Assembly: GCA_946965045.2 (NCBI GenBank)
Contig: OX337235.1
Coordinates: 992,001 to 1,056,000 of the forward strand
Reading direction: 5' to 3'
Length of the DNA stretch: 64,000 bases
DNA from: Epithemia pelagica
Lineage: Eukaryota; Protista; Bacillariophyta
Part shown: piece after piece, positions 1 to 64,000 of the stretch
How the letters are laid out: every line of letters begins with the position of its first letter
How positions within the stretch are numbered: position 1 is the first letter of the stretch
Translations under genes and position numbers: made by a program
The notes under the pieces: generated by a model
The model's input: the letters and a program-made list of their open reading frames with translations, nothing else
Told to the model about the DNA's origin: nothing
The model's database searches: none

Positions 1-692
1 GATTCCACCACATTATCAGGCTGCCAAAGTGTAGGTTCGTTGGCGTCCAAAGCCAACAAGACTTGGTCGCCATCGGCGTGGGCTTTCGCCAGCATCTCCG
101 CCAAATCGTCCAGGAAAACCTGTCTGGGATCCACCACTCGGGAGGGAACTTGGGATTCAAAGAAAGCTTGCTGTTGCGACCAAACGGAACCAGGATCACG
201 AGGGTTATACACAGGCCGATAGGCACTCACGATCCGTAATCGCGAGCCATGGTGGCCCCGAAGTTGGACCCACACCCACCGACCGAGGCCGGAAGGATCA
301 CGCCCTGACCCGCAAATGCGCCCGGTGTGACTGTCGCGTACGATAATAGCTGTGCCGCCCGGCTGGTAATTAGTAGTATGCTCTTTGTCGCGGTACCAGG
401 CGACATGAGTCGCGGCCGAGTGAAACCAGGGACGTACAACCTGTGCCAAGTGGTCCGTTTCAGGGACATTGTGCCAGGCTAGGTTCACCTCAGAAAGGCA
501 CATAATATCCACAGAGTAGTCCAATAAAAACGACTGAAGATCAGCATACTTCACGTGGCGAGGAAACGCCGGGAGGCCGGATACATTTTGAGAAACGACA
601 CGCAAAACCGCTTCCGAGGGTGTAGGATCCAGACTATCGCCCCAGGAATCCATCTCTGGCCTTGAGGCGCCGTGGTTGCCCCTTGATGGCAT
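1..692 (-). CDS. LINE ORF2, 5' part: apurinic-like endonuclease (APE/EEP) domain; runs off the window edge
   Basis: Manual translation from the ATG at 692 is open to base 1: MPSRGNHG...LRVVSQNVSGL...DIMCLSEVNLAW...GLGRWVWVQL...LRIVSAYRP...VLLALDANE. These are the QN, SE, SAYxP and xDxN motifs of retrotransposon APE domains. It is absent from the ORF track because no stop lies inside the window. The RT domain is expected beyond the left edge. Confidence 0.9.
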   Translation of the reverse strand, partial: MPSRGNHGASRPEMDSWGDSLDPTPSEAVLRVVSQNVSGLPAFPRHVKYADLQSFLLDYSVDIMCLSEVNLAWHNVPETDHLAQVVRPWFHSAATHVAWYRDKEHTTNYQPGGTAIIVRDSHTGRICGSGRDPSGLGRWVWVQLRGHHGSRLRIVSAYRPVYNPRDPGSVWSQQQAFFESQVPSRVVDPRQVFLDDLAEMLAKAHADGDQVLLALDANEPTLWQPDNVVE

Positions 693-747
693 CCTCTCGG
701 TGTTCCAGGGTGCAAGGGACGGCAGCGCCCGGAACGAGGAGGTGGGA

Positions 748-3556
748 CTAAGGGCCCTGCCCCGTCGCCGTGGAAGGGGCCGACGGGGGAGAGGAATTAG
801 TCGAAGGGGCTGCGGTGAGCTGGGCCAATTGGGCACGTAGTTGTTGGGTTTGAGAATTGTCTGGAAGAGAAGCTAACATTGTTTGAAAGGAGGAGACAAG
901 CGAATTGAGATGAGACACAAGTTGCGTAGGATCAGATGGAGAAGAGAGCGAAGAGGCTGGAGTTATAGTAGTCGCGGAGGGTCCTGGGTCCGGCGGTTCG
1001 TTGGTAAGCGTGGAGCGCGAACCAGCACTAGCAGTCGAAGCAATAGATGTACCTTGCGGAAAGGTAGAGACACTGTCCGCGTCGGCTGCCGCATCGTAGG
1101 GACGGACCAAAGCCTGGGTCAAAGAGGTACCAAGGGTCGAGGCAGGAGTGGCGTCGTCACCAAACCCGGAGCAATCCAGCTCGCTATCACCCGTATCATA
1201 CACCCACCCGTTATAATCGTCGTCGGGGGATTCCACGGACATAGCGGTGGGGTTCCAAACCGCTCCCACTGCCCGATCAAGAGCATCTTTGCTAAAATGG
1301 CAATACAGCGTTTTAGCGAAAAGACGTTCCCGCTCCACGTCGGACAAGTCGGGGCATTCTTGAGCCATGGCCCACCGAAGATATGGAACCAAGGCAATGA
1401 TCATCGCTCTAGCCTCCTCCTCCCGCGACGGATGAAAGGCGAATTGCATCGCGCCTTCGCCCACGTGACTCGGGTCCACCGTATGGAAGAGTTGATGGCC
1501 ATCCGTGCTACTGCGAATTGACATGAGACGCGATCGGAGCGTGTGAGGGGACGATTCTTCTGGCTGATCGATCGAATGCAGCTCCCACGTGCGCATGCCG
1601 CGCATATGGGTACAGAACTGTAACTGCTGCAACCGAAGGGCGGCCACCTTGGTCCTGGTCCGCATGTTCATAACGTCAGAGAGAGGCCAAACGAGGCGCA
1701 TCTTAATTCCTAAAGGAAAATCCGTGGCCGTGCGGGCATATAAATCTGCCAGTCGTCGCTTGGCTTCGCGCTTGTTGGCGCGGCTCACCTCAAAATGCAA
1801 CGCTTTGGCCATCTGGTCGGGAGGGATGGCACCAGCCTGGCCCGTTTGAATGGTGCGCCAGCGCAAGCCCAGCGGAAAGCCCAACGCTTCTTCCAGAACC
1901 CTTTTTAACTCCGGGACGTGGATTGACTGTAGGGAGTACAAACCCCATCCGACAATAGAAGTCGACTCACATTGAAGTTGTCTCTCCCATAAACCGTGGC
2001 GTTCACTTTGGAACCACCACGCCAATTCGGTCTTGAGGGCCGAGAAGGACTTGGTGTGCCCCAAATGAACTGATGGATAGACAAAGCCACCGGCGGGCTT
2101 CGGCAAGGCTCTAGGGAAGTAACGTTTGAGTCCCTCCATCGTCGCCGGTATATCCTCGGGACGGGCCAAGGCCCGCCAACGACGTGTCCCTGATTGTTGG
2201 GTGGTGTTATCCTTATCAGCCCACGGATGAATGACGAGGGTGGAGTCATACTCCCGCAGCTTGGAGAAAAAGGCAACCAACGTGGACCGAAGTTCGGAAT
2301 CAGCCTTGCTCGAGGGTGCTAACTGAAGGCGGAGCTCATACCGGGCCTCAACGGGCCGGGATGGAATCAGTTCCGGACAAAGATACGGATTTGTCTGTTG
2401 GAGAGTCCGACCAAGTGGAGTGCGAGACGGACCGGTCCAACGAGGGGAAAGAATCGTCGTGGGAGGACCAGACGGCTGCCCACCAGGATCCGCCGCAGCA
2501 ACCGGTTGATTGACAAACATTTGGGTGTAAGATCCTTCAGCATTGTCAGTGGCGACGGTGGCATCGTCAGAAATATCCATCCCCGTTATCTCGGTTCCTT
2601 CCACCTGGGGTTCAGTCGCCGCCGTTACACCAGATGCCGCGTCCTCTCGACGTGAACGATCCTGCAAAGATTGAACCTCCGCGTCCAGTTGAGTCCGAAA
2701 GTTTCCGCGGGTGGGTGAGGCCAGAGACGTAGGTTGAGCCGCCGACGAGGAAGAACGACGCCCACGAGCTGAGACCAACTGGGACGGGGCCACTGTCTCG
2801 GCCATCCGGACATCGGCCACCACAGGGGTAGCCATGGGTTGTGGGGCACCAGTAGTGGGCGAAGCGGTATCATCGACAAGGCGAGCTTCCGCCATCGGGA
2901 CATCTGTCGTTTGGGGAGAACGGCCGCGAGACCGAGAGGAAAAAGAACCGCGGCCACCACGGCCACTACCACCAATCGGGGAACCACGTCCCCCTTGACG
3001 CCCACCAGGAGAAGAAGAGGTCGCCCTCCTTGCGGGAGACGCCGAACCCGGGGATTGCACTTGGACCGCCGAGCGCCGATTCGAAGAGTGGCTAGGGGAC
3101 CTGGAGGATTGCGGCCTACCGGCAGGAGCAACAGACGACGAAGGCCCACGACCGGACGACCGAGAGGGTGGGGACCGGGGAGGCCGGACCGCAGCCAGCC
3201 TCCGCATAGGACGTAGGGGAGGACTCCATGATAGGGTCGGTAGGATCTTCCCTGGAAATGCCGTGGGAAGTCGCCATGGTAGAAGGACGAGAGGTGGATC
3301 CTGTCGACGCCAACAACCGAGCGGAACGTCGCGTAGATGCGCCCGACGACGGGGACCGCGGGGTATTCGAGGCCGCTGAGGAGGAGGAAGACCGGGACGA
3401 TGATGAGCGTCCCGCGCCAGGAGGATGACCAGGAGTCGCCGCGAAAAACTGAGTGACATTAGACTGAACCGTAGCAGAAGTGGGAGGATTGGTGGTGGAT
3501 TGAGATCGACCATGGCCGCGAGAGCCAGCATTTGCCGGCGAACCTCGATTGGTCAT
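748..3556 (-). CDS. LINE ORF1-like protein (about 930 aa), apparently frameshifted near 3193-3200
   Basis: Long GC-rich ORF directly upstream of APE-ORF2 on the same strand, with Ser/Pro/Arg-rich ends and a globular centre. The likely true start is MTNRGSP (ATG 3556, in the 3116..3667 frame). It joins the 748..3531 frame at SYAEA-AVRPP if one copy of a 4-nt duplication is removed. Confidence 0.75.
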
Positions 3557-3695
3557 CGTCCCACTGGTCTCGTAGAAGTCCACGTAGACGCTAGTAGTAA
3601 AGTACTGTGGCAAAAATAGTAGGCTTACAAAAAAGACTGTCTTCGAAAAAGTAAAGTAGTCATACACAAAACAAGAGTTATTATAAAGAGTATGT

Positions 3696-4514
3696 TCATT
3701 CCACAGTCAAGCTGGTGAAAACGCAAGACTGCCGTTTGGGCAGGTAGCAAGGAGACTCGCTGGTCCCTCTTGCTTCATCGAATCCTTGAGAGAAAAGTCC
3801 CACGGGGGAATTGGAACAGGGAAACCGTTGCATCTCGTGGATCTTGTTACTCTGTCGTTCTTGTTCGGCTTCTTGAACTTGATCTTGCGACAGTCCATTA
3901 ACAATCTCCAAGCGTAACCTTCGTTCCAAGGGAGATAGTCGTTGGGGTGGCGACGACGATGAGAGGGATGTTCGGCGGCGACCATGAGTTTCATACTCAT
4001 CCACGCTGTAAAGCGTGGGGGAAGAATGCCTCCAGTCCAGTGTCAGGGGATATTCTTGAGACGATGTATGATCTCCCAACACCACAGCGTGTTCTTGCAC
4101 GTGGACCGACGAGAATCGGACCGAACGGCCCTTGTTCTTGGACCGTCTGCTGGGAGAAGCAACGCTTGTTGTACAACCGTCGTCACTGACATCCATGGAA
4201 GTCAAGGACAAGGTTTCTTCTTCTTCTTCTTCTTCATCAGAGGAAGATGAGCTAATGACTGAAAATGAATCGTCCACGGCGAAGAGGCAGCCATTGCGTT
4301 GAGGAAGAGTTCGTTTCCGCCCAACACACAACGACGGGGGTGATGTCGTCGTCGTTGGCGGCGGCGACGAAAAAGGACCCGATGGTGATGTATAGGATAC
4401 CATACTCGGTGACTCAGTCACTAGAGGAAAGTCACCCCAGCCAAACGACTCGACCTCATTGTTCGCAGAGCTTGAATGCAAAGGAGGCATTACAACGATT
4501 GGAAAGGTATTCAT
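3696..4514 (-). CDS. Hypothetical diatom protein with a VRF...LGD...PLxLxW motif and an RVxF-like site
   Basis: ORF of about 272 aa from ATG 4514. Ser-rich and acidic, then SVRFSSVHVQEHAVVLGDHTSSQEYPLTLDW...SVDEYE...LSPLERRLRL, a motif I recognise as recurrent in uncharacterised diatom proteins. Confidence 0.7.
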   Translation of the reverse strand: MNTFPIVVMPPLHSSSANNEVESFGWGDFPLVTESPSMVSYTSPSGPFSSPPPTTTTSPPSLCVGRKRTLPQRNGCLFAVDDSFSVISSSSSDEEEEEEETLSLTSMDVSDDGCTTSVASPSRRSKNKGRSVRFSSVHVQEHAVVLGDHTSSQEYPLTLDWRHSSPTLYSVDEYETHGRRRTSLSSSSPPQRLSPLERRLRLEIVNGLSQDQVQEAEQERQSNKIHEMQRFPCSNSPVGLFSQGFDEARGTSESPCYLPKRQSCVFTSLTVE

Positions 4515-6915
4515 TGGATCTCGAATGACCATTTTGTGGTTTTATGGTTGAAATTTCAGTTTGGGAGGGTGTGTATCGACAAAGCAGATGTTGGATGGAG
4601 CAGCAGCAGATGGTTTGGTAAATTGTGTGTCAACACGAGAGGCCCCACAAAGTGTGATGCAAACAAAAATGTGGTGTGGCTGTGGCGGCTGGCTGCTCGT
4701 TTCCTCGGAGTCTTCCGTCTTCCGTCTGGCCCCGGACACGGACGGGGGAACCATCCCATTCGGGAATCGGCTTCACTGCCTGTTACTGTACAAATATTGT
4801 AGGCGCTCATCTTGGAATGTCCGGCACCTCAGCGGCATGCGCATCTTTCCAATTAATGTCTCTGTTGGAATCCATACGCAATCCAGCGCGCCCATACCAA
4901 AATGACCTGGCATTCGCTGGCGACACGTTCGCATGTTCGGATGGGGAGTTCGGAGTTCTCTTTTCTCTTTTCTGTTTTCTGGCAGGTGTCTGTCCACTGT
5001 CCACTTCAAATCAATGACACCTCAACCAACCACAAACACACACGCACCTGCTTTGGGGACCAAGGATCCGACTGCAACTCCGTCACGCAGAGTTGCGCAG
5101 TCCTATCGTGGATCTTTCGGATACTTCGCAGCTCGCGCTCACGTCGACCGAGCTCCATTGATCTGTTCGTTTTCCTCGTAGCGAGTTCTAAGGTTTCCGT
5201 GGCCCTAAATCTTGGTCTTGTGTGTCCCATTTGGGAGAGCGAGCTGATCCAGGTCCACCTTTATTCTTATGGACTTCCGACTATTGATTGCACAAGATGG
5301 GGATTGCGTCCGGAGGGGACAGACGGGTTCGGTCTATCCGTTCATCTATTCTGTCCAATTCTATCCTCGAATTCCCCACTCTCCCGATTCTCCATCAAGG
5401 AGTTCATGATCGACAAGAGTTCGTTCTCAACAGCCCGAGCACAGTACATCAGTCGGCGAGAACAAGTTCTGACAGTCAAGAGTCAATGACGCATTGCCTA
5501 TATCTTTGATTCCTCTGCAGAGATTTATTGATGATTTTCCCATCCAAGTCAATCATCTCTTGATAATATAGAGCGTAATACAAAGACTCGTCCTACAAGT
5601 ATGCTGTTATCAGCAATCAGTACACCTCGAGTTAGTTACTTCCACTCCTACAACCTATTACCTATTGTCGAAGCTCTACTAGAGCTTTCGATATTCGTAG
5701 GATGTTGTTACAATAATCCATCCCTTCTCTTTTCGCATACGATAGGCTTAGCAACTACCCACTCCAACCTCCAACTCCAAGATCGTTGACAACAACAGAA
5801 AGATGACGAAGGACGAAGGGGAGAGAAAATTGCCGCCGAGAACGTCAAAAGATTCTACTCTTCATCTTGAGCGAATGAAACGATAATAAGCTTTTTATGG
5901 AATTCTGAGTCTCGAGTCGCTAAGAGTTGTTCTTTCCTGACCAGAAGCGAAGAATTGCGGAATCGGACATGGGTATCCAATCCATGATGTCATGTGCCGT
6001 CATTCATTGTCACAAATTCCAATTCTGCATTCTTCACATCATGGACAACACAATTCTGATGTCGAATGGCCTTTTCACCAATTTCTCCTAGAACGCACTA
6101 AGAACACAAGCTCTTTGAATTCTGACCGATCTCGCCTTCATGATGTTACATGATGCATTAGAATTCAGAATCCCCTACGTCTGGCTCGAAGGACTTGCCG
6201 GGACAGGGAGAACATTGTTGAATTTGCACCTTCAAAACGGCCTCATTCCCTGGATTTGTTCTTTTCGGGATACGTCCCATGAACGAGGAACGACGGCAAT
6301 TGATCAACAACTGATGAAAATGCAGCACATTCGGCCTTGTCATCTTTTCTGATTCCATTGGTGCGTTGAAAGTGCATCCTTGCTTCTGCTTCTTCGTTAC
6401 AATAGCCATCAATCATGTTCGCTGAGATGCAATATGTAGACATGGCTGCCCCGGTTGAGAAATTATACCAGGAATGCGAAAAATGCAAGTGCATCTCTTT
6501 GAATATGGCCATCCAATGCCATGGACTCTTGTTGTCCTCTAATTTTGAATGTGGGATGTTCAGTCTCGTCCGATATGCGGCATGAGTCCGGGATGCGCCA
6601 TCGGCTTCCTACAGTCGGGGTGAATTCGTAGCAGACGTGAAAAAGGTGGACCGTAGCTTCCATTCCATATGAGAAAGAGAATGGAATCGTCATGGCAGCG
6701 TCGTCAGTAAATGCGAACAAGTCACTTGTGCAGGAACACAACAAACTCTGAACATGTTGCGACAGGGAGTTTACAATCTAGAAAAGGGGGAAAGGACTCG
6801 TTGGACTCGCGCGCAAGTTTCTAGAGACACCCATACTTTTCAGAGAAACGGACCGCGACACTATTGGACCTGTTCCGGGAGACATATTGTTTACTATCAA
6901 TAGTGAAGAAAAGGC

Positions 6916-8227
6916 TTATCCCCACTTGAGAATGGCAGCTCCCCATGATAATCCAGCGCCAAAGCCTGCACATGCGAGTACGTCGCCTTTCTTCACCTTA
7001 CCACTTCGGACAGCTTCGTCCAGCGCCAGAGGGATACTGGCGGCGCTGGTATTGCCGTACTCGGACAGGTTGGTAATCACCTTGTCCATGGAAATGCCCA
7101 ATCGACTCGCTACAGTTTCCATGATACGAATATTGGCTTGGTGCAGCACCAGCCAATCAATCTGATCGACCGTCATGTCGGCCGCATCCAGTGCCTCCTG
7201 TATCACGGTGGGCACTTCACGGGTCGCAAATTTGTAAACTTCTTTGCCGTTCATGGCCAGTTTGTTGTAGGTAGCGCTGCTAAGCGTCGTACCATCGCCT
7301 GGCGTTGCCACTTGGCGAGGTTCACCTTGATATCTGGTGTTGTACGATGAAAGAACAGACAATGGTTAGCTCGACCGTAGATAGCCAGTAAAACAAAAGA
7401 AAATGTCACCTCTAGACAAACAACGAGCGATTCGCACACAACGCCACCAATCGGGACGCATTAGGGACTTACCCACAGTTCAAGTCACCGTAGGAATGTC
7501 CATTGGAGTGCGCCGAGAAACCTAGCAAGCCGTGACTGTCGTCGTCCGTCGATTCCATCACCATGGCGCCGGCGCCGTCACCAAACAAAATGCACGAGTT
7601 TCTGTCATCCCAGTCGACAAATCTCGACAAGGCATCAGCTCCGACCACCAAAGCCTTTTTGCTCATGGTCGATGGTGCGGAAAGGAACTTGCCGGCAGTG
7701 ACAGTTCCAAACAAAAATCCGCTACAGGCGGCGGTCAAATCAAACGCCAGAGCATCCTTGGTGCAACCAAGTTCGGATGCCAAGGACGGTGCATCACCAA
7801 ACATGTCATCGGGAGAGGAAGTCGCGCAGATTACCACATCAATATCTTCGGCGTTCACTCCCGCCATTTCCAGGGCATTCTTTGCCGCTTCAATCTGTAA
7901 ACCACGGAGTGTCTCGCCTTGAACGACCACGTGCCTCTGTGAAATTCCAGTTCGTGTTCTGATCCATTCATCACTTGTCTCCACGACATTTTCAAGATCG
8001 CTATTCGTAATGACAGTTTGAGGAGCAGCGGAACCAATCCCAATTGGCCTACATGACAGACTTCCAGACTTGGCGGCCAGGGCAGTCGTCGTAGTGCCAC
8101 CACCGACTCGTGGTGGTTGGCCTGTGCTGGTTTGTGCAAACGCAGTTCTTCGGGTCTGAACTCCAAATGCGTCTACTGCCACGGACTGCACGATCAACGC
8201 TACGAATAGTTGGGAATTGATTCTCAT
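6916..8227 (-). CDS. fabH: Plastid 3-oxoacyl-ACP synthase III (KAS III), 2 exons
   Basis: Exons 8227-7473 and 7333-6916; GT-AG intron 7334-7472; 390 aa. Catalytic triad TAACSGF (Cys), LHQAN (His), [10 protein letters not shown] (Asn). Signal peptide followed by VDA|FGV plastid motif. Confidence 0.96.
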
Positions 8228-8525
8228 GGTCCCAGAACAATTGAATATGGGTTGCCAGTAGCTACGGGGGAGACGTTGGTGTTCATGAGCTTGAGCAGTG
8301 ATGATGATAGGGGGATACCGATAGATCGTCGCGAGGGGAAGTGGTACGGAAGCTGGAGTCGAAGATGGTTTCCACTTCCAGCGTTAAAGGTGTTAACAAT
8401 GAGACTCACTATAAACTACTGACCTCATTTTGTCGTAATATTTGGAACGATTAATTCGATATGTGAGGTCAGTGTAATTGACGATCATATCATTTTCTAG
8501 TCGCAGACGCTGGGATTCAATAAAA

Positions 8526-8564
8526 ACCCGGATTTTGACATCGCACAATCCGGGTATGACGTCA
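8526..8564. promoter_or_regulatory. 9-bp inverted repeat plus TGACGTCA palindrome in the fabH/fabB divergent promoter
   Basis: ACCCGGATT (8526-8534), 12-nt spacer, AATCCGGGT (8547-8555), then TGACGTCA (8557-8564), a bZIP/CRE-type site. Function is inferred only. Confidence 0.4.
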
Positions 8565-8750
8565 GTGTCGATCCTACAAATGATCCCCAGCGACATCAGC
8601 ATCTCATGTCAAACGACGACGCAAAAAGAAGCCAACCATTGCGAGAACCGACGTTGCTGCTGTAACAACAATTAGAGCGGTGGTGCAGGATTGAAAAAGT
8701 GCAATAGAGACCAGTTGTGACCAAAGATCTCAACAACCGAAATTGAGAAA

Positions 8751-10400
8751 ATGAAGAACTTACTCTTGTGGTTCACCGTCACATCGTTTACACAATCACC
8801 CACACAAGTGGCAGGATTTGTTCCACTTACAACAACACGTGATGTATCTGGTAGGTTATATCTGATGAAAGATCGGAATCCCTCAAGGATCCTGTAGAGT
8901 GTGGATTGTCGAAACGAGTTGTTTGGGATTGTGCACCAGAGAGTGCACGAAATTTGCCGTTTTTGAAAGGGGTCGTGTTCTCACTTTTTTATTGAACAAA
9001 CCATCATTTATTCATTCATTCATCCATGTAGGAAACGCGATTGCCCGCCAGACAACCGAACTATGTGCGGAACGTCGCGTTGTGGTAACGGGAATGGGTA
9101 TTGTGAGTTGCCTTGGTAACACACTCGAAGATGTGACCAAGTCGCTTCATGAAGCAAAGAGTGGTCTCACGCATTCGGATGAGTTTGAGGAGCTTGGCAT
9201 CAAGTCACAGGTCCGAGGTAAACCGGATTTGACCGATGATGATATGAAAGAACTCATTCCCAAAGCGAATCTCCGATTCATGGGTAACAATGCACAATAC
9301 GCATACATTGCAATGGATCGCGCATTGCAAGATTCTGGATTGAAACCAGAAGAATACCAAGAAAATTCTAGGGTTGCTGCCATCATTGGACAGGGAGGTA
9401 CCTCAATCCCGGATATCGTGGAAACAGTCGAAGCCGTAAGAGGCGGAGGCAAGCGATGGAAAAACAAAGTCGGACCATTCCGAGTGACGAGAAGTATGGG
9501 ATCAACTTCCTCTGCTGTTCTCGCCACTGCCTTCAAGGTACAGGGGCCTTCATTTTCGATTTCGTCGGCCTGTTCCACAGGAGCGCACTGCATCGGAACT
9601 GGATTTGAGCAAATTCTTCTTGGAAAGAGTGACATTGCCTTGTGTGGAGCAGGTGGGTACCATCAATGAAGGCAGTTGTGCCTTGTTATCTTTCGTTCTC
9701 AAATGTACGCCGTTTTACTTGCACAGGTGAATCCGTTAACTGGGAATTCACAAGTATGTTTGACTGCATGGGTGCCCTCAGTACTTCATACAATGATTCA
9801 CCAGAAACTGCTTCCAGAGCGTTTGACAAAACTCGTGATGGATTTGTCATTGCTGGCGGTGGAGGTGTTGTTGTCTTGGAAGAGCTTGAACATGCCAAAG
9901 CTCGTGGTGCCAAGATATATGCCGAATTGGTTGGTTATGCAGCAAACTCTGATGGATACGACATGGTTGCCCCATCTGGTGTTGGTGGAGAACGATGCAT
10001 GGAAATGGCCATGGCAGATGCTGCACGGAATGCGGCTGATTTGCCCGTCGAGTACATTAACACCCATGGAACCAGTACACCCGTCGGTGATGTTGCCGAA
10101 TTGGGAGCCATCAAGAGGCTGTTCACTGAAAAGGGATACCAACCAAATGTTGGCTCGACCAAGTCACTTTCGGGACATGCATTGGGAGCAGCAGGTGTTC
10201 ACGAGGCGATTTACACGATTCTGATGATGAACAACGACTTTATGGCCGAGTCCGCCAACATTAACGAACTGGTGGATGAAGCGGAAGGCATGAGTATTCT
10301 GACAGAACGCAAGGATGGTGCATTCAAGCGCGCCATGTCGAACTCATTTGGATTTGGTGGCACCAACTGTGCCCTAGTCTTTGATAAGTATGAAGAGTAA
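8751..10400 (+). CDS. fabB: Plastid 3-oxoacyl-ACP synthase I (KAS I, FabB type), 3 exons
   Basis: Exons 8751-8850, 9032-9652, 9727-10400 with GT-AG introns; 464 aa. Presequence MKNLLLWF...VAG|FVP. Catalytic [24 protein letters not shown] and terminal NSFGFGGTN. Confidence 0.95.
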
Positions 10401-10898
10401 GAATAAAAAAACTGTTTAGAGCTCTCTATATTCATACACATTTCACCAACTTCGAGTTTATTATACCTCCGTCCTTAGAACGAGGACATTTAGTTGATCA
10501 AGGAGAACGCATCAATACGTCTAAAGTGACCGAACCGAAGATTATTTAGAACCTTACAGGTACGCGAAATCAAGCACAAAAGTGAAGCGTTGGTTGTAAG
10601 TTATAACCAGAAGTCCCATTAATGAAGTTCCCGTGCTTGTGTCTGTCCAAAAAACCTTTCCCATCTTTGAGTTGGTAACACTTCGCCCCTTAAACGATGG
10701 TGTTTACTCGATAATGGAGAAGGTATGAACAAGCTCTGGAACAATCAACGATTCGTTAGAACCATATATAGAGACCCTACTGATGAAGTTCCAGTGCTTC
10801 AGTCCAAAACTCGTTCGAAGTATAGAGTTGAAAATCAAAACTTATAAAAAGCCTGGATATAGTGTTATTACAGTCGCTTCCGTTTTGCTCAGATCCTA

Positions 10899-12434
10899 TT
10901 ACCTGGAGCATTGTTTCCGGCGGCAGGGAAGTGTGGACCCTACCAGTGCCAGATCCATCATGTTGGTGCGCAAAAACAAATAGGACGGACTTCCTCCTGC
11001 TGGAATGGCACCCGTTTGCTCCAATAAATGGGGCCAGGCAGAGCGTGGCACTCTAGACTGTTGCTTTGTTTGTAGGATGGATTTCACCTTCCACAGATAC
11101 TGGTTGCGTTCCAGAAGGGGCTCAATGTCGGATCGTTGCATTCCACGCGTTTGGTGACAGACACTCAATTCCACCAACGTGGAATTGGCTCGAACCTGTG
11201 TCATGAACCAATGTGCCTTGGCGATCTTGTCTTGTATGGATGTGGATCCTCCAAACAAGGGGTTTCGAGAGAGATCCAAGCTTTGGAGACCTTCAAGTTT
11301 CGGGAGCAAGGCAACCCAGAGGTCCATACAAATGAGGTTATACCGTGCATCCAGCTTGCGCAAGACAGCATTGGATTCCAGTGCGTACATCAAGATCGAA
11401 AACGAATGAGTTCCGACCGAGCAGCTGCGAATGACAAGTTCCTCCAACGACTTGTGTTTCCGAATGCTTTCGGTAAACCTTCTCAAGTGTCGAAAGTTGA
11501 ACTTGCCCTTCTTAAACTCATCGGGGAAGAGCGAGCCGTTGCGCTGAATGTTTAAGGATTGCAAACTCTGTTTGCGATCGAGAAGAGAAGCAAGTGGTAT
11601 AAACGATTGTGGTCCAAGTCGGTTGCCGGACACGTCGACATGTTTCACGTCGCTTTGGGATTCTCCAAGGGCACCCAATAAAAAGCTTGCCAGGTTGTCC
11701 GTCAACCCACAATCTTGAATGGAGAGGGTTTCCAGTTTCTCGTAGTGACGCACGCCACTGGAAAACAAAAAGAGCGTTCTGGCGTCGATGAGGCATTCGG
11801 TCAATCGCAGCTTTTTCAACGACTGGATAGGACCCGAGAAAATGTCATGAAAAAAGCTGGCCGATTCTTCTCGACAAAGATCATAGTGCTCTAAATGAAT
11901 ATACTCGAGTTGCGGCATTTGAAGAAGGATCCTGAGATAAGAAATTGGATTGAGATGATGGATACCATCATGGTCGTCCCAAACGCTTTCGACGCTCAGG
12001 GACACCGATTTCAAGGACGTCTTGTTCAATTCTAATAGTCGCACTATAAAGGCGGTCGATTCATGACCCGACAGCTCGTCATATTCGTGCAGTTTGAGAT
12101 GAACCATTCTTTCGGATTCTGGTAGTTTGCTCAATTCATTAGCCACCAGCTCGATGCAAGGACGGTCCTTTTCGGAAATGTACAATTCCAGTTCCTTGTC
12201 CTGGCGTTCGACTTGTGCGTTCCAAGCCTTGGTCGTACTCGTCAACGAATGGCCAAACGGGACACCACCACATGCCGATGCTTCAGGCTCCTCCTCGGGT
12301 GCTTTCCTTCCAATCATCAAAGTTTCGTCGCTCATACTCAGGAGCAATGGGTCATCTACCTCGGAAGTGGATGGAACTGTTGGAATTGCCGTTCTCAGAA
12401 TCCGAAAAAAGTGATGGCTCGAATTGGTTGGCAA
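10899..12434 (-). CDS. RNI-like leucine-rich repeat protein
   Basis: 511 aa with repeated LxxLxLxxN/C units (LKKLRLTEC, LETLSIQDCGL, VKHVDVSGNRL, LQSLNIQRN, LRKLDARYN, LQSLDLSRN). Confidence 0.85.
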   Translation of the reverse strand: MPTNSSHHFFRILRTAIPTVPSTSEVDDPLLLSMSDETLMIGRKAPEEEPEASACGGVPFGHSLTSTTKAWNAQVERQDKELELYISEKDRPCIELVANELSKLPESERMVHLKLHEYDELSGHESTAFIVRLLELNKTSLKSVSLSVESVWDDHDGIHHLNPISYLRILLQMPQLEYIHLEHYDLCREESASFFHDIFSGPIQSLKKLRLTECLIDARTLFLFSSGVRHYEKLETLSIQDCGLTDNLASFLLGALGESQSDVKHVDVSGNRLGPQSFIPLASLLDRKQSLQSLNIQRNGSLFPDEFKKGKFNFRHLRRFTESIRKHKSLEELVIRSCSVGTHSFSILMYALESNAVLRKLDARYNLICMDLWVALLPKLEGLQSLDLSRNPLFGGSTSIQDKIAKAHWFMTQVRANSTLVELSVCHQTRGMQRSDIEPLLERNQYLWKVKSILQTKQQSRVPRSAWPHLLEQTGAIPAGGSPSYLFLRTNMMDLALVGSTLPCRRKQCSR

Positions 12435-12838
12435 CTCATTGGAATCTGCACCTCAGTCCCGATGGGACAAAGGACGACATGTATGTGTCATTTGACACAG
12501 TCATACGTATGAATATCAGTACAATAAACTCTATATTAGTATAGGCCCGCTGGGAATACGACTATGGTCATTGTCACGTGGCGCGTATGAATTTCTACTG
12601 TGTATTGCTTACTGCCCGACACGTCACACTGATACGTCATGAGGGCGAACTTGTGCTGTCTCACAAAAAAACTTGAAATACGATGGCGTCTGACCTCCGC
12701 CCCTCTCAAAGTCAGTCGCTTAAACTATTCATGCCCACCAAAGATTTCTTCGTCCACCACAATAATGAGATGACGGGTTTCCACCCTTCTACTTCTATCC
12801 TTCCGACAACTTTAGAACTCGTTCTTTTCTTTTGACTC

Positions 12839-14629
12839 ATGGACAACAGATTGATCACGTTGAAAGAGTTTGTGGAGCAGTGGAAAGTTTTGATCGATGA
12901 AAAGAACCGCCTTTGTAAGAATCATGCCAAGCGCAACACGGATGATTTACCCCAACAACAACGACGGCGTCCAAGGCAGTCCATGACCAACACGCCACTG
13001 CCTGTCCAGAATTCGGATCTGTCCAATACTCCAACAGAATCTCTACAAGAAGAAGGAGTTGCCAAGGACGATCCCTATGATTGTAGCGACTTGGCCGTAC
13101 CCGATGTCTATGGAAAAGTGAATGAGATGCTCCCCTCGTTGGTCCAAGCATGGAGGAACCTCGACGACCGCAAAATTACGGCGCCCATGGTAAAAGTGAA
13201 ACGCGCCAACAACAACAATCACGAGGCAACTGTGGGCGAGGAGTCGTCTGATTCAGAACAGGACCCAGATCGCCCTAGCAAAAAGAGCAAAACAAAGGAA
13301 ACTGTTCCAGCATCAACTACCATGACCAAAAAGCCCATGTGGTATCAAAAACATGTGCGCTTTCCCGAGAATTTTGACTACCTGAATCAAGGACAACCTC
13401 CCCCTCCACTGCCCCCTCATGGCAATGACGCCAATGTGGCCGAGGATCGTGTCGTGAACTTGACGGATCCAACACAACCACCGCTCTCCTATGAACATGA
13501 ATTGTGGCATTTCTTTGATTCGGTGCCAACGTCACTGCAAATCGAAGAATCCTTGACACAAGGCATGGCCTTGCATCACACCCAATCCTTGCACAAGGTC
13601 ATTTCCGAACAATTTAAAAGGCAATCCCTGGATCATGCAGCTTCCGCCAAATATGGCTTGTATGCTTTGAGAATGCGAGATCGACATGATTATCCACGGC
13701 CTCCGCCACCTGTAGGGCAGACCCGTAGGACCTTGTCGATCCAGGAGAAGGGCAATGAACAGAACGCCGATGGAGGAGGACAACCGTCCGACACCAACCA
13801 CGTTCTTGGGACAATCACGTTGGAACTGTGGAGGAAACCGGCGGACAACCGATCTCAACCCACACCTGATTCATCTCGCATGGTGCTGGAATTTTTGGGG
13901 AGTCAAACATTACTGGATGTTCATCGCTCCATTGTGGATCTTACAGACGACACGTTTTGGACCATGGTCCAAAACGACAAGCAGAAAAATGCATCCATCT
14001 CTACTGCGGATAAGGAGACAGAACCAAATTCAGGGTTTTTCTTTGTCGAAGGAACCTTTTACACAACGGGGTCGGTCGACTATGTGACACCCATTCAAGC
14101 TTGGTTGCAATCGGGCAATGAACGCATGCGTCAGGAACGTGCGGCTCATTTGGGACTTGCACCGGCTTTCTGTAACATGGGTTCCCATGCTCCATTACAA
14201 GACATGTCATCCATGGCATTGGAAAACCTCCCAGTTCGATTCGGAACACGGTATTGTCATGTGCATCATGGAGATGTCGAATGTTCCTGGTTTGTCGTGG
14301 ACATGGCCTGTCATCCTACCACAATCACAGCCCCATCTTTGTCGTCGTATCCTCGAATTCACGATGTATGGACTCCCAGTTATCCTTCGGCACCCGAATG
14401 TCATGCCTGTCAACGACGCATGGCAACTCTTGTGACGAGTACGCAGAGCGAAAGAACCAATGGACACAAGTGTCTTTGTTCCGTCTGTGCCAAGGAATTG
14501 TCAATTCCTTTTCACGAATTGCAAGACTATGTAATATGGCACCGAGAAACCGAATTGTCGCTTGGGGCTCCAGTCGTTCACAAGGCGCATCGTTCGGAGG
14601 AGGAGGAGGGAAAATCGGGGGCCCACTGA
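12839..14629 (+). CDS. SNAPC3: snRNA-activating protein complex 50 kDa subunit (SNAP50)
   Basis: LEFLGSQTLLDV, SGFFFVEGTFY, LPVRFGTRYCHVHHGDVEC and a C-terminal CHAC...CLCSVC match the SNAP50 zinc-finger region. Confidence 0.85.
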   Translation: MDNRLITLKEFVEQWKVLIDEKNRLCKNHAKRNTDDLPQQQRRRPRQSMTNTPLPVQNSDLSNTPTESLQEEGVAKDDPYDCSDLAVPDVYGKVNEMLPSLVQAWRNLDDRKITAPMVKVKRANNNNHEATVGEESSDSEQDPDRPSKKSKTKETVPASTTMTKKPMWYQKHVRFPENFDYLNQGQPPPPLPPHGNDANVAEDRVVNLTDPTQPPLSYEHELWHFFDSVPTSLQIEESLTQGMALHHTQSLHKVISEQFKRQSLDHAASAKYGLYALRMRDRHDYPRPPPPVGQTRRTLSIQEKGNEQNADGGGQPSDTNHVLGTITLELWRKPADNRSQPTPDSSRMVLEFLGSQTLLDVHRSIVDLTDDTFWTMVQNDKQKNASISTADKETEPNSGFFFVEGTFYTTGSVDYVTPIQAWLQSGNERMRQERAAHLGLAPAFCNMGSHAPLQDMSSMALENLPVRFGTRYCHVHHGDVECSWFVVDMACHPTTITAPSLSSYPRIHDVWTPSYPSAPECHACQRRMATLVTSTQSERTNGHKCLCSVCAKELSIPFHELQDYVIWHRETELSLGAPVVHKAHRSEEEEGKSGAH

Positions 14630-15255
14630 AAAAAGCCTGCAACTGAAACTCTTTCTCTCGAGTTACAAACCTTTGGAAACAAAGCTCTTACGAGTATCAA
14701 TCGTTGAGTACATGGTCCTTTCAGCCTTTCATCTCCATGGAGAAGGTTGTTAATTGGCCTCGCTCGATGATTGGGATTTTTGAATTTCCTCTTCTTTTCC
14801 AATGATTTTACGGATTGGGATTGATTGTCAGGCTCCAAGTGTAATTCCAAGCTCTATTTGGTGCATCTCTGTCCAACCTATTTCGAGCATCACACGTCAA
14901 ACCCAGAGAGTACGTTGTGAGGAGTTGCAAACTAGAGAGCCTGCTGGTCGCTGTTCATGGAAGATTCGACGCCATGAAGCTGCACAAACAGAACCATCGA
15001 TACCTCTTGTTGCTCACGATCCTTCCAGCATTCACCAGAACCGGTTTCAAGCCATACTCTTTGGAACCTTCGTTCAATATACTCCTAGATAGATAAGATA
15101 GACCTATTCTCCCAACAGATCTCTGCTTCATAGCATAGATAGTGTGAGGTGTGACGCTCTTTCCGTCCGTCCGTCTACCCGCTTTCACTCACAAAGTCAC
15201 ACGTGGAAGGGAGGAGCGAAAGACAAAAAATACGAATGCAAATCAAACAAAGACA

Positions 15256-16782
15256 ATGGCGCTTCGGTCCACTGGCACACAACGACTTGTACTGGTCCTC
15301 CTTGCCATGTGCATGGGGTTCCTCTGGAGCAGTGTTGCCGCATCCAGCAGCGGTGGTCGGAACAGGCGCGCCTGGTTTCCGTCTTTTGGGGTTCGGAAAC
15401 AGAAACAGGGAAATGCTACCACCCGTACGCAACAAGAAGAAGAAGAAGCAACGACTTCCGTTGCCTCGTTGCTCGAGACGTCCGATGAACACTCCCATCC
15501 ACAACAAAATCGCTCCTCTGCCCTTTCGAATCATGACGTCGTGAACAGTACTAGCAGCAGCCTTGACGTGGAGAGTCTTCCAGTCTGGAAGCAGGAGTTG
15601 CCTCGTATGCTCCAAAAGAAGGGTCCCAAAACCTTGCAGAAGCTCCACATGGGGGAGGCCACGGAAATTTACCTCTTGGGAACGGCTCATGTATCGAATG
15701 ACTCCTCGGCAGACGTGAAGCTTTTATTGGAGGCCGTCGATCCGGATTGCATTTTTGTGGAGCTGTGTGAAGCGCGAATCGCCTTGCTGGAGGGGACAGA
15801 TTCCTTGACTGCGGCATCGAACGATACTACTGCAAGGAATGAGAGCTCCCACGTCGAGGACAAGGAGGAACCAGAAAGCAAATCGAAGCTGGGATTTTGG
15901 GACAAACTCAACGAAATTCAGCAATCCCAAGGTGGATCGAGATTGCAAGCCTTGAGTACATTGCTTCTGACTTCTGTCCAAGAAGATTATGCCGAAGCCC
16001 TCGGTGTGGAATTGGGAGGAGAATTTCGTGCGGCACATCGCTTTTGGATGGCACGTCCTCACCAAGAACCAACAACAACAATAAATCCTTCTCCAGCCAC
16101 AACCAATGCACCTGGAATCCCACGAAAACATGTGAGCCTGGTATTGGGTGATCGGCCCTTGTCCCTCACCTTGGTCCGAGCCTGGGAATCCTTGTGGTGG
16201 TGGCCCAAAACCAAGGTCATGATTGGATTGTTGCTCTCGTCCTTGCAAAAGCCCAATCCCGAAGAAATTCGAGCGTGGTTGGAATCGGTCTTGAGAGACG
16301 AGTCGGATGTGTTGACCCAATCCTTGCAGGAATTACAAAAACATTTTCCGTCCTTGCACACTACGATTATTGCCGAACGAGATGCCTGGTTGTCGTCCAA
16401 ATTAGTACAAACCTGTCGTATTTATGCCGAACAGTACCATGTGGAAAAGGCACACCAATTGCAAGAGACACGACATTCATCATTGCCGTCGGCACGAAGG
16501 CCCCATCATTCTGCCGTTGTCACACCCCGCAAACGACGGATTGTCGCCATTGTCGGTGCCGGTCATCTTCCCGGGATTGTCCAATGGTTGACGGGTAATG
16601 TCACGACCGAATTCTCGACTCCCGAACAAATTTTGGCCAATCTCACCGCGACAAAACGATGGGAAAAAGATGCAGTGGTACAACAGGAAATGATTCCCTC
16701 GTGGATTCATGATGTCACGGAAGTCCATCGACACGACAATACCTGGTCCTGGGCCGAACCAAGCATGGCAGCACTCACATAA
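15256..16782 (+). CDS. TraB/PrgY/GumN-domain protein (TRABD-like)
   Basis: YLLGTAHVS, VELCEAR, GGEFRAA, LGDRP, IAERD and VGAGHLPGI motifs, with an N-terminal hydrophobic segment. Likely start ATG 15256. Confidence 0.9.
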   Translation: MALRSTGTQRLVLVLLAMCMGFLWSSVAASSSGGRNRRAWFPSFGVRKQKQGNATTRTQQEEEEATTSVASLLETSDEHSHPQQNRSSALSNHDVVNSTSSSLDVESLPVWKQELPRMLQKKGPKTLQKLHMGEATEIYLLGTAHVSNDSSADVKLLLEAVDPDCIFVELCEARIALLEGTDSLTAASNDTTARNESSHVEDKEEPESKSKLGFWDKLNEIQQSQGGSRLQALSTLLLTSVQEDYAEALGVELGGEFRAAHRFWMARPHQEPTTTINPSPATTNAPGIPRKHVSLVLGDRPLSLTLVRAWESLWWWPKTKVMIGLLLSSLQKPNPEEIRAWLESVLRDESDVLTQSLQELQKHFPSLHTTIIAERDAWLSSKLVQTCRIYAEQYHVEKAHQLQETRHSSLPSARRPHHSAVVTPRKRRIVAIVGAGHLPGIVQWLTGNVTTEFSTPEQILANLTATKRWEKDAVVQQEMIPSWIHDVTEVHRHDNTWSWAEPSMAALT

Positions 16783-17307
16783 AAACACTATCAGGTGATT
16801 GAGAATGTTTTGCATCAGCTTTCAGTCTGTTGTGAACCACCTGTTGGACCTCAATGACAAGTATCTATCGCAAACAAACTTGAGCCTTGGACCGAAACTC
16901 TGATGGTACGATGAACTTGCACAGATCGAAGACTAACACCCCATCACAACGCTTCTAAGCAGTCTCATTCTTATAGTTTCATAGCAAGGACGTTATGAGG
17001 AAGTGTTCTTGAGTGAATATGGAAAGTCGAAACTGAGCATGTGCTCCACATTCCAGCCTCGACGTCTGGAGCGTCCTGACAACCAATTCGGCGTTCACTG
17101 AATAGTCCACTTTCAGTTGGGCTCTTTTGAATTAGTTGCGGCAACAGTGGAGACATGAATACCCAAAGATCATGAGGGCTGATTCATCACTGACGTTCCA
17201 GCGATGTTGAATCTGGCAAGATTCGGAATTTCATGTGAAAGTTTTTGCCACGCATCGGAACCTTTTTCATTCGACATGACGACGACGACGACGGTAACAA
17301 AACAACT

Positions 17308-19060
17308 ATGATGAACGATTGGAAGCTCGTTCCATCGTTCAAGAAGAAGGGCCGACGGGGAGGGTTGTCTTCCGGAGAATCCGGTCTTTCAGAGGAGGAG
17401 GTTTGTTGCTTTCTCTCGGATTCAAGACGCAACCGTGCACAAACCAAGACAATCATGATCCAAGAAGTTGTGCCTTTTACCATGACGAAACGGATTGTCG
17501 CCGCAATCCATTCAACGAATATTACGAGGTGGATGAAGCTTTCAATAACATGGAACGCATGTATCATCCAGTCCTGTTTCGGACGGAATTGTGTAACCGA
17601 GGAAAGGATTGTCCGTTTCGTAAAACCTGTTCCTTTGCCCATTCAAAGGCGGATCTACGAAAAAGGGATGAGAATTCCGAGCAGTATGAGTACCATCATT
17701 TGCTGCAACAGAGTCTCAGTCATGCTTCATTGAATAGAAAGCTGGGAAGCTTTTTCCCATCAGACAGAATTGGATTTTGCATTGAACCAGATTTTTACTC
17801 CATCTGGCAACAAGATGGTTTACCAGTCAAGCGGATTTTCCAGCCACTTCCGTAGTACCAGCTGTTCTTGCTGAGAAGTTCGAAAACCCTCTTTAATGCT
17901 ATTCGTGAATTCGCGATCAAAAATGGCCTTGTTCAAGTCACCTTAGGCATGTACGAGAAAAAGAATGGGATCTACTTCAGAGGTATCCATGTGGAGGAAA
18001 CCATGAAGGGTTGCTTGGAACTATTGAATCCGCCGTCAGACCATTTTGCTATTGAAACACGTGAGTATGGCGAACGTGTGGTTGAGTATATTGGTGACAC
18101 TCTTCGAACGAAACCAGAGCTTTTGATTTCTCCTACCGAATCAAAAAGGGCGCTGGTAGAGATCTTGAGTGAGACGTCAATTCGGGTATCGGCAGTCAGA
18201 TGGCACGATCGAACGGCGTCTGAAACAATCCAAAGTGTCCTTGGAAAAATAAAACTGTGGATATCCGTGGAGGGCTATGATAAGTTTGTAGAGTGTTGTT
18301 GTTGTCTCGATAAGAGAAACCCCGACCAAGGTGTTATGTGTTCCAACGGTCACTTCTTTTGCTCTGTGGGTGGCTCCTTTGACGAGGCTGTAGCGAGTCA
18401 GATTGTCCAGATTCAAAGTCGACCGGAAAATCAACTTCTTTGCCCTATATGCAATGATCCACTGAGACACAGGCCCTCGCGGCTCACCTCTCATCCGACA
18501 AATTCGACCATGTAATGAAGGCCATCATTGACAGCGAGGTCGCTCAGAAGACACTGGAGCTACAACGCCAGTTTGATGAACGACTCGAGAAGGAGGTTCA
18601 AAAGCTCTTATCGAAATATAACGACGCGAGTGCAATGCTGAAAGACAAAGCGAGACGTGAAGCAATGAATATTCGCAACACGATCTTGAACCCGGCATGT
18701 CCGCACTGTGGAGCGGCGTACGCCGAGTTTGATGGATGCATGGCCCTTGCATGTTCAACGTGCAAAGGCAACTTCTGTGGGTATTGCCATATAAAGTGCA
18801 ATACATCGGGAGGAGCACATGAACACGTTCGTTTCTGTCTCATGAACACAACTCCGGACTCAAGTTACTATGCCACCGAAGAACAAGTGAAGGATGCCCA
18901 AAGGCAATATCGAACCCGCGAATTGAAGAAACGCCTCAAGGAGTTCAAGAAGGATATTCAGAATGCCATTGTTATTGAGCTCACCAACGATCTAAAAGAT
19001 CTGGGTATCAAACCAGAAGCACTGTATCTTGTCGGGAACTTGCTTCCACTTCAACGGTAA
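17308..19060 (+). pseudogene. Unkempt-type CCCH zinc fingers plus a RING/IBR-like (RBR) E3 module; disrupted
   Basis: FKTQPC...CAFYH and FRTELC...CPFRKTCSFAH (CCCH); C..C..C.NGHFFC..CPIC (RING); CPHCG...GCMALACSTC..FCGYC. Repair needs one base near 17421 and one near 18462, plus read-through of TAG 17853-17855, giving 585 codons. Confidence 0.7.
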
Positions 19061-19368
19061 AATTGGTGTTTTGAAGAGTGCTCTATGTAAAATTACGATT
19101 CCCGGAACGAGAAAGAGAAAACAGCGACCATGTTGGATATGATGCTATACTAGTATGATATTACAGAAATGATTTCTCGTTTTCATCACCGACTGTACGT
19201 GGTTCTATCAAACATTGTGTCGTCTTCCTTGAGGATGTAAGGTATCGACGAACGGTTGGAGAAGACAAAACGCAGGTCGGGGTCCTCAGAGACCGAATAG
19301 CGAACACATTGGATATGATATTCTAGCATTATAATACTACAAAAAAGATGAATCGTTTTCACCACCGA

Positions 19369-20964
19369 CTATTGATATTGTGAACTGTTGGGAGCACGTG
19401 GTTCCATCAGCCCTTGCACTGTATCAAAGGTCGTAAAGGATATCGAAAAAGCAATCGGTCCTTTCATCCAATTGACGGAAACCCCTTTGAAAAATCCCCG
19501 TATACCTTGCTCCGCGTACAAATGTCGTATTGTATCGGCCAAGGATTCTGGTCTCGCAGGTGGAGGAGCGATAACACCACCTACTCGGCGACCTGGAGCG
19601 GCACTGGGGTTGTTTTTGGTCAGACAATCCATTGCCGTATCATTCCCTACAACTCCCAGTGTTTGCATCCTTCGTCGAGTGACTTCAATAGGATATGTGG
19701 CTGTTTGTGCTACCAATCCCGCAAAGGCACCGCATTGCATACGTTCCATTGTGGTCAAATCACGTTTCGTCAAGCTTTCGATCTATGGTGTGATAAACAG
19801 AGGCAGAGAAAATGTCAGATACAGAAGAGAAAGCAGCAGGGAAGATGATCAGCATACTTTCGCCTCTTTCGGATGGATTCATTGATCAATCGTCCAATCA
19901 GACCATGATCCTGACAACCATCTACTCAGTAAACTTACTTCTCGTTTCCCTTGTTCGTTCAACGTGAAGGCAACACCCGAGTACGGCAATATACCCAACA
20001 ACGTAGGAGAAATCCCTCGAAACAGACCTGCCACACCTCGTTGTGTGTAATTTTCCATCAAGACGGACGCAAATCCTTTGGTTTTCACGGCATGGGCAGT
20101 GGTGGAAGCAAAAACAGCAGGACCAGTACCAATGGTGTGGTGATGTTTGTGCGTCTTGAGGACGGCGAGTTGGGCTCGAGTCAAGTCCAGTGGATAGGTA
20201 CAAACCACCGATACAGTTCCTGCCATCATTCCACCGACTAACGACTCAAGTGCCGTCAATCCATGTTTTTGTGATTTCAAAGACGACGACTCTGTTGGTC
20301 TCCTCGTGTTGGTCGACAGAATGTATCGACCCTGTTCATGTTCCTTTAAAAAGAAGCGTTTGCAACGATCAAACACCATGAATTGGATGCCGCTGTAAGG
20401 AAAGACGCGAATCATGGTGGCAGTATTCCCCTTCCAAAGGGCAGCCAACCCTTCGGTTTGGACAATGTTTCGTACGACTTGTGGCAAACTCCGAAAGTGA
20501 AACTCGGCCGATGATACTTGATACAAAATTTTGATTCGATCCATGGGTGCAACCACACTTTTGGCCACCATTCCCGCGATTCCTCCAGCCAACAAGCTCC
20601 GAACTTCGCGTGGAATCTGCGACAAATCAATGGTTTGTTGAGGTTTAACCACAGTCGATGTTACAGCAGCATCCCCACTGTTCGACGTTGTTCCTGGTAG
20701 AACGGATGAACCTGGTATGATTTTCTCGCTTGCTCTGGATGCATTTGTTGACCTTGTCAACTGCTCGGGTGGAGGAGCAACTACGACAGACGAGGTCGAC
20801 ATATTGTTGTTACTTTTCGTCGCGTTTGGAAACCTGGCGTCGTTGACGTCCTCGTCGTCCTCGTCTTCAAACACTTCACCCTGCGCAGGACCAATAATGG
20901 TGCTATCTTCAGGATCTTCAATCTCCTGCGGTATGGAATCACGATGGGGATGATGTTTCAACAT
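19369..20964 (-). CDS. Mitochondrial carrier, CoA-transporter/Graves-disease-carrier-like subfamily, 2 exons
   Basis: Exons 20964-19939 and 19782-19369 (intron 19783-19938). Three Px[DE]xx[KR] signatures (APMDRIK, YPLDLTR, YPIEVTR) and WKGNTATMIRVFPYSGIQF. Confidence 0.9.
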
Positions 20965-20997
20965 GGGAAGGTATTATATTGTTTCTCATCAACAGTC

Positions 20998-21041
<44 letters not shown>

Positions 21042-21042
21042 C
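20998..21042 (+). repeat. (AAC)15 microsatellite just upstream of the carrier gene
   Basis: Perfect trinucleotide run read directly from the sequence. Confidence 0.95.
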
Positions 21043-21689
21043 CACGTGGTTCCAATGCTTCCAAATTCGTTCACTTTTTGCACTCTGTCACAAGACTCCA
21101 ACGAATTTGGGGTTTGTCTTTCCTTCGCTGAGTGTGACTGTGACGCTCTTGGTTGGAGGTTGATGGGGAGAGAAGCATCAACAACAGGCGGAGCGACACG
21201 GCTCCTCCACGTGGAACGACTCTGATTTTTGCTGTGTACATTATTAGGGTCGCTACCTGTCGCTACGATAGTTCCTCCAACTCTCTGTCTCTCTCTAGCT
21301 AGAGGGGGCTGGAGAGATCAAGAACGCACTCATGAGAAAGAGGAAAGAGCACTACGAAGATGGTAGGCTACCGGCGTAATTACCATCCTAAGCTTATTTG
21401 AAAGGTGAAAGACTAAACTGGTCGTTGATGTATCTTGCTTCCTTGGTGTGGAAGCCGAGTCGCACGCTTACAGCGACCCCTTTGCAACCCTTATCCGTGC
21501 CAAAATGGAAAAGAAGATTGCTCCTCATTATCGAGCTCCTGGCTTTGTCACCTGAATTTCATGTGTTGCCTTTGTTCTTTCCTTTATAAGGACAGGCTTG
21601 GCAAACATGTCCTAGGGAGTCTCTCACTGTACTCTTTTGTCGAGCCGTCAGGGTGCCTCGTCCTTTGACTCCTGAATCGTTGGTGGGTT

Positions 21690-22520
21690 GAAATCCAAAG
21701 AGATACATACTGCTTCAGTCGCAGAATGTCTTCCAGATGTACATTCGGCACCACAAACACAAGGTTGACGGAGTCTATATCTTGGAGCTTGTCCAGCTTT
21801 TCGAGTAGTTCTCGAGAATTTTTTCGGAGTTGATGGGGTGGTTGACGTTTCTCGTCATCTGAAAAAGCCACAAAACTCCAGAACTGCTGCAATAGTACGC
21901 GTCGACCGAACGCAATGTTTCCGATGTCGGCTGGCGGTAGGCATCTTCAAAGAGCTGTTCCATCTCAGTCATTTTGAACTTGGTATAGTTTCCGACCGCA
22001 CCGTCTACCGTCTACCTTGATAGACGTCAAAGTTTCTTGAGCATTCAGTCCTCTCATTGGAAGAGTATCGTGAGCGAAGTCTTCAAAAAGCCATTCCAGA
22101 AAAGCAGTTGGTTCCCGCGTCCATCCAACCACACCATCAGCTTCTGGCGATTTCCAGCAAGTTCCTCGTTGAGTGCTTCCTGAATTTCATACCCAATAAA
22201 TCTGGATGCCAATTTTAGTCGACGGTCGAAAGTCCGAATATTCTGTATGTCGTGGATCAACCAGTGGAGGACGTTGTTTGGATCAAGGTTCGCCTTGAAG
22301 CAGCTGAGACCGTCGTCAGCGATTCAAGGCTCTGAATAGCCGTTCGGACGTTACTTTTTTCTCTTTCGATGAGGTCCCGGTAGAATGGTTTCAGGAAAGT
22401 ATAGCGCACATTCCCACCTAAGTACTGCCATCGATCCAAGAGCTCATGTTCTGCTAGACCAAGGCGCAGCGATTGATTGGCGTCACGAATTTCCTTGGAC
22501 GTCCAGTAGCGACAACAAGG
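21690..22520 (-). pseudogene. Crinkler/RHS-like (CR effector) C-terminal nuclease-fold relic with multiple frameshifts
   Basis: Collinear fragments across frames: YWTSKEI...RWQYLGGNVRY; LKLASRFI; WLFEDFAHDTL; YRQPTSETLRSVDAY...LFQMT...HPI; ELLEKL...VNLVFVVP. Confidence 0.65.
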
Positions 22521-22528
22521 CGAAAAGG

Positions 22529-24658
22529 TTACCCCATGCTGGTTTGAGGGGTCGCGAAATTCTTGGTATGACCAATGGTGATATTGTTCATGTCAAGGAA
22601 GAGGTCTATCACCCATTCGATAGGAAGCCAGTTGCACCACTCTTGACCAAACGAAATTAAATCCACAAGGACGTCTTTCCGAAAGGCGATCGCCGCCGAT
22701 CCAAGTCCGTCCATTCCCACCACCTTTGCTCCCAGTTTTGTCGCTTTGGTTTGGAGGTTAGAGTGAAGGGTTCGCCAGGATCCTGCAAACTTCCATTTTA
22801 CATTGTCTCGATTTACCAAAAACCAATCATCCGGTTCTAGGGGCGACACACCTTGTGCTTCAGCGACAAAGAACTTGGTAATAGAAAGAAAGTCAAAACA
22901 CAAAGCACGTCGCCACTCTTTCCGTTCCGGATCATCCTGAGAGGCTTGCTCAAGAGATTGTCTCGAACAGCGTGCACAGTTCTGAATATGGACTGGCAAC
23001 TTGTCTTGCCCTTTCTCCAAGTAGTGAGGTGGAAGTGGAGGGTAAGATCTGTTCAACGCCCCTAAAGCCGCAAAATGTGCATTCGAAAATATCGTCCTGA
23101 CTTTCTCAACATGGACCGATCCCGTTGGATCGACTTGAGCACCAATATCGATCTTGCTGTCAACCATGTTTAGTACAAACACTTGAGACATATTGAACTC
23201 CCTATTTTCCATAGATTCAAGAGTATTGAACAAAAAGCCGGGGTCGCCCTGGCGATAAAACGAAGGTACAACCACCCAAATCCTCCCAGGCAGTAATGCA
23301 AGTCTCTGATCTGTCACGCGGGCTCGTGCTTCTTCTTGTTTTCTTCTTCGCTTTTCTTCCTTTGCCTTCTTCGCTTTTTCTTCTTCTCGTTTGATTACTT
23401 CATCCACATCGTCGACGCGTCCATGCTTCGTTGATACCTTGCCTAGATGTTTCAGGAATCTTTGATGATGCATATGAACTTTGTGGAGATTAGTGTATAA
23501 GTCAAGCAACCAGTCCACGGGAAGCCAATCACACCACTTTTCGCCGAACGAAATCACCTGATAGAGATGATCCTTCTGAAATGCCATGGCAACGGCACCC
23601 GATCCAAAAAAATCTACAATCTTGGAGTCATTAAGATTTTTTGCAATCTCGATCGCCATCTTCATTCTCTCCCAGGTACCAGGGAATTTCCATTTTCCAT
23701 CATCTTGGTTGAAAAGGATCCAGTCGTTCTTTGAGGTCACACCTGACGACTCCACAGACTTGAGTACGGAGCGCGCGATATGGAGAAAGTCATAACATTC
23801 CTTTCGTCGCCAGAGTTTTCGAGTCCCAATGTCAGCAGAAGCCTCCTCCAGCCTCTTCGTGTCTGGAACACAATAACGGTTGTTGGTACACCAGTCCAGC
23901 GACGCAGGTATTGAATGAGTGCCATTTTCAAGGAAACCGGCGGGAAGCGGAGGCAATGCTGCATCCGCTGATGTGACAGTCAGGAAGTGAGTTTCCGGGT
24001 ACAAGCCTTTGGCTTCCTCAAATCGCACATGAATGTTTGGGTCAAGATCGGTGGTATTCGCCATAACATTACTTTGGGTCAGGTTTGATGTCGTTCTTGG
24101 TAGTTCAGACGGTTTTGTTTGTGTGGTATTCTCTTCATTGTTTGCTAGGTTGTATACAAAGACTTGAGACATGGGGAATGCTCGCGTATTCATTGATTCA
24201 AGAACTTGAATCAAATAATCGGGGTCGCCTCTGCGCCGAACAGATGGAATAAACACCCAAATCCGGGAAACCTGATTTCCTGTTTGTACAACCTGACTGC
24301 TGGTTTTCATCGCAATTCTTCGGTTCGATTTCAGTCCTTCTTTTCCTTGAAGAAAGGCTTGTTGTGTGTATCTCGAGCGTTTCGCCAAATTCTGTCCTTT
24401 TGACTCTCCTTGAGACCCAAGCTCTTGTCGAATCAAACTCAAGTTGAATACAAGAGCAATCACGCAAAGCAGCGCAAAGTACACGCTCAGTCGGATTCTT
24501 GGCCGTTGGGTGCTGGATGGCTTTCTGGTGGCTGTTTTGCCGTTCGGTGAACGTTTCCCAGCTGCCGGACTTGAATGCGGCTTAGCCATTGTCATGGCGG
24601 CTGGAGACATGAGCTTGTTGTGCACTACGATGTGTGGCCTGTCTATGGAACTGATCAA
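22529..24658 (-). CDS. Type II membrane protein with two tandem GT54/MGAT4-like glycosyltransferase domains
   Basis: N-terminal TM anchor, then two homologous domains. Domain 1: IWVFIPSVRRRGDPDYLIQVLESM, WRRKECYDF, NQDD, LPVDWLLD, KHLGKVST. These parallel MGAT4 (GIPxVxRE..SYL, WRxKQxLD, EDD, KPIDWLLD, QHVG). Domain 2 repeats the pattern after a charged linker. Confidence 0.7.
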   Translation of the reverse strand: MISSIDRPHIVVHNKLMSPAAMTMAKPHSSPAAGKRSPNGKTATRKPSSTQRPRIRLSVYFALLCVIALVFNLSLIRQELGSQGESKGQNLAKRSRYTQQAFLQGKEGLKSNRRIAMKTSSQVVQTGNQVSRIWVFIPSVRRRGDPDYLIQVLESMNTRAFPMSQVFVYNLANNEENTTQTKPSELPRTTSNLTQSNVMANTTDLDPNIHVRFEEAKGLYPETHFLTVTSADAALPPLPAGFLENGTHSIPASLDWCTNNRYCVPDTKRLEEASADIGTRKLWRRKECYDFLHIARSVLKSVESSGVTSKNDWILFNQDDGKWKFPGTWERMKMAIEIAKNLNDSKIVDFFGSGAVAMAFQKDHLYQVISFGEKWCDWLPVDWLLDLYTNLHKVHMHHQRFLKHLGKVSTKHGRVDDVDEVIKREEEKAKKAKEEKRRRKQEEARARVTDQRLALLPGRIWVVVPSFYRQGDPGFLFNTLESMENREFNMSQVFVLNMVDSKIDIGAQVDPTGSVHVEKVRTIFSNAHFAALGALNRSYPPLPPHYLEKGQDKLPVHIQNCARCSRQSLEQASQDDPERKEWRRALCFDFLSITKFFVAEAQGVSPLEPDDWFLVNRDNVKWKFAGSWRTLHSNLQTKATKLGAKVVGMDGLGSAAIAFRKDVLVDLISFGQEWCNWLPIEWVIDLFLDMNNITIGHTKNFATPQTSMG

Positions 24659-25089
24659 TCGGATGCGGCGTTATCGTTTGTGACAAAGCACTCCCAACGA
24701 TCGTAACGCATGAGATCACGGAACAAAAACTTGTTCGAGAGGTGCACTTTTTGGGCACCTGTTCTTAGGCCGTTCCTATGTAGATAGCGCGACCCGTGAC
24801 TCTACGGTAGCACGTCGCACGCATAGACACAAGGCAAACTATATACCGAGTATTTTCGCCGTGGTGAATAAAGTCCGATGGATGATAGATGGCCATAGAG
24901 CAAGCGTTATTGACCACTGATGAGAATCAACCCGTCCACGCAAAATTCTCCTTTCCAAGCAGATGAAAGAAGTGAATATTCGGTCTTAACTTCTGTCTAA
25001 AGGCATAAAACTAGAAACACAGTGTTCCAGCAAGCTTCTCCCATAGATTCTCCTTCTCTCTCCCACATGAAAAGGCAACAAACGTGTGG

Positions 25090-26370
25090 CTAATACCGCA
25101 TGCACAAGAGGGAACAGGAAAAGGCCACGCAGACCAACATAATGTATAGAAAACTGCACAAAATGGACAGTATAATCCAGTATTCAATATTGTCGCAGAG
25201 TTCGTCTTCATCGTAGTTGCTGTGAGAGTCGAAATAGTTGTAAATGAGATTGCTCATGTCGTCATTGTTGTTGTCGTTGGCATTGTCGTAGTTGGCATTT
25301 GCATTCTGCATATTGTACATATTGTAGTTGATGTTTCCGTTTGCATTGTAGTTGTTGTAGTTGTCATAGGCGTTGTTGTAGTTGTCATAGGCGTTGTTGT
25401 AGTTGTCATAGGCGTTGTTGTAGTTGTTGTTTGCATTGTTGTAGTTGTTGTAGTTGTTGTTTGCATTGTTGTAGTTGTCGTACGCGTTGTTGGCGTTGTT
25501 GTATCCATTGTATGCATCGTAATTGGCGTTATCGTTGCCGTAGGCGTCGTAGTTGCCATAGTCATTGTATCCATAGTCCTGGCCATAGGGGTTGGCGTGA
25601 TTCGCAGGACGTTTTCGGAAAAGAACGTGCGAGATCCCCACCGATTGCCAAATGCACCAGAACACAACTGTCGCCATGTACAAGGCAACGACCATGTCAT
25701 AGCAAAATACTTGCTTGAGACGTTGAAGAGAGTTTGCTTCTCCATCGTCATCACCACTGACTCCCAGAACCACATCTCGAGAGGCCCGTTCCTTCCATGA
25801 TTTACTAGCAGGGAGTGATGAGGGAAAGGTAGTGGTCTTTCCTATCGTATACAAGACCTTGTCACCCAATGTTGGCATTTTCATGGGCTTCTTCATGGCG
25901 CTATTGGGTAGCGTCTGGAATTTCGTTCGGGGAACCGGTGTGATGGTCCCATCGGTTTCAGCGCTTGTATTCCACACGCCATCATTCTCGTCATCGAATT
26001 CCAATATTTCAGGTGTAGCAGTACTGCTTCTTCTGGTATTCATGGAAATGCGCTCATCCTGAATCCGTTTGACAATGTAAAAGGCCCCCCATATATGAAT
26101 CATGGACAAGCCTGCATTGATCCACAACCATCGATCACCAGGGCTGCAACGCATGGCTTCGTTCAGCACCCCAATGGCTGCCCGAATGCCCCAACCTACA
26201 GGCGGCAAGTGCAGAGCCACTGTCGTCAAGAGATAGGGGGTGAACGGAGATGCCAAGGCCCGACCCAACCAGTTGAAGGAATCACCACCACAGGCCCGAC
26301 AAGGACAAGTTATCACGAAGACGACGCCTTGACAGGCGTTCGCCATAGATTGACAAAGTACCGCTGCCAT
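25090..26370 (-). CDS. Uncharacterised multi-pass membrane protein with an Asn/Tyr/Asp-rich insert; paralogue of 37317..38138
   Basis: Four hydrophobic segments and a Cys-rich N-terminus. Shares SPFxPYLxTTVAL, WLWINA, QVxCYDMVVA and LVCVAFSCSLLC with the 37.3 kb gene. Confidence 0.8.
   Translation of the reverse strand: MAAVLCQSMANACQGVVFVITCPCRACGGDSFNWLGRALASPFTPYLLTTVALHLPPVGWGIRAAIGVLNEAMRCSPGDRWLWINAGLSMIHIWGAFYIVKRIQDERISMNTRRSSTATPEILEFDDENDGVWNTSAETDGTITPVPRTKFQTLPNSAMKKPMKMPTLGDKVLYTIGKTTTFPSSLPASKSWKERASRDVVLGVSGDDDGEANSLQRLKQVFCYDMVVALYMATVVFWCIWQSVGISHVLFRKRPANHANPYGQDYGYNDYGNYDAYGNDNANYDAYNGYNNANNAYDNYNNANNNYNNYNNANNNYNNAYDNYNNAYDNYNNAYDNYNNYNANGNINYNMYNMQNANANYDNANDNNNDDMSNLIYNYFDSHSNYDEDELCDNIEYWIILSILCSFLYIMLVCVAFSCSLLCMRY
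25351..25427. repeat. 21-bp coding tandem repeat (three exact copies plus a partial), encoding AYDNYNN
   Basis: GTTGTTGTAGTTGTCATAGGC at 25351, 25372 and 25393, within a wider degenerate Asn-rich array at about 25230-25590. Confidence 0.9.
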
Positions 26371-27350
26371 GTTCAATGACTGCTTTGGTCGTCACCGCAA
26401 ACTGTTTGTTGACTCTGTGTTGTTGAAACGGGGGGAATCGATCAATCGCTTTGCGCGGCTTCCTGTTTTTGCCATTGAGGCTGCAAGTTGGGAGTCCTGT
26501 GAGGGGCTAACTTGTGAGCAGCCGTCTTTGGATTGTTATTGGTGCCTCGAGCGCGCGCCGTCCGTACAATTAATCTTCTTTGACACACAGCGACCAAACT
26601 TTTATTATTGCCCACGTGCGTTGAGTCTTGCTCGACATTCGTATATCTAAGGAACTCATCCGATATGGACGGTTGAATGCCCGTTCATCGACAAAATTCT
26701 CTGCACATGCGCTTTGGAATTAAATATGCCCATCGATCCCACGCCACGAGCTCCCATCTCTTGATCCGTTCCTGCCCCTCACTTTTTTAGCCCTTTTCAA
26801 ACATTTTTTCGAAAGGGTTTCGTTCCCTTGCGCTTCAGACTCCGAGCCTGTTCTTTGACCACCTTCTTGTTCCTGGACAGAGATCCACCGCAAATTTGTA
26901 GTCTTTCGCAATGGTTCTATCATGGTTATAAACAGCAAACGGAAATCGGTGCTCTCGTCCTGTGATCTCGAGAGAAGGCACATCATCCTTTCCATGTCCT
27001 TTATTCATCTCGCCAACTCGCCAAGTCGAAAACTGAGAATGTAACTGCCATGAACAAGGCGGTCTTGACTTCCCAAAGCAGCAAGGTTTCCCGTTCTCGA
27101 ATTGTCGTTCTTGTCGAACGATCGTTAGTTTATAAAGGTTACAAATGTAGTAACTAGGAGAAACTCTTTTATTAATTCAAATGTTGACCGTTACGATGGA
27201 ATTCACAGGGACAAGAGGTCAAAACTGCCAAAAACCAACCTGGCAGTAGCTTCTAGGGTAAAACCTCCATTCCCTGTTCAATAAAGATTGCGAACATATA
27301 CTTGGGACTTATTTGCTTGTTGGTGAAAATGAGTGAAAATCTTTAGCCAG

Positions 27351-29372
27351 TCACGACCCTTGCTTGAGCCCAACACTCTCCTTTCCAATTGCACTGTTTT
27401 CGGCGTTTAAAATTGGAGGGTGTTCGCCGTTTATTTTTCCTCTCTCTTCATTCAAAAGTTCGGCGTCTTCCGCCGACTGAAGCGTGTCTAGGTGCTCGTA
27501 CGGTGATTGCGCAATATCGCGGAAGCGAGCAATATCCTTAGGTTCATACACTCTGCGAACAATGGAATCAACCGCTGTAAACAAGGGATACTTGGATTCC
27601 CACCCTCGGCTTTCAATGACCAATCTGACTTCATGACTTGTGAGGACACCCTGGAGCTTCTGGCCACGAAGGAGCTCTGCTTCAAGCTCTCCGAATGTCT
27701 TGGTGCCACTACATTCAGCATAAGCCTTTGACACCCTGTGGTTACGTCCACCATAACAGGTTGCAATGAGATCAGCCACGCCGCAATTCTCAAAGAATGT
27801 CTCGTCTTTCACAGATGAATGCATCTCCTTCGCAAACAACCTCATTTCGTAAAGACCCTGCCGAAGAATGGTCGCCTTCGCGTTCTCCCCAAGCTTGCAT
27901 CCATCCGCAAAACCTGCGGCAACAGCCACAACATTCTTGAGGGCCCCCGCTAATTCAGCTCCCTCAACGTCAGCAATGACCGTTGTAGAAAAGTAGGTTG
28001 TGTCAAATAGCTCTTGAAAAATTTCACCCTCTGTGGAGGAGTGCGAACCAATGGTGGCTTCACATAAGCCACCAGGAAGGATCTCGGAGGCAAGATTGGC
28101 ACCCATCAACACACTGCAATTAATGTGAAGAATGTCTCGAACCATACTCGACATGAGAGCCGGTCCTTTCGGTGTGATGTGGATGCCTTTAATGAGAGAA
28201 ATGGCCATGGCGGTTGGTTTTGTTTTCAATTGTATTTGTTTACAAATACGCGGCATGTACTGATGCGGCGCACAAAAAATGATCAAGTCAGCATCCTTGA
28301 CCGTATCCTCCAAGCTTGGATTGGCAACAACATTGTCTCCGAAGTGAACTCCGGGAAGATATTTCGGGTTTGCGTGTTCCCTGTTGATGGCATCCGTTAG
28401 TTTGCCACCCCAATACTCTTCTTCATATACATACATATCCACACGATCTTTGAACAACGGCTTCTTCTTGGCATTGTAGGACACCATTTGCATAGCAGCA
28501 CTTGCAAAGGCTCCACTACCAACCATTGCCACCTTAAGACGAGGGAGCGCATTTGAGAGTTCCGAATAGTCCATTACAAACCAATCGGCTCTCTTTCTAA
28601 CTTGATCGTGTTCGACAACTCCTCCATATCCAATAAACAAGTCGGCTCCTCCGGTTTGTTCTACAGCCTCTATATCCGAGATTCCATCACCAACCATTAC
28701 TACTGTGTGAACTCCCTCCATGGTCCGAATCCTTCGAATTGCCTCTGGCTTTCCACCCTTTCTGCTCGTTGGTTCGTTTCGATCGAAACCCTTGACGCCA
28801 ATTTGTGGTAGTGGAACCTTGACATCATCCTCTGACGCCGAGTAAATGAAGCGATTCGCAAAAATGTTCTCGCGGGGGATGCCCAGTTCATCTGCCACAG
28901 GAAGTACGAGTTCACGAAATCCGCCACTAATAAGGTAAACTTGAACACCTCGAGCTTGCAACTCTTCGACAAGTGGCTTAATCCCAGGAGACAAAAGTTT
29001 CGCGGCAGGTTTCGATTTTATGTAGTCCGCGATTTTCTCCACCGTTGGTTCCATGATCTCAAGGCGCTTTTGCAAGGCTTCCTCCAGTTCCATGGTGCCA
29101 TTCATGGCAGCCGCCGTTACTGACTTGACTTGCTCTCCCTTACCAAGGAACTCTGCCAAATCATCAAGGGCATCTTGTTGCGTTACAGTACAATCCACGT
29201 CAAAACAGACAACTTCGGCCTGTTGCCAAAGTTTGAGAATTTGTGAAGAGGCCTGAAGCGCTGGAATTCGCGTTTTCACTTTAGACATGTTGCGAACGAT
29301 AACTCGCTGCCGAAGCGCTTGGGTCATGCCGTTCAGATTCCATCCTGACTGATTGCAAACCCGCCGCAACAT
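27351..29372 (-). CDS. GPD: Bidomain HAD (phosphoserine-phosphatase-like) phosphatase / NAD-dependent glycerol-3-phosphate dehydrogenase, copy 1
   Basis: HAD motifs FDVDCT, SGGF, GKPEAI, GDGISD, followed by GPDH motifs GSGAFAS, SLIKGI, LKNVVAVAAGF, DLIATCYGGRN. Likely start MLRRVCN (ATG 29372), which looks like a mitochondrial presequence. Confidence 0.93.
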   Translation of the reverse strand: MLRRVCNQSGWNLNGMTQALRQRVIVRNMSKVKTRIPALQASSQILKLWQQAEVVCFDVDCTVTQQDALDDLAEFLGKGEQVKSVTAAAMNGTMELEEALQKRLEIMEPTVEKIADYIKSKPAAKLLSPGIKPLVEELQARGVQVYLISGGFRELVLPVADELGIPRENIFANRFIYSASEDDVKVPLPQIGVKGFDRNEPTSRKGGKPEAIRRIRTMEGVHTVVMVGDGISDIEAVEQTGGADLFIGYGGVVEHDQVRKRADWFVMDYSELSNALPRLKVAMVGSGAFASAAMQMVSYNAKKKPLFKDRVDMYVYEEEYWGGKLTDAINREHANPKYLPGVHFGDNVVANPSLEDTVKDADLIIFCAPHQYMPRICKQIQLKTKPTAMAISLIKGIHITPKGPALMSSMVRDILHINCSVLMGANLASEILPGGLCEATIGSHSSTEGEIFQELFDTTYFSTTVIADVEGAELAGALKNVVAVAAGFADGCKLGENAKATILRQGLYEMRLFAKEMHSSVKDETFFENCGVADLIATCYGGRNHRVSKAYAECSGTKTFGELEAELLRGQKLQGVLTSHEVRLVIESRGWESKYPLFTAVDSIVRRVYEPKDIARFRDIAQSPYEHLDTLQSAEDAELLNEERGKINGEHPPILNAENSAIGKESVGLKQGS

Positions 29373-30365
29373 TGTCAGTCGATGCCTATGGTCGAGAGTT
29401 GGCGGATATCCAAGCTTCTCCCCCGTCCTCACGTTGGATGATGTTAGGGATGTTGGATGGACACTCGCAGACCACATCAAGTTTGACTTCTCTGCGACAT
29501 CCATCGAACACCTAGCGACAGTAAGCCATAGCGTTTGAAAGCTCAAAATGGGTCATGATCCCACACAGTTTTCAATATGGATATGGACATCCGCCGCTTG
29601 GTATTACTCCTAACATGCGAGCAGAAGTTTCTGGTGCATCACCATTCACCATGCGGATGCAAAATCTGCTGTTTACGTGTTCTTGTATCGAGAATTGGCC
29701 CGCTCGGAAACTGTTTGTTCTCTCCGCCCCACCCAGGGATGCTATGATACCTATACTAACTACGCCTAATAGAATACAGACACCCTTAGAAAAGAACTGT
29801 CATCTGTCCAGAGTTTTCAACGCGATCGGACTCTATCCGTCGCTGGGAAGTACTTTCTCGTACGCACTTTCTCTAACGAAGGAGGTGTCAATGTCAACAT
29901 CTCCGCCGATGTTGTTCTTGCTATCGTCATTACTCCTAATAACTAATACACCCTTCTCAGTGTTCTATTCTCGCCGTTGAAAAATAAGAGATGTAGACAT
30001 GGTAGTCGCATTGGTAGTAGACACATGTTCTTATAGCCTGTAATTGATCTATCGTTGAGATTTGGTATTTTGCCTTTCTATTCTTCAATACCTTGCTTCG
30101 AAGCCAGCGATGGAGAAGTGACCATTTCGGAGTTCACAGTGCCCTGCCATTTAGCCAGTGCGAGCCGTCTGTAGAGGACAGATCATGCTTTGTGTAAGAA
30201 TGACGAAGTAGCAAATCGTTCTTAGAAAAGTCGTTGTATATATTTAATATTGTGACAAAAAACCTCTACTGGATACAGGTGCTATGGCATTCAAATAAAA
30301 TGGTGCCCAGGAAAAATATGAAAATGGAGCTGTTCCAGCTCTAAAATCTCATATGAGTATGCTCC

Positions 30366-32552
30366 TTAAACAGGGCTCTGGCTGTTCTCCAGAGGTTGAT
30401 GCATCTCCGACTGTTTGCGGTAAATATGGCTCTTGCGGCTGTATTTGGACTGATGCCACTGATCCAACCAATATTTCAGTTGACGGCTGTGTTCGTTCAT
30501 CGGAACCTTGGCCAAGGAATCACTGGCCTTTTCAATGGCAACTCTGTTCATGTCAGCAACCTGAGCTTCAATCCTCAATGCTTGTTCCTCCTGGGCGCTA
30601 ACCGTCACCGTGTCAACTGGTTCATCTACGGGATCGACGCGAACATTCGGTGATTCGGCAATTTCGCGGAAACGAGCAATATCTTTTGGCTCGTACACAC
30701 GACGGACAATGGAGTCGACGGCGGTGAAGAGAGGGTAAACCTTCTCCCATCCGCGACTTTCAATGACCAATCTGACTTCGTGACTTGTGAGGACACCCTG
30801 GAGCTTCTGACCACGCAAAAGGTCGGCTTCCAGTTCCGCAAATGTCTTGGATCCATCGAGTTCAGCGTATGCTTTGGAGACCCTGTGATTTCGACCACCG
30901 TAACATGTGGCAATGAGATCGGCGACACCGCAGTTCTCAAAGAATGTTTCGTCCGAGACAGTCGAATACATGGACTTGGCAAACAACCGCATTTCGTAAA
31001 GACCCTGCCGAAGAATGGTCGCCTTCGCGTTCTCCCCTAGCTTGCATCCATCCGCAAAACCTGCGGCAACAGCCACAACATTCTTGAGGGCCCCCGCTAA
31101 TTCAGCTCCCTCAACGTCATTGATAACAGTAGTAGAAAAATATTCCGTATCAAACAATTCTTGGAAAATTTGGCCTTCTCCGTAAGAATGAGAACCAATG
31201 GTGGCTTCACATAAGCCACCAGGAAGGATCTCGGAAGCAAGATTGGCACCCATCAACACACTGCAATTAATGTGAAGAATGTCTCGGACCATACTCGACA
31301 TGAGAGCCGGTCCTTTCGGTGTGATGTGGATGCCTTTAATGAGAGAAATGGCCATGGCGGTTGGTTTTGTTTTCAATTGTATTTGCTTGCAAATACGCGG
31401 CATGTACTGATGCGGCGCACAAAAAATGATCAAGTCAGCATCCTTGACAGTATCCTCCAAGCTTGGATTGGCAACAACATTGTCTCCAAAGTGAACTCCG
31501 GGAAGATATTTTGGGTTGGCATGTTCCCTGTTGATGGCATCGGTTAGTTTTCCACCTTCATACTCTTCTTCGTATACATACATATCCACGCGGTCCTCAA
31601 ACAACGGCTTTTTCTTGGCATTGACCGAAACCATTTGCATCGCAGCACTGGCAAAGGCTCCACTACCAACCATAGCCACTTTGAGGCGTGGCAAGGTATC
31701 ATGCAGTTGTTGGTAGTCCGTGACATACCAATCCGCCTTCTCCCGAACTTTCTCATGTGGCACAACTCCTCCGTATCCAATAAACAAGTCGGCTCCTCCG
31801 GTTTCTTCGACCGCTTCGAGGTCCGTGATTCCATCACCGACCATAACTACAGTCTGAACACCGTGCATGGCACGAATACGACGAATCGCTTCGGGTTTGC
31901 CACCCTTGCGGCTCGTGGGTTCCTCAGGATCGTAGCTCTTGACTCTGATTTTGGGGAAGGTAGCCTTCGGGTCATCTTCGGACGCCGCATAAGCAAACCG
32001 GTTGGCAAAGATGTTCTCACGAGGAATTTTAAGCAAATCCGCAATCGGCAAAATGAGTTCGCGGAATCCGCTGCTTACGAGGTAAATCTGCACACCGCGG
32101 GCCTGCAACTCCTCAATGAGTTCTTTCACACCAGGGACAAGTCGTTTCTCTGCCGGATTGGATTCAATATAAGCCGTCAGCTTGTCGACGGTCGGTTCCA
32201 TGATTTCCAATCGGCGTTCCAATGCGTCCTCGACGTCCATGGTGCCGTCCCTCACAGCTTCGGTAAACTTTCGACAGGCCTCACCCTTTCCCAGGAATTC
32301 GCCCAAGTCATCAATGGCATCTTGCTTGGTGATTGTGCAATCCACATCGAAGCAAACGGCTTCGGCCTGTTGCCAAAGTTTGGTGATCTGGGTGTCCGCC
32401 GCAAAGGATGGAATGCTCGTCCGAACCTTTTTCGATATACTGCTGGAGATTGCACGCGGACTCTGAATGTGAGAGTACTTGGAGGCCAACGAGGCCAACG
32501 TTGCAGGCTGACCGAAGACCCTTCTAGATTGACCCAAAACGAGACGGAACAT
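30366..32552 (-). CDS. GPD: Bidomain HAD phosphatase / GPDH, copy 2
   Basis: Same motifs (FDVDCT, GKPEAI, GDGITD, GSGAFAS, LKNVVA, GGRN). The N-terminus MFRLVLGQSRRVF is Arg/Ser-rich and acid-free, like a mitochondrial presequence. Confidence 0.93.
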   Translation of the reverse strand: MFRLVLGQSRRVFGQPATLASLASKYSHIQSPRAISSSISKKVRTSIPSFAADTQITKLWQQAEAVCFDVDCTITKQDAIDDLGEFLGKGEACRKFTEAVRDGTMDVEDALERRLEIMEPTVDKLTAYIESNPAEKRLVPGVKELIEELQARGVQIYLVSSGFRELILPIADLLKIPRENIFANRFAYAASEDDPKATFPKIRVKSYDPEEPTSRKGGKPEAIRRIRAMHGVQTVVMVGDGITDLEAVEETGGADLFIGYGGVVPHEKVREKADWYVTDYQQLHDTLPRLKVAMVGSGAFASAAMQMVSVNAKKKPLFEDRVDMYVYEEEYEGGKLTDAINREHANPKYLPGVHFGDNVVANPSLEDTVKDADLIIFCAPHQYMPRICKQIQLKTKPTAMAISLIKGIHITPKGPALMSSMVRDILHINCSVLMGANLASEILPGGLCEATIGSHSYGEGQIFQELFDTEYFSTTVINDVEGAELAGALKNVVAVAAGFADGCKLGENAKATILRQGLYEMRLFAKSMYSTVSDETFFENCGVADLIATCYGGRNHRVSKAYAELDGSKTFAELEADLLRGQKLQGVLTSHEVRLVIESRGWEKVYPLFTAVDSIVRRVYEPKDIARFREIAESPNVRVDPVDEPVDTVTVSAQEEQALRIEAQVADMNRVAIEKASDSLAKVPMNEHSRQLKYWLDQWHQSKYSRKSHIYRKQSEMHQPLENSQSPV

Positions 32553-34152
32553 GGTGTTGTTGATGTTGTTTGTTTGATGTCTTGAAAGTGAATTGATGAT
32601 ACTGATGGCAATGATCGTTGTCGTTGCTGCTGTTATCTATATCAAGGGGAGCAAGCTCACACGTCCATCCAATCGAGTTTTGGTTTTTATGGGCTTTCCA
32701 CAACCATAGATCTTTGAGTTCAAAAGTCGGCGTAAAACGTACAACAAACATGCTGCCACCTGCGCGACCTGTGGGGGACCAGGGACTGGGACTCTTCCCG
32801 TTCGTCGTACCTTCTGGCCTTGCGGAAGGCATAAAGTTCTTGTCTTTGCATTTGCATACGCGGCAGAACGATCTTTATAAGTAGAAACAGGCTTCATGTC
32901 CTCAGAAAACCATTTCATGTATGTAGAGATTGGATTGGCTAGCAGAATTTCACGGCTGTCCGAGAAAGTACAAGCTGAGTTCAGGGAGTGTGTTCCTGAC
33001 GTAGACTCCTGTAGAATTTGTACCAGAGGAGTAATCCTGGAAAGCGTTCTGCGTTATTAGCGTCCGACTCGCGACTTCCTAGTGGCTGAAATAAATATTT
33101 TATTAACTTTAGTGTGATGTGTGATTTCTTCCGAACGCTAGATTTTCATCAAAAATTACGAAAAAACAGTCGACTGTGTTGACCATGGTGGAGGGCCACC
33201 CCATCCGTTCGAGATGTTGCCGAGCTGCATCCAGGTGCCTTAGGGTGTTATTCGACCACCACCAATGGGGCAACAGCTCAAACGGTTGGCATCATCCACA
33301 ACAACATGATCATCGGATGCACCCCACGCACGATAGTCTCGTACAAAACGAAGTTTTTCTGGGGGAACGCGAGATTGTCGAGTTTCGGAGGCACTTTGCA
33401 CAACAGAGGCATAATTATAAGGGCTATATAAACAAAGATGGCTGGCGCGTACTACGTAGATTTCCTACTGGAGCGCTACGACAGGAACATTCTGTCTGAA
33501 CTCAGCTTGTAGGAGTACGACACGGCCACTTCGCCGACACTTCAATGGGGCTGTCCGTACCAACGTCAGCCCCACGGCAGGTTCGGGGGAGAGGTTGGAC
33601 ATCCAACCGGAAAGAGAAAGGGGGCAGAACGGAAGAACCACTTTTTGGAGTTTTACACGGAACAAACACGTCCCAGCGTCTCTAGGTGACACTACAGACG
33701 TCATGGAACCAGTTTTTGTGAAGAACAAGGCGATAGGAAAATTGAGCAAATCAGGGCTGTAGGATGCATGACGTGGTGACACGTGCACAAGAACAAGAAA
33801 AACGAACACCCAACAATTTACCGATGAGTATTGGAATCAGCCAACAATACTTTGATCCGTAATGAAGGCTACGCCCGAGCGTCGTATTTCCGACGGACAG
33901 GATGCCGATCCGATGTGAGGTTCTCTTCTGATTGTGTTCTGAGTTCTTTGAGTTAAGATTTTTGACAGATGGTAAACTTGAATGAGAACATGGAATAGCA
34001 GCCGACTGTTCTCTTTTCTCTTTTGACTGAGTCGTACTCCTTCGAGGCACTTCCAAAGGTAGCATCTACTCCTATGCTTTAGCTAGAGGAAACGAAATAA
34101 CGTTTATAGATACTCCTAATCTTCGAGAGCTTGAATTGTAGCATCAAACTTT

Positions 34153-34185
34153 ATCTCATCTCATCTCATCTCATCTCATCTCATC
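34153..34185 (+). repeat. (ATCTC)6 pentanucleotide microsatellite
   Basis: Six perfect units plus a partial, read directly. Confidence 0.9.
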
Positions 34186-35893
34186 ATATCTTCAATCTGA
34201 CATCGAACACTCTCATGTTCGATCAATAGAAAGAGATGCGAAGAAACTCTATCAGCAATAAGGCTCGATCTAGGAGTATTGTCTCAAAGCATAGCTCTTT
34301 ATCTCTGTCCTTACAGGAGATACTATTCATCAGCTATGTTTCCGAGCCAATGACGTGGTATGATGTCATCCGCACAAAGCCGATGAAGAATCCATTTGGT
34401 GGAGTTCTTTTTTGCGATGGCATTGTTCTGATTTCTGTGGTGTCGTCTTCTATTCACTACAGAGAATCTGAATTCTGACTGTGCTATTCTCTTCGATTGG
34501 AATCTTCGAATCTCTTGTTCTGTTCTCTGCTCGTTGCTTGGTTTCTCGGTTCGCGTTTCTCATTCTCCGATGAAGCTTTCTTCCCCATTAAATCCGAAAA
34601 GCGCAGTTTGCAGGATTGCCCTCGGGTTCCGTTTTTTGGTCTATTCAGCAGCAAAGAATCAGAATTTACGACAATGGTCCCCAATGGATGGAACATGACG
34701 TGTCTGTTCTCACTTTTTTGAGAATGATGCAAAAACAATGGTCAGATTTTCTATGGATTTGTGGAGCCCCTTAGCTATGGAACGAACCCTCCAAACTAAC
34801 AATCATCGTTAAGAATTGCAATGAAGTTGTTTCCCGTGCCAAATGCAAGAGGCACTGTGGCTTGAAGGCGGTCGAACTGGAGATTCGTGTAGCTCCGCTG
34901 GCCACATGTCCTGCTTCTGAGAGGCATAAAATCAGCGCAGAGAGACAGCATCGATATCAAATTTTCATTTCTTTAAATTGGAGTGGGTGGCCATGGAGAG
35001 CTCCGCACTCTATTTTCTATTTTGGTACTTCTCTGTCAGAATACGTAGTAAGATTCTGGTTCAGAAATTCCAGGGACGGCCTCGCCCTTGAACAATCCAC
35101 AATGGATTCGAAGATCTGTCGGCTCGAACCTCGAACGGATCGAACTTCGAACGGGTTGATCTCTAGCGTTGAATCAATATGAGTAATGCGGACTCCTTAT
35201 AGTCGTGGAATAGTTCAGGTAGCCAGACTATTAATTTTGGAGTCTTGGCACGGTTGCTGGCGCAATGGTCGGGTTATTGGCATGGGCGGAGGACGGACGG
35301 GTATCCGTTGCGCTCGCTCCATGTACCCCCAAGCAGGGGTGAGTCCAGGTCGCACATAAGTCGTACCTAAAGGTACATTCTCTTACTCACCCCCTTGGCT
35401 CGACCACCCAAAATTGGCGATTTTACGACATTGATACAAATTGCATTTCACCTCAACGCATCCACCACGGTGCCAAACAAGTGAGGTCAATTTCATCCGC
35501 CTTGAAGGTTTTCCAACCACACCCAAGCCCCTCTAAGCTTTACCATACTACCAACGACACTTCTGCATACTTGGTGTTGCATTCAATTGTCCATCCACAA
35601 GCATGGACAACCAGGAAAACACCCCATTTCGCAACAACAACGAAAGTGAAGATCCATCGCCCTCTTCCGTAAACGGCAATCTTACATCCTTTCCGTCGTA
35701 TCCTTCTCGCCACCAATCGGAATGAGTTAGTAATATAGTAAGTGTTGTTGTTCCCAAGGCAATGATTCAAAACTGTAGGAGCCATGGCCAGTCCAGAAGA
35801 TGTGTTTGTTCGAAATGAATCTCTCGTCGTATACGAATGGCATTGTGCGAAACAATGAATCAATGATAATTTTGATGGTATACCATTAGCTTT

Positions 35894-36987
35894 CTATGAT
35901 TCGCACGAACGCCCTCGAGTGGGTCTCCATTGTGCCTTTTCTTCCGGTCGAAAGAGTATTTTGTGCGTCGAACCGTCATCCTCAAAGGTCACTGTCATGA
36001 GCAAAAATTCTTCTCTGTTTCGATCGCCCACCACCAATTCGGGATCTTCCACCACCACGCCTTGACACTATTCATACTCTTCTCTTCGTTCCAAAAGTAT
36101 TCGACCTCCGTTCCCTTCCCAAAGACAGATTTCGGTGGCAGATGCGGTCGTCCCACTTGCAAATCGCGTTGCATTTCATCTGTTTGATCGGTCAAAATAG
36201 GCCAAGGCAAACAATCGTTCATTTGCTGGTACCATGGAAAATTCATCCACCACATAGCCCTGAAAGACTTGAAGGAGGGCAGCCGTTTCTTCAGCCCCTT
36301 CTTGTTGAATATTGACATTGTTGCTGCCCGTTGCCTCCTTCCGTGAGCGATTGTTCCCAAGGGGACATGGTTTGTTGTCGCTCGTTGACCACGGCTAATT
36401 GTTGATCGACATACTCGGACAAGGCTTCCATCCTTGTCATCAGTGCTATCCAAAGAGTCTGGCAATTCCTCTGGCAACTCCTCTACCACTGCAATGACAA
36501 AAGGGACAGTTTGCTTGATTTCTCGCACGACGAATCGGTACAATCCACGACACAAGACACTTTGAGGTGAGGACGACGACAAGTCACGGGCGTACTCGGT
36601 TGGTTTGTCTTGGTCGTCGTCACTGGCGACGAGGGGGCTTCGATCGGATGGAAGAGTCGATGCTTCTGACCTGACAAGAGTGCTTGATTGTTGTTTTTGT
36701 GCCTGTCGGTTTGCCAAAGGAGTTTCATATGGGACGTTGGCACTTATGGCCTCAATACCACCAACAGTAACGGAGGGAGGAGGACGAAAGGATGCAATGC
36801 CAGAGGTTGAGGAGGAACGGGCCTTGGATGCAGGAGTGTTGTTTGTTTTGGCGATGCCTGCATCAGAACCTTCTCTTGCAGATGCCACGGACTGTCTTGA
36901 TGCAACTTGAGGTTCATAGGCTGCTCGGACTTGCTTCTGAGAAAGCTTGCGACGTTTGTGGGAAGAAGAAGACATGCTGTTGGTCAT
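35894..36987 (-). CDS. Hypothetical protein with a basic N-terminus and a probable frameshifted Tudor/Agenet-like tail
   Basis: 330-aa ORF with an NLS-like KRRK. After GTEVEYFWNEE the protein-like sequence continues in another frame (YE*CQGVVVEDP...LMTVTFEDDGSTH), implying a frameshift near 36080 and a TAG at 36070-36068. Confidence 0.45.
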
Positions 36988-37316
36988 TTGGATACCACTG
37001 CACCTCCACCACCGTGATGGATGTGTGGAGGTAAAATGAAATTTGTATCAATGTCGAGAGCGGCCAGGTCGAGCCAAGGGGGTGAGAAGGAGAATGCACA
37101 TCGTGCTTTCAGACACGCGGGACTGGACTCACCCCTGCTTGGGGGTATCGCTCCATGCTCATATTGTTCGCTGATTTGCTAAACAAAGACAGACAGGCTT
37201 CCTTCCAACGGACCTCAACGCAGAGAATTCAGCGGACCCCGTAGTGTGATGTGATTGCACAATACGCAATAGACAGATCCTTGAGAGCGAAAAAAGTTGG
37301 GAGTTGGGACACCAAG

Positions 37317-38138
37317 ATGGCAGCAATCCTGTGCAGTTCACTTGCTAGCTTATGCAAAGGTCTCGGCGAATGCCTGTCGATTCCTTGTCGCTTGTGCGGT
37401 GTTGCCTGTAATGGCTGCTGTGAGGCGACAGGCCGTCTCTTGACGTCTCCCTTTTCGCCCTACTTGATCACGACAGTGGCGTTGAATGCACCCCCGTTTG
37501 TCTGGGGCGTCCGGGCGATTTTGGAAAGCAACGGTCTACTGGAACGATGTGAAGGGGATACGTGGTTATGGATTAATGCTCTCTTGTGTCTGGGCCATGT
37601 ACTCGCAGCTTTTTACATTGTATATCGCATACAGCAGGACTTGGACCAGCATCCACCGTCCAATGGTGGAGATGCGGAACAGGGCGCTGCCACCTCAACT
37701 CCTGCAACAGCCTCGACGACCAAAGCATCTTCCAATTATCAGACCATGCACGACGACTCTCGCAACAAGAGCTCCATGTACACAGTTCTGTCTTCTATGA
37801 TGTCGTCTTCGCAGACCAAAGGATCCACTTCACAAGCTGAAGATGACGCGTTTTTGAGGAATCGCTATGAGAATGGTGACGCATATTCCTGGCAACGTCT
37901 CCAACAAGTGTTGTGTTACGATATGGTGGTTGCTGTGTACATTATTGGAGCCATTTTCTGGTTGATCTGGCAGTCGGTGGGCGTGTCACAAGCTATTCAG
38001 AATGACGGCGGACCTGGAAACGAAAACCTCTGTGACTCGATTCAACGCTGGAATGGATTTTCTATCATGTGTGGATTCATCTACTGCATGTTGGTCTGTG
38101 TTGCTTTCTCGTGTTCTCTGTTGTGCCTTCGAAGTTAA
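37317..38138 (+). CDS. Uncharacterised multi-pass membrane protein; paralogue of 25090..26370 lacking the Asn insert
   Basis: Shares the motifs listed for the 25 kb gene. Start MAAILCSS at 37317. Confidence 0.8.
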   Translation: MAAILCSSLASLCKGLGECLSIPCRLCGVACNGCCEATGRLLTSPFSPYLITTVALNAPPFVWGVRAILESNGLLERCEGDTWLWINALLCLGHVLAAFYIVYRIQQDLDQHPPSNGGDAEQGAATSTPATASTTKASSNYQTMHDDSRNKSSMYTVLSSMMSSSQTKGSTSQAEDDAFLRNRYENGDAYSWQRLQQVLCYDMVVAVYIIGAIFWLIWQSVGVSQAIQNDGGPGNENLCDSIQRWNGFSIMCGFIYCMLVCVAFSCSLLCLRS

Positions 38139-39022
38139 GCAAGCAATCCCTGTTTCGGGTTTGTGTTACATTTTCGTTCATGGCTTTGCCATTCCATACC
38201 ATTACTGTTTTAGGACAAGCACTGATAGCTTTGTAGTAGTTGACAATCCGACTCTTACGAGATTACTCCCTTAGCTATAGGAGCAATTGCCTTTATTGGC
38301 TATGTGCGCCCGCATTCGGATGGCTTTCCTCAGTGTTCCGAAATAGTGGCTCGGTAATCGCAAGCTTTACATGGGCGTACTGGGATGTCCCCGGAACTCG
38401 TTGTCGATTTTACAGAAATTGCGTGGAACGACGACGCCTCTGCATCAGAGCATGAATGCTTTCACCTGGTGGTGGACTATATGCTACTGGTGGCCTGCCT
38501 GAATCCTGAATGCCTTTTCCTACCTAATGAAAGAGCACTGCGCTTCCTCGTGGTTAGAAATGGGGCTCATCTTCAAGTCACCTACTAATACGCGGAGCTG
38601 GTAGTCATGGGAATGGAAAATTTCAAGTTTGCAATCGGCCAGATCCTGGCTGCATTCGTCATTCTACCAGGAATTGCTTTACCAACAAAGCTCCATCTCT
38701 TTGAGCCATTGCGAGTTGCACGAAGAAAGTCTTGACAAGGTCAAAGGAAAGCAAAGAAAAACCATTGTTGTCATTAACTCGGGATCTAGGAGTAGATAGT
38801 AGTGCTATTGCTATGGAGTGCCATGTGCCATTAATCATTCTATTCGCGAACTATACGCGATCCGATCTTCCGAATCCAAAAGGGGACGCAATGATACGCC
38901 CATATGGCGAAGCTCTTCTTTTAGATGTCAAAGAACGACTTGACAGAAAGCGGTCCCAAAAGCGTCAACAAACTAGGAGAGTGTTGATCGCAAACCTCTT
39001 CCGGAAATAAGAATCGCAAGCA

Positions 39023-41389
39023 ATGAAGCAAGTTGTCTACAAACAAGCCTTATTGCGTCACTGGAGGCGTCGTATTCATTCGGTTTGTTCACCATCCAAG
39101 GATCTTTTCATTCGTTCCGGCGATCGAGGTCCCCTTCATGGCATCTTGGGAACAACAAGATTTCCTTCATGTGACGACCGCCATGGCAGACGTTCATTCT
39201 CTTCTACCAGCCGAGAAAATGATTCCAACTTCTCAAAGCCATTTGACAAGGTGTTGATTGCCAATCGAGGTGAAATTGTCCAACGTGTCATTCGTACATG
39301 CCGACAAATGGACATTGACACGGTAGCTGTTTACTCCACAGCGGATGCACAAGCGCCGTTCGTACAAGAAGCCGACGAAGCGATTTGCTTGGGTCCTGCA
39401 CAGGCATCCCAATCCTATCTCAACACACCGGCCATTTTGCGTGCCGTTCAAGACACGGGTGCGCAGGCGGTTCACCCCGGATATGGGTTCCTTTCGGAAA
39501 ATGCACGATTTGCAGAGACCATTGCCAACCACAATGCTGTGTGGTTGGGACCCCCTGCTCGAGCTATTGATCAAATGGGTGATAAGCTGGCGTCCAAGAA
39601 AATTGCGGAACAAGCAGGTGTCACGACCGTGCCAGGGCACGAAGAACCGCTGGAGTCGTTGGAACAAGCATTGCAGTTGTGCCAAGATGGTGTTGTTCCT
39701 TACCCAGTACTTCTCAAGGCGGCAGCTGGTGGAGGTGGTAAAGGAATGCGCGTTTGTTTCCATGGCAACGATCTCAAAGAGGCTTGGAATGTGAGCAAGG
39801 CCGAAGCCTTGCAATTCTTTGGTGACGACCGGCTCTTGTTGGAAAAATACATTGAAAACCCACATCATATTGAATTTCAGGTCATGTGCTCACCGTCAAA
39901 TGTCGACGGTAGTCCTTCCACTGATGTTGTTGTCTTTCCAGAACGAGAATGCAGCATTCAACGACGGAACCAAAAGATCATTGAAGAGTCTCCATCCATG
40001 CTCTTGACAGATGAAACACGAAAAATCATGACAGAACAAGTGGTGCGTCTCTGTCAAGCCGTTGGGTACGAATCCGCAGGAACCTTGGAGTTCTTGGTGG
40101 ACGCACAGCAAAACTTTTACTTTTTGGAAATGAATACGCGTTTGCAAGTCGAGCATTGCGTCACGGAACAAGCAATTGGAAACGAAACAGATCGCAGAAT
40201 CGATTTGGTCAAGGCCATGTTATGGATTGGAGCTGGTTGGGGGTTTCCAGATGAGATCCAGCAAATGCGAGAGGGTCATATGATTCCGCCGACACGTCAT
40301 GCAATTGAGGCTCGTATTTATGCCGAAGATCCAACACGAGGGTTCTTGCCGTCCACTGGTCCCCTTTTGCCCTACGTCGAACCAACTCCATCTTCAACCC
40401 TTCGGGTAGATTCCGGTGTCATTTCTGGGCATGTGGTAACACCGCACTACGACCCCATGCTTAGCAAAGTCATTTCGTCGTCGGATCCTTCAGCCTATTC
40501 TACTGCAAAGTCGCGCAACGAAGCGATTGAAACAATGAAAAAAGCACTGGATGAGTACGTGATAGAAGGAGTCCAACACAATACCCGATTAATCCAAGCA
40601 GTTTTACGAAATGACGCCTTTGTGCGTGGGGATACACCGACGTCCTTCTTGCCCACACACTTCCCCGATGGATTTCAAGGGGTTGATTTGACAGTTTCCG
40701 AGAAGGAAGAAATGGCCGTGGCCGCCGTGTTGATTGACGCAACCCGTCGTTTGTTGTTGCACCAACCCCCATTGGTAGGCACTGGGCCTTCCTCGGAGAA
40801 TACTACGTGTGTGGTTGTTCGTTTAGGGGGCTTTTTCGGAGAAGCATATCGCGTCGAGCTCGTAGCTACGGGAGATAAAGGCAGTAAGACATCTGCGCAT
40901 GTGACAAAACTGGCCGATGCCTCTGAAAAGAACTCTGATATCTCCAGTCAAAGTCGATCTCTGATGGTGGACGAACCTATCTCGTTTGAACCAAGCGACT
41001 ACCTTGCACAAGTCTCTATTGACGGCATCGTACGGAGTATTCAAGTTTTGGGTGAAGACAAGACGGGAGAAATTAAGATGCAAATGTACGGTTGGGACAC
41101 CACTATCATGGTACAAAGTGTTCGTGAATATGAATTGTCGCAGTACATGAAACCACCTGCTCAAATTGACACAAGCTCCTTATTGCAAAGTCCCATGCCA
41201 GGAGCCTTGGTGAGTCTATCGGTGCAAGAGGGAGATGAAGTGGAGGACGGACAAGAGTTGTGTATCGTGGAAGCAATGAAGATGCAAAATATCCTGAAGA
41301 GCCCCAAACAGGGAACCATTTCCAAAATCAAAGTTCAAGTTGGCGACTCCTTACGGGCCGATCAAGTTATTTTGGAGTTTGCATCTTGA
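39023..41389 (+). CDS. PCCA: Propionyl-CoA carboxylase alpha subunit (biotin carboxylase + biotinyl domain), mitochondrial
   Basis: KVLIANRGEI, HPGYGFLSEN, GGGGKGMR, ERECSIQRRNQK (NQK is PCC-type; MCC has HQK), EMNTRLQVEH and the biotin site EAMKMQN. Arg-rich presequence. Confidence 0.88.
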   Translation: MKQVVYKQALLRHWRRRIHSVCSPSKDLFIRSGDRGPLHGILGTTRFPSCDDRHGRRSFSSTSRENDSNFSKPFDKVLIANRGEIVQRVIRTCRQMDIDTVAVYSTADAQAPFVQEADEAICLGPAQASQSYLNTPAILRAVQDTGAQAVHPGYGFLSENARFAETIANHNAVWLGPPARAIDQMGDKLASKKIAEQAGVTTVPGHEEPLESLEQALQLCQDGVVPYPVLLKAAAGGGGKGMRVCFHGNDLKEAWNVSKAEALQFFGDDRLLLEKYIENPHHIEFQVMCSPSNVDGSPSTDVVVFPERECSIQRRNQKIIEESPSMLLTDETRKIMTEQVVRLCQAVGYESAGTLEFLVDAQQNFYFLEMNTRLQVEHCVTEQAIGNETDRRIDLVKAMLWIGAGWGFPDEIQQMREGHMIPPTRHAIEARIYAEDPTRGFLPSTGPLLPYVEPTPSSTLRVDSGVISGHVVTPHYDPMLSKVISSSDPSAYSTAKSRNEAIETMKKALDEYVIEGVQHNTRLIQAVLRNDAFVRGDTPTSFLPTHFPDGFQGVDLTVSEKEEMAVAAVLIDATRRLLLHQPPLVGTGPSSENTTCVVVRLGGFFGEAYRVELVATGDKGSKTSAHVTKLADASEKNSDISSQSRSLMVDEPISFEPSDYLAQVSIDGIVRSIQVLGEDKTGEIKMQMYGWDTTIMVQSVREYELSQYMKPPAQIDTSSLLQSPMPGALVSLSVQEGDEVEDGQELCIVEAMKMQNILKSPKQGTISKIKVQVGDSLRADQVILEFAS

Positions 41390-41971
41390 GCAGTGGTAGA
41401 TTTGTATGTCTTAGCGGCATATCCGTAAGCTGTGTCCAATATGGAGGACCTTGTTCGTTGTTCACTGTCCACCCAGAGCACGTAATCGTGCTTGTCTTCG
41501 TAGACAAGCTAGAGTTGACCTATCCACATAGCTTACGACGAACTACCCAACAGATTACTTCCTTTTCTCCTTACCAGTTTGCTCTAACTCGAACCTCTAA
41601 CTGCTACTCGTATTATGATGTGATGTAGTTGGCGTTTTATTATTGGGGCTTTTGCGAAAAATCGGAAATCGGAACTTGTTTGTAAGCAGTCATCCCAGTC
41701 ATCTTTTTCTACGTTAAATAATTCGTAATTTCAAAACTCCGGCAGATGCGCAAAGACACAGACAGCAGACAGACGTCGAGAGTCGAGAGAGAACGGTATT
41801 GGTTATTGGCCATTGTGCTCGCCATCATCATCATCTTTTCGTACGCGTACATCGTACCAGCTAGAGCCTCTGTTCAAACTTTGCGCCATCATCTGTCGGT
41901 CAGTCTAAGGAACGTGACGACAGGTCGATACGAACTACTGAAAACATTATCATTTTCCTGCGTTGACCGCC

Positions 41972-42560
41972 ATGAAGAGGATCATGCGAAATTCCAAGAA
42001 TTCGTTGTTTGGGAACAAAAATCCAGAGGAACAACCGGTCCACGCGGAGGCGAAACCAATTGAAGGTGTTACGAGCGAAACGCAAGAGACAGAGCTCGCT
42101 CCGATTGTCGAAGAATCAGGCCTGACAGAACGAGACGTGTACGACTTTGTAAAGGCATACGCACATGACTTCTCACAGGCCGCGGCCACTGCCAAAGACA
42201 ACTCGCCGGAATGGAACGAGTTCTTGGCAAAGTACTTTGCCCCAGGTTTCTTGTTTGTGAATGAAACCATGTGGAAGCGCCATTGAGTTGTCTGTTTTCC
42301 GGAAAATGTTTGAAGAGACAATGGAAAGCTACCAACTCTCCATAGTCAGCGTTGTCAGCATCAAAATATATGCGCCACTTGCCGCCTCGATTGTGTTCAG
42401 AGCGGGTATGGAATTCATGTACAAAGGAAACCTCGAAGAAGACTATGCAACAATAACAATGGTCATCACATTGCATGAGGGACAACCGAAAATTTCTAAT
42501 CTTCATCGGTCAATCAGTCTCAACGTCAATGATCTCCATCGAAAGACAGAAGAGAAATGA
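41972..42560 (+). pseudogene. NTF2/SnoaL-like fold protein (DUF3804-like), frameshifted by a 4-nt duplication
   Basis: Removing one TGAA (42258-42265) joins two ORFs into 195 codons: ...YFAPGFLFVKPCGSAI...FMYKGNLEEDYATITMV...PKISNLHRS, the pattern of small NTF2-like proteins. Confidence 0.55.
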
Positions 42561-42592
42561 AACTGTTGAGCCCACCAGCGAGGGTTTGTACA

Positions 42593-42639
42593 TACAAGGG
42601 CGTCGATGAAATCTTGCCCGTACAAGGGCGTCGATGAAA
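42593..42639 (+). repeat. 19-bp direct repeat (two copies, 9-nt spacer)
   Basis: TACAAGGGCGTCGATGAAA at 42593-42611 and 42621-42639. Confidence 0.9.
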
Positions 42640-42914
42640 GCTATTCCCACCCAATGATGGTTTTCAAGTAAAAGTGTTCCATCACGTACAAGGTGTAGAG
42701 TGACACGTCAACAACCAAGTCTAACAAGAAGGCACAATAATTTCTCTCTCATGGAGGACGAGACTATAGCTAATCGTCCATCTTTACAGAAGCTTTAGTT
42801 CTTGGTTCAACTGGTGTGCACGAAATTGATCAAAATGATGAGTTTTCTTGCAACCCCCTCGAATCATACATGTGGATTTACTCCAACGATCCAGTACGTT
42901 AGAGGTTTTAGATC

Positions 42915-44678
42915 CTAAGCATTCATCTCCTCCGTGACGGGTATACAGGTCAGGTATGAGGCGCGGTAGGAGTTGATAAAATCCACATCCACAGTGTACA
43001 TTCCGAATCTGTTCCCACAACGGGTTTGAATGATCTCTGGTGTTATTTCATCCATAGTCGACTTGTTGCTTTGAGATGATGATGAGTGGGAATGTCCAGC
43101 CTTGAGTTGATGAGAGGCATGCCAACATTGACATGCATCCGATTGACATCCGATTCCACTCTTGACACAAGGACAATTGTCATCGCGACAGCATGGCTCC
43201 TTTGCGACCAAATCATGCAAAAGTAATTCCAGCTCCTCACGAGAACTTTTCTTCTCCGGCAACGCATTTCGTTTACGCAACTCTTCGGTAATTTTGTGAA
43301 TGTTCAATCGACGATGTGCGGCCTTTTTACCAGCATTGGGCGGCGGAATATAGACGTCAAGACGACGACAAGTGCAGCCTCGAGATTCCTGCTTTGTTCG
43401 TAGATTACGTAACCTCTCGAGTTCATTGCGTACATGATGAACCTCGAATTCCGTGAAACGATCGTTGTAGCGTTCTTGATTTTGAAAACTATATGATCCA
43501 GAGCGACTCCGGCGGTGGGATCCGCGTTGGTTGGAGGGGGAATTCTGTTGTTGATGTTTACCGTTGTGTTGCTTTTTGTTCTTTCCAGCATTGGATGGAG
43601 ATGACGACGACTTTGGCTGTTTCTGTTCATGTTTCCTCTTGTAGTCCTTCTCGTACTTTTGCTCGAAGATTTGCTCCAAGGTTTGTTCACCGAGCAGCAA
43701 CGCCATGCGTTGTTTCTCAATCAGTAACGAAAACAGGGGATTCCTGGACCCTTGCTTGTAATCCCATTGTCGTGTCTCCAAAACCTTTGGTGGTTCTAAT
43801 ATGGGTTTGCTTCCCTCATTGCTGCTGATCACAAGGTCACTCGTATGCTCTTCCGGTTGTCCATGTAGCTTCTTCCACCGATGGAGCAAGCGGTCGTATT
43901 TAGCAGCTTCGTAGTCGTCAATGGCAGCAATTTCTATCACAGTCTCATTCGTACTGTCCCCGTCCTTGTCCGAAATATCCATCACCATTCCCAGCCCCAA
44001 GGGCCACCCGCCATCTAATGGAACAACGTCAGTCCCTAAAGTGCGTTCGTAGTTCTTGATCGAAACTGATCCAAAGTGTATTCTCCGTTTCGGTCCTCCT
44101 GTCTTCTTCTTTGGTTCAGTCTCCGCGCTCGACGTTACCATGCTTCCATCTGGACGAACGCTCTCTTTGGTAACATTCGCCGACTGCTTCTTCCGTTTTT
44201 TCTTTTTCTTTCGTTTGCGATTATTCTTGCTCTTCTTTGGATGAACACTTCCTTGTTCTTCACCGAGGGAGTCCTCGTCATCGTTGTCATCGCCGTCTTC
44301 ATCGTCATTATGAGTGCTTTCTCTTGGTTTTCCCATTTCTCCATTATATGACAGAGGCAATGCAACAGATTCTGGGTTTTCCTCCTGTTTTTGAGATGGC
44401 GTTTTTTGTTCCAAGGCATCCACCGGGTGGATGTTGGAGGAAATCGTACGGTTGGTGTTCATAATTCGTATTCTTTCATCATTTCCTGACGATGATGTCT
44501 TGACGATATTGCTTGCCAGAGGGCGAACGGTTTCTCCCTGTTGATTCAGGCTTTGACGGAATAGATCATTGCGATACTGCGTCAGATTGTCTTTGTCGTC
44601 GTAGTCGTCGTCGGAACTTAAATCCGAGTCGGTAATATTGATCAAGTAGGACTTGGAAGGCGGTGGAGGTGGAGGCAT
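42915..44678 (-). CDS. CSRNP/Axud1-like cysteine-serine-rich nuclear protein
   Basis: NLS (KRKKKKKRKK); RIHFGSVSIKNYERTLG..VPLDGGWPLGL; ELERLRNLR..GCTC; CPCVKSGIGCQSDACQC; CGNRFG. The order matches the CSRNP N-terminal domain. Likely start ATG 44678. Confidence 0.7.
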   Translation of the reverse strand: MPPPPPPSKSYLINITDSDLSSDDDYDDKDNLTQYRNDLFRQSLNQQGETVRPLASNIVKTSSSGNDERIRIMNTNRTISSNIHPVDALEQKTPSQKQEENPESVALPLSYNGEMGKPRESTHNDDEDGDDNDDEDSLGEEQGSVHPKKSKNNRKRKKKKKRKKQSANVTKESVRPDGSMVTSSAETEPKKKTGGPKRRIHFGSVSIKNYERTLGTDVVPLDGGWPLGLGMVMDISDKDGDSTNETVIEIAAIDDYEAAKYDRLLHRWKKLHGQPEEHTSDLVISSNEGSKPILEPPKVLETRQWDYKQGSRNPLFSLLIEKQRMALLLGEQTLEQIFEQKYEKDYKRKHEQKQPKSSSSPSNAGKNKKQHNGKHQQQNSPSNQRGSHRRSRSGSYSFQNQERYNDRFTEFEVHHVRNELERLRNLRTKQESRGCTCRRLDVYIPPPNAGKKAAHRRLNIHKITEELRKRNALPEKKSSREELELLLHDLVAKEPCCRDDNCPCVKSGIGCQSDACQCWHASHQLKAGHSHSSSSQSNKSTMDEITPEIIQTRCGNRFGMYTVDVDFINSYRASYLTCIPVTEEMNA

Positions 44679-45212
44679 GGTCGAGCAAATACTGGTACGA
44701 GCTCTACCAGCACGATTGTTACACAAGAGAAAGGTGTCGTTCAAGTGAATACTCTGCTCTAGCAACGACGACGAGTCCACCACATTCCATGGCCAACGCC
44801 TGCTTCCATTTTCTCACACGAGAGAGAAGAATGGAAGAAAGATCGGATATGACGTCACGCCACGTCTGAAATTTTTAGTCGCCTATTCGTCCCAATGCTA
44901 TGTCCTCTACCTTTTCGTTGTTGTGTTTCAAAAGAGAAAATGAAACCAACACCTGGCTTCATTGCGATTGCCCGTACTCGTCGGATGATTTGAGCGTCCA
45001 ACGTTAAGAGAAACACATTCAATTTTCGGTTCTACATACTATTTCTGAGACTTGTCACCACGTGCAATGGTCCTTCGTCCAAAAACAGAGGCAACAGCAG
45101 ACAACAATTCCTACGCCACAATTACAAATATACAGTTCGTCATGAAAGAAGAGACAGCCGAACGACCACCGACCCATTGAAAGTACCTACATGCCCTTGT
45201 TCCAATGACATT

Positions 45213-46061
45213 TCACTTTAATCCTCCCCGGCCAAACAATTTTTCTTCTGTTGCTCCGTCGAGTTTCGGCCAATCGATCGTTTCGATTGGATTCTTGTGA
45301 TTGTTGTGAAACTTCCAATGCTGACTTTTGGAAGTGTCCACAAACGAATCAATACATGTAATCAAGAGGGAGAGCAATGCTGGATCGGTGCCGGCACAAA
45401 ACAAGACTCGATAACATGTCAATTTGGCCACACCACGAACACTTTCCACCGCCGCACACACTCCAATCTTGTGTCGTTTAATCACCCATACTTTGGAATT
45501 GCATTGTCGAATCGTATAGAGGGGTTCATCATCCTTGCTCTGCCCCATGATTCGGACCGACGCCACAGTGCTGTGCAAGTTGAACTCAACGGCAGCGTAT
45601 GGATACATGGTTGGACAAAAGGTCGGTCCCTCAAAGCTAACCGCCTTTTGTCCTTCCTGTATTGGTTGCGGAGAGAGGATCAAAAAGTAATTCAAGCCCT
45701 TGGACACATTCTTAATCGCAAATCCCAGTGCTTGATCGGCAACCGTTTCATAGTGCAAAAAGACCAAATCTTCGAGTCGCTTCTTGATGCCCAAACCTGG
45801 TTTGGCGGGGTGTATCTGTAGGCCGTGAAACAATTCATCATTGTATGTTTCCAACTGAAATGTATTGCCCTTTTCGGACCGTCCAATGTTGCGAAAAATG
45901 AGCTGCAAGGCTTCGTCAGTACTGGCAAACTTGTCCGAATCGGCAGTCAACCGTGGTTCTCCCGCAATCGGCTCAATCCTTGTCTTGAGGAGAGATGCAA
46001 GATCTGGAACTGGTTCTGGTGGAGCCCTTGGCTCGACGGGTCCAGAGGAAGTGCAACCCAT
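45213..46061 (-). CDS. Putatively N-myristoylated/palmitoylated protein with a Tubby-C/LURP-one-like domain
   Basis: MGCTSSG N-terminus, a beta-rich core and C-terminal AGTDPALLSLLITCID. Confidence 0.55.
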   Translation of the reverse strand: MGCTSSGPVEPRAPPEPVPDLASLLKTRIEPIAGEPRLTADSDKFASTDEALQLIFRNIGRSEKGNTFQLETYNDELFHGLQIHPAKPGLGIKKRLEDLVFLHYETVADQALGFAIKNVSKGLNYFLILSPQPIQEGQKAVSFEGPTFCPTMYPYAAVEFNLHSTVASVRIMGQSKDDEPLYTIRQCNSKVWVIKRHKIGVCAAVESVRGVAKLTCYRVLFCAGTDPALLSLLITCIDSFVDTSKSQHWKFHNNHKNPIETIDWPKLDGATEEKLFGRGGLK

Positions 46062-46632
46062 TATTCCGTGGATGCTTCAATTCGATCGTTGGTTCTTCTT
46101 CGCGCTGTTGTTGTGCTGGTTCTTTTGATACACGAACTCAAAAGATTCTGTTCAGTTGTGGCCAATTGCGAACTGGGTCGCGATCCGACTCCCCAGATAA
46201 CACGACCTTAACGCGAATCATTCCGAAGAGCCCATGCCGATGCCGGGAGACAAAGACAACTCGCAACTACGTAGATGCAAGGATCCATGACCTCAATGGT
46301 AGGTTGAGAAACAATGGCAAACTGTGTTCAGAACTAGAAAGAAAGGCTGCAACCTGCAAAGGCATTCGGAAGATCCGATTGGCAGGATGTGACACGATCA
46401 GTTATAGCTGATTCGTGTGGGGGGTGCTTCGGGAAGATCTATCATCGGCCGCGGCGCATTTTCTTGCAAGCTTGGCGATGACCAAAATCCTGATTGAAAA
46501 ACAGGATCAACTCGGAGCAACCGTCGAATGAACAGTATCTCTCCACGACGTCTCGTTTCCCCAGTGATCTCATATTTGCAATCACCGAGAAATCTCAGAC
46601 CGACCTCAAAGTCGATATCTCATTTCTGCAAA

Positions 46633-47307
46633 ATGACAACAACCAGCAGCACACAACAACGTAACCATGTTATCCGTGAAGCCGTCTTGTCGGATGTTCC
46701 AGACTTGGTCCAGTTATCGAGAACTGTGGCGCTGTCAACCCATACTCAGCAAGGCGATGATTTGGACAAGACTGGGTTTTTGGTATCCGATTTTACCACG
46801 CAAGATTACACACACTTTCTGGAAACAGCACAACACTTTTTGGTATTGCGAATGAAAGGTGAAAACCAGGACAATGATGAGGATGGAACAAACGAGCCGT
46901 TGGCGGCCTTTTTGTTGGCCTACGGATCGGAGAGCATCACGCCGGACCAAGAACTCAACACGCATATCAAGCAAGTCCTGTATCCCAACAAGCCATTTGT
47001 GTTGATCAAACAGATTGTGGTATCGCACCAATTTCGTCGGCAGGGTTTGGCACAAACGCTGTACCAAACTCTGTACGAGCGCATGCCAGAGTATTACAGA
47101 GACGAATCCTTGGCACGCCCCATGTACACGGCCATTGTAGCGGAGCCCAACAATCCAATCTCCATTGCCTTCCACAATCGATTGGGATTTGAACAAGCTT
47201 ATATGTATACTCCCAAACAAGATCCCAAAGCTCGCTACATATTTTGCAATCAGGATGTACCAGGGACACTGGAGAAACTCAAGCAAACCGCCAATAACAA
47301 CTCGTAG
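46633..47307 (+). CDS. Stand-alone GNAT-family acetyltransferase
   Basis: IREAVLSDVPDL; IKQIVVSHQFRRQGLAQTLY (acetyl-CoA motif A); NNPISIAFHNRLGF (motif B). Confidence 0.85.
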   Translation: MTTTSSTQQRNHVIREAVLSDVPDLVQLSRTVALSTHTQQGDDLDKTGFLVSDFTTQDYTHFLETAQHFLVLRMKGENQDNDEDGTNEPLAAFLLAYGSESITPDQELNTHIKQVLYPNKPFVLIKQIVVSHQFRRQGLAQTLYQTLYERMPEYYRDESLARPMYTAIVAEPNNPISIAFHNRLGFEQAYMYTPKQDPKARYIFCNQDVPGTLEKLKQTANNNS

Positions 47308-47597
47308 GTGTGGGAACCAAAACGTTCTCGGACTGTCTGATTGCCAATCAGAACTACCATTTGTAGAAAGTTTAGAATCATGGTCTATTGATTTGTTTTC
47401 GTAACCCAACCTTGGCCAGCATTTCACAAAATCGTCGTTCGTAGCGTGCGTGGCTTGGTACTCAACCATGACCTCCGCCCACCAATCACATCCTCCAAAC
47501 CAATGAATGGACAGATTCCATGACGAAAAGCAATACAAAACCTCTAGGAAGGCGACAGCGCACAGGGTCTGCTGCTGCTGCTCCTCAAGTCTACAAC

Positions 47598-49046
47598 CTA
47601 CATTTTCTTTTGGTATTTTCCCTTTTCCAGTGTCACACATGTCTTGTCCGCATTGGCCAATTCAATCTTGGCCGTCCCAGTTGCTTGATCCAATTCCAAC
47701 ACGACACCTTCTCCTTGATCGGTCGTGACCATGTCACCTACCCGAGCCCACGCCGAGCCCTTGGCGGCTTGCAAGGCCGCATCGGCTTCATTGGTTGCGG
47801 CCGATGCATTTTGGGACAAACCCAAACCATCCAAGACACCGTACACAACCTTTTCCAAGTTGAGCGTGTAAAAGTGCAAGACGGGGGCGCCGCCGTCCAA
47901 GAGCTTTTGGCAGAGTTTGACACCAAAGTCGACGCCAAATTGTTTGACGGCATCGGCATCATCTTTGATAGCTTCCATGGAATCACGCAAGTCTTGCGGA
48001 ACACGTGTTTTGCAAAATTTGGTCATTTTGACAAAGCCCGCATAAGCATTAATGCACATGAGACCTGGTACAATAGGACACTTGATGCCAATCTCTCGAC
48101 AGTCCTTGACAAACTGCAAGAAGACGTCGGCATCAAAGAACATTTGAGTAATGATAAAGTCTGTTACAGAGAGCAAGTAAAGGAAGTATGAGACAAAACG
48201 GAATGCAACAAGATGTAAATGAGTAAAAAATGAACCTTCTCGTCATCTGGTCAAAACGTGAGCCAAATCACTGGATGGTCACTCACCTGATCCAGCATCG
48301 ATCTTCTCTTTCAGATAAGCCAGTTCCTTTTTGTAATCTTCATCTTTACATGCAAACGTTACACCTTCGGGTGTCACACTGGATCGTGCCAGTTCGGTCG
48401 GTGTCAAGGTGGAGGGATCGTCAATTTGCGAAATAGCATTCGGATGCCCTTCGGGGTATCCAGCAACACTTATACCCATTTCTTTGCCAAACGGCAGACT
48501 TTCCCGAATGAATTTGACCAGATCCAGAGCACAGGTAAAGCCACCTTCGGCTGCCTTCCATTCTTCTTGACCCGCTGGCGGGTCTCCCCGAAGTGCGACA
48601 ATGTTGCGAATTCCGCCATCGTAGGCGGCCTGTAGGGCGTTTTGCACATCTTGTTTGGGATCGGTGGAACCCGCAATGTTGGTACAAGTCATGTGCAAAT
48701 TGGCCACATGGCCCGTGTTGTGTGCTTGCAAGGCAATTTGCAAGGACAGGTCAGCTGTCGATCCACCGGCACCCCATGTCACATCGGTAAAAGCTGGTTT
48801 GACCGTCTCTTTCATGCGGTCCATGCGACTGTACAAATTCTAGGAGCAGTAGAAGCATGGAAGGGAAAAATCATGTGAGAGAAATCGATCCTCCCAAAAT
48901 AACCATGGCGTCTTTCATAGACGTCGTCCAACGACCAAACGTACCTTTACACCCTCTTCGGTACGAGGGGGAAAGTATTCCAATGACACAAAGGGCGCCG
49001 AAGTTTCGGCAGAGATAATGTCGATAATCTTGGCATTCGATGTCAT
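47598..49046 (-). CDS. MTHFR: Methylenetetrahydrofolate reductase (short MetF-like form), 3 exons
   Basis: Exons 49046-48945, 48839-48287, 48160-47598; 405 aa. SLEYFPPRT, DVTWGAGG, HMTCTN, ALRGDPP, VAGYPEGHP, FIITQMFFD, HFYTLN. Confidence 0.95.
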
Positions 49047-49949
49047 GGTTTAATCGCTTGTTGTCACAAACTGTAGAAGAGTGTTATTGTTGGTTGCCTA
49101 CTGGAGCGTCGTTGGACGAGTGCGTCGGTGTTTGGTTTTGTTGTCGTTTGTGAGGAAGCGGGAGCAAATCTTTCGGGAGTTTGGAGGAACGCCCCAAAAC
49201 TTGCGACCATTACAGCTTCCGTAGCACGCACCATTGTCATTGGACCCTGGTATGTGTCATGTGCGCTCGTACGTCACATTCCTCTTTCGCACGTTCCTTT
49301 GGGGGAACGTGGAAAAGTCCGGGACATGATTTCAGTCACGCCGTATCATGGGACACAGCTACCCCTGCTAGGTATTCCAGTACCTATGTCAAGCCGCCGG
49401 AAAGCGACTCGGAAGTGGCCAGTTCAAAGTCTATCAGTGAACTCTTGGTTGTCGCCCGTGTAGCTGATGTGTATCTTCTTCCTACATTTTGATTGGCGTA
49501 CGACTGCCGAGAACTGAAGTTCAAGCTGCCATGTATGTCTTCGGCATAAATGGGCGTCATCCTCATTTATTCCTGAGCGTCCATCGAATAGCTTATCCGA
49601 AAGAAAATTCCAGGGCTTGGTATAGCAGAATAAGTACTCATAGTATCTTTTTTGGCCCAAAACATAAAAACAAAACAGAAAACAAGAGGGGATCGTGTTC
49701 TTGCTCACTTTTTGCAAGATACGAATACTCGTACAATATTCGTACATCATTGTATGTGCTTGAGACACGAAAGAATGCGAGAATGGGAAAGTGGAGACGT
49801 GCCAAACAACTTCCTGTCGCACTGCTGTGCTTCCGAGACATTTCTTTCATGGGGCGTTGCCTCTGCACCACAAACTGGCGGATGAGCAAGAGAACAAGCA
49901 TCTGAACAAATACACGTACCAGTCCTTCTTTTCTTCATTGATTTACAAA

Positions 49950-51966
49950 ATGGGACCGGCTGCAAAGGATATGGAGAAACAAGTCAAGATTGTGACATCC
50001 CATGACGATATGGAGGATCCGACCAATCCAGTGGGATTTTCGCCCAGTCGACGTGAAATTTTCGTCCAACAAGACGAGGAGGAGAATGACATCCTATTGG
50101 CGCGCACCACTGTGGATGCCGAAAAACGATACAAGACCGAAGATTGGCCTCGCATCAAAAAGTACCTGGATCGCAAGACCCCCTTGATGCGAAATGCGGC
50201 CGCGCCAGACATTGCCGATATTGTGGCGCTGGCCAACAAAATGTGTCTCTCCAAAGCCAAGAAACAAGGAAAGGAAGCCATTCGCTCGTCTTCTGGGTTC
50301 TACTTGTCTCATCTGAGTGATCAAGACTATACAGAGTATAAGTCCAAGGCTGAACACTTTCTTGTCTTACATCACAATGGCAAGTTGATTGGGTTCATCT
50401 TGGCCTATTCTTCCACGTTGATTGACCAAAATGATCCGAATGAAGAAGTCGATGTGTACATTCGCGATCATGTGGTAAATGATCCCAATCGGCCCTTTGT
50501 CTTGGTAAAGCAGTTGGTCGTCGATCAAGAGTTCAAGCATTGCGGATTTGCGGAGCTATTGTACATGGAAGTCTATGCTCGTGTGGTGCATCTCCATTCC
50601 GATGATGCAACTCCTTGGTCAGTGTACACAGAGATCACTGCCGACCACCCTGGTTTGAGGGACTTTCATACCCTTGTGGGATATCCACAAGAGGTGGCCC
50701 GGTACGATCCGCAAAAAGTGTCTTCTCGATCCTATCGCGCTGACACGAGGTTGATCCTGGCCAATCATCACGTTACGGATTCTCTGAACGAATTGGCAGC
50801 CAGATTTGCGAGCAATTCCACTCTAGACACCCGCCCTGTCGACGATGCAAGCTCCATGCTGGACCCTCACTGTGTTGGTGTTGGAGTCTGCCTTTATTGG
50901 ATTGAGCCACCGGATCCCAGTGGTACTTTCTATGCCGATGTCCGTATCATGTTGAAATGGCGAAAGCCTGCAGTGGAAAAGTTGTATGAGCATCCTCGCC
51001 TCAGGGGTCCAGGGATTGCTCGTACCGAGATCGACATGAAAGCACATGGAAAAGAGTTACGATTTCCAAGATACGCGTTTAACGAGTTCAACACCGAGAC
51101 AACGCAACACTATGCTTATATCGACCGGCATGACCCACCGGATGTTATCACAATGCAAAAAGTAGTGCGCGGAAATTTCATTGGCAAATCATTGGGTAAG
51201 TACAAGTATGTTTGAGATCATGCTTGGGGGATCTGCTTTCATTTCCATTTCTCAACAATGGCTTTTTGATATACTATCCACAGATCTTCGTAATTTTCCG
51301 GCTGATACGCAAATGTTAGAGTTCAAGTTTCGCATGTGGGACAATGATCCCGACGACCGTTGTCGATACTTTCGCCAACTGTACTATGTTGACAACACCG
51401 CGTGGCAACTGGGTGTCAAACGAGTGGTGGATGTTCCGACTTGCTCGTTCTTGGCTGCCCAGGTAGAATTGGGAAAGGACCCAGTGGCTGGTACCAGTTT
51501 CTTGGCCATTCGCATTCCCTGCGTTCGTAATACGGGATACTATCTACGCACAGTTGCTGTCCCTCTTTTCTTCATTTCCTCTCTGACCTTGACCAGTATT
51601 GGCCTTGACGAACTCTCTTCACGAATTGAGTTGAATACAGTCTTATTGCTCACCAATGTGGCCTACCTTTTCGTAACCAAGGATGAAACACCGAGGACTT
51701 CACATGTCACGAAACTTGATCTCGTGACGTATTTCTGCTTCCTGGCTCCTTGGTTCTTGATTGTTTTGAACTATATTGCCTTTCGCGTGGACATGAGTCT
51801 TACTCTCGCTGACAACATCAGCTACATGGTATGCGGAACAGTTGTTGGTTTTATTGGATTCATGATTGTCTTTATGAGGACCAAGTACATCTTCACAGTC
51901 CAGCACAACTCGCAATTGGGAGAATTCGATCGCATCGATAAGAAAAAGAGCATCAAGAAGCATTGA
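49950..51966 (+). CDS. GNAT-domain / Cys-less pentameric ligand-gated ion channel fusion, 2 exons
   Basis: Exons 49950-51195 and 51284-51966 (GT-AG intron 51196-51283); 642 aa. N-terminal GNAT collinear with the 46633 gene. Then a pLGIC ECD (YADVRIMLKW, Pro-loop DLRNFPADTQ, VRNTGYY) and four TM helices (VPLFFISSL; SSRIELNTVLLLT; TPRTSHVTKLD; M4). Confidence 0.85.
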
Positions 51967-52362
51967 GGGTTGTTTTTCAATCGCCGTTTACCTGGGGAAG
52001 TATCAGAAGACAGCAACCTCGGCGCCTTTATCTTCCTACGTAGGATGGTTTTAGATAAGATCTTGCTTCGCCTGTAGCTACGTTGAAGTTATGCGTGCTT
52101 CGTTCTTCACTCAACAAAGGAACATGTAGCATGAGTATCACTCAATACAAACGAGAGAGACAAGATTGGTCAAACGAATGTTTCATTACGTATTACGTGG
52201 TTATTATATATTATTTTATATAAAGTTCGTTATCGGGATGCATTTTTATGTTTTTGGTAGTCTACACTGCTCCGACAATTTTTATGTTTGGTGTAAAGCG
52301 GCGGTAGGAGCAGAAGTGCAGATGCTTGAGTGTCAAGAAATGGACAAATCCTCCTTTCTATT

Positions 52363-53911
52363 CTACATGTCGCCAACTGGGGCGGAGGCTCGGTCGAAGT
52401 AGCAACGAGCCGTAGCAAAGCCATCCACCTCGACTGGAGCTTCGGGGTGGAGGTAAAATTTCGCGAGCTGCTTGAGGTCCTTCGCGTCCTCAAGCGCAAG
52501 GCGGCGTTTTTCACGGAATTCCTGCCATTCCTCCTCTAAAGTCAATAGATAGACGAACAAATGTGAGAGAAAAGATCAAAAGGTTTCAGTGTGAGCCATC
52601 CATGCAACTTACCTTCCGGATCGGTGACAGGAGCAGAAGCACGATCAAAGTAGCAACGAGTGGTAGCAAATCCATCAGTTTCAACAGGAGCTCCGGGATG
52701 CAAGTAGAAACCAGCCATCTGTTTGAGATTCTTCGCATCTCCCAGAACGCGGCGACGCTCTTCCTTGAACTCCTCCCATTCTTGCTCTGTGGGAAAATAT
52801 AAATTGTAAGCGGAATATCAACCAAGGATAACAGGGAAGCACACGCAAGACTTACCTTCTGCTAACTCAGGGTCTACAGGGGCAGAGGGGCGATCAAAGT
52901 AGCAACGAGCGGTGGCAAAGCCATCGACTGCAACGGGAGCTTCCGGGTGGTGATAATAACTTGCCATTTGCTTCAGATTCATGGCATCCTCGAGAACGCG
53001 ACGCCGTTCTTCACTGAAATCTTTCCATTCTTGATCTGTTTAGTAAAAGCAAAGTATCTGAGCGCAGGCTGTGCAATTGTACAATGTCCGATCAACAACT
53101 ACGTACCTTCTACAAGATCGGGGTCCACAGGAGCGGAAGCACGATCAAAGTAGCATCGGGCTGTCGCAAATCCATCCGCAGCAACAGGGGCTTCAGGGTG
53201 AAGGTAATAGCCTGCCATCTGCTTGAGAAGCTTGGCATCTTCCAACACACGACGGCGCTCAGCAAGGAACTCCCTCCATTCTTGTTCTATGAACAGCAAC
53301 GTTGAATGAGCATCTCGATCGATTGGGACGTTCTTCATGCATTGTGCGATGCCTTGGACTTACCTTCCTGTTCCTCCGGGTTGATCGGCGCAGAAGCACG
53401 GTCGAAATAGCAACGGGCAGTGGCAAAGCCGTCTACTTTCACAGCTGCTCCCGGGTGGAGAAAGAACGTTGCCATTTGCTTGAGGACTTTTGCATCCTCA
53501 CGAACGCGGAAACGTTCCTCGCGAAACTCTTCCCATTCTTTATCTGTGCGGAGAGCAGATTGCTGTTGAGTTATCGACCTCTTCAAGAAATCAATTGGAA
53601 GACCGTTTCAACCTACCTTCCACATCATCAATCTCTTCCATCTCCTCAACAGCTTCCGCTGGTTCGGTGACTTCCGTAGGCTCTTCATCAGGAACAACCT
53701 TCGATTCAATAGTTCCGATCTGTTCACGGATTTTGAAGACCTCATCCGTGTTTCCCTCTGGATGAAAGACGGTAAAGAATAAGATCACATCGATGATTTT
53801 CCAAGACATTCCAAAAAGGAAGGACACATGGCACTTACTCTTTTCATGGAAGATGATCTGAGCGCGAAGCTTTTCGATTTTTTTCTGGTCCTTGCTGCGA
53901 AATCCAAACAT
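52363..53911 (-). CDS. Diatom repeat protein (five ~60-aa 'YxHP...ARCYFDRASAP' repeats), 7 exons
   Basis: Exons 53911-53839, 53757-53617, 53543-53364, 53286-53107, 53035-52856, 52786-52613, 52535-52363. All introns are GT-AG, 69-81 nt, phase 1. Spliced CDS is 1101 nt (366 aa) with no internal stop. Confidence 0.85.
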
Positions 53912-55137
53912 GGCACCAGAGAGACAGTTCGTGAGTCATGGAAGTCAGAAAGCTCCAAACATACGAAAGGATCAAAAACTGCCACCGAAGTGCCATGGAA
54001 TATTTTGTTGTATCTCCATCGTTTCACTCTCCCTCTCCAATGCAAAGAGACAGGACGAACTTACTTGGAGAGCTTCACTTCTTCAACAACGACACTGCCT
54101 GGCGTTCCCATTTTGTCTGTTTGTATTGGTTGGTTGGATAGTTGTAAGATTTGTTGTTGGTTCGAACACGATTTTAGTTTGTTTGGTTTTATGAGATCTT
54201 TTGGTTCGCAAGATGGATCAGTCAACCTGCGTGTTTCCCGACTCGTTTCACGCGATAACATTGGCGTGTGTCAATCACCTCTCCCCAAAGATACCTTCGC
54301 ATCACGTTGTACCGAGCTGCGTAGAAATCTACACAGCCCAATCTAATCTTGAGCGATCAGAGATAAGATATATACATAATAGTATTAAAATGAATATTCA
54401 TCGTTGAGATGGGGTGTGCGTCATTCCGAACTGACAACCGCGGTCAGAATTCTGATTCTATTTGTTCTCTCGATTTCAAACGTACTTGGATTTTTGAGCT
54501 TTCGCGACTTGGAGCAATGCAACGAGAATTGAGCACTTCTCGTCCGTCCGACCAGAGAGATCGATGAAGTTGAGATCATGACAACGCACTTGCCACTGTA
54601 GTACATGGTTGCCACGAAAATGAAATGACGTCGAGGAATGTTGTCCCAACACAGATCTGTGTCCTCGACGGCATGGCAGCCAATGCATGCCAAGGATAGA
54701 AGGAATCCCGCGATCTTTCATGGAGGCAGAGAGAAGTTGGCCACCATTTTGATACGTTTGCACCATTGATAGAGCGGGTAACTTTCCCTTCACTGGAAAG
54801 TCCGCAATAGATCCTTCATGGAGTCCTCGCCACCCTGAACTTAGAGAACTTACTATCACCACGCGATTAGGTGGTCCTTAGCAGATCTTTTGAAGTAGGA
54901 GGTTAAAAGACAATCGTCTAAAAGATCCCAAATGCCAATGACACATGTCAGTATTGATTATTTCAATAGCTTCTGGTATGATCCTAACACTGCAATTCCG
55001 ATGATTAAAAAAGACGAGTACGTTTTTTTCGATGTATGTTTGTTCCATCAGAGACCATAACTGCCCGAAGCGGTACGCGGCCGCGAAAATTTACCATGTC
55101 ATTAATCATGTTCTCTCTTATTCTCCCCGAAGCCAGG

Positions 55138-57228
55138 TCACGAAACTGAAGAATGCAACCCTAAGAAAATGTTTTCCCACCATCTTCGGATCCATCGGAT
55201 TCCTAAGAAACACTCGTCTTGTATTTCAGTTTTTTCTTTATGATAAGGGTACAAATTGTCGTTCATGACGTCCTTTTCGTCCTTCTGTTCTTTCGTTCCC
55301 TCGGTTGTCTCACGTTGTCCGTCAATCGTATCCAAGCTTTTCAAGACAGCCTTTTTCCATCCCATAAAATTGTTATCCCGTTCGTCCAAGGACATTTTGG
55401 GGACAAAAGTTGTATCAACTGACCAGAGCTTTTTGATCTCTTCAAGGTCTTTCCATACATCGATCGCAAGTCCGGCACAAAAGGCCACACCCAAAGATGT
55501 TGTTTCCAAAATCACTGGTTTGACAACCGGAACCTGCAGCATGTCGGACTGGAACTGCATTAGAAGGCTGTTTGCAGCAGCTACGCCATCTACATTGAGA
55601 GATTGTAGCTTCACACCTGAGTCGCTTTCAATGGCCTCGAATACTTCTCGAGTCTAATAGGCAGCTGCCTCAAGCGCTGCTCGACAAATATGACCCTTGT
55701 GGTGAGACGTCGTGAGACCAACTATGCATGCTCGAGCGTCACTCCGCCAATGTGGGGCAAAGAGACCCGAAAAAGCAGGTACAAAGTACAGTCCTTCATT
55801 TGTTGGAGTGGCCAGTGTTTCGGAATCCGCTGCGGATGGTATGATTTGTAATTGATCGCGAAGCCATCGAATTGTGCTGCCTGAATGAGAAACGGACCCT
55901 TCCAGTGCATAGTGAACAGGTTCGTCTTTTCCAATCTGGTAGGCAATGGTAGTCACTAGTCCATGTGTACTCGGAACAACCTTTGTCCCAGTGTTCATCA
56001 TGAGGACGAGACCTGTTCCATAGGTGTTCTTGGCTTCGCCAGGAGAAAAGGCGGTTTGGCCAAAGAGAGCGGCCTGCTGTCCACCCAACACCGCAGCTAT
56101 GGGTACTTGGTCCAAATATTCCACACCGTTGTTGGCCGAACATACACCGAAAATGTGACTGCTTGGATAGATTTGGGGCAGACAAGATGAGATTGGAAGC
56201 GAATGAGGGGCACAGACCGTGTCCACAAGAGTTTGATCCCAGTGAAGCGACTGGCGTGAGCCTGATGTTGTCAGCTCTTCTCCATTGGGGGATTCATCAT
56301 GACTTCTTGGCGCAGAAGTCAAGTCCAGGAAAAGCCAACGACTGGCGTTTGTAACATCTGCGCAGAATTTACCTCTCATGTTTGCAGCCTTGCGTTGGTT
56401 TTCAGCAGGTGTACCGGTCAACTGATAAATCAGCCATGAGTCCACCGTTCCAAATCGTATATCCATTCTCTTTTCAGGATCATTCAGATCTTGCTGAAGT
56501 GCTTCTACGTTGTCGAGGAGCCACTTGACCTTTGTCCCAGCAAACGTGGAGGCCAATGGGAGCCCCGTTTTGTGACGGAGTCGATTTACGTCTCCCTGTG
56601 CAACTTCTTCAGCAATCGTCTGTGTGCGCGTATCGTCCCATACAATAGCATTGTAGTATGGGACGCCTGTCGCATGATTCCACGCGATGGTTGTCTCTCG
56701 TTGGTTCGTTATACCAATGGCCAAGAGCGGTTTCTGTGTCAAGTCAATCCCATGTTCCAAAAGAGCCTCCCCAACGGCTTGAATGCATGCCTTGGTACAG
56801 CGAAAGATATCCAAAGGGTCGTGTTCGTGCCAACCAGTTTTCTCTTGATATATTTGTTCGTGCTCAATTTGTGCAAGGGCAGCGATTCTTCCTTTGGTGG
56901 CCGTCACTGTCACAAATCGCGTTGTCGTCGTTCCTTGATCAATAGACCCAATTAATCCTGGATTTTCGCGTCGTTTCAGAAGGTAGTCCTCGTAGAGAAC
57001 ATCATTCATTACTCGTACTTTCATGGCTGGCATGACCCCCAGCATATTTGGAGAATGAGGAGCTGAAAGTGAATGCCGACGTCTCGGTCGAACAATGCCT
57101 CTACCGCCCATAGGGGGCGATGACAACTCGTCAGGGGCACAGTCGCCGAACATGTCGCCTTCGCGGCCGACTGGAAGGCTCGATATCATCGTCGAAAGAC
57201 ATCCTTGGTCTCTTGCTCCCCACCGCAA
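55138..57228 (-). pseudogene. GK: Glycerol kinase (FGGY family) with an in-frame TAG and substituted conserved residues
   Basis: GSIDQGTTTTR, GITNQRETT, WDDTRT, DVTNASR, FVPAFSGLFAPHW. The conserved AYQTR reads AY*TR (TAG 55656-55654). GDQQAAL has become GGQQAAL and VDGG has become VDGV. Confidence 0.85.
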
Positions 57229-57851
57229 GTCACTGATGGTTGATATATGTGACTTAAGAATGGATTGTTTTGGTTATTCGATGGCATGTTGCGAAAGAGG
57301 ATCATTTCGTAGCAAACAAGATCTTGCTCGTCGACTTGTAGGGGTTCTTTATGTTAAGGACTTGGACTTAACCGCTCCTCTTACCTCTTACCCTGCCTCG
57401 TTCTTCGTTGTCTCCGCGGACACAAAATCAATCTTCTGCATGGAATTGGAACGTGCCTGAAGAATCGAGAAAAGATTCTTGTAAATTCTAGCAATACAGG
57501 ATTTTCCTTCATCGATAACCCCGTTGAAATACCTCACAATGGCGATGGGTATTGGAATTCTTCGAATCTCGCGGCGATGAACGCATATTGGTCGCTCAAA
57601 TTGATGCGGAGAATCTTTGTTTCGCTATCCAAAGTTGACCATGGTGTAGGCACACATGAGAAATAGTAACTTATCAATCAGATTACTCCTAGGTCACCCA
57701 AGATCATATCGTAGTGGGCAAAGTTTAAAATTGCTTATTTTGTTACTCGATTTAAACAAATAAACTACATGAATATGATAGTTATCTTTCGAAATGACGC
57801 TAAGGAGAACATGCATATATGACGTATTGAAAGCGCAAAGATGGTCACGAT

Positions 57852-59279
57852 CTACTCTTCGTCGCTGGTCGGGACTCTCGCGGGCTGCGACCACCTCTTG
57901 AATTCATCAATCTCCTTTAATCCCAAAAGATTGCTGTAAAGCAATCGAAAAAGCTTCTTGTTCATTGAAGGTGACGACGGAGGACCGGGTCTGCTGTCGA
58001 GGTAGTCCAGCCACTCTTTTTGTTCTTCAGGACTATCAAAGGCGTAGGCAGTCTCTACATGCAACTGTGAATACCACGGGATTCCATATGTTGAGTTCGT
58101 GGCGTTTCGCATCTTATAAAGCGATTGAGCCCGATCCATGGGCAAACAAATAGCAAGGATACGAGTCAGGCGGCGGGTCTTGAAAACATCGGCCATGGCT
58201 TTCTCAAATTCTTCTGAAAAGCTATACTTTTCCCATTCTCGAACCATATCGTAAGGTAAGTTGAGGCACGTTTTGCGGTCCATATTGAGCTTTATGTAGT
58301 GCTCATTTTCGGGTTCGTCACGAAACTTCTGGTAGAATTGCTTTGCCCATTCTTCAATATTTTGGGTTCCACGATCTTTGTCTAAGCGCCCCAACGCTGC
58401 TTGAATCTTCGGGCTTTCATATTCTGAAACAAACCACTCCATTTTTGTTTCGGGTGTTGCAAGTTCTGGACGGTTGCGCTTGGCTCTTTGATCACCTGGA
58501 TTCGCACGAGAAAAGATTGTCTCCGGTATGATGGTGGGTGCGACAATCGGAGGCGACGGTGGGACAACAACTACGGGGGCACTCGATGTGAAGGGGGCAT
58601 CCACATTAAGCCCATCACCTGAGGTAGGGGGTACAGTCTGTTCATGGTCTGTACCGTTCATAGAGGCCGACGCTCCTTGACTTTCCTCAACGTATTTCTC
58701 TGCTTTCTTGATGGCTAATCGCATTGGCCATTCGAGATTCTTTTTCAGATTCCCTTCATTGTCGGTGATTTCTTCAAAAGCAGCGCTCTCCCAGTTGCGT
58801 TCATTCAATCGTTTGTTGTCTTGGAGATTAGGTTTCCAGATACGGAACTTTGCCTCTTGATTGTGAGCTTGATCCTTTGCCTTTTGATCAGCCGCGCGGA
58901 GCACATCCATCATGCAAGCACGTGCCTTGTAGGACTGTTTGGCTCGGATTTTGTCAAGAAAGAAATGGAAGGCAATGTCGCGAAGAATTTCGTTGTGACC
59001 GAATGGATCAAAGTTGGCGCATCCGCAAACAAAGTGAAGATCATTTGGGAAGTTCACAATAATCATGGCGCCCAAAGTTTCACCCTCTCCGAGACCCACG
59101 ACCTCCTGGAAGATGTCTGTTAATTCTTCTGGGGTTGGAGGCGGCATACTATCTTCAGGACTCAAATCCAGTGGATCCAAATCTGTTCCGACGTCGATGT
59201 CCAACTCGCCTTCTCCGGGCAGTAGATCTGCTCGCATGAGCTGAATCAAAGCATCATCGCCTTCGTCAACGTTCGACAT
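57852..59279 (-). CDS. Hypothetical protein (about 475 aa) with an acidic N-terminus and two helical regions
   Basis: Long intact ORF with protein-like composition. No family recognised. Confidence 0.7.
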   Translation of the reverse strand: MSNVDEGDDALIQLMRADLLPGEGELDIDVGTDLDPLDLSPEDSMPPPTPEELTDIFQEVVGLGEGETLGAMIIVNFPNDLHFVCGCANFDPFGHNEILRDIAFHFFLDKIRAKQSYKARACMMDVLRAADQKAKDQAHNQEAKFRIWKPNLQDNKRLNERNWESAAFEEITDNEGNLKKNLEWPMRLAIKKAEKYVEESQGASASMNGTDHEQTVPPTSGDGLNVDAPFTSSAPVVVVPPSPPIVAPTIIPETIFSRANPGDQRAKRNRPELATPETKMEWFVSEYESPKIQAALGRLDKDRGTQNIEEWAKQFYQKFRDEPENEHYIKLNMDRKTCLNLPYDMVREWEKYSFSEEFEKAMADVFKTRRLTRILAICLPMDRAQSLYKMRNATNSTYGIPWYSQLHVETAYAFDSPEEQKEWLDYLDSRPGPPSSPSMNKKLFRLLYSNLLGLKEIDEFKRWSQPARVPTSDEE

Positions 59280-60836
59280 GGTTGCGTCTTCTTGCTGGTT
59301 TTGTCTTTGCAATTATATGGTAGTTCTTACTCGTGAGACGTCAGAGAGTGTGAGTCTGCTTGTGTGTAAAGTCGCAAGTGCAAGTTGCACGATGAAGATG
59401 CGAAATCGAAATCAATGGGCACATGCACACGTGATGCGGAGATCTACTTTCCGCATGCTCTCGCAACCGTCGATGCAAAAACTATCCTTGTTAGCAGGAA
59501 GTAGAGCCAGAAACATTCCTCTATCTAGAGAGTGAATGTACTCCTACTCCTAGACTACTCACCTACCTAGGAGAAGTAATACGAATTGCAAATTGAAACA
59601 GGAGTCATCATCTTCTCCGTTAGGCATTAGAGTTAGAGCCATGCAGCTCTAAGTCTAACTGCCATGGAAAACAAAAGATCGGTGTAATACATCGGATTCG
59701 GACGACGACGACGAAGAGGACGAGGAGGAAGAAGAACAGGAAGAGGAAGAGCGCTTGGAATACATAGCTTCCATCCCCCCTAGAGTCCATGGAGGGAAAG
59801 TTGGCGGATGGTTCATTTTCCAGTCTACCAAGTAGCTCCGTCGAAATGACGAAAGCGACACACTCCACTCTTGAAGTTACATCGAGCCGCTCCCTGTTGT
59901 TTTGTGCCCATCTTTTGTCTCTCATTCTCTACTAGGGACACATCCTAAGTCTTCCTTCATCTAGCTCGAGGATAGTTTTACCATCATCAAGTCATTTCAC
60001 GAAGCAATACAGAACCTGGAGGGCTTCGCCTCTCGTCTCATGGTCCCGGCGATAGTTGGTTTCTGCAAAAAAAATATTGTTCAATCTCGAAAACTCGATC
60101 TAATTGTAGGAGAATGGAGGTTTGTCCTTTTTTCTTTTTTAGGCTTTCAAAAATCCAACAAGATACGACAAGTTGTTCTTCATTTTTCATTTCCCAACGG
60201 TCCAAAACCAACTACTACCGAGAATACTGGATCATAAAAGTTTTATTGATTTTATGATTCTGTTCTGATTATGGATGCTGGGGCGTACACGAATCGTGGG
60301 TTCAGCGTCATCCCCACCCAGATGATCCCCAACTTTGTTGCGGGTTCTGTTGTCGTGTGTGTGCATGTGTGTCGGTCATCGTTTGAAGGAGACCGACCTT
60401 ATTGAGAGGAACGCATACTAGTGCAATCAAGCTGCAGTTGCTCCCCTTGAAGAAGAAGAAGAAGCTTCAGGATAGCATTGGAGAGACGTTCGACCGAAAC
60501 GAAAAATCGCTCCCAGAAGACTTCTCGTGTTCCGTTGAGTTCAATACAACGAGAAAGTCGACCCGGGTCTCTTTGTCGGAATAGGGACTTCAGTTGAGGC
60601 GTCTCTCTTCGGAAAGTTATTCGAGGAGCCTCGAAGAAACGGGACGCACAGATATAAATCGGAGAAAGTCATCGCCTATCTTCCCTAACTATCGTTTGAA
60701 GACAGCTCCAGCTTGGGCGTTTCCTCCACAACAAGACGTTTTGTTGGCAAGTCAAAATACCACGAAGCAATCCCCAACATTGGGGTTTTCTGTGTTTGTA
60801 GAAGAGCGAAGCGACGAAAGTCAGTTTGAAGTCATT

Positions 60837-63800
60837 ATGATGGCCGAAGATTCGAATGGTCAATCGGCCTTGGAAGAAGCGCAACAGCTCATGAGTCAAT
60901 TGGATACTGGTGGGGGAGACGATGATGAAGGCGTGACCTTTTCGATTGATAGTGATGATGAAGACGATGAAGGCATTGGTCCTCCCAAACCCACCGATTC
61001 TCATCCCTTGTTGGATAGCCATGAGGACAACATCCAGGTTCAAAATGGAACGGCCCAGCAAAATCCGTTGAGTTCCACCTCTTCTCAGCCCTACCAAGCA
61101 AGTACGTCGTTTGCCTCAGCAGCAACTGCTGTGCATAGCAACCAAACTGGTGGTATGCCAACTACAGCCATGGGAGGACAACAACCCCATCATGTCGTGA
61201 GAAGTTCCCTCGAACAGCATTCGGCCGGACATCCCTTGGCTCCAGGTGTAGTACCAGCGACATCGAGCATGGCATCCTCTTCCCCGAATGCAGCCGGGGG
61301 TCTTTTGGGAGATTCTTGGAAGCAACAGACTTCTCGCTTTGCGTCTGCCATGGCCAATATGGCACAGCGAGCTGCCCATCAAGTTGTCAGTGCTACGAGT
61401 ACACAGCCTCCTCCCAACAATATGATGATGAATCAACATCATGTCATGGGATTGCAACCGCCGCAACAACAACCAACACCATCCTCGTCTGCTGGAAGTC
61501 TTGCTTCCTATGGCAGCAATTCGGCTGTAATTACAAGCGCAACCGGAAGTGAGGTCGGACCGGCCGGCACCAACCCTTCCATGATGCAGTCGGCTGCCGA
61601 ATTGGACAATGAACAAAAAGCCGCCTTGATTCGTACTCACGTGGGAGAATTGCTACCCGGAGAACGTGTAATCATGTTTGTGGCCAACTTGTTGCACGTG
61701 AGTGATTCTACTGGATTCAGCTATACCTACTCCCCCACAGCCGCTGGCACCGATCCCTCGTCGTCTGCTGCGGTAGCGTCGTCGGGTGCGGCCATTTGGT
61801 GTTGTGCCATGACTTATTATCGTCTCATTTTGTTTGGGACACATCCTTTTTCGCCACCGCCACGTCCGGTCGATTGGAATCCGACCTGTTGGCCGCATCG
61901 ACCGGTTCATTTGCTGCAAATGCCCTTGGCTGGCATGGAACGAGTCGACCGAACCGTGTTTGCGGCACCCATGACCAGTGCCGCTGGAGGAGGCGGAGGC
62001 CCGGCCACGGGAGGAACAGCCTCCAATACCTTGTCGACGACCTCCCTCATGGGGTTGCATATTGTTGGCAAAGATAATGGTCGAACCTTGCGATTCACAA
62101 CGCCCTCGTATGCCGATACGGTTCGAGCCCATGAAGCCTTACAAACCTATGCCTTTCCAGGACGGCGGAATTTGGGCTACTTGTTTGCCTTTGAATCGAA
62201 AAAAGATGACGTGATGAAATCCATTGTGACCGATCCAGCGACTGGGCAGAAACAAGTCACTCTCCCACCCGTTGCCAAGCAGTTTGATGCAATGACGGAG
62301 TTTGCCAGACAATTTCAAAGGTACAAGAACAACAACTGTCCATGGACGGTATATCAGTCGGTCAATGCGCACTATCAACTTTGCGGTTCTTATCCCTCAA
62401 TCTTGGCGGGACCTTCGTCCTTGAATGAGAATAGTCCTGATTCTGTGCGCGTTTTACAACAGTCGGCGACGTTTCGATCGGAACAGCGGTTGCCTGTTCT
62501 GACCTATGCTTCAGGCCGAGGAGGGGGCAGTCTGTGGCGATGTTCGCAACCCAAGATTGGGTTACAGGGCAATCGGAGTCCGGCGGATGAATGGTTAATG
62601 AAACAAATTCTGGATCAGGCAGTTCAAGCCAACACAACGGAACCCCCGCGTTCTCCACCCATTCCCCGACAAGTCTTGTTACAGTTGACCGGCAGTGCGT
62701 CATTGGAGCAGTTTGCCAAGGACTGGTTACCGTCCTTCACGACAGGAACCTCGTCTGGGTCTCTCATGGTCCCATGTGAATTGAAAATATTGGATTTACG
62801 TCCCCGCTCGTCCGCCATGGCCAATCGTACAGGGGGATATGGGTACGAAAATACGTCCAATTACCCCGGTTCAACCTTGCAATTTTGTGGTATAGGGAAT
62901 ATTCATGCCGTTCGGGATGCCTATCAAAAGATTTCCAACACTTGCATGTCGGCGGCGACGCAAGATTTACAATGGGTGTCCCAAGTGGAAGATTCGAAAT
63001 GGTTGCATCATATTCGGAACATTCTTACTGCTTCGTGGGAAGCGGTGTACTGGATCCATGTTTTTTCCTTACCTGTCGTGTTGCATTGCTCTCACGGATG
63101 GGATCGAACGTCCCAAGTGGCCTGTGTCGCTCAATTAATGTTGGATCCTTACTATCGTACTATCCCAGGGTTTGCCTGTCTGGTTGAAAAAGACTTCATG
63201 GCGTTTGGACATCCCTTTCATACGCGGTGTGCACATGGGGTAGGAACTGGTGGTGCAGGCAATACATCTTCCGTGGTATCTAACACGGTGAATACGGCGA
63301 GCAACATGGCGAAAAACGACAATTTCGACGAAGGACAAGTATCACCAGTCTTTTTGCAATTCCTCGATTGTGTCTATCAGTTGGTTTCCTTATACCCCGA
63401 TGCCTTTGAAATTACAACCCGGTACTTGTTGGATTTGAGTGATCACGTCTACTCTTGCCGCTTTGGCAACTTTTTGTGTGACACGGAACGCGAGCGTGAA
63501 ACGGTGGCTGGCATTCGGCAAAGGACCCATTCCATATGGGATTTCTTGCAAGCGAGGCACGCAGGACGAAGCAGCAAGTCATTGACAGGTGGTGTCTTGC
63601 TCATGCCCTTGCCCACATTGCTAAGGAATGTCTCATTGTGGACAGATCGACACGCCAAGTTTGGTGCCAAACCAACGCAACGATGGACTATGCCTGAATC
63701 CGTGCCAAGCAATATATGGACTGGTGCGCCGGATGGACGACACGATGATGATACGCCCCACTTTCACCCAATTCCGACCCTTCAAGAAGCACAAGCGGAA

Positions 63801-63938
63801 ACTTTGGCCCGGTTGGCGATGTCATCGACGGATTCTCCTTCGATAACTATCCAAAATACTGGAACTCCGACGGCGTCTCAGCCTATCAACCCCGACACCA
63901 GTGTAGAAACCTCAATTAAGGAGGAAACAACTAAGTGA
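60837..63938 (+). CDS. Myotubularin-family phosphoinositide 3-phosphatase (PH-GRAM-like + PTP-like domain)
   Basis: VNAHYQLCGSYPS, FRSEQRLPVL, RCSQP, DLRPRSSAMAN, GYEN, IHAVRD, HCSHGWDRTSQV, VEKDF..FGHPF, SPVFLQFLDCV. Likely start ATG 60837. Confidence 0.93.
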   Translation: MMAEDSNGQSALEEAQQLMSQLDTGGGDDDEGVTFSIDSDDEDDEGIGPPKPTDSHPLLDSHEDNIQVQNGTAQQNPLSSTSSQPYQASTSFASAATAVHSNQTGGMPTTAMGGQQPHHVVRSSLEQHSAGHPLAPGVVPATSSMASSSPNAAGGLLGDSWKQQTSRFASAMANMAQRAAHQVVSATSTQPPPNNMMMNQHHVMGLQPPQQQPTPSSSAGSLASYGSNSAVITSATGSEVGPAGTNPSMMQSAAELDNEQKAALIRTHVGELLPGERVIMFVANLLHVSDSTGFSYTYSPTAAGTDPSSSAAVASSGAAIWCCAMTYYRLILFGTHPFSPPPRPVDWNPTCWPHRPVHLLQMPLAGMERVDRTVFAAPMTSAAGGGGGPATGGTASNTLSTTSLMGLHIVGKDNGRTLRFTTPSYADTVRAHEALQTYAFPGRRNLGYLFAFESKKDDVMKSIVTDPATGQKQVTLPPVAKQFDAMTEFARQFQRYKNNNCPWTVYQSVNAHYQLCGSYPSILAGPSSLNENSPDSVRVLQQSATFRSEQRLPVLTYASGRGGGSLWRCSQPKIGLQGNRSPADEWLMKQILDQAVQANTTEPPRSPPIPRQVLLQLTGSASLEQFAKDWLPSFTTGTSSGSLMVPCELKILDLRPRSSAMANRTGGYGYENTSNYPGSTLQFCGIGNIHAVRDAYQKISNTCMSAATQDLQWVSQVEDSKWLHHIRNILTASWEAVYWIHVFSLPVVLHCSHGWDRTSQVACVAQLMLDPYYRTIPGFACLVEKDFMAFGHPFHTRCAHGVGTGGAGNTSSVVSNTVNTASNMAKNDNFDEGQVSPVFLQFLDCVYQLVSLYPDAFEITTRYLLDLSDHVYSCRFGNFLCDTERERETVAGIRQRTHSIWDFLQARHAGRSSKSLTGGVLLMPLPTLLRNVSLWTDRHAKFGAKPTQRWTMPESVPSNIWTGAPDGRHDDDTPHFHPIPTLQEAQAETLARLAMSSTDSPSITIQNTGTPTASQPINPDTSVETSIKEETTK

Positions 63939-64000
63939 AAGACCGTCTCGTTCGTGGCCATCTCTTGTTTTAATTGAAATTAGTATGCCGTCGTTCTTCA

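What the first reader, a model, noticed from the sequence alone, without database searches (positions are those of the whole stretch)
49950..51966. GNAT acetyltransferase fused N-terminally to a complete Cys-less pentameric ligand-gated ion channel
Seen: after one canonical intron the gene reads as a single 642-aa protein. It has a whole GNAT domain, then a pLGIC extracellular domain (FPxD Pro-loop without the Cys pair), then four TM helices with a short M3-M4 loop as in GLIC/ELIC. The GNAT and the first half of the ECD share one exon, so the fusion is not a splicing artefact. Known: prokaryote-like pLGICs can carry extra N-terminal sensor domains (Cache, periplasmic-binding, DeCLIC NTD); I know of no described GNAT-pLGIC. 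The fused GNAT has a weakened acetyl-CoA motif (QEFKHCGFA versus QFRRQGLA in its neighbour), and no signal peptide is visible. M2 keeps 9' Leu and 0' Arg, lacks a -1' Glu and has Glu at 2'. Inference: this could be an enzyme-coupled channel ('chanzyme') or a channel gated by an acyl-CoA/amine-sensing GNAT fold, possibly with unusual topology or in an internal membrane.
Basis: partly seen in the sequence, partly recalled or inferred. Interest (0 to 1): 0.88.

Follow-up and report, generated by a model that had tools for sequence, protein, structure and literature searches.

The report
Acetyltransferase fused to a pentameric channel
A diatom gene really does join a GNAT acetyltransferase to a complete Cys-less pentameric ligand-gated ion channel subunit, the fusion is conserved across diatoms, and its sequence features suggest that the "extracellular" ligand-binding domain faces the cytosol.

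Summary
ATG 49950, one GT..AG intron (51196-51283) and stop at 51966 give a 642-aa protein. It has a GNAT fold (about residues 75-285), a Pro-loop (FPAD) beta-sandwich and four TM helices.

A profile of the channel half hits ELIC, sTeLIC, DeCLIC and GABA-A beta at E about 1e-12. An AlphaFold model of a 41%-identical orthologue (pLDDT 90) superposes on GABA-A/sTeLIC (TM 0.70-0.78). The fusion is no artefact: at least ten diverged relatives carry it, including an intronless 582-aa ORF in Cylindrotheca closterium and Chaetoceros sequences.

No member has a signal peptide. K/R residues lie on the ligand-binding side of the membrane and on a basic C-tail, the opposite of signal-peptide-bearing bacterial relatives (p about 3e-10). 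On a tree the fusions form one clade inside a large signal-peptide-less eukaryotic group, which also holds a WW-domain fusion.

My reading is an inside-out pLGIC with GNAT and ligand-binding domain in the cytosol. This is inferred, not shown. In this species the fused GNAT is unusually diverged (33% vs 49% identity) and a canonical free paralogue lies 2.6 kb upstream.

The intron is not confirmed by reads. I found no paper describing this architecture. The scan also noted this stretch as s1-239141.

The parts
49950..51195 (+). Exon 1: residues 1-415 plus the first base of codon 416. Holds the acidic N-terminal leader, the GNAT domain, the linker and the first half of the ligand-binding domain.
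   Evidence: P0177 in the public collection is identical to this ORF. It aligns to orthologues from about residue 45.
51196..51283 (+). Intron, 88 nt, GTAAGT...CAG, phase 1, with an in-frame stop at 51213-51215.
   Evidence: Removing it restores a gap-free alignment to orthologues. No RNA read crosses it.
51284..51966 (+). Exon 2: residues 416-642 and the stop. Holds the Pro-loop, the second half of the ligand-binding domain, M1-M4 and a basic C-terminal tail.
   Evidence: RNA-library contigs lie at 51328-51696 and 51722-51966.
50172..50804 (+). GNAT acetyltransferase domain (about residues 75-285).
   Evidence: Pfam PF00583 at 18.7 bits on the window and 22-39 bits in orthologues. AF2 of window 50130-50840 gives pLDDT 83.6. 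Foldseek matches Naa60, PPT acetyltransferase, ArsN and RimI at E 1e-9 to 1e-7.
50535..50552 (+). GNAT motif A (acetyl-CoA pyrophosphate loop), K196-H-C-G-F-A201. Lys replaces the usual Q/R in the first position.
   Evidence: Alignment. The orthologues mostly have R-x-x-G-x-G/A. An allele in run X8 has A201V/E202G.
50862..51522 (+). pLGIC ligand-binding beta-sandwich (residues 305-495), interrupted by the intron.
   Evidence: The profile reaches sTeLIC over profile positions 10-285 at E 3e-12. In the orthologue's AF2 model the strands run 284-473. Foldseek TM by target is 0.70-0.78 to GABA-A beta3 and sTeLIC.
51295..51306 (+). Pro-loop motif F-P-A-D (residues 420-423), with no flanking Cys pair.
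   Evidence: FPxD is present in nearly all of the relatives aligned.
51553..51606 (+). M1 (residues 506-523), with the conserved helix proline, preceded by R..YYLR.
51625..51678 (+). M2 pore helix (residues 530-547). R529 = 0', E531 = 2', L538 = 9'.
   Evidence: Alignment to ELIC M2; residue numbering.
51715..51783 (+). M3 (residues 560-582), followed by an 11-residue acidic M3-M4 loop.
51817..51876 (+). M4 (residues 594-613).
51877..51963 (+). Basic C-terminal tail (29 residues, 8 K/R) with a conserved L-G motif.
   Evidence: Signal-peptide-bearing relatives have tails of 0-15 residues (median 2.5) with almost no K/R.
46528..47307 (+). Free-standing GNAT paralogue (259 aa) of the same subfamily. 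It ends where the channel half begins in the fusions.
   Evidence: It is 38-44% identical to orthologue GNATs but only 31% to the fused GNAT of the same genome. The only free-standing hit is an allele of the same species.

Best explanation
[quoted passage not shown] In each subunit a GNAT acetyltransferase domain is fused directly in front of the ligand-binding beta-sandwich.

Shown:
- The fusion is one coding unit, conserved across pennate and centric diatoms.
- Both halves have their expected folds.
- The residues that couple the ligand-binding domain to the pore are conserved: Pro-loop FPxD, pre-M1 Arg, the M2-M3 loop with its Pro, and 9' Leu in most members.

Inferred: there is no signal peptide, the 500-residue N-terminal part is a cytosol-type enzyme plus a folded domain, and the K/R residues lie on the ligand-binding side and on the C-tail. 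M1 therefore most likely inserts N-in. GNAT, ligand-binding domain and C-tail would then all be cytosolic, with only the short acidic M1-M2 and M3-M4 loops on the far side. The channel would be gated from the cytosol, in the plasma membrane or an endomembrane.

Most likely mechanism (inferred, not tested): a small cytosolic amine or amino acid binds the inter-subunit pocket, where a conserved loop-B Trp sits next to an acidic D-N-D-P-D-D loop. The ring of five GNATs then either acetylates that ligand, ending or creating the signal, or reports acetyl-CoA occupancy to the ligand-binding domain.

In this species the fused GNAT has diverged fast, while a canonical free paralogue sits 2.6 kb upstream. 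Catalysis here may have moved partly to the free enzyme, leaving the fused domain mainly regulatory.
For: One gene:
- The spliced protein aligns end to end with P0002-P0012, P0020 and P0163.
- C. closterium has an intronless 582-aa ORF with an in-frame stop 11 codons upstream of the ATG.
- The Chaetoceros curvisetus MMETSP peptide and the C. neogracilis EukProt protein carry both halves.

Channel:
- Profile against PDB sequences gives ELIC 9e-13, sTeLIC 3e-12, DeCLIC 3e-10 and GABA-A beta 5e-7.
- The nearest non-fused relatives carry Pfam Neur_chan_LBD/memb.
- AF2 gives pLDDT 90 and pTM 0.86; Foldseek gives E 1e-17 and TM by target 0.70-0.78.

GNAT.

Topology:
- No hydrophobic N-terminus in the window protein or in the well-defined orthologue N-termini; the two apparent exceptions are discussed in the report.
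- The start codons are the first ATG after in-frame stops in three genomes.
- K+R on the ligand-binding side minus the opposite side is +1 to +5 in all 8 fusions. The median is +2 in 55 other signal-peptide-less relatives and -5 in 18 signal-peptide-bearing ones (Mann-Whitney p 2.8e-10).
- A WW domain is fused N-terminally in clade member P0078.
- The signal-peptide and no-signal-peptide groups split once on the tree (SH-aLRT 96). The fusions are one clade (92) inside the no-signal-peptide side.

GNAT divergence: window against orthologues is GNAT 33%, ligand-binding domain 51%, TMD 35.5%. Among the orthologues the figures are 49/51/38. The fused GNAT has the longest branch in the GNAT tree.
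Against: - No read crosses the intron, and RNA support in this species is a few low-depth contigs.
- The topology rests on statistics and the absence of a signal peptide. No dedicated predictor was run and there is no experiment. Lumenal GNATs exist (NAT8-type, from general knowledge), so a lumenal GNAT is not impossible in principle.
- The full-length model is of an orthologue and is a monomer. Pentamer formation, conduction and GNAT-LBD contacts are untested.
- The window's motif A starts with Lys, the P-x-N of motif B is lost, and an allele has Val at the G/A position. The fused GNAT may therefore be inactive.
- P0002 has Ala at 9'.
- The ligand idea rests on one aligned Trp and on fold neighbours.
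Confidence: 0.6

Rival explanations
1. Canonical topology. The GNAT and ligand-binding domain are exported (extracellular or in the lumen of an organelle) through an unrecognised signal, an unannotated 5' exon or an unconventional route. The GNAT then works in a lumen supplied with acetyl-CoA or acts as an extracellular sensor, like the Cache/PBP/NTD additions of bacterial pLGICs.
For: All experimentally studied pLGICs have the ligand-binding domain outside. Known N-terminal additions are periplasmic sensors placed after a signal peptide (PMC549065, read). P0004's longest ORF starts with a hydrophobic stretch.
Against: The hydrophobic stretch of P0004 lies upstream of the conserved M-x-x-FVDN start shared with the Chaetoceros sequences, so it looks like translated 5' UTR. 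Three genomes have in-frame stops upstream of a hydrophilic start. The charge bias is opposite to that of signal-peptide-bearing relatives. A WW fusion occurs in the same clade. No pair of Cys is conserved together, so there is no obligate disulfide.
Confidence: 0.15
2. The GNAT is a pseudo-enzyme in this species, or in the whole family. It no longer transfers acetyl groups and serves only as a ligand- or CoA-binding regulatory cap or an assembly domain. Catalysis, if needed, comes from the free paralogue at 46528-47307.
For: The window's GNAT is 33% identical to orthologues against 49% among them, while its ligand-binding domain and TMD are normally conserved. Motif A starts with Lys, the P-x-N of motif B is deleted, and an allele has A201V. 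A canonical free paralogue is adjacent and appears species-specific.
Against: The fold is still predicted with confidence. G-x-A of motif A is retained. Orthologues mostly keep a canonical R-x-x-G-x-G/A and pass Pfam's cutoff. This rival concerns the enzyme only and is compatible with the architecture and topology of the best explanation.
Confidence: 0.3
3. It is not an ion channel. The pLGIC fold is kept only as a pentamerising membrane anchor that places five GNATs on a membrane, comparable in logic to membrane-bound Naa60, which acetylates the cytosolic N-termini of membrane proteins.
For: The top fold and profile neighbours of the GNAT include Naa60 and other N-terminal acetyltransferases. 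Pore-lining positions vary between orthologues, for example Ala at 9' in P0002 and variable -1'/0'/2'.
Against: The best-conserved part of the TMD is M2 plus the M2-M3 loop. The Pro-loop and pre-M1 Arg that couple binding to gating are also conserved. That pattern is what a working gate predicts and an anchor does not.
Confidence: 0.08
4. Gene-model artefact: two neighbouring genes, or a pseudogene, joined by a wrongly inferred intron.
For: No RNA read spans 51196-51283. One marine RNA contig carries a stop at codon 456.
Against: GNAT and 111 residues of the ligand-binding domain lie in one exon. Orthologues encode the whole protein in uninterrupted ORFs. The junction aligns without a gap.
Confidence: 0.03

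Closest known systems
Prokaryotic Cys-less pLGICs ELIC, GLIC and sTeLIC
   Same: A Pro-loop (FPxD) without the Cys pair, a compact beta-sandwich, four TM helices and a very short M3-M4 loop. Best sequence-profile hits are ELIC 9e-13 and sTeLIC 3e-12. Foldseek TM by target to sTeLIC is 0.75-0.78.
   Different: Those have a signal peptide, a periplasmic ligand-binding domain, almost no C-tail and K/R in the M3-M4 loop. This family has no signal peptide, an N-terminal enzyme domain, an acidic M3-M4 loop and a basic 15-30-residue C-tail.
DeCLIC and the PBP-I / Cache / MCP-N fused bacterial pLGICs (Tasneem et al. 2004, PMC549065)
   Same: An extra domain fused N-terminally to the ligand-binding domain. 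DeCLIC is a significant profile and fold hit.
   Different: The bacterial additions are periplasmic sensor domains placed after a signal peptide. Here the addition is a cofactor-dependent cytosol-type enzyme fold with no signal peptide.
Cys-less pLGICs of unicellular eukaryotes (Jaiteh, Taly and Henin 2016, PMC4795631; diatom survey PMC11085791)
   Same: The same broad group: Cys-less pLGICs were catalogued in diatoms and other protists.
   Different: Term searches within those papers found no mention of acetyltransferase or GNAT, nor any discussion of signal peptides, N-terminal domains or a reversed orientation.
Animal anionic Cys-loop receptors (GABA-A beta3, GlyR, RDL)
   Same: The best Foldseek matches to the channel half: E about 1e-17, about 325 aligned columns, TM by target 0.70-0.75.
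   Different: They have a Cys-loop disulfide, a signal peptide, a long basic cytoplasmic M3-M4 domain and an extracellular ligand-binding domain. Identity is only 16-18%.
GNAT acetyltransferases Naa60/NatF, phosphinothricin/ArsN acetyltransferases and RimI
   Same: The closest folds to the window's own GNAT: E 1e-9 to 1e-7, TM by target 0.61-0.80. They are also weak profile hits. All acetylate alpha-amino groups of amino acids or peptides.
   Different: Identity is 10-17%, with no specific subfamily match in NCBIfam. None is fused to a channel.
Channel-enzyme fusions ('chanzymes') such as TRPM6/7 (general knowledge, not tested here)
   Same: An ion-channel subunit covalently carrying an enzyme domain on the cytosolic side.
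   Different: An unrelated fold (tetrameric TRP with a C-terminal alpha-kinase). I found no pLGIC example in the papers searched.

Membership tests
[quoted passage not shown] | N-terminal beta-sandwich ligand-binding domain followed by four TM helices in one chain | tested here: met
   Profile hits to ELIC, sTeLIC, DeCLIC, GABA-A and GLIC. The AF2 model of the orthologue has strands at 284-473 and four helices at 475-598. Foldseek gives E 1e-17 and TM by target 0.70-0.78. The window has hydrophobic segments at the aligned places.
[quoted passage not shown] | Conserved Pro-loop motif (F/Y-P-x-D) between beta6 and beta7 | tested here: met
   FPAD at residues 420-423. FPxD is present in nearly all of the relatives aligned.
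[quoted passage not shown] | Gating and pore hallmarks: pre-M1 Arg, M1 Pro, M2 9' Leu, M2-M3 loop Pro | tested here: met
   The window has R497/R504, P509, L538 and P552, aligned to ELIC. The 9' position is Ala in orthologue P0002.
[quoted passage not shown] | Pfam Neur_chan_LBD / Neur_chan_memb above the gathering score | tested here: not met
   The window scores 11.5 bits (E 0.37) for Neur_chan_memb and has no LBD hit. Orthologues reach at most 16.4 bits. The nearest non-fused relatives do pass. This explains why databases annotate only the GNAT.
[quoted passage not shown] | Signal peptide and an extracellular or periplasmic ligand-binding domain | tested here: not met
   There is no hydrophobic N-terminus in the family, and the charge bias is reversed. 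Orientation itself was not measured.
[quoted passage not shown] | Assembly into a pentamer with a ligand-gated pore | not testable with these tools
   Only monomer prediction was available. No electrophysiology.
Cys-loop receptors (metazoan type) | Disulfide-bonded 13-residue Cys-loop | tested here: not met
   No Cys flanks FPAD. The two partly conserved Cys of the ligand-binding domain do not co-vary.
GNAT (Gcn5-related N-acetyltransferase) superfamily | GNAT alpha/beta fold | tested here: met
   AF2 of the window's own domain gives pLDDT 83.6. Foldseek matches Naa60, PPT acetyltransferase, ArsN, RimI and Ard1. Pfam PF00583 passes in orthologues and in the free paralogue.
GNAT (Gcn5-related N-acetyltransferase) superfamily | Motif A Q/R-x-x-G-x-G/A acetyl-CoA loop | tested here: inconclusive
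   The window has K-H-C-G-F-A, so G-x-A is kept but the first position is Lys. An allele has Val at the last position. Orthologues mostly have the canonical R-x-x-G-x-G/A.
GNAT (Gcn5-related N-acetyltransferase) superfamily | Acetyl-CoA-dependent acyl transfer | not testable with these tools
   Needs an enzyme assay.

The most novel reading that the evidence does not exclude
A eukaryote-wide clade of signal-peptide-less Cys-less pLGICs is inserted inside-out, with the ligand-binding domain in the cytosol. Its members would be channels gated by intracellular ligands. The clade includes protists, and at least one sea-urchin family annotated as 'GABA receptor subunit-like'. The diatom GNAT fusions would then be true chanzymes: acetyl-CoA-dependent acetylation of the agonist amine, or acetyl-CoA occupancy itself, sets gating. 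That would tie carbon/nitrogen metabolic state directly to ion flux across a membrane.
Probability: 0.3. Interest if true: 0.92.

Novelty: new variant of a known kind. Interest (0 to 1): 0.8.

Why it matters
Every studied pLGIC has been described as a receptor for extracellular or periplasmic ligands. This is a conserved family in which the ligand-binding domain is welded to an acetyl-CoA-dependent enzyme fold, has no export signal, and carries a reversed charge bias. It would be the first enzyme-coupled pLGIC. It would also be a handle on a possibly large, overlooked group of cytosol-facing pLGICs.

The family is invisible to domain databases, because only the GNAT passes Pfam thresholds. That probably explains why it has not been described.

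The claim is directly testable: tag topology, inside-out patches with amines, amino acids, acetyl-CoA and CoA, and a GNAT assay. Some diatoms are genetically tractable. For diatom biology it points to a link between metabolite state and membrane excitability.

Tried and rejected
- Pfam and NCBIfam on the window's two pieces gave only sub-threshold hits. The case had to be made with orthologue profiles and structure.
- RNA reads: the two high-share runs turned out to be genomic contigs. The RNA runs gave only exon fragments, so the splice could not be confirmed.
- The window's full spliced protein could not be handed to the structure tool, since no reference spans an intron. I modelled a 41%-identical orthologue for the whole chain and the window's own GNAT separately.
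- A conserved disulfide in the ligand-binding domain would argue for an oxidising compartment. The two Cys do not co-vary, so I rejected it.
- Free-standing orthologues of the neighbouring GNAT in other organisms: none found in the length window searched, only an allele of the same species.
- The GNAT tree does not resolve whether the free and fused GNATs of this genome are sisters, because two long branches meet.
- AFDB cluster search found only channel-part matches and no representative with the whole architecture.
- Substrate identity could not be inferred. NCBIfam hits are far below cutoffs and PDB neighbours are generic.
- Polymorphism counts are too few to test selection.
- Eight literature searches found no GNAT-pLGIC and no inverted-topology pLGIC. 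The library lacks most subscription journals, so this is not proof of absence.
Full report
**1. What is in the sequence**

The + strand has an ATG at 49950. This is the first ATG after an in-frame stop 63 codons upstream. The frame runs to 51195 and is followed by GTAAGT. An acceptor ..CCACAG ends at 51283, and the frame resumes at 51284 and stops at 51964-51966.

Splicing out the 88 nt gives a 1929-nt CDS and a 642-aa protein. Unspliced, the frame ends at 51213-51215. The database protein P0177 is exactly that unspliced ORF.

The only substantial hydrophobic segments lie in the last 140 residues. Minus-strand ORFs over the gene are all short, 112 aa or less.

**2. Is the fusion real?**

A search with exon 1 found full-length relatives of 538-659 aa that continue through a channel-like C-terminal half. 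These align end to end with both window pieces. The splice junction (..GKSL|DLRNFPADTQ..) falls in a gap-free, conserved stretch.

An exhaustive profile search added more. At least ten mutually diverged sequences carry GNAT plus channel in one chain: P0002, P0003, P0004, P0006, P0007/P0163, P0008, P0010, P0011, P0012 and P0020.

The named sources are these:
- Cylindrotheca closterium, a genome annotation.
- Chaetoceros curvisetus MMETSP0717, a transcript-derived peptide.
- Chaetoceros neogracilis, a EukProt protein.

In the C. closterium genome the gene is a single uninterrupted 582-aa ORF, with an in-frame stop 11 codons upstream of the ATG. A Chaetoceros metagenome contig holds the 604-codon frame without an intron, though with one internal stop at codon 66 in that contig.

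Public reads for this species did not settle the splice. The two best runs were genomic contigs. Two RNA libraries held only exon fragments: 50607-50965, which spans the end of the GNAT, the linker and the start of the ligand-binding domain; 51328-51696; and 51722-51966. Nothing lay in the intron or across it.

So the intron rests on comparative evidence, while the fusion itself rests on single-ORF orthologues.

**3. The two halves**

*GNAT.* The window's own domain scores 18.7 bits on PF00583, against a cutoff of 20.7. Most of the fused orthologues scanned (22-39 bits; P0008 falls short at 16.6) and the neighbouring free GNAT (30.5 bits) pass the cutoff.

AlphaFold on the window's own residues 61-297 gave pLDDT 83.6 and pTM 0.83, with the GNAT strand/helix order. 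Foldseek then returned Naa60, phosphinothricin and ArsN acetyltransferases, RimI, Ard1 and Naa50, at E 1e-9 to 1e-7 and TM by target 0.61-0.80.

*Channel.* Pfam is nearly blind here (Neur_chan_memb E 0.37). A profile of five orthologue C-halves hit PDB sequences as follows:

| Target | E-value |
|---|---|
| ELIC | 9e-13 |
| sTeLIC (profile positions 10-285) | 3e-12 |
| DeCLIC | 3e-10 |
| GABA-A beta2 | 5e-7 |
| GLIC and alpha7 | about 1e-5 |

Against 1.84 billion representatives the same profile found 2424 proteins at E<1e-3. The nearest non-fused ones carry Neur_chan_LBD and Neur_chan_memb.

An AlphaFold model of orthologue P0002 gave pLDDT 90 and pTM 0.86. P0002 is 41% identical to the window protein over residues 50-630. 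The model shows a GNAT at 60-260, a beta-sandwich at 284-473 and four helices at 475-598. Its channel half superposes on GABA-A beta3, RDL, GlyR and sTeLIC at E about 1e-17 and TM by target 0.70-0.78, and it also matches DeCLIC, at lower TM.

The window keeps these hallmarks:
- FPAD Pro-loop without flanking Cys.
- Pre-M1 Arg and YYL.
- M1 Pro.
- M2 with Arg 0', Glu 2', Leu 9' and Ser -1'.
- M2-M3 Pro.
- An 11-residue M3-M4 loop.

**4. Orientation in the membrane**

The window protein and the well-defined orthologue N-termini have no hydrophobic stretch. Several start with a shared acidic M-x-x-FVDN leader. Two raised a crude hydrophobicity flag. The hydrophobic start of P0004's longest ORF lies upstream of that conserved start, and it looks like translated 5' UTR. 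P0012's stretch lies in a sequence-specific insertion.

I then compared loop charges across the relatives found. I used an HMM alignment for M1-M3 and hydropathy for M4. The measure is K+R within the M2-M3 loop plus the first 15 tail residues, minus K+R in the M1-M2 and M3-M4 loops.

| Group | n | Median | Share >0 |
|---|---|---|---|
| Signal-peptide-like N-terminus (bacterial type) | 18 | -5 | 0% |
| Other relatives without one | 55 | +2 | 73% |
| GNAT fusions | 8 | +3 | 100% |

The Mann-Whitney p is 2.8e-10 (unrestricted counts).

The two types also differ in kind. The signal-peptide type has a tail of 0-15 residues (median 2.5) with almost no K/R, and 3-7 K/R in M3-M4. The other type has an acidic M3-M4 loop and a basic tail, 15-30 residues long in the fusions and up to about 120 in others. 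For the window the full count is 14 K/R on the ligand-binding side against 2 on the other.

On a quick maximum-likelihood tree of the channel domain (82 rows), the signal-peptide type and the rest separate at one branch (SH-aLRT 96). The fusions form one clade (92) nested among signal-peptide-less sequences, with stand-alone P0022/P0133 as sister (93).

One member of that group, P0078, carries a Pfam WW domain at residues 3-30 in front of its ligand-binding domain. WW is an intracellular module, from general knowledge.

The two partly conserved Cys of the ligand-binding domain do not co-vary, so no obligate disulfide argues for an oxidising compartment.

Taken together with the established positive-inside rule, and with the difficulty of translocating a large folded N-terminal domain without a signal peptide, the best reading is N-in/C-in. 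GNAT, ligand-binding domain and tail would all be cytosolic. This is inference, and I put it at about 0.65-0.7.

**5. How it probably works**

The M2 to M2-M3-loop stretch, the Pro-loop and the pre-M1 Arg are the best-conserved parts of the channel half. That pattern fits a working binding-to-gate coupling rather than a mere anchor.

After the Pro-loop comes an invariant R-M-W-D followed by an acidic D-N-D-P-D-D loop. In the profile alignment the Trp falls on the Phe of ELIC's ..EPFSY.. segment. I recall that residue as the loop-B aromatic that contacts the agonist amine; I did not check this here. That suggests a cationic amine or amino-acid ligand.

The GNAT's nearest folds acetylate alpha-amino groups. 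The simplest mechanism is therefore a cytosolic amine-gated channel. Its attached GNAT ring either acetylates, and so removes or makes, the agonist, or signals acetyl-CoA occupancy. None of this is tested.

Ion selectivity cannot be called, because positions -1', 0' and 2' vary among orthologues.

**6. A species-specific twist**

Against seven orthologues, the window's ligand-binding domain (51%) and TMD (35.5%) are as conserved as orthologues are among themselves (51% and 38%). Its GNAT is only 33% identical, against 49% among orthologues. It also has the longest branch in the GNAT tree.

Three further signs point the same way:
- Motif A begins with Lys.
- The P-x-N of motif B is deleted.
- An allele has A201V/E202G.

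A 259-aa free GNAT of the same subfamily lies at 46528-47307, on the same strand. It has a canonical R-R-Q-G-L-A motif, is 38-44% identical to orthologue GNATs, and ends exactly at the domain boundary. Its only free-standing match is an allele of the same species.

MTHFR lies between the two genes on the minus strand. This arrangement is not conserved in Cylindrotheca or Chaetoceros. Relaxation or subfunctionalisation of the fused GNAT is a reasonable reading, at about 0.3-0.5.

**7. Comparison with what is known**

Cys-less pLGICs in diatoms and other protists have been catalogued (PMC4795631, PMC11085791). Term searches within those papers found no mention of acetyltransferase or GNAT. PMC4795631 also has no mention of signal peptides, N-terminal domains or a reversed orientation.

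Eight full-text searches found no GNAT-pLGIC and no inverted pLGIC. The AFDB cluster library returned only channel-part matches.

Database entries for the family are labelled only as N-acetyltransferase-domain proteins. The protein is a member of the pLGIC superfamily by fold and motifs. It fails two customary features: Pfam thresholds and the signal peptide.

I class it as a new variant of a known kind. The inside-out reading, if confirmed for the whole clade, would be more than that.

**8. Limits**

- The splice is not confirmed by reads.
- The full-chain model is of an orthologue, and a monomer.
- The signal-peptide call is a crude hydropathy rule, and four rows it flagged have the clade's positive charge bias.
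- The tree is a quick search.
- Many relatives come from metagenome ORFs whose starts may be wrong.
- The held literature is incomplete.

Noticed in passing
P0078 (531 aa; hit of the channel profile): A WW domain (PF00397, 41 bits, residues 3-30) is fused in front of a signal-peptide-less pLGIC. This is a second cytosol-type N-terminal fusion in the same clade.
   Followed up: partly
P0019 (1160 aa), P0025 (2451 aa), P0077 (2473 aa); Single chains hold 3 to 6 consecutive pLGIC units (LBD plus TM repeats). They may be concatenated oligomers, perhaps a whole pentamer in one polypeptide.
   Followed up: no
P0138 cluster: Sea-urchin proteins annotated as GABA or acetylcholine receptor subunit-like belong to the signal-peptide-less group. 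They have a hydrophilic N-terminus and a 118-residue basic C-tail (22 K/R). The putative inside-out type therefore reaches into animals.
   Followed up: no
window 46528-47307 (+) and 47598-48836 (-): A free GNAT paralogue of the fused domain has a 40-residue Ser/Arg-rich leader. A split MTHFR gene lies on the opposite strand between it and the fusion gene. The arrangement is not conserved in Cylindrotheca or Chaetoceros.
   Followed up: partly
window 51404: One oligo-dT marine RNA contig (run X2, depth 7) reads G>A here, turning the conserved Trp456 codon into a stop. It could be a strain variant, a pseudogene allele or an error.
   Followed up: no
L002 5371-5373 and 7420-9267: The Chaetoceros metagenome contig has a stop at codon 66 of the orthologue, where other sources read through. 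Its tail-to-tail neighbour is a flavin amine oxidase (PF01593). An earlier scan note (s1-252538) reports a GNAT-amine oxidase fusion elsewhere in the window's genome, which is a possible polyamine lead.
   Followed up: no
window 52363-53911 (-): Several minus-strand ORFs repeat a roughly 60-aa unit (..FYLHPEAPV..DGFATARCYFDRASAPV..). This is the repeat protein noted separately by the scan as s1-239219.
   Followed up: no
window 50551 and 50554: A second allele or strain (run X8, protein P0001) changes motif A from ..CGFAE.. to ..CGFVG.. in the fused GNAT.
   Followed up: partly
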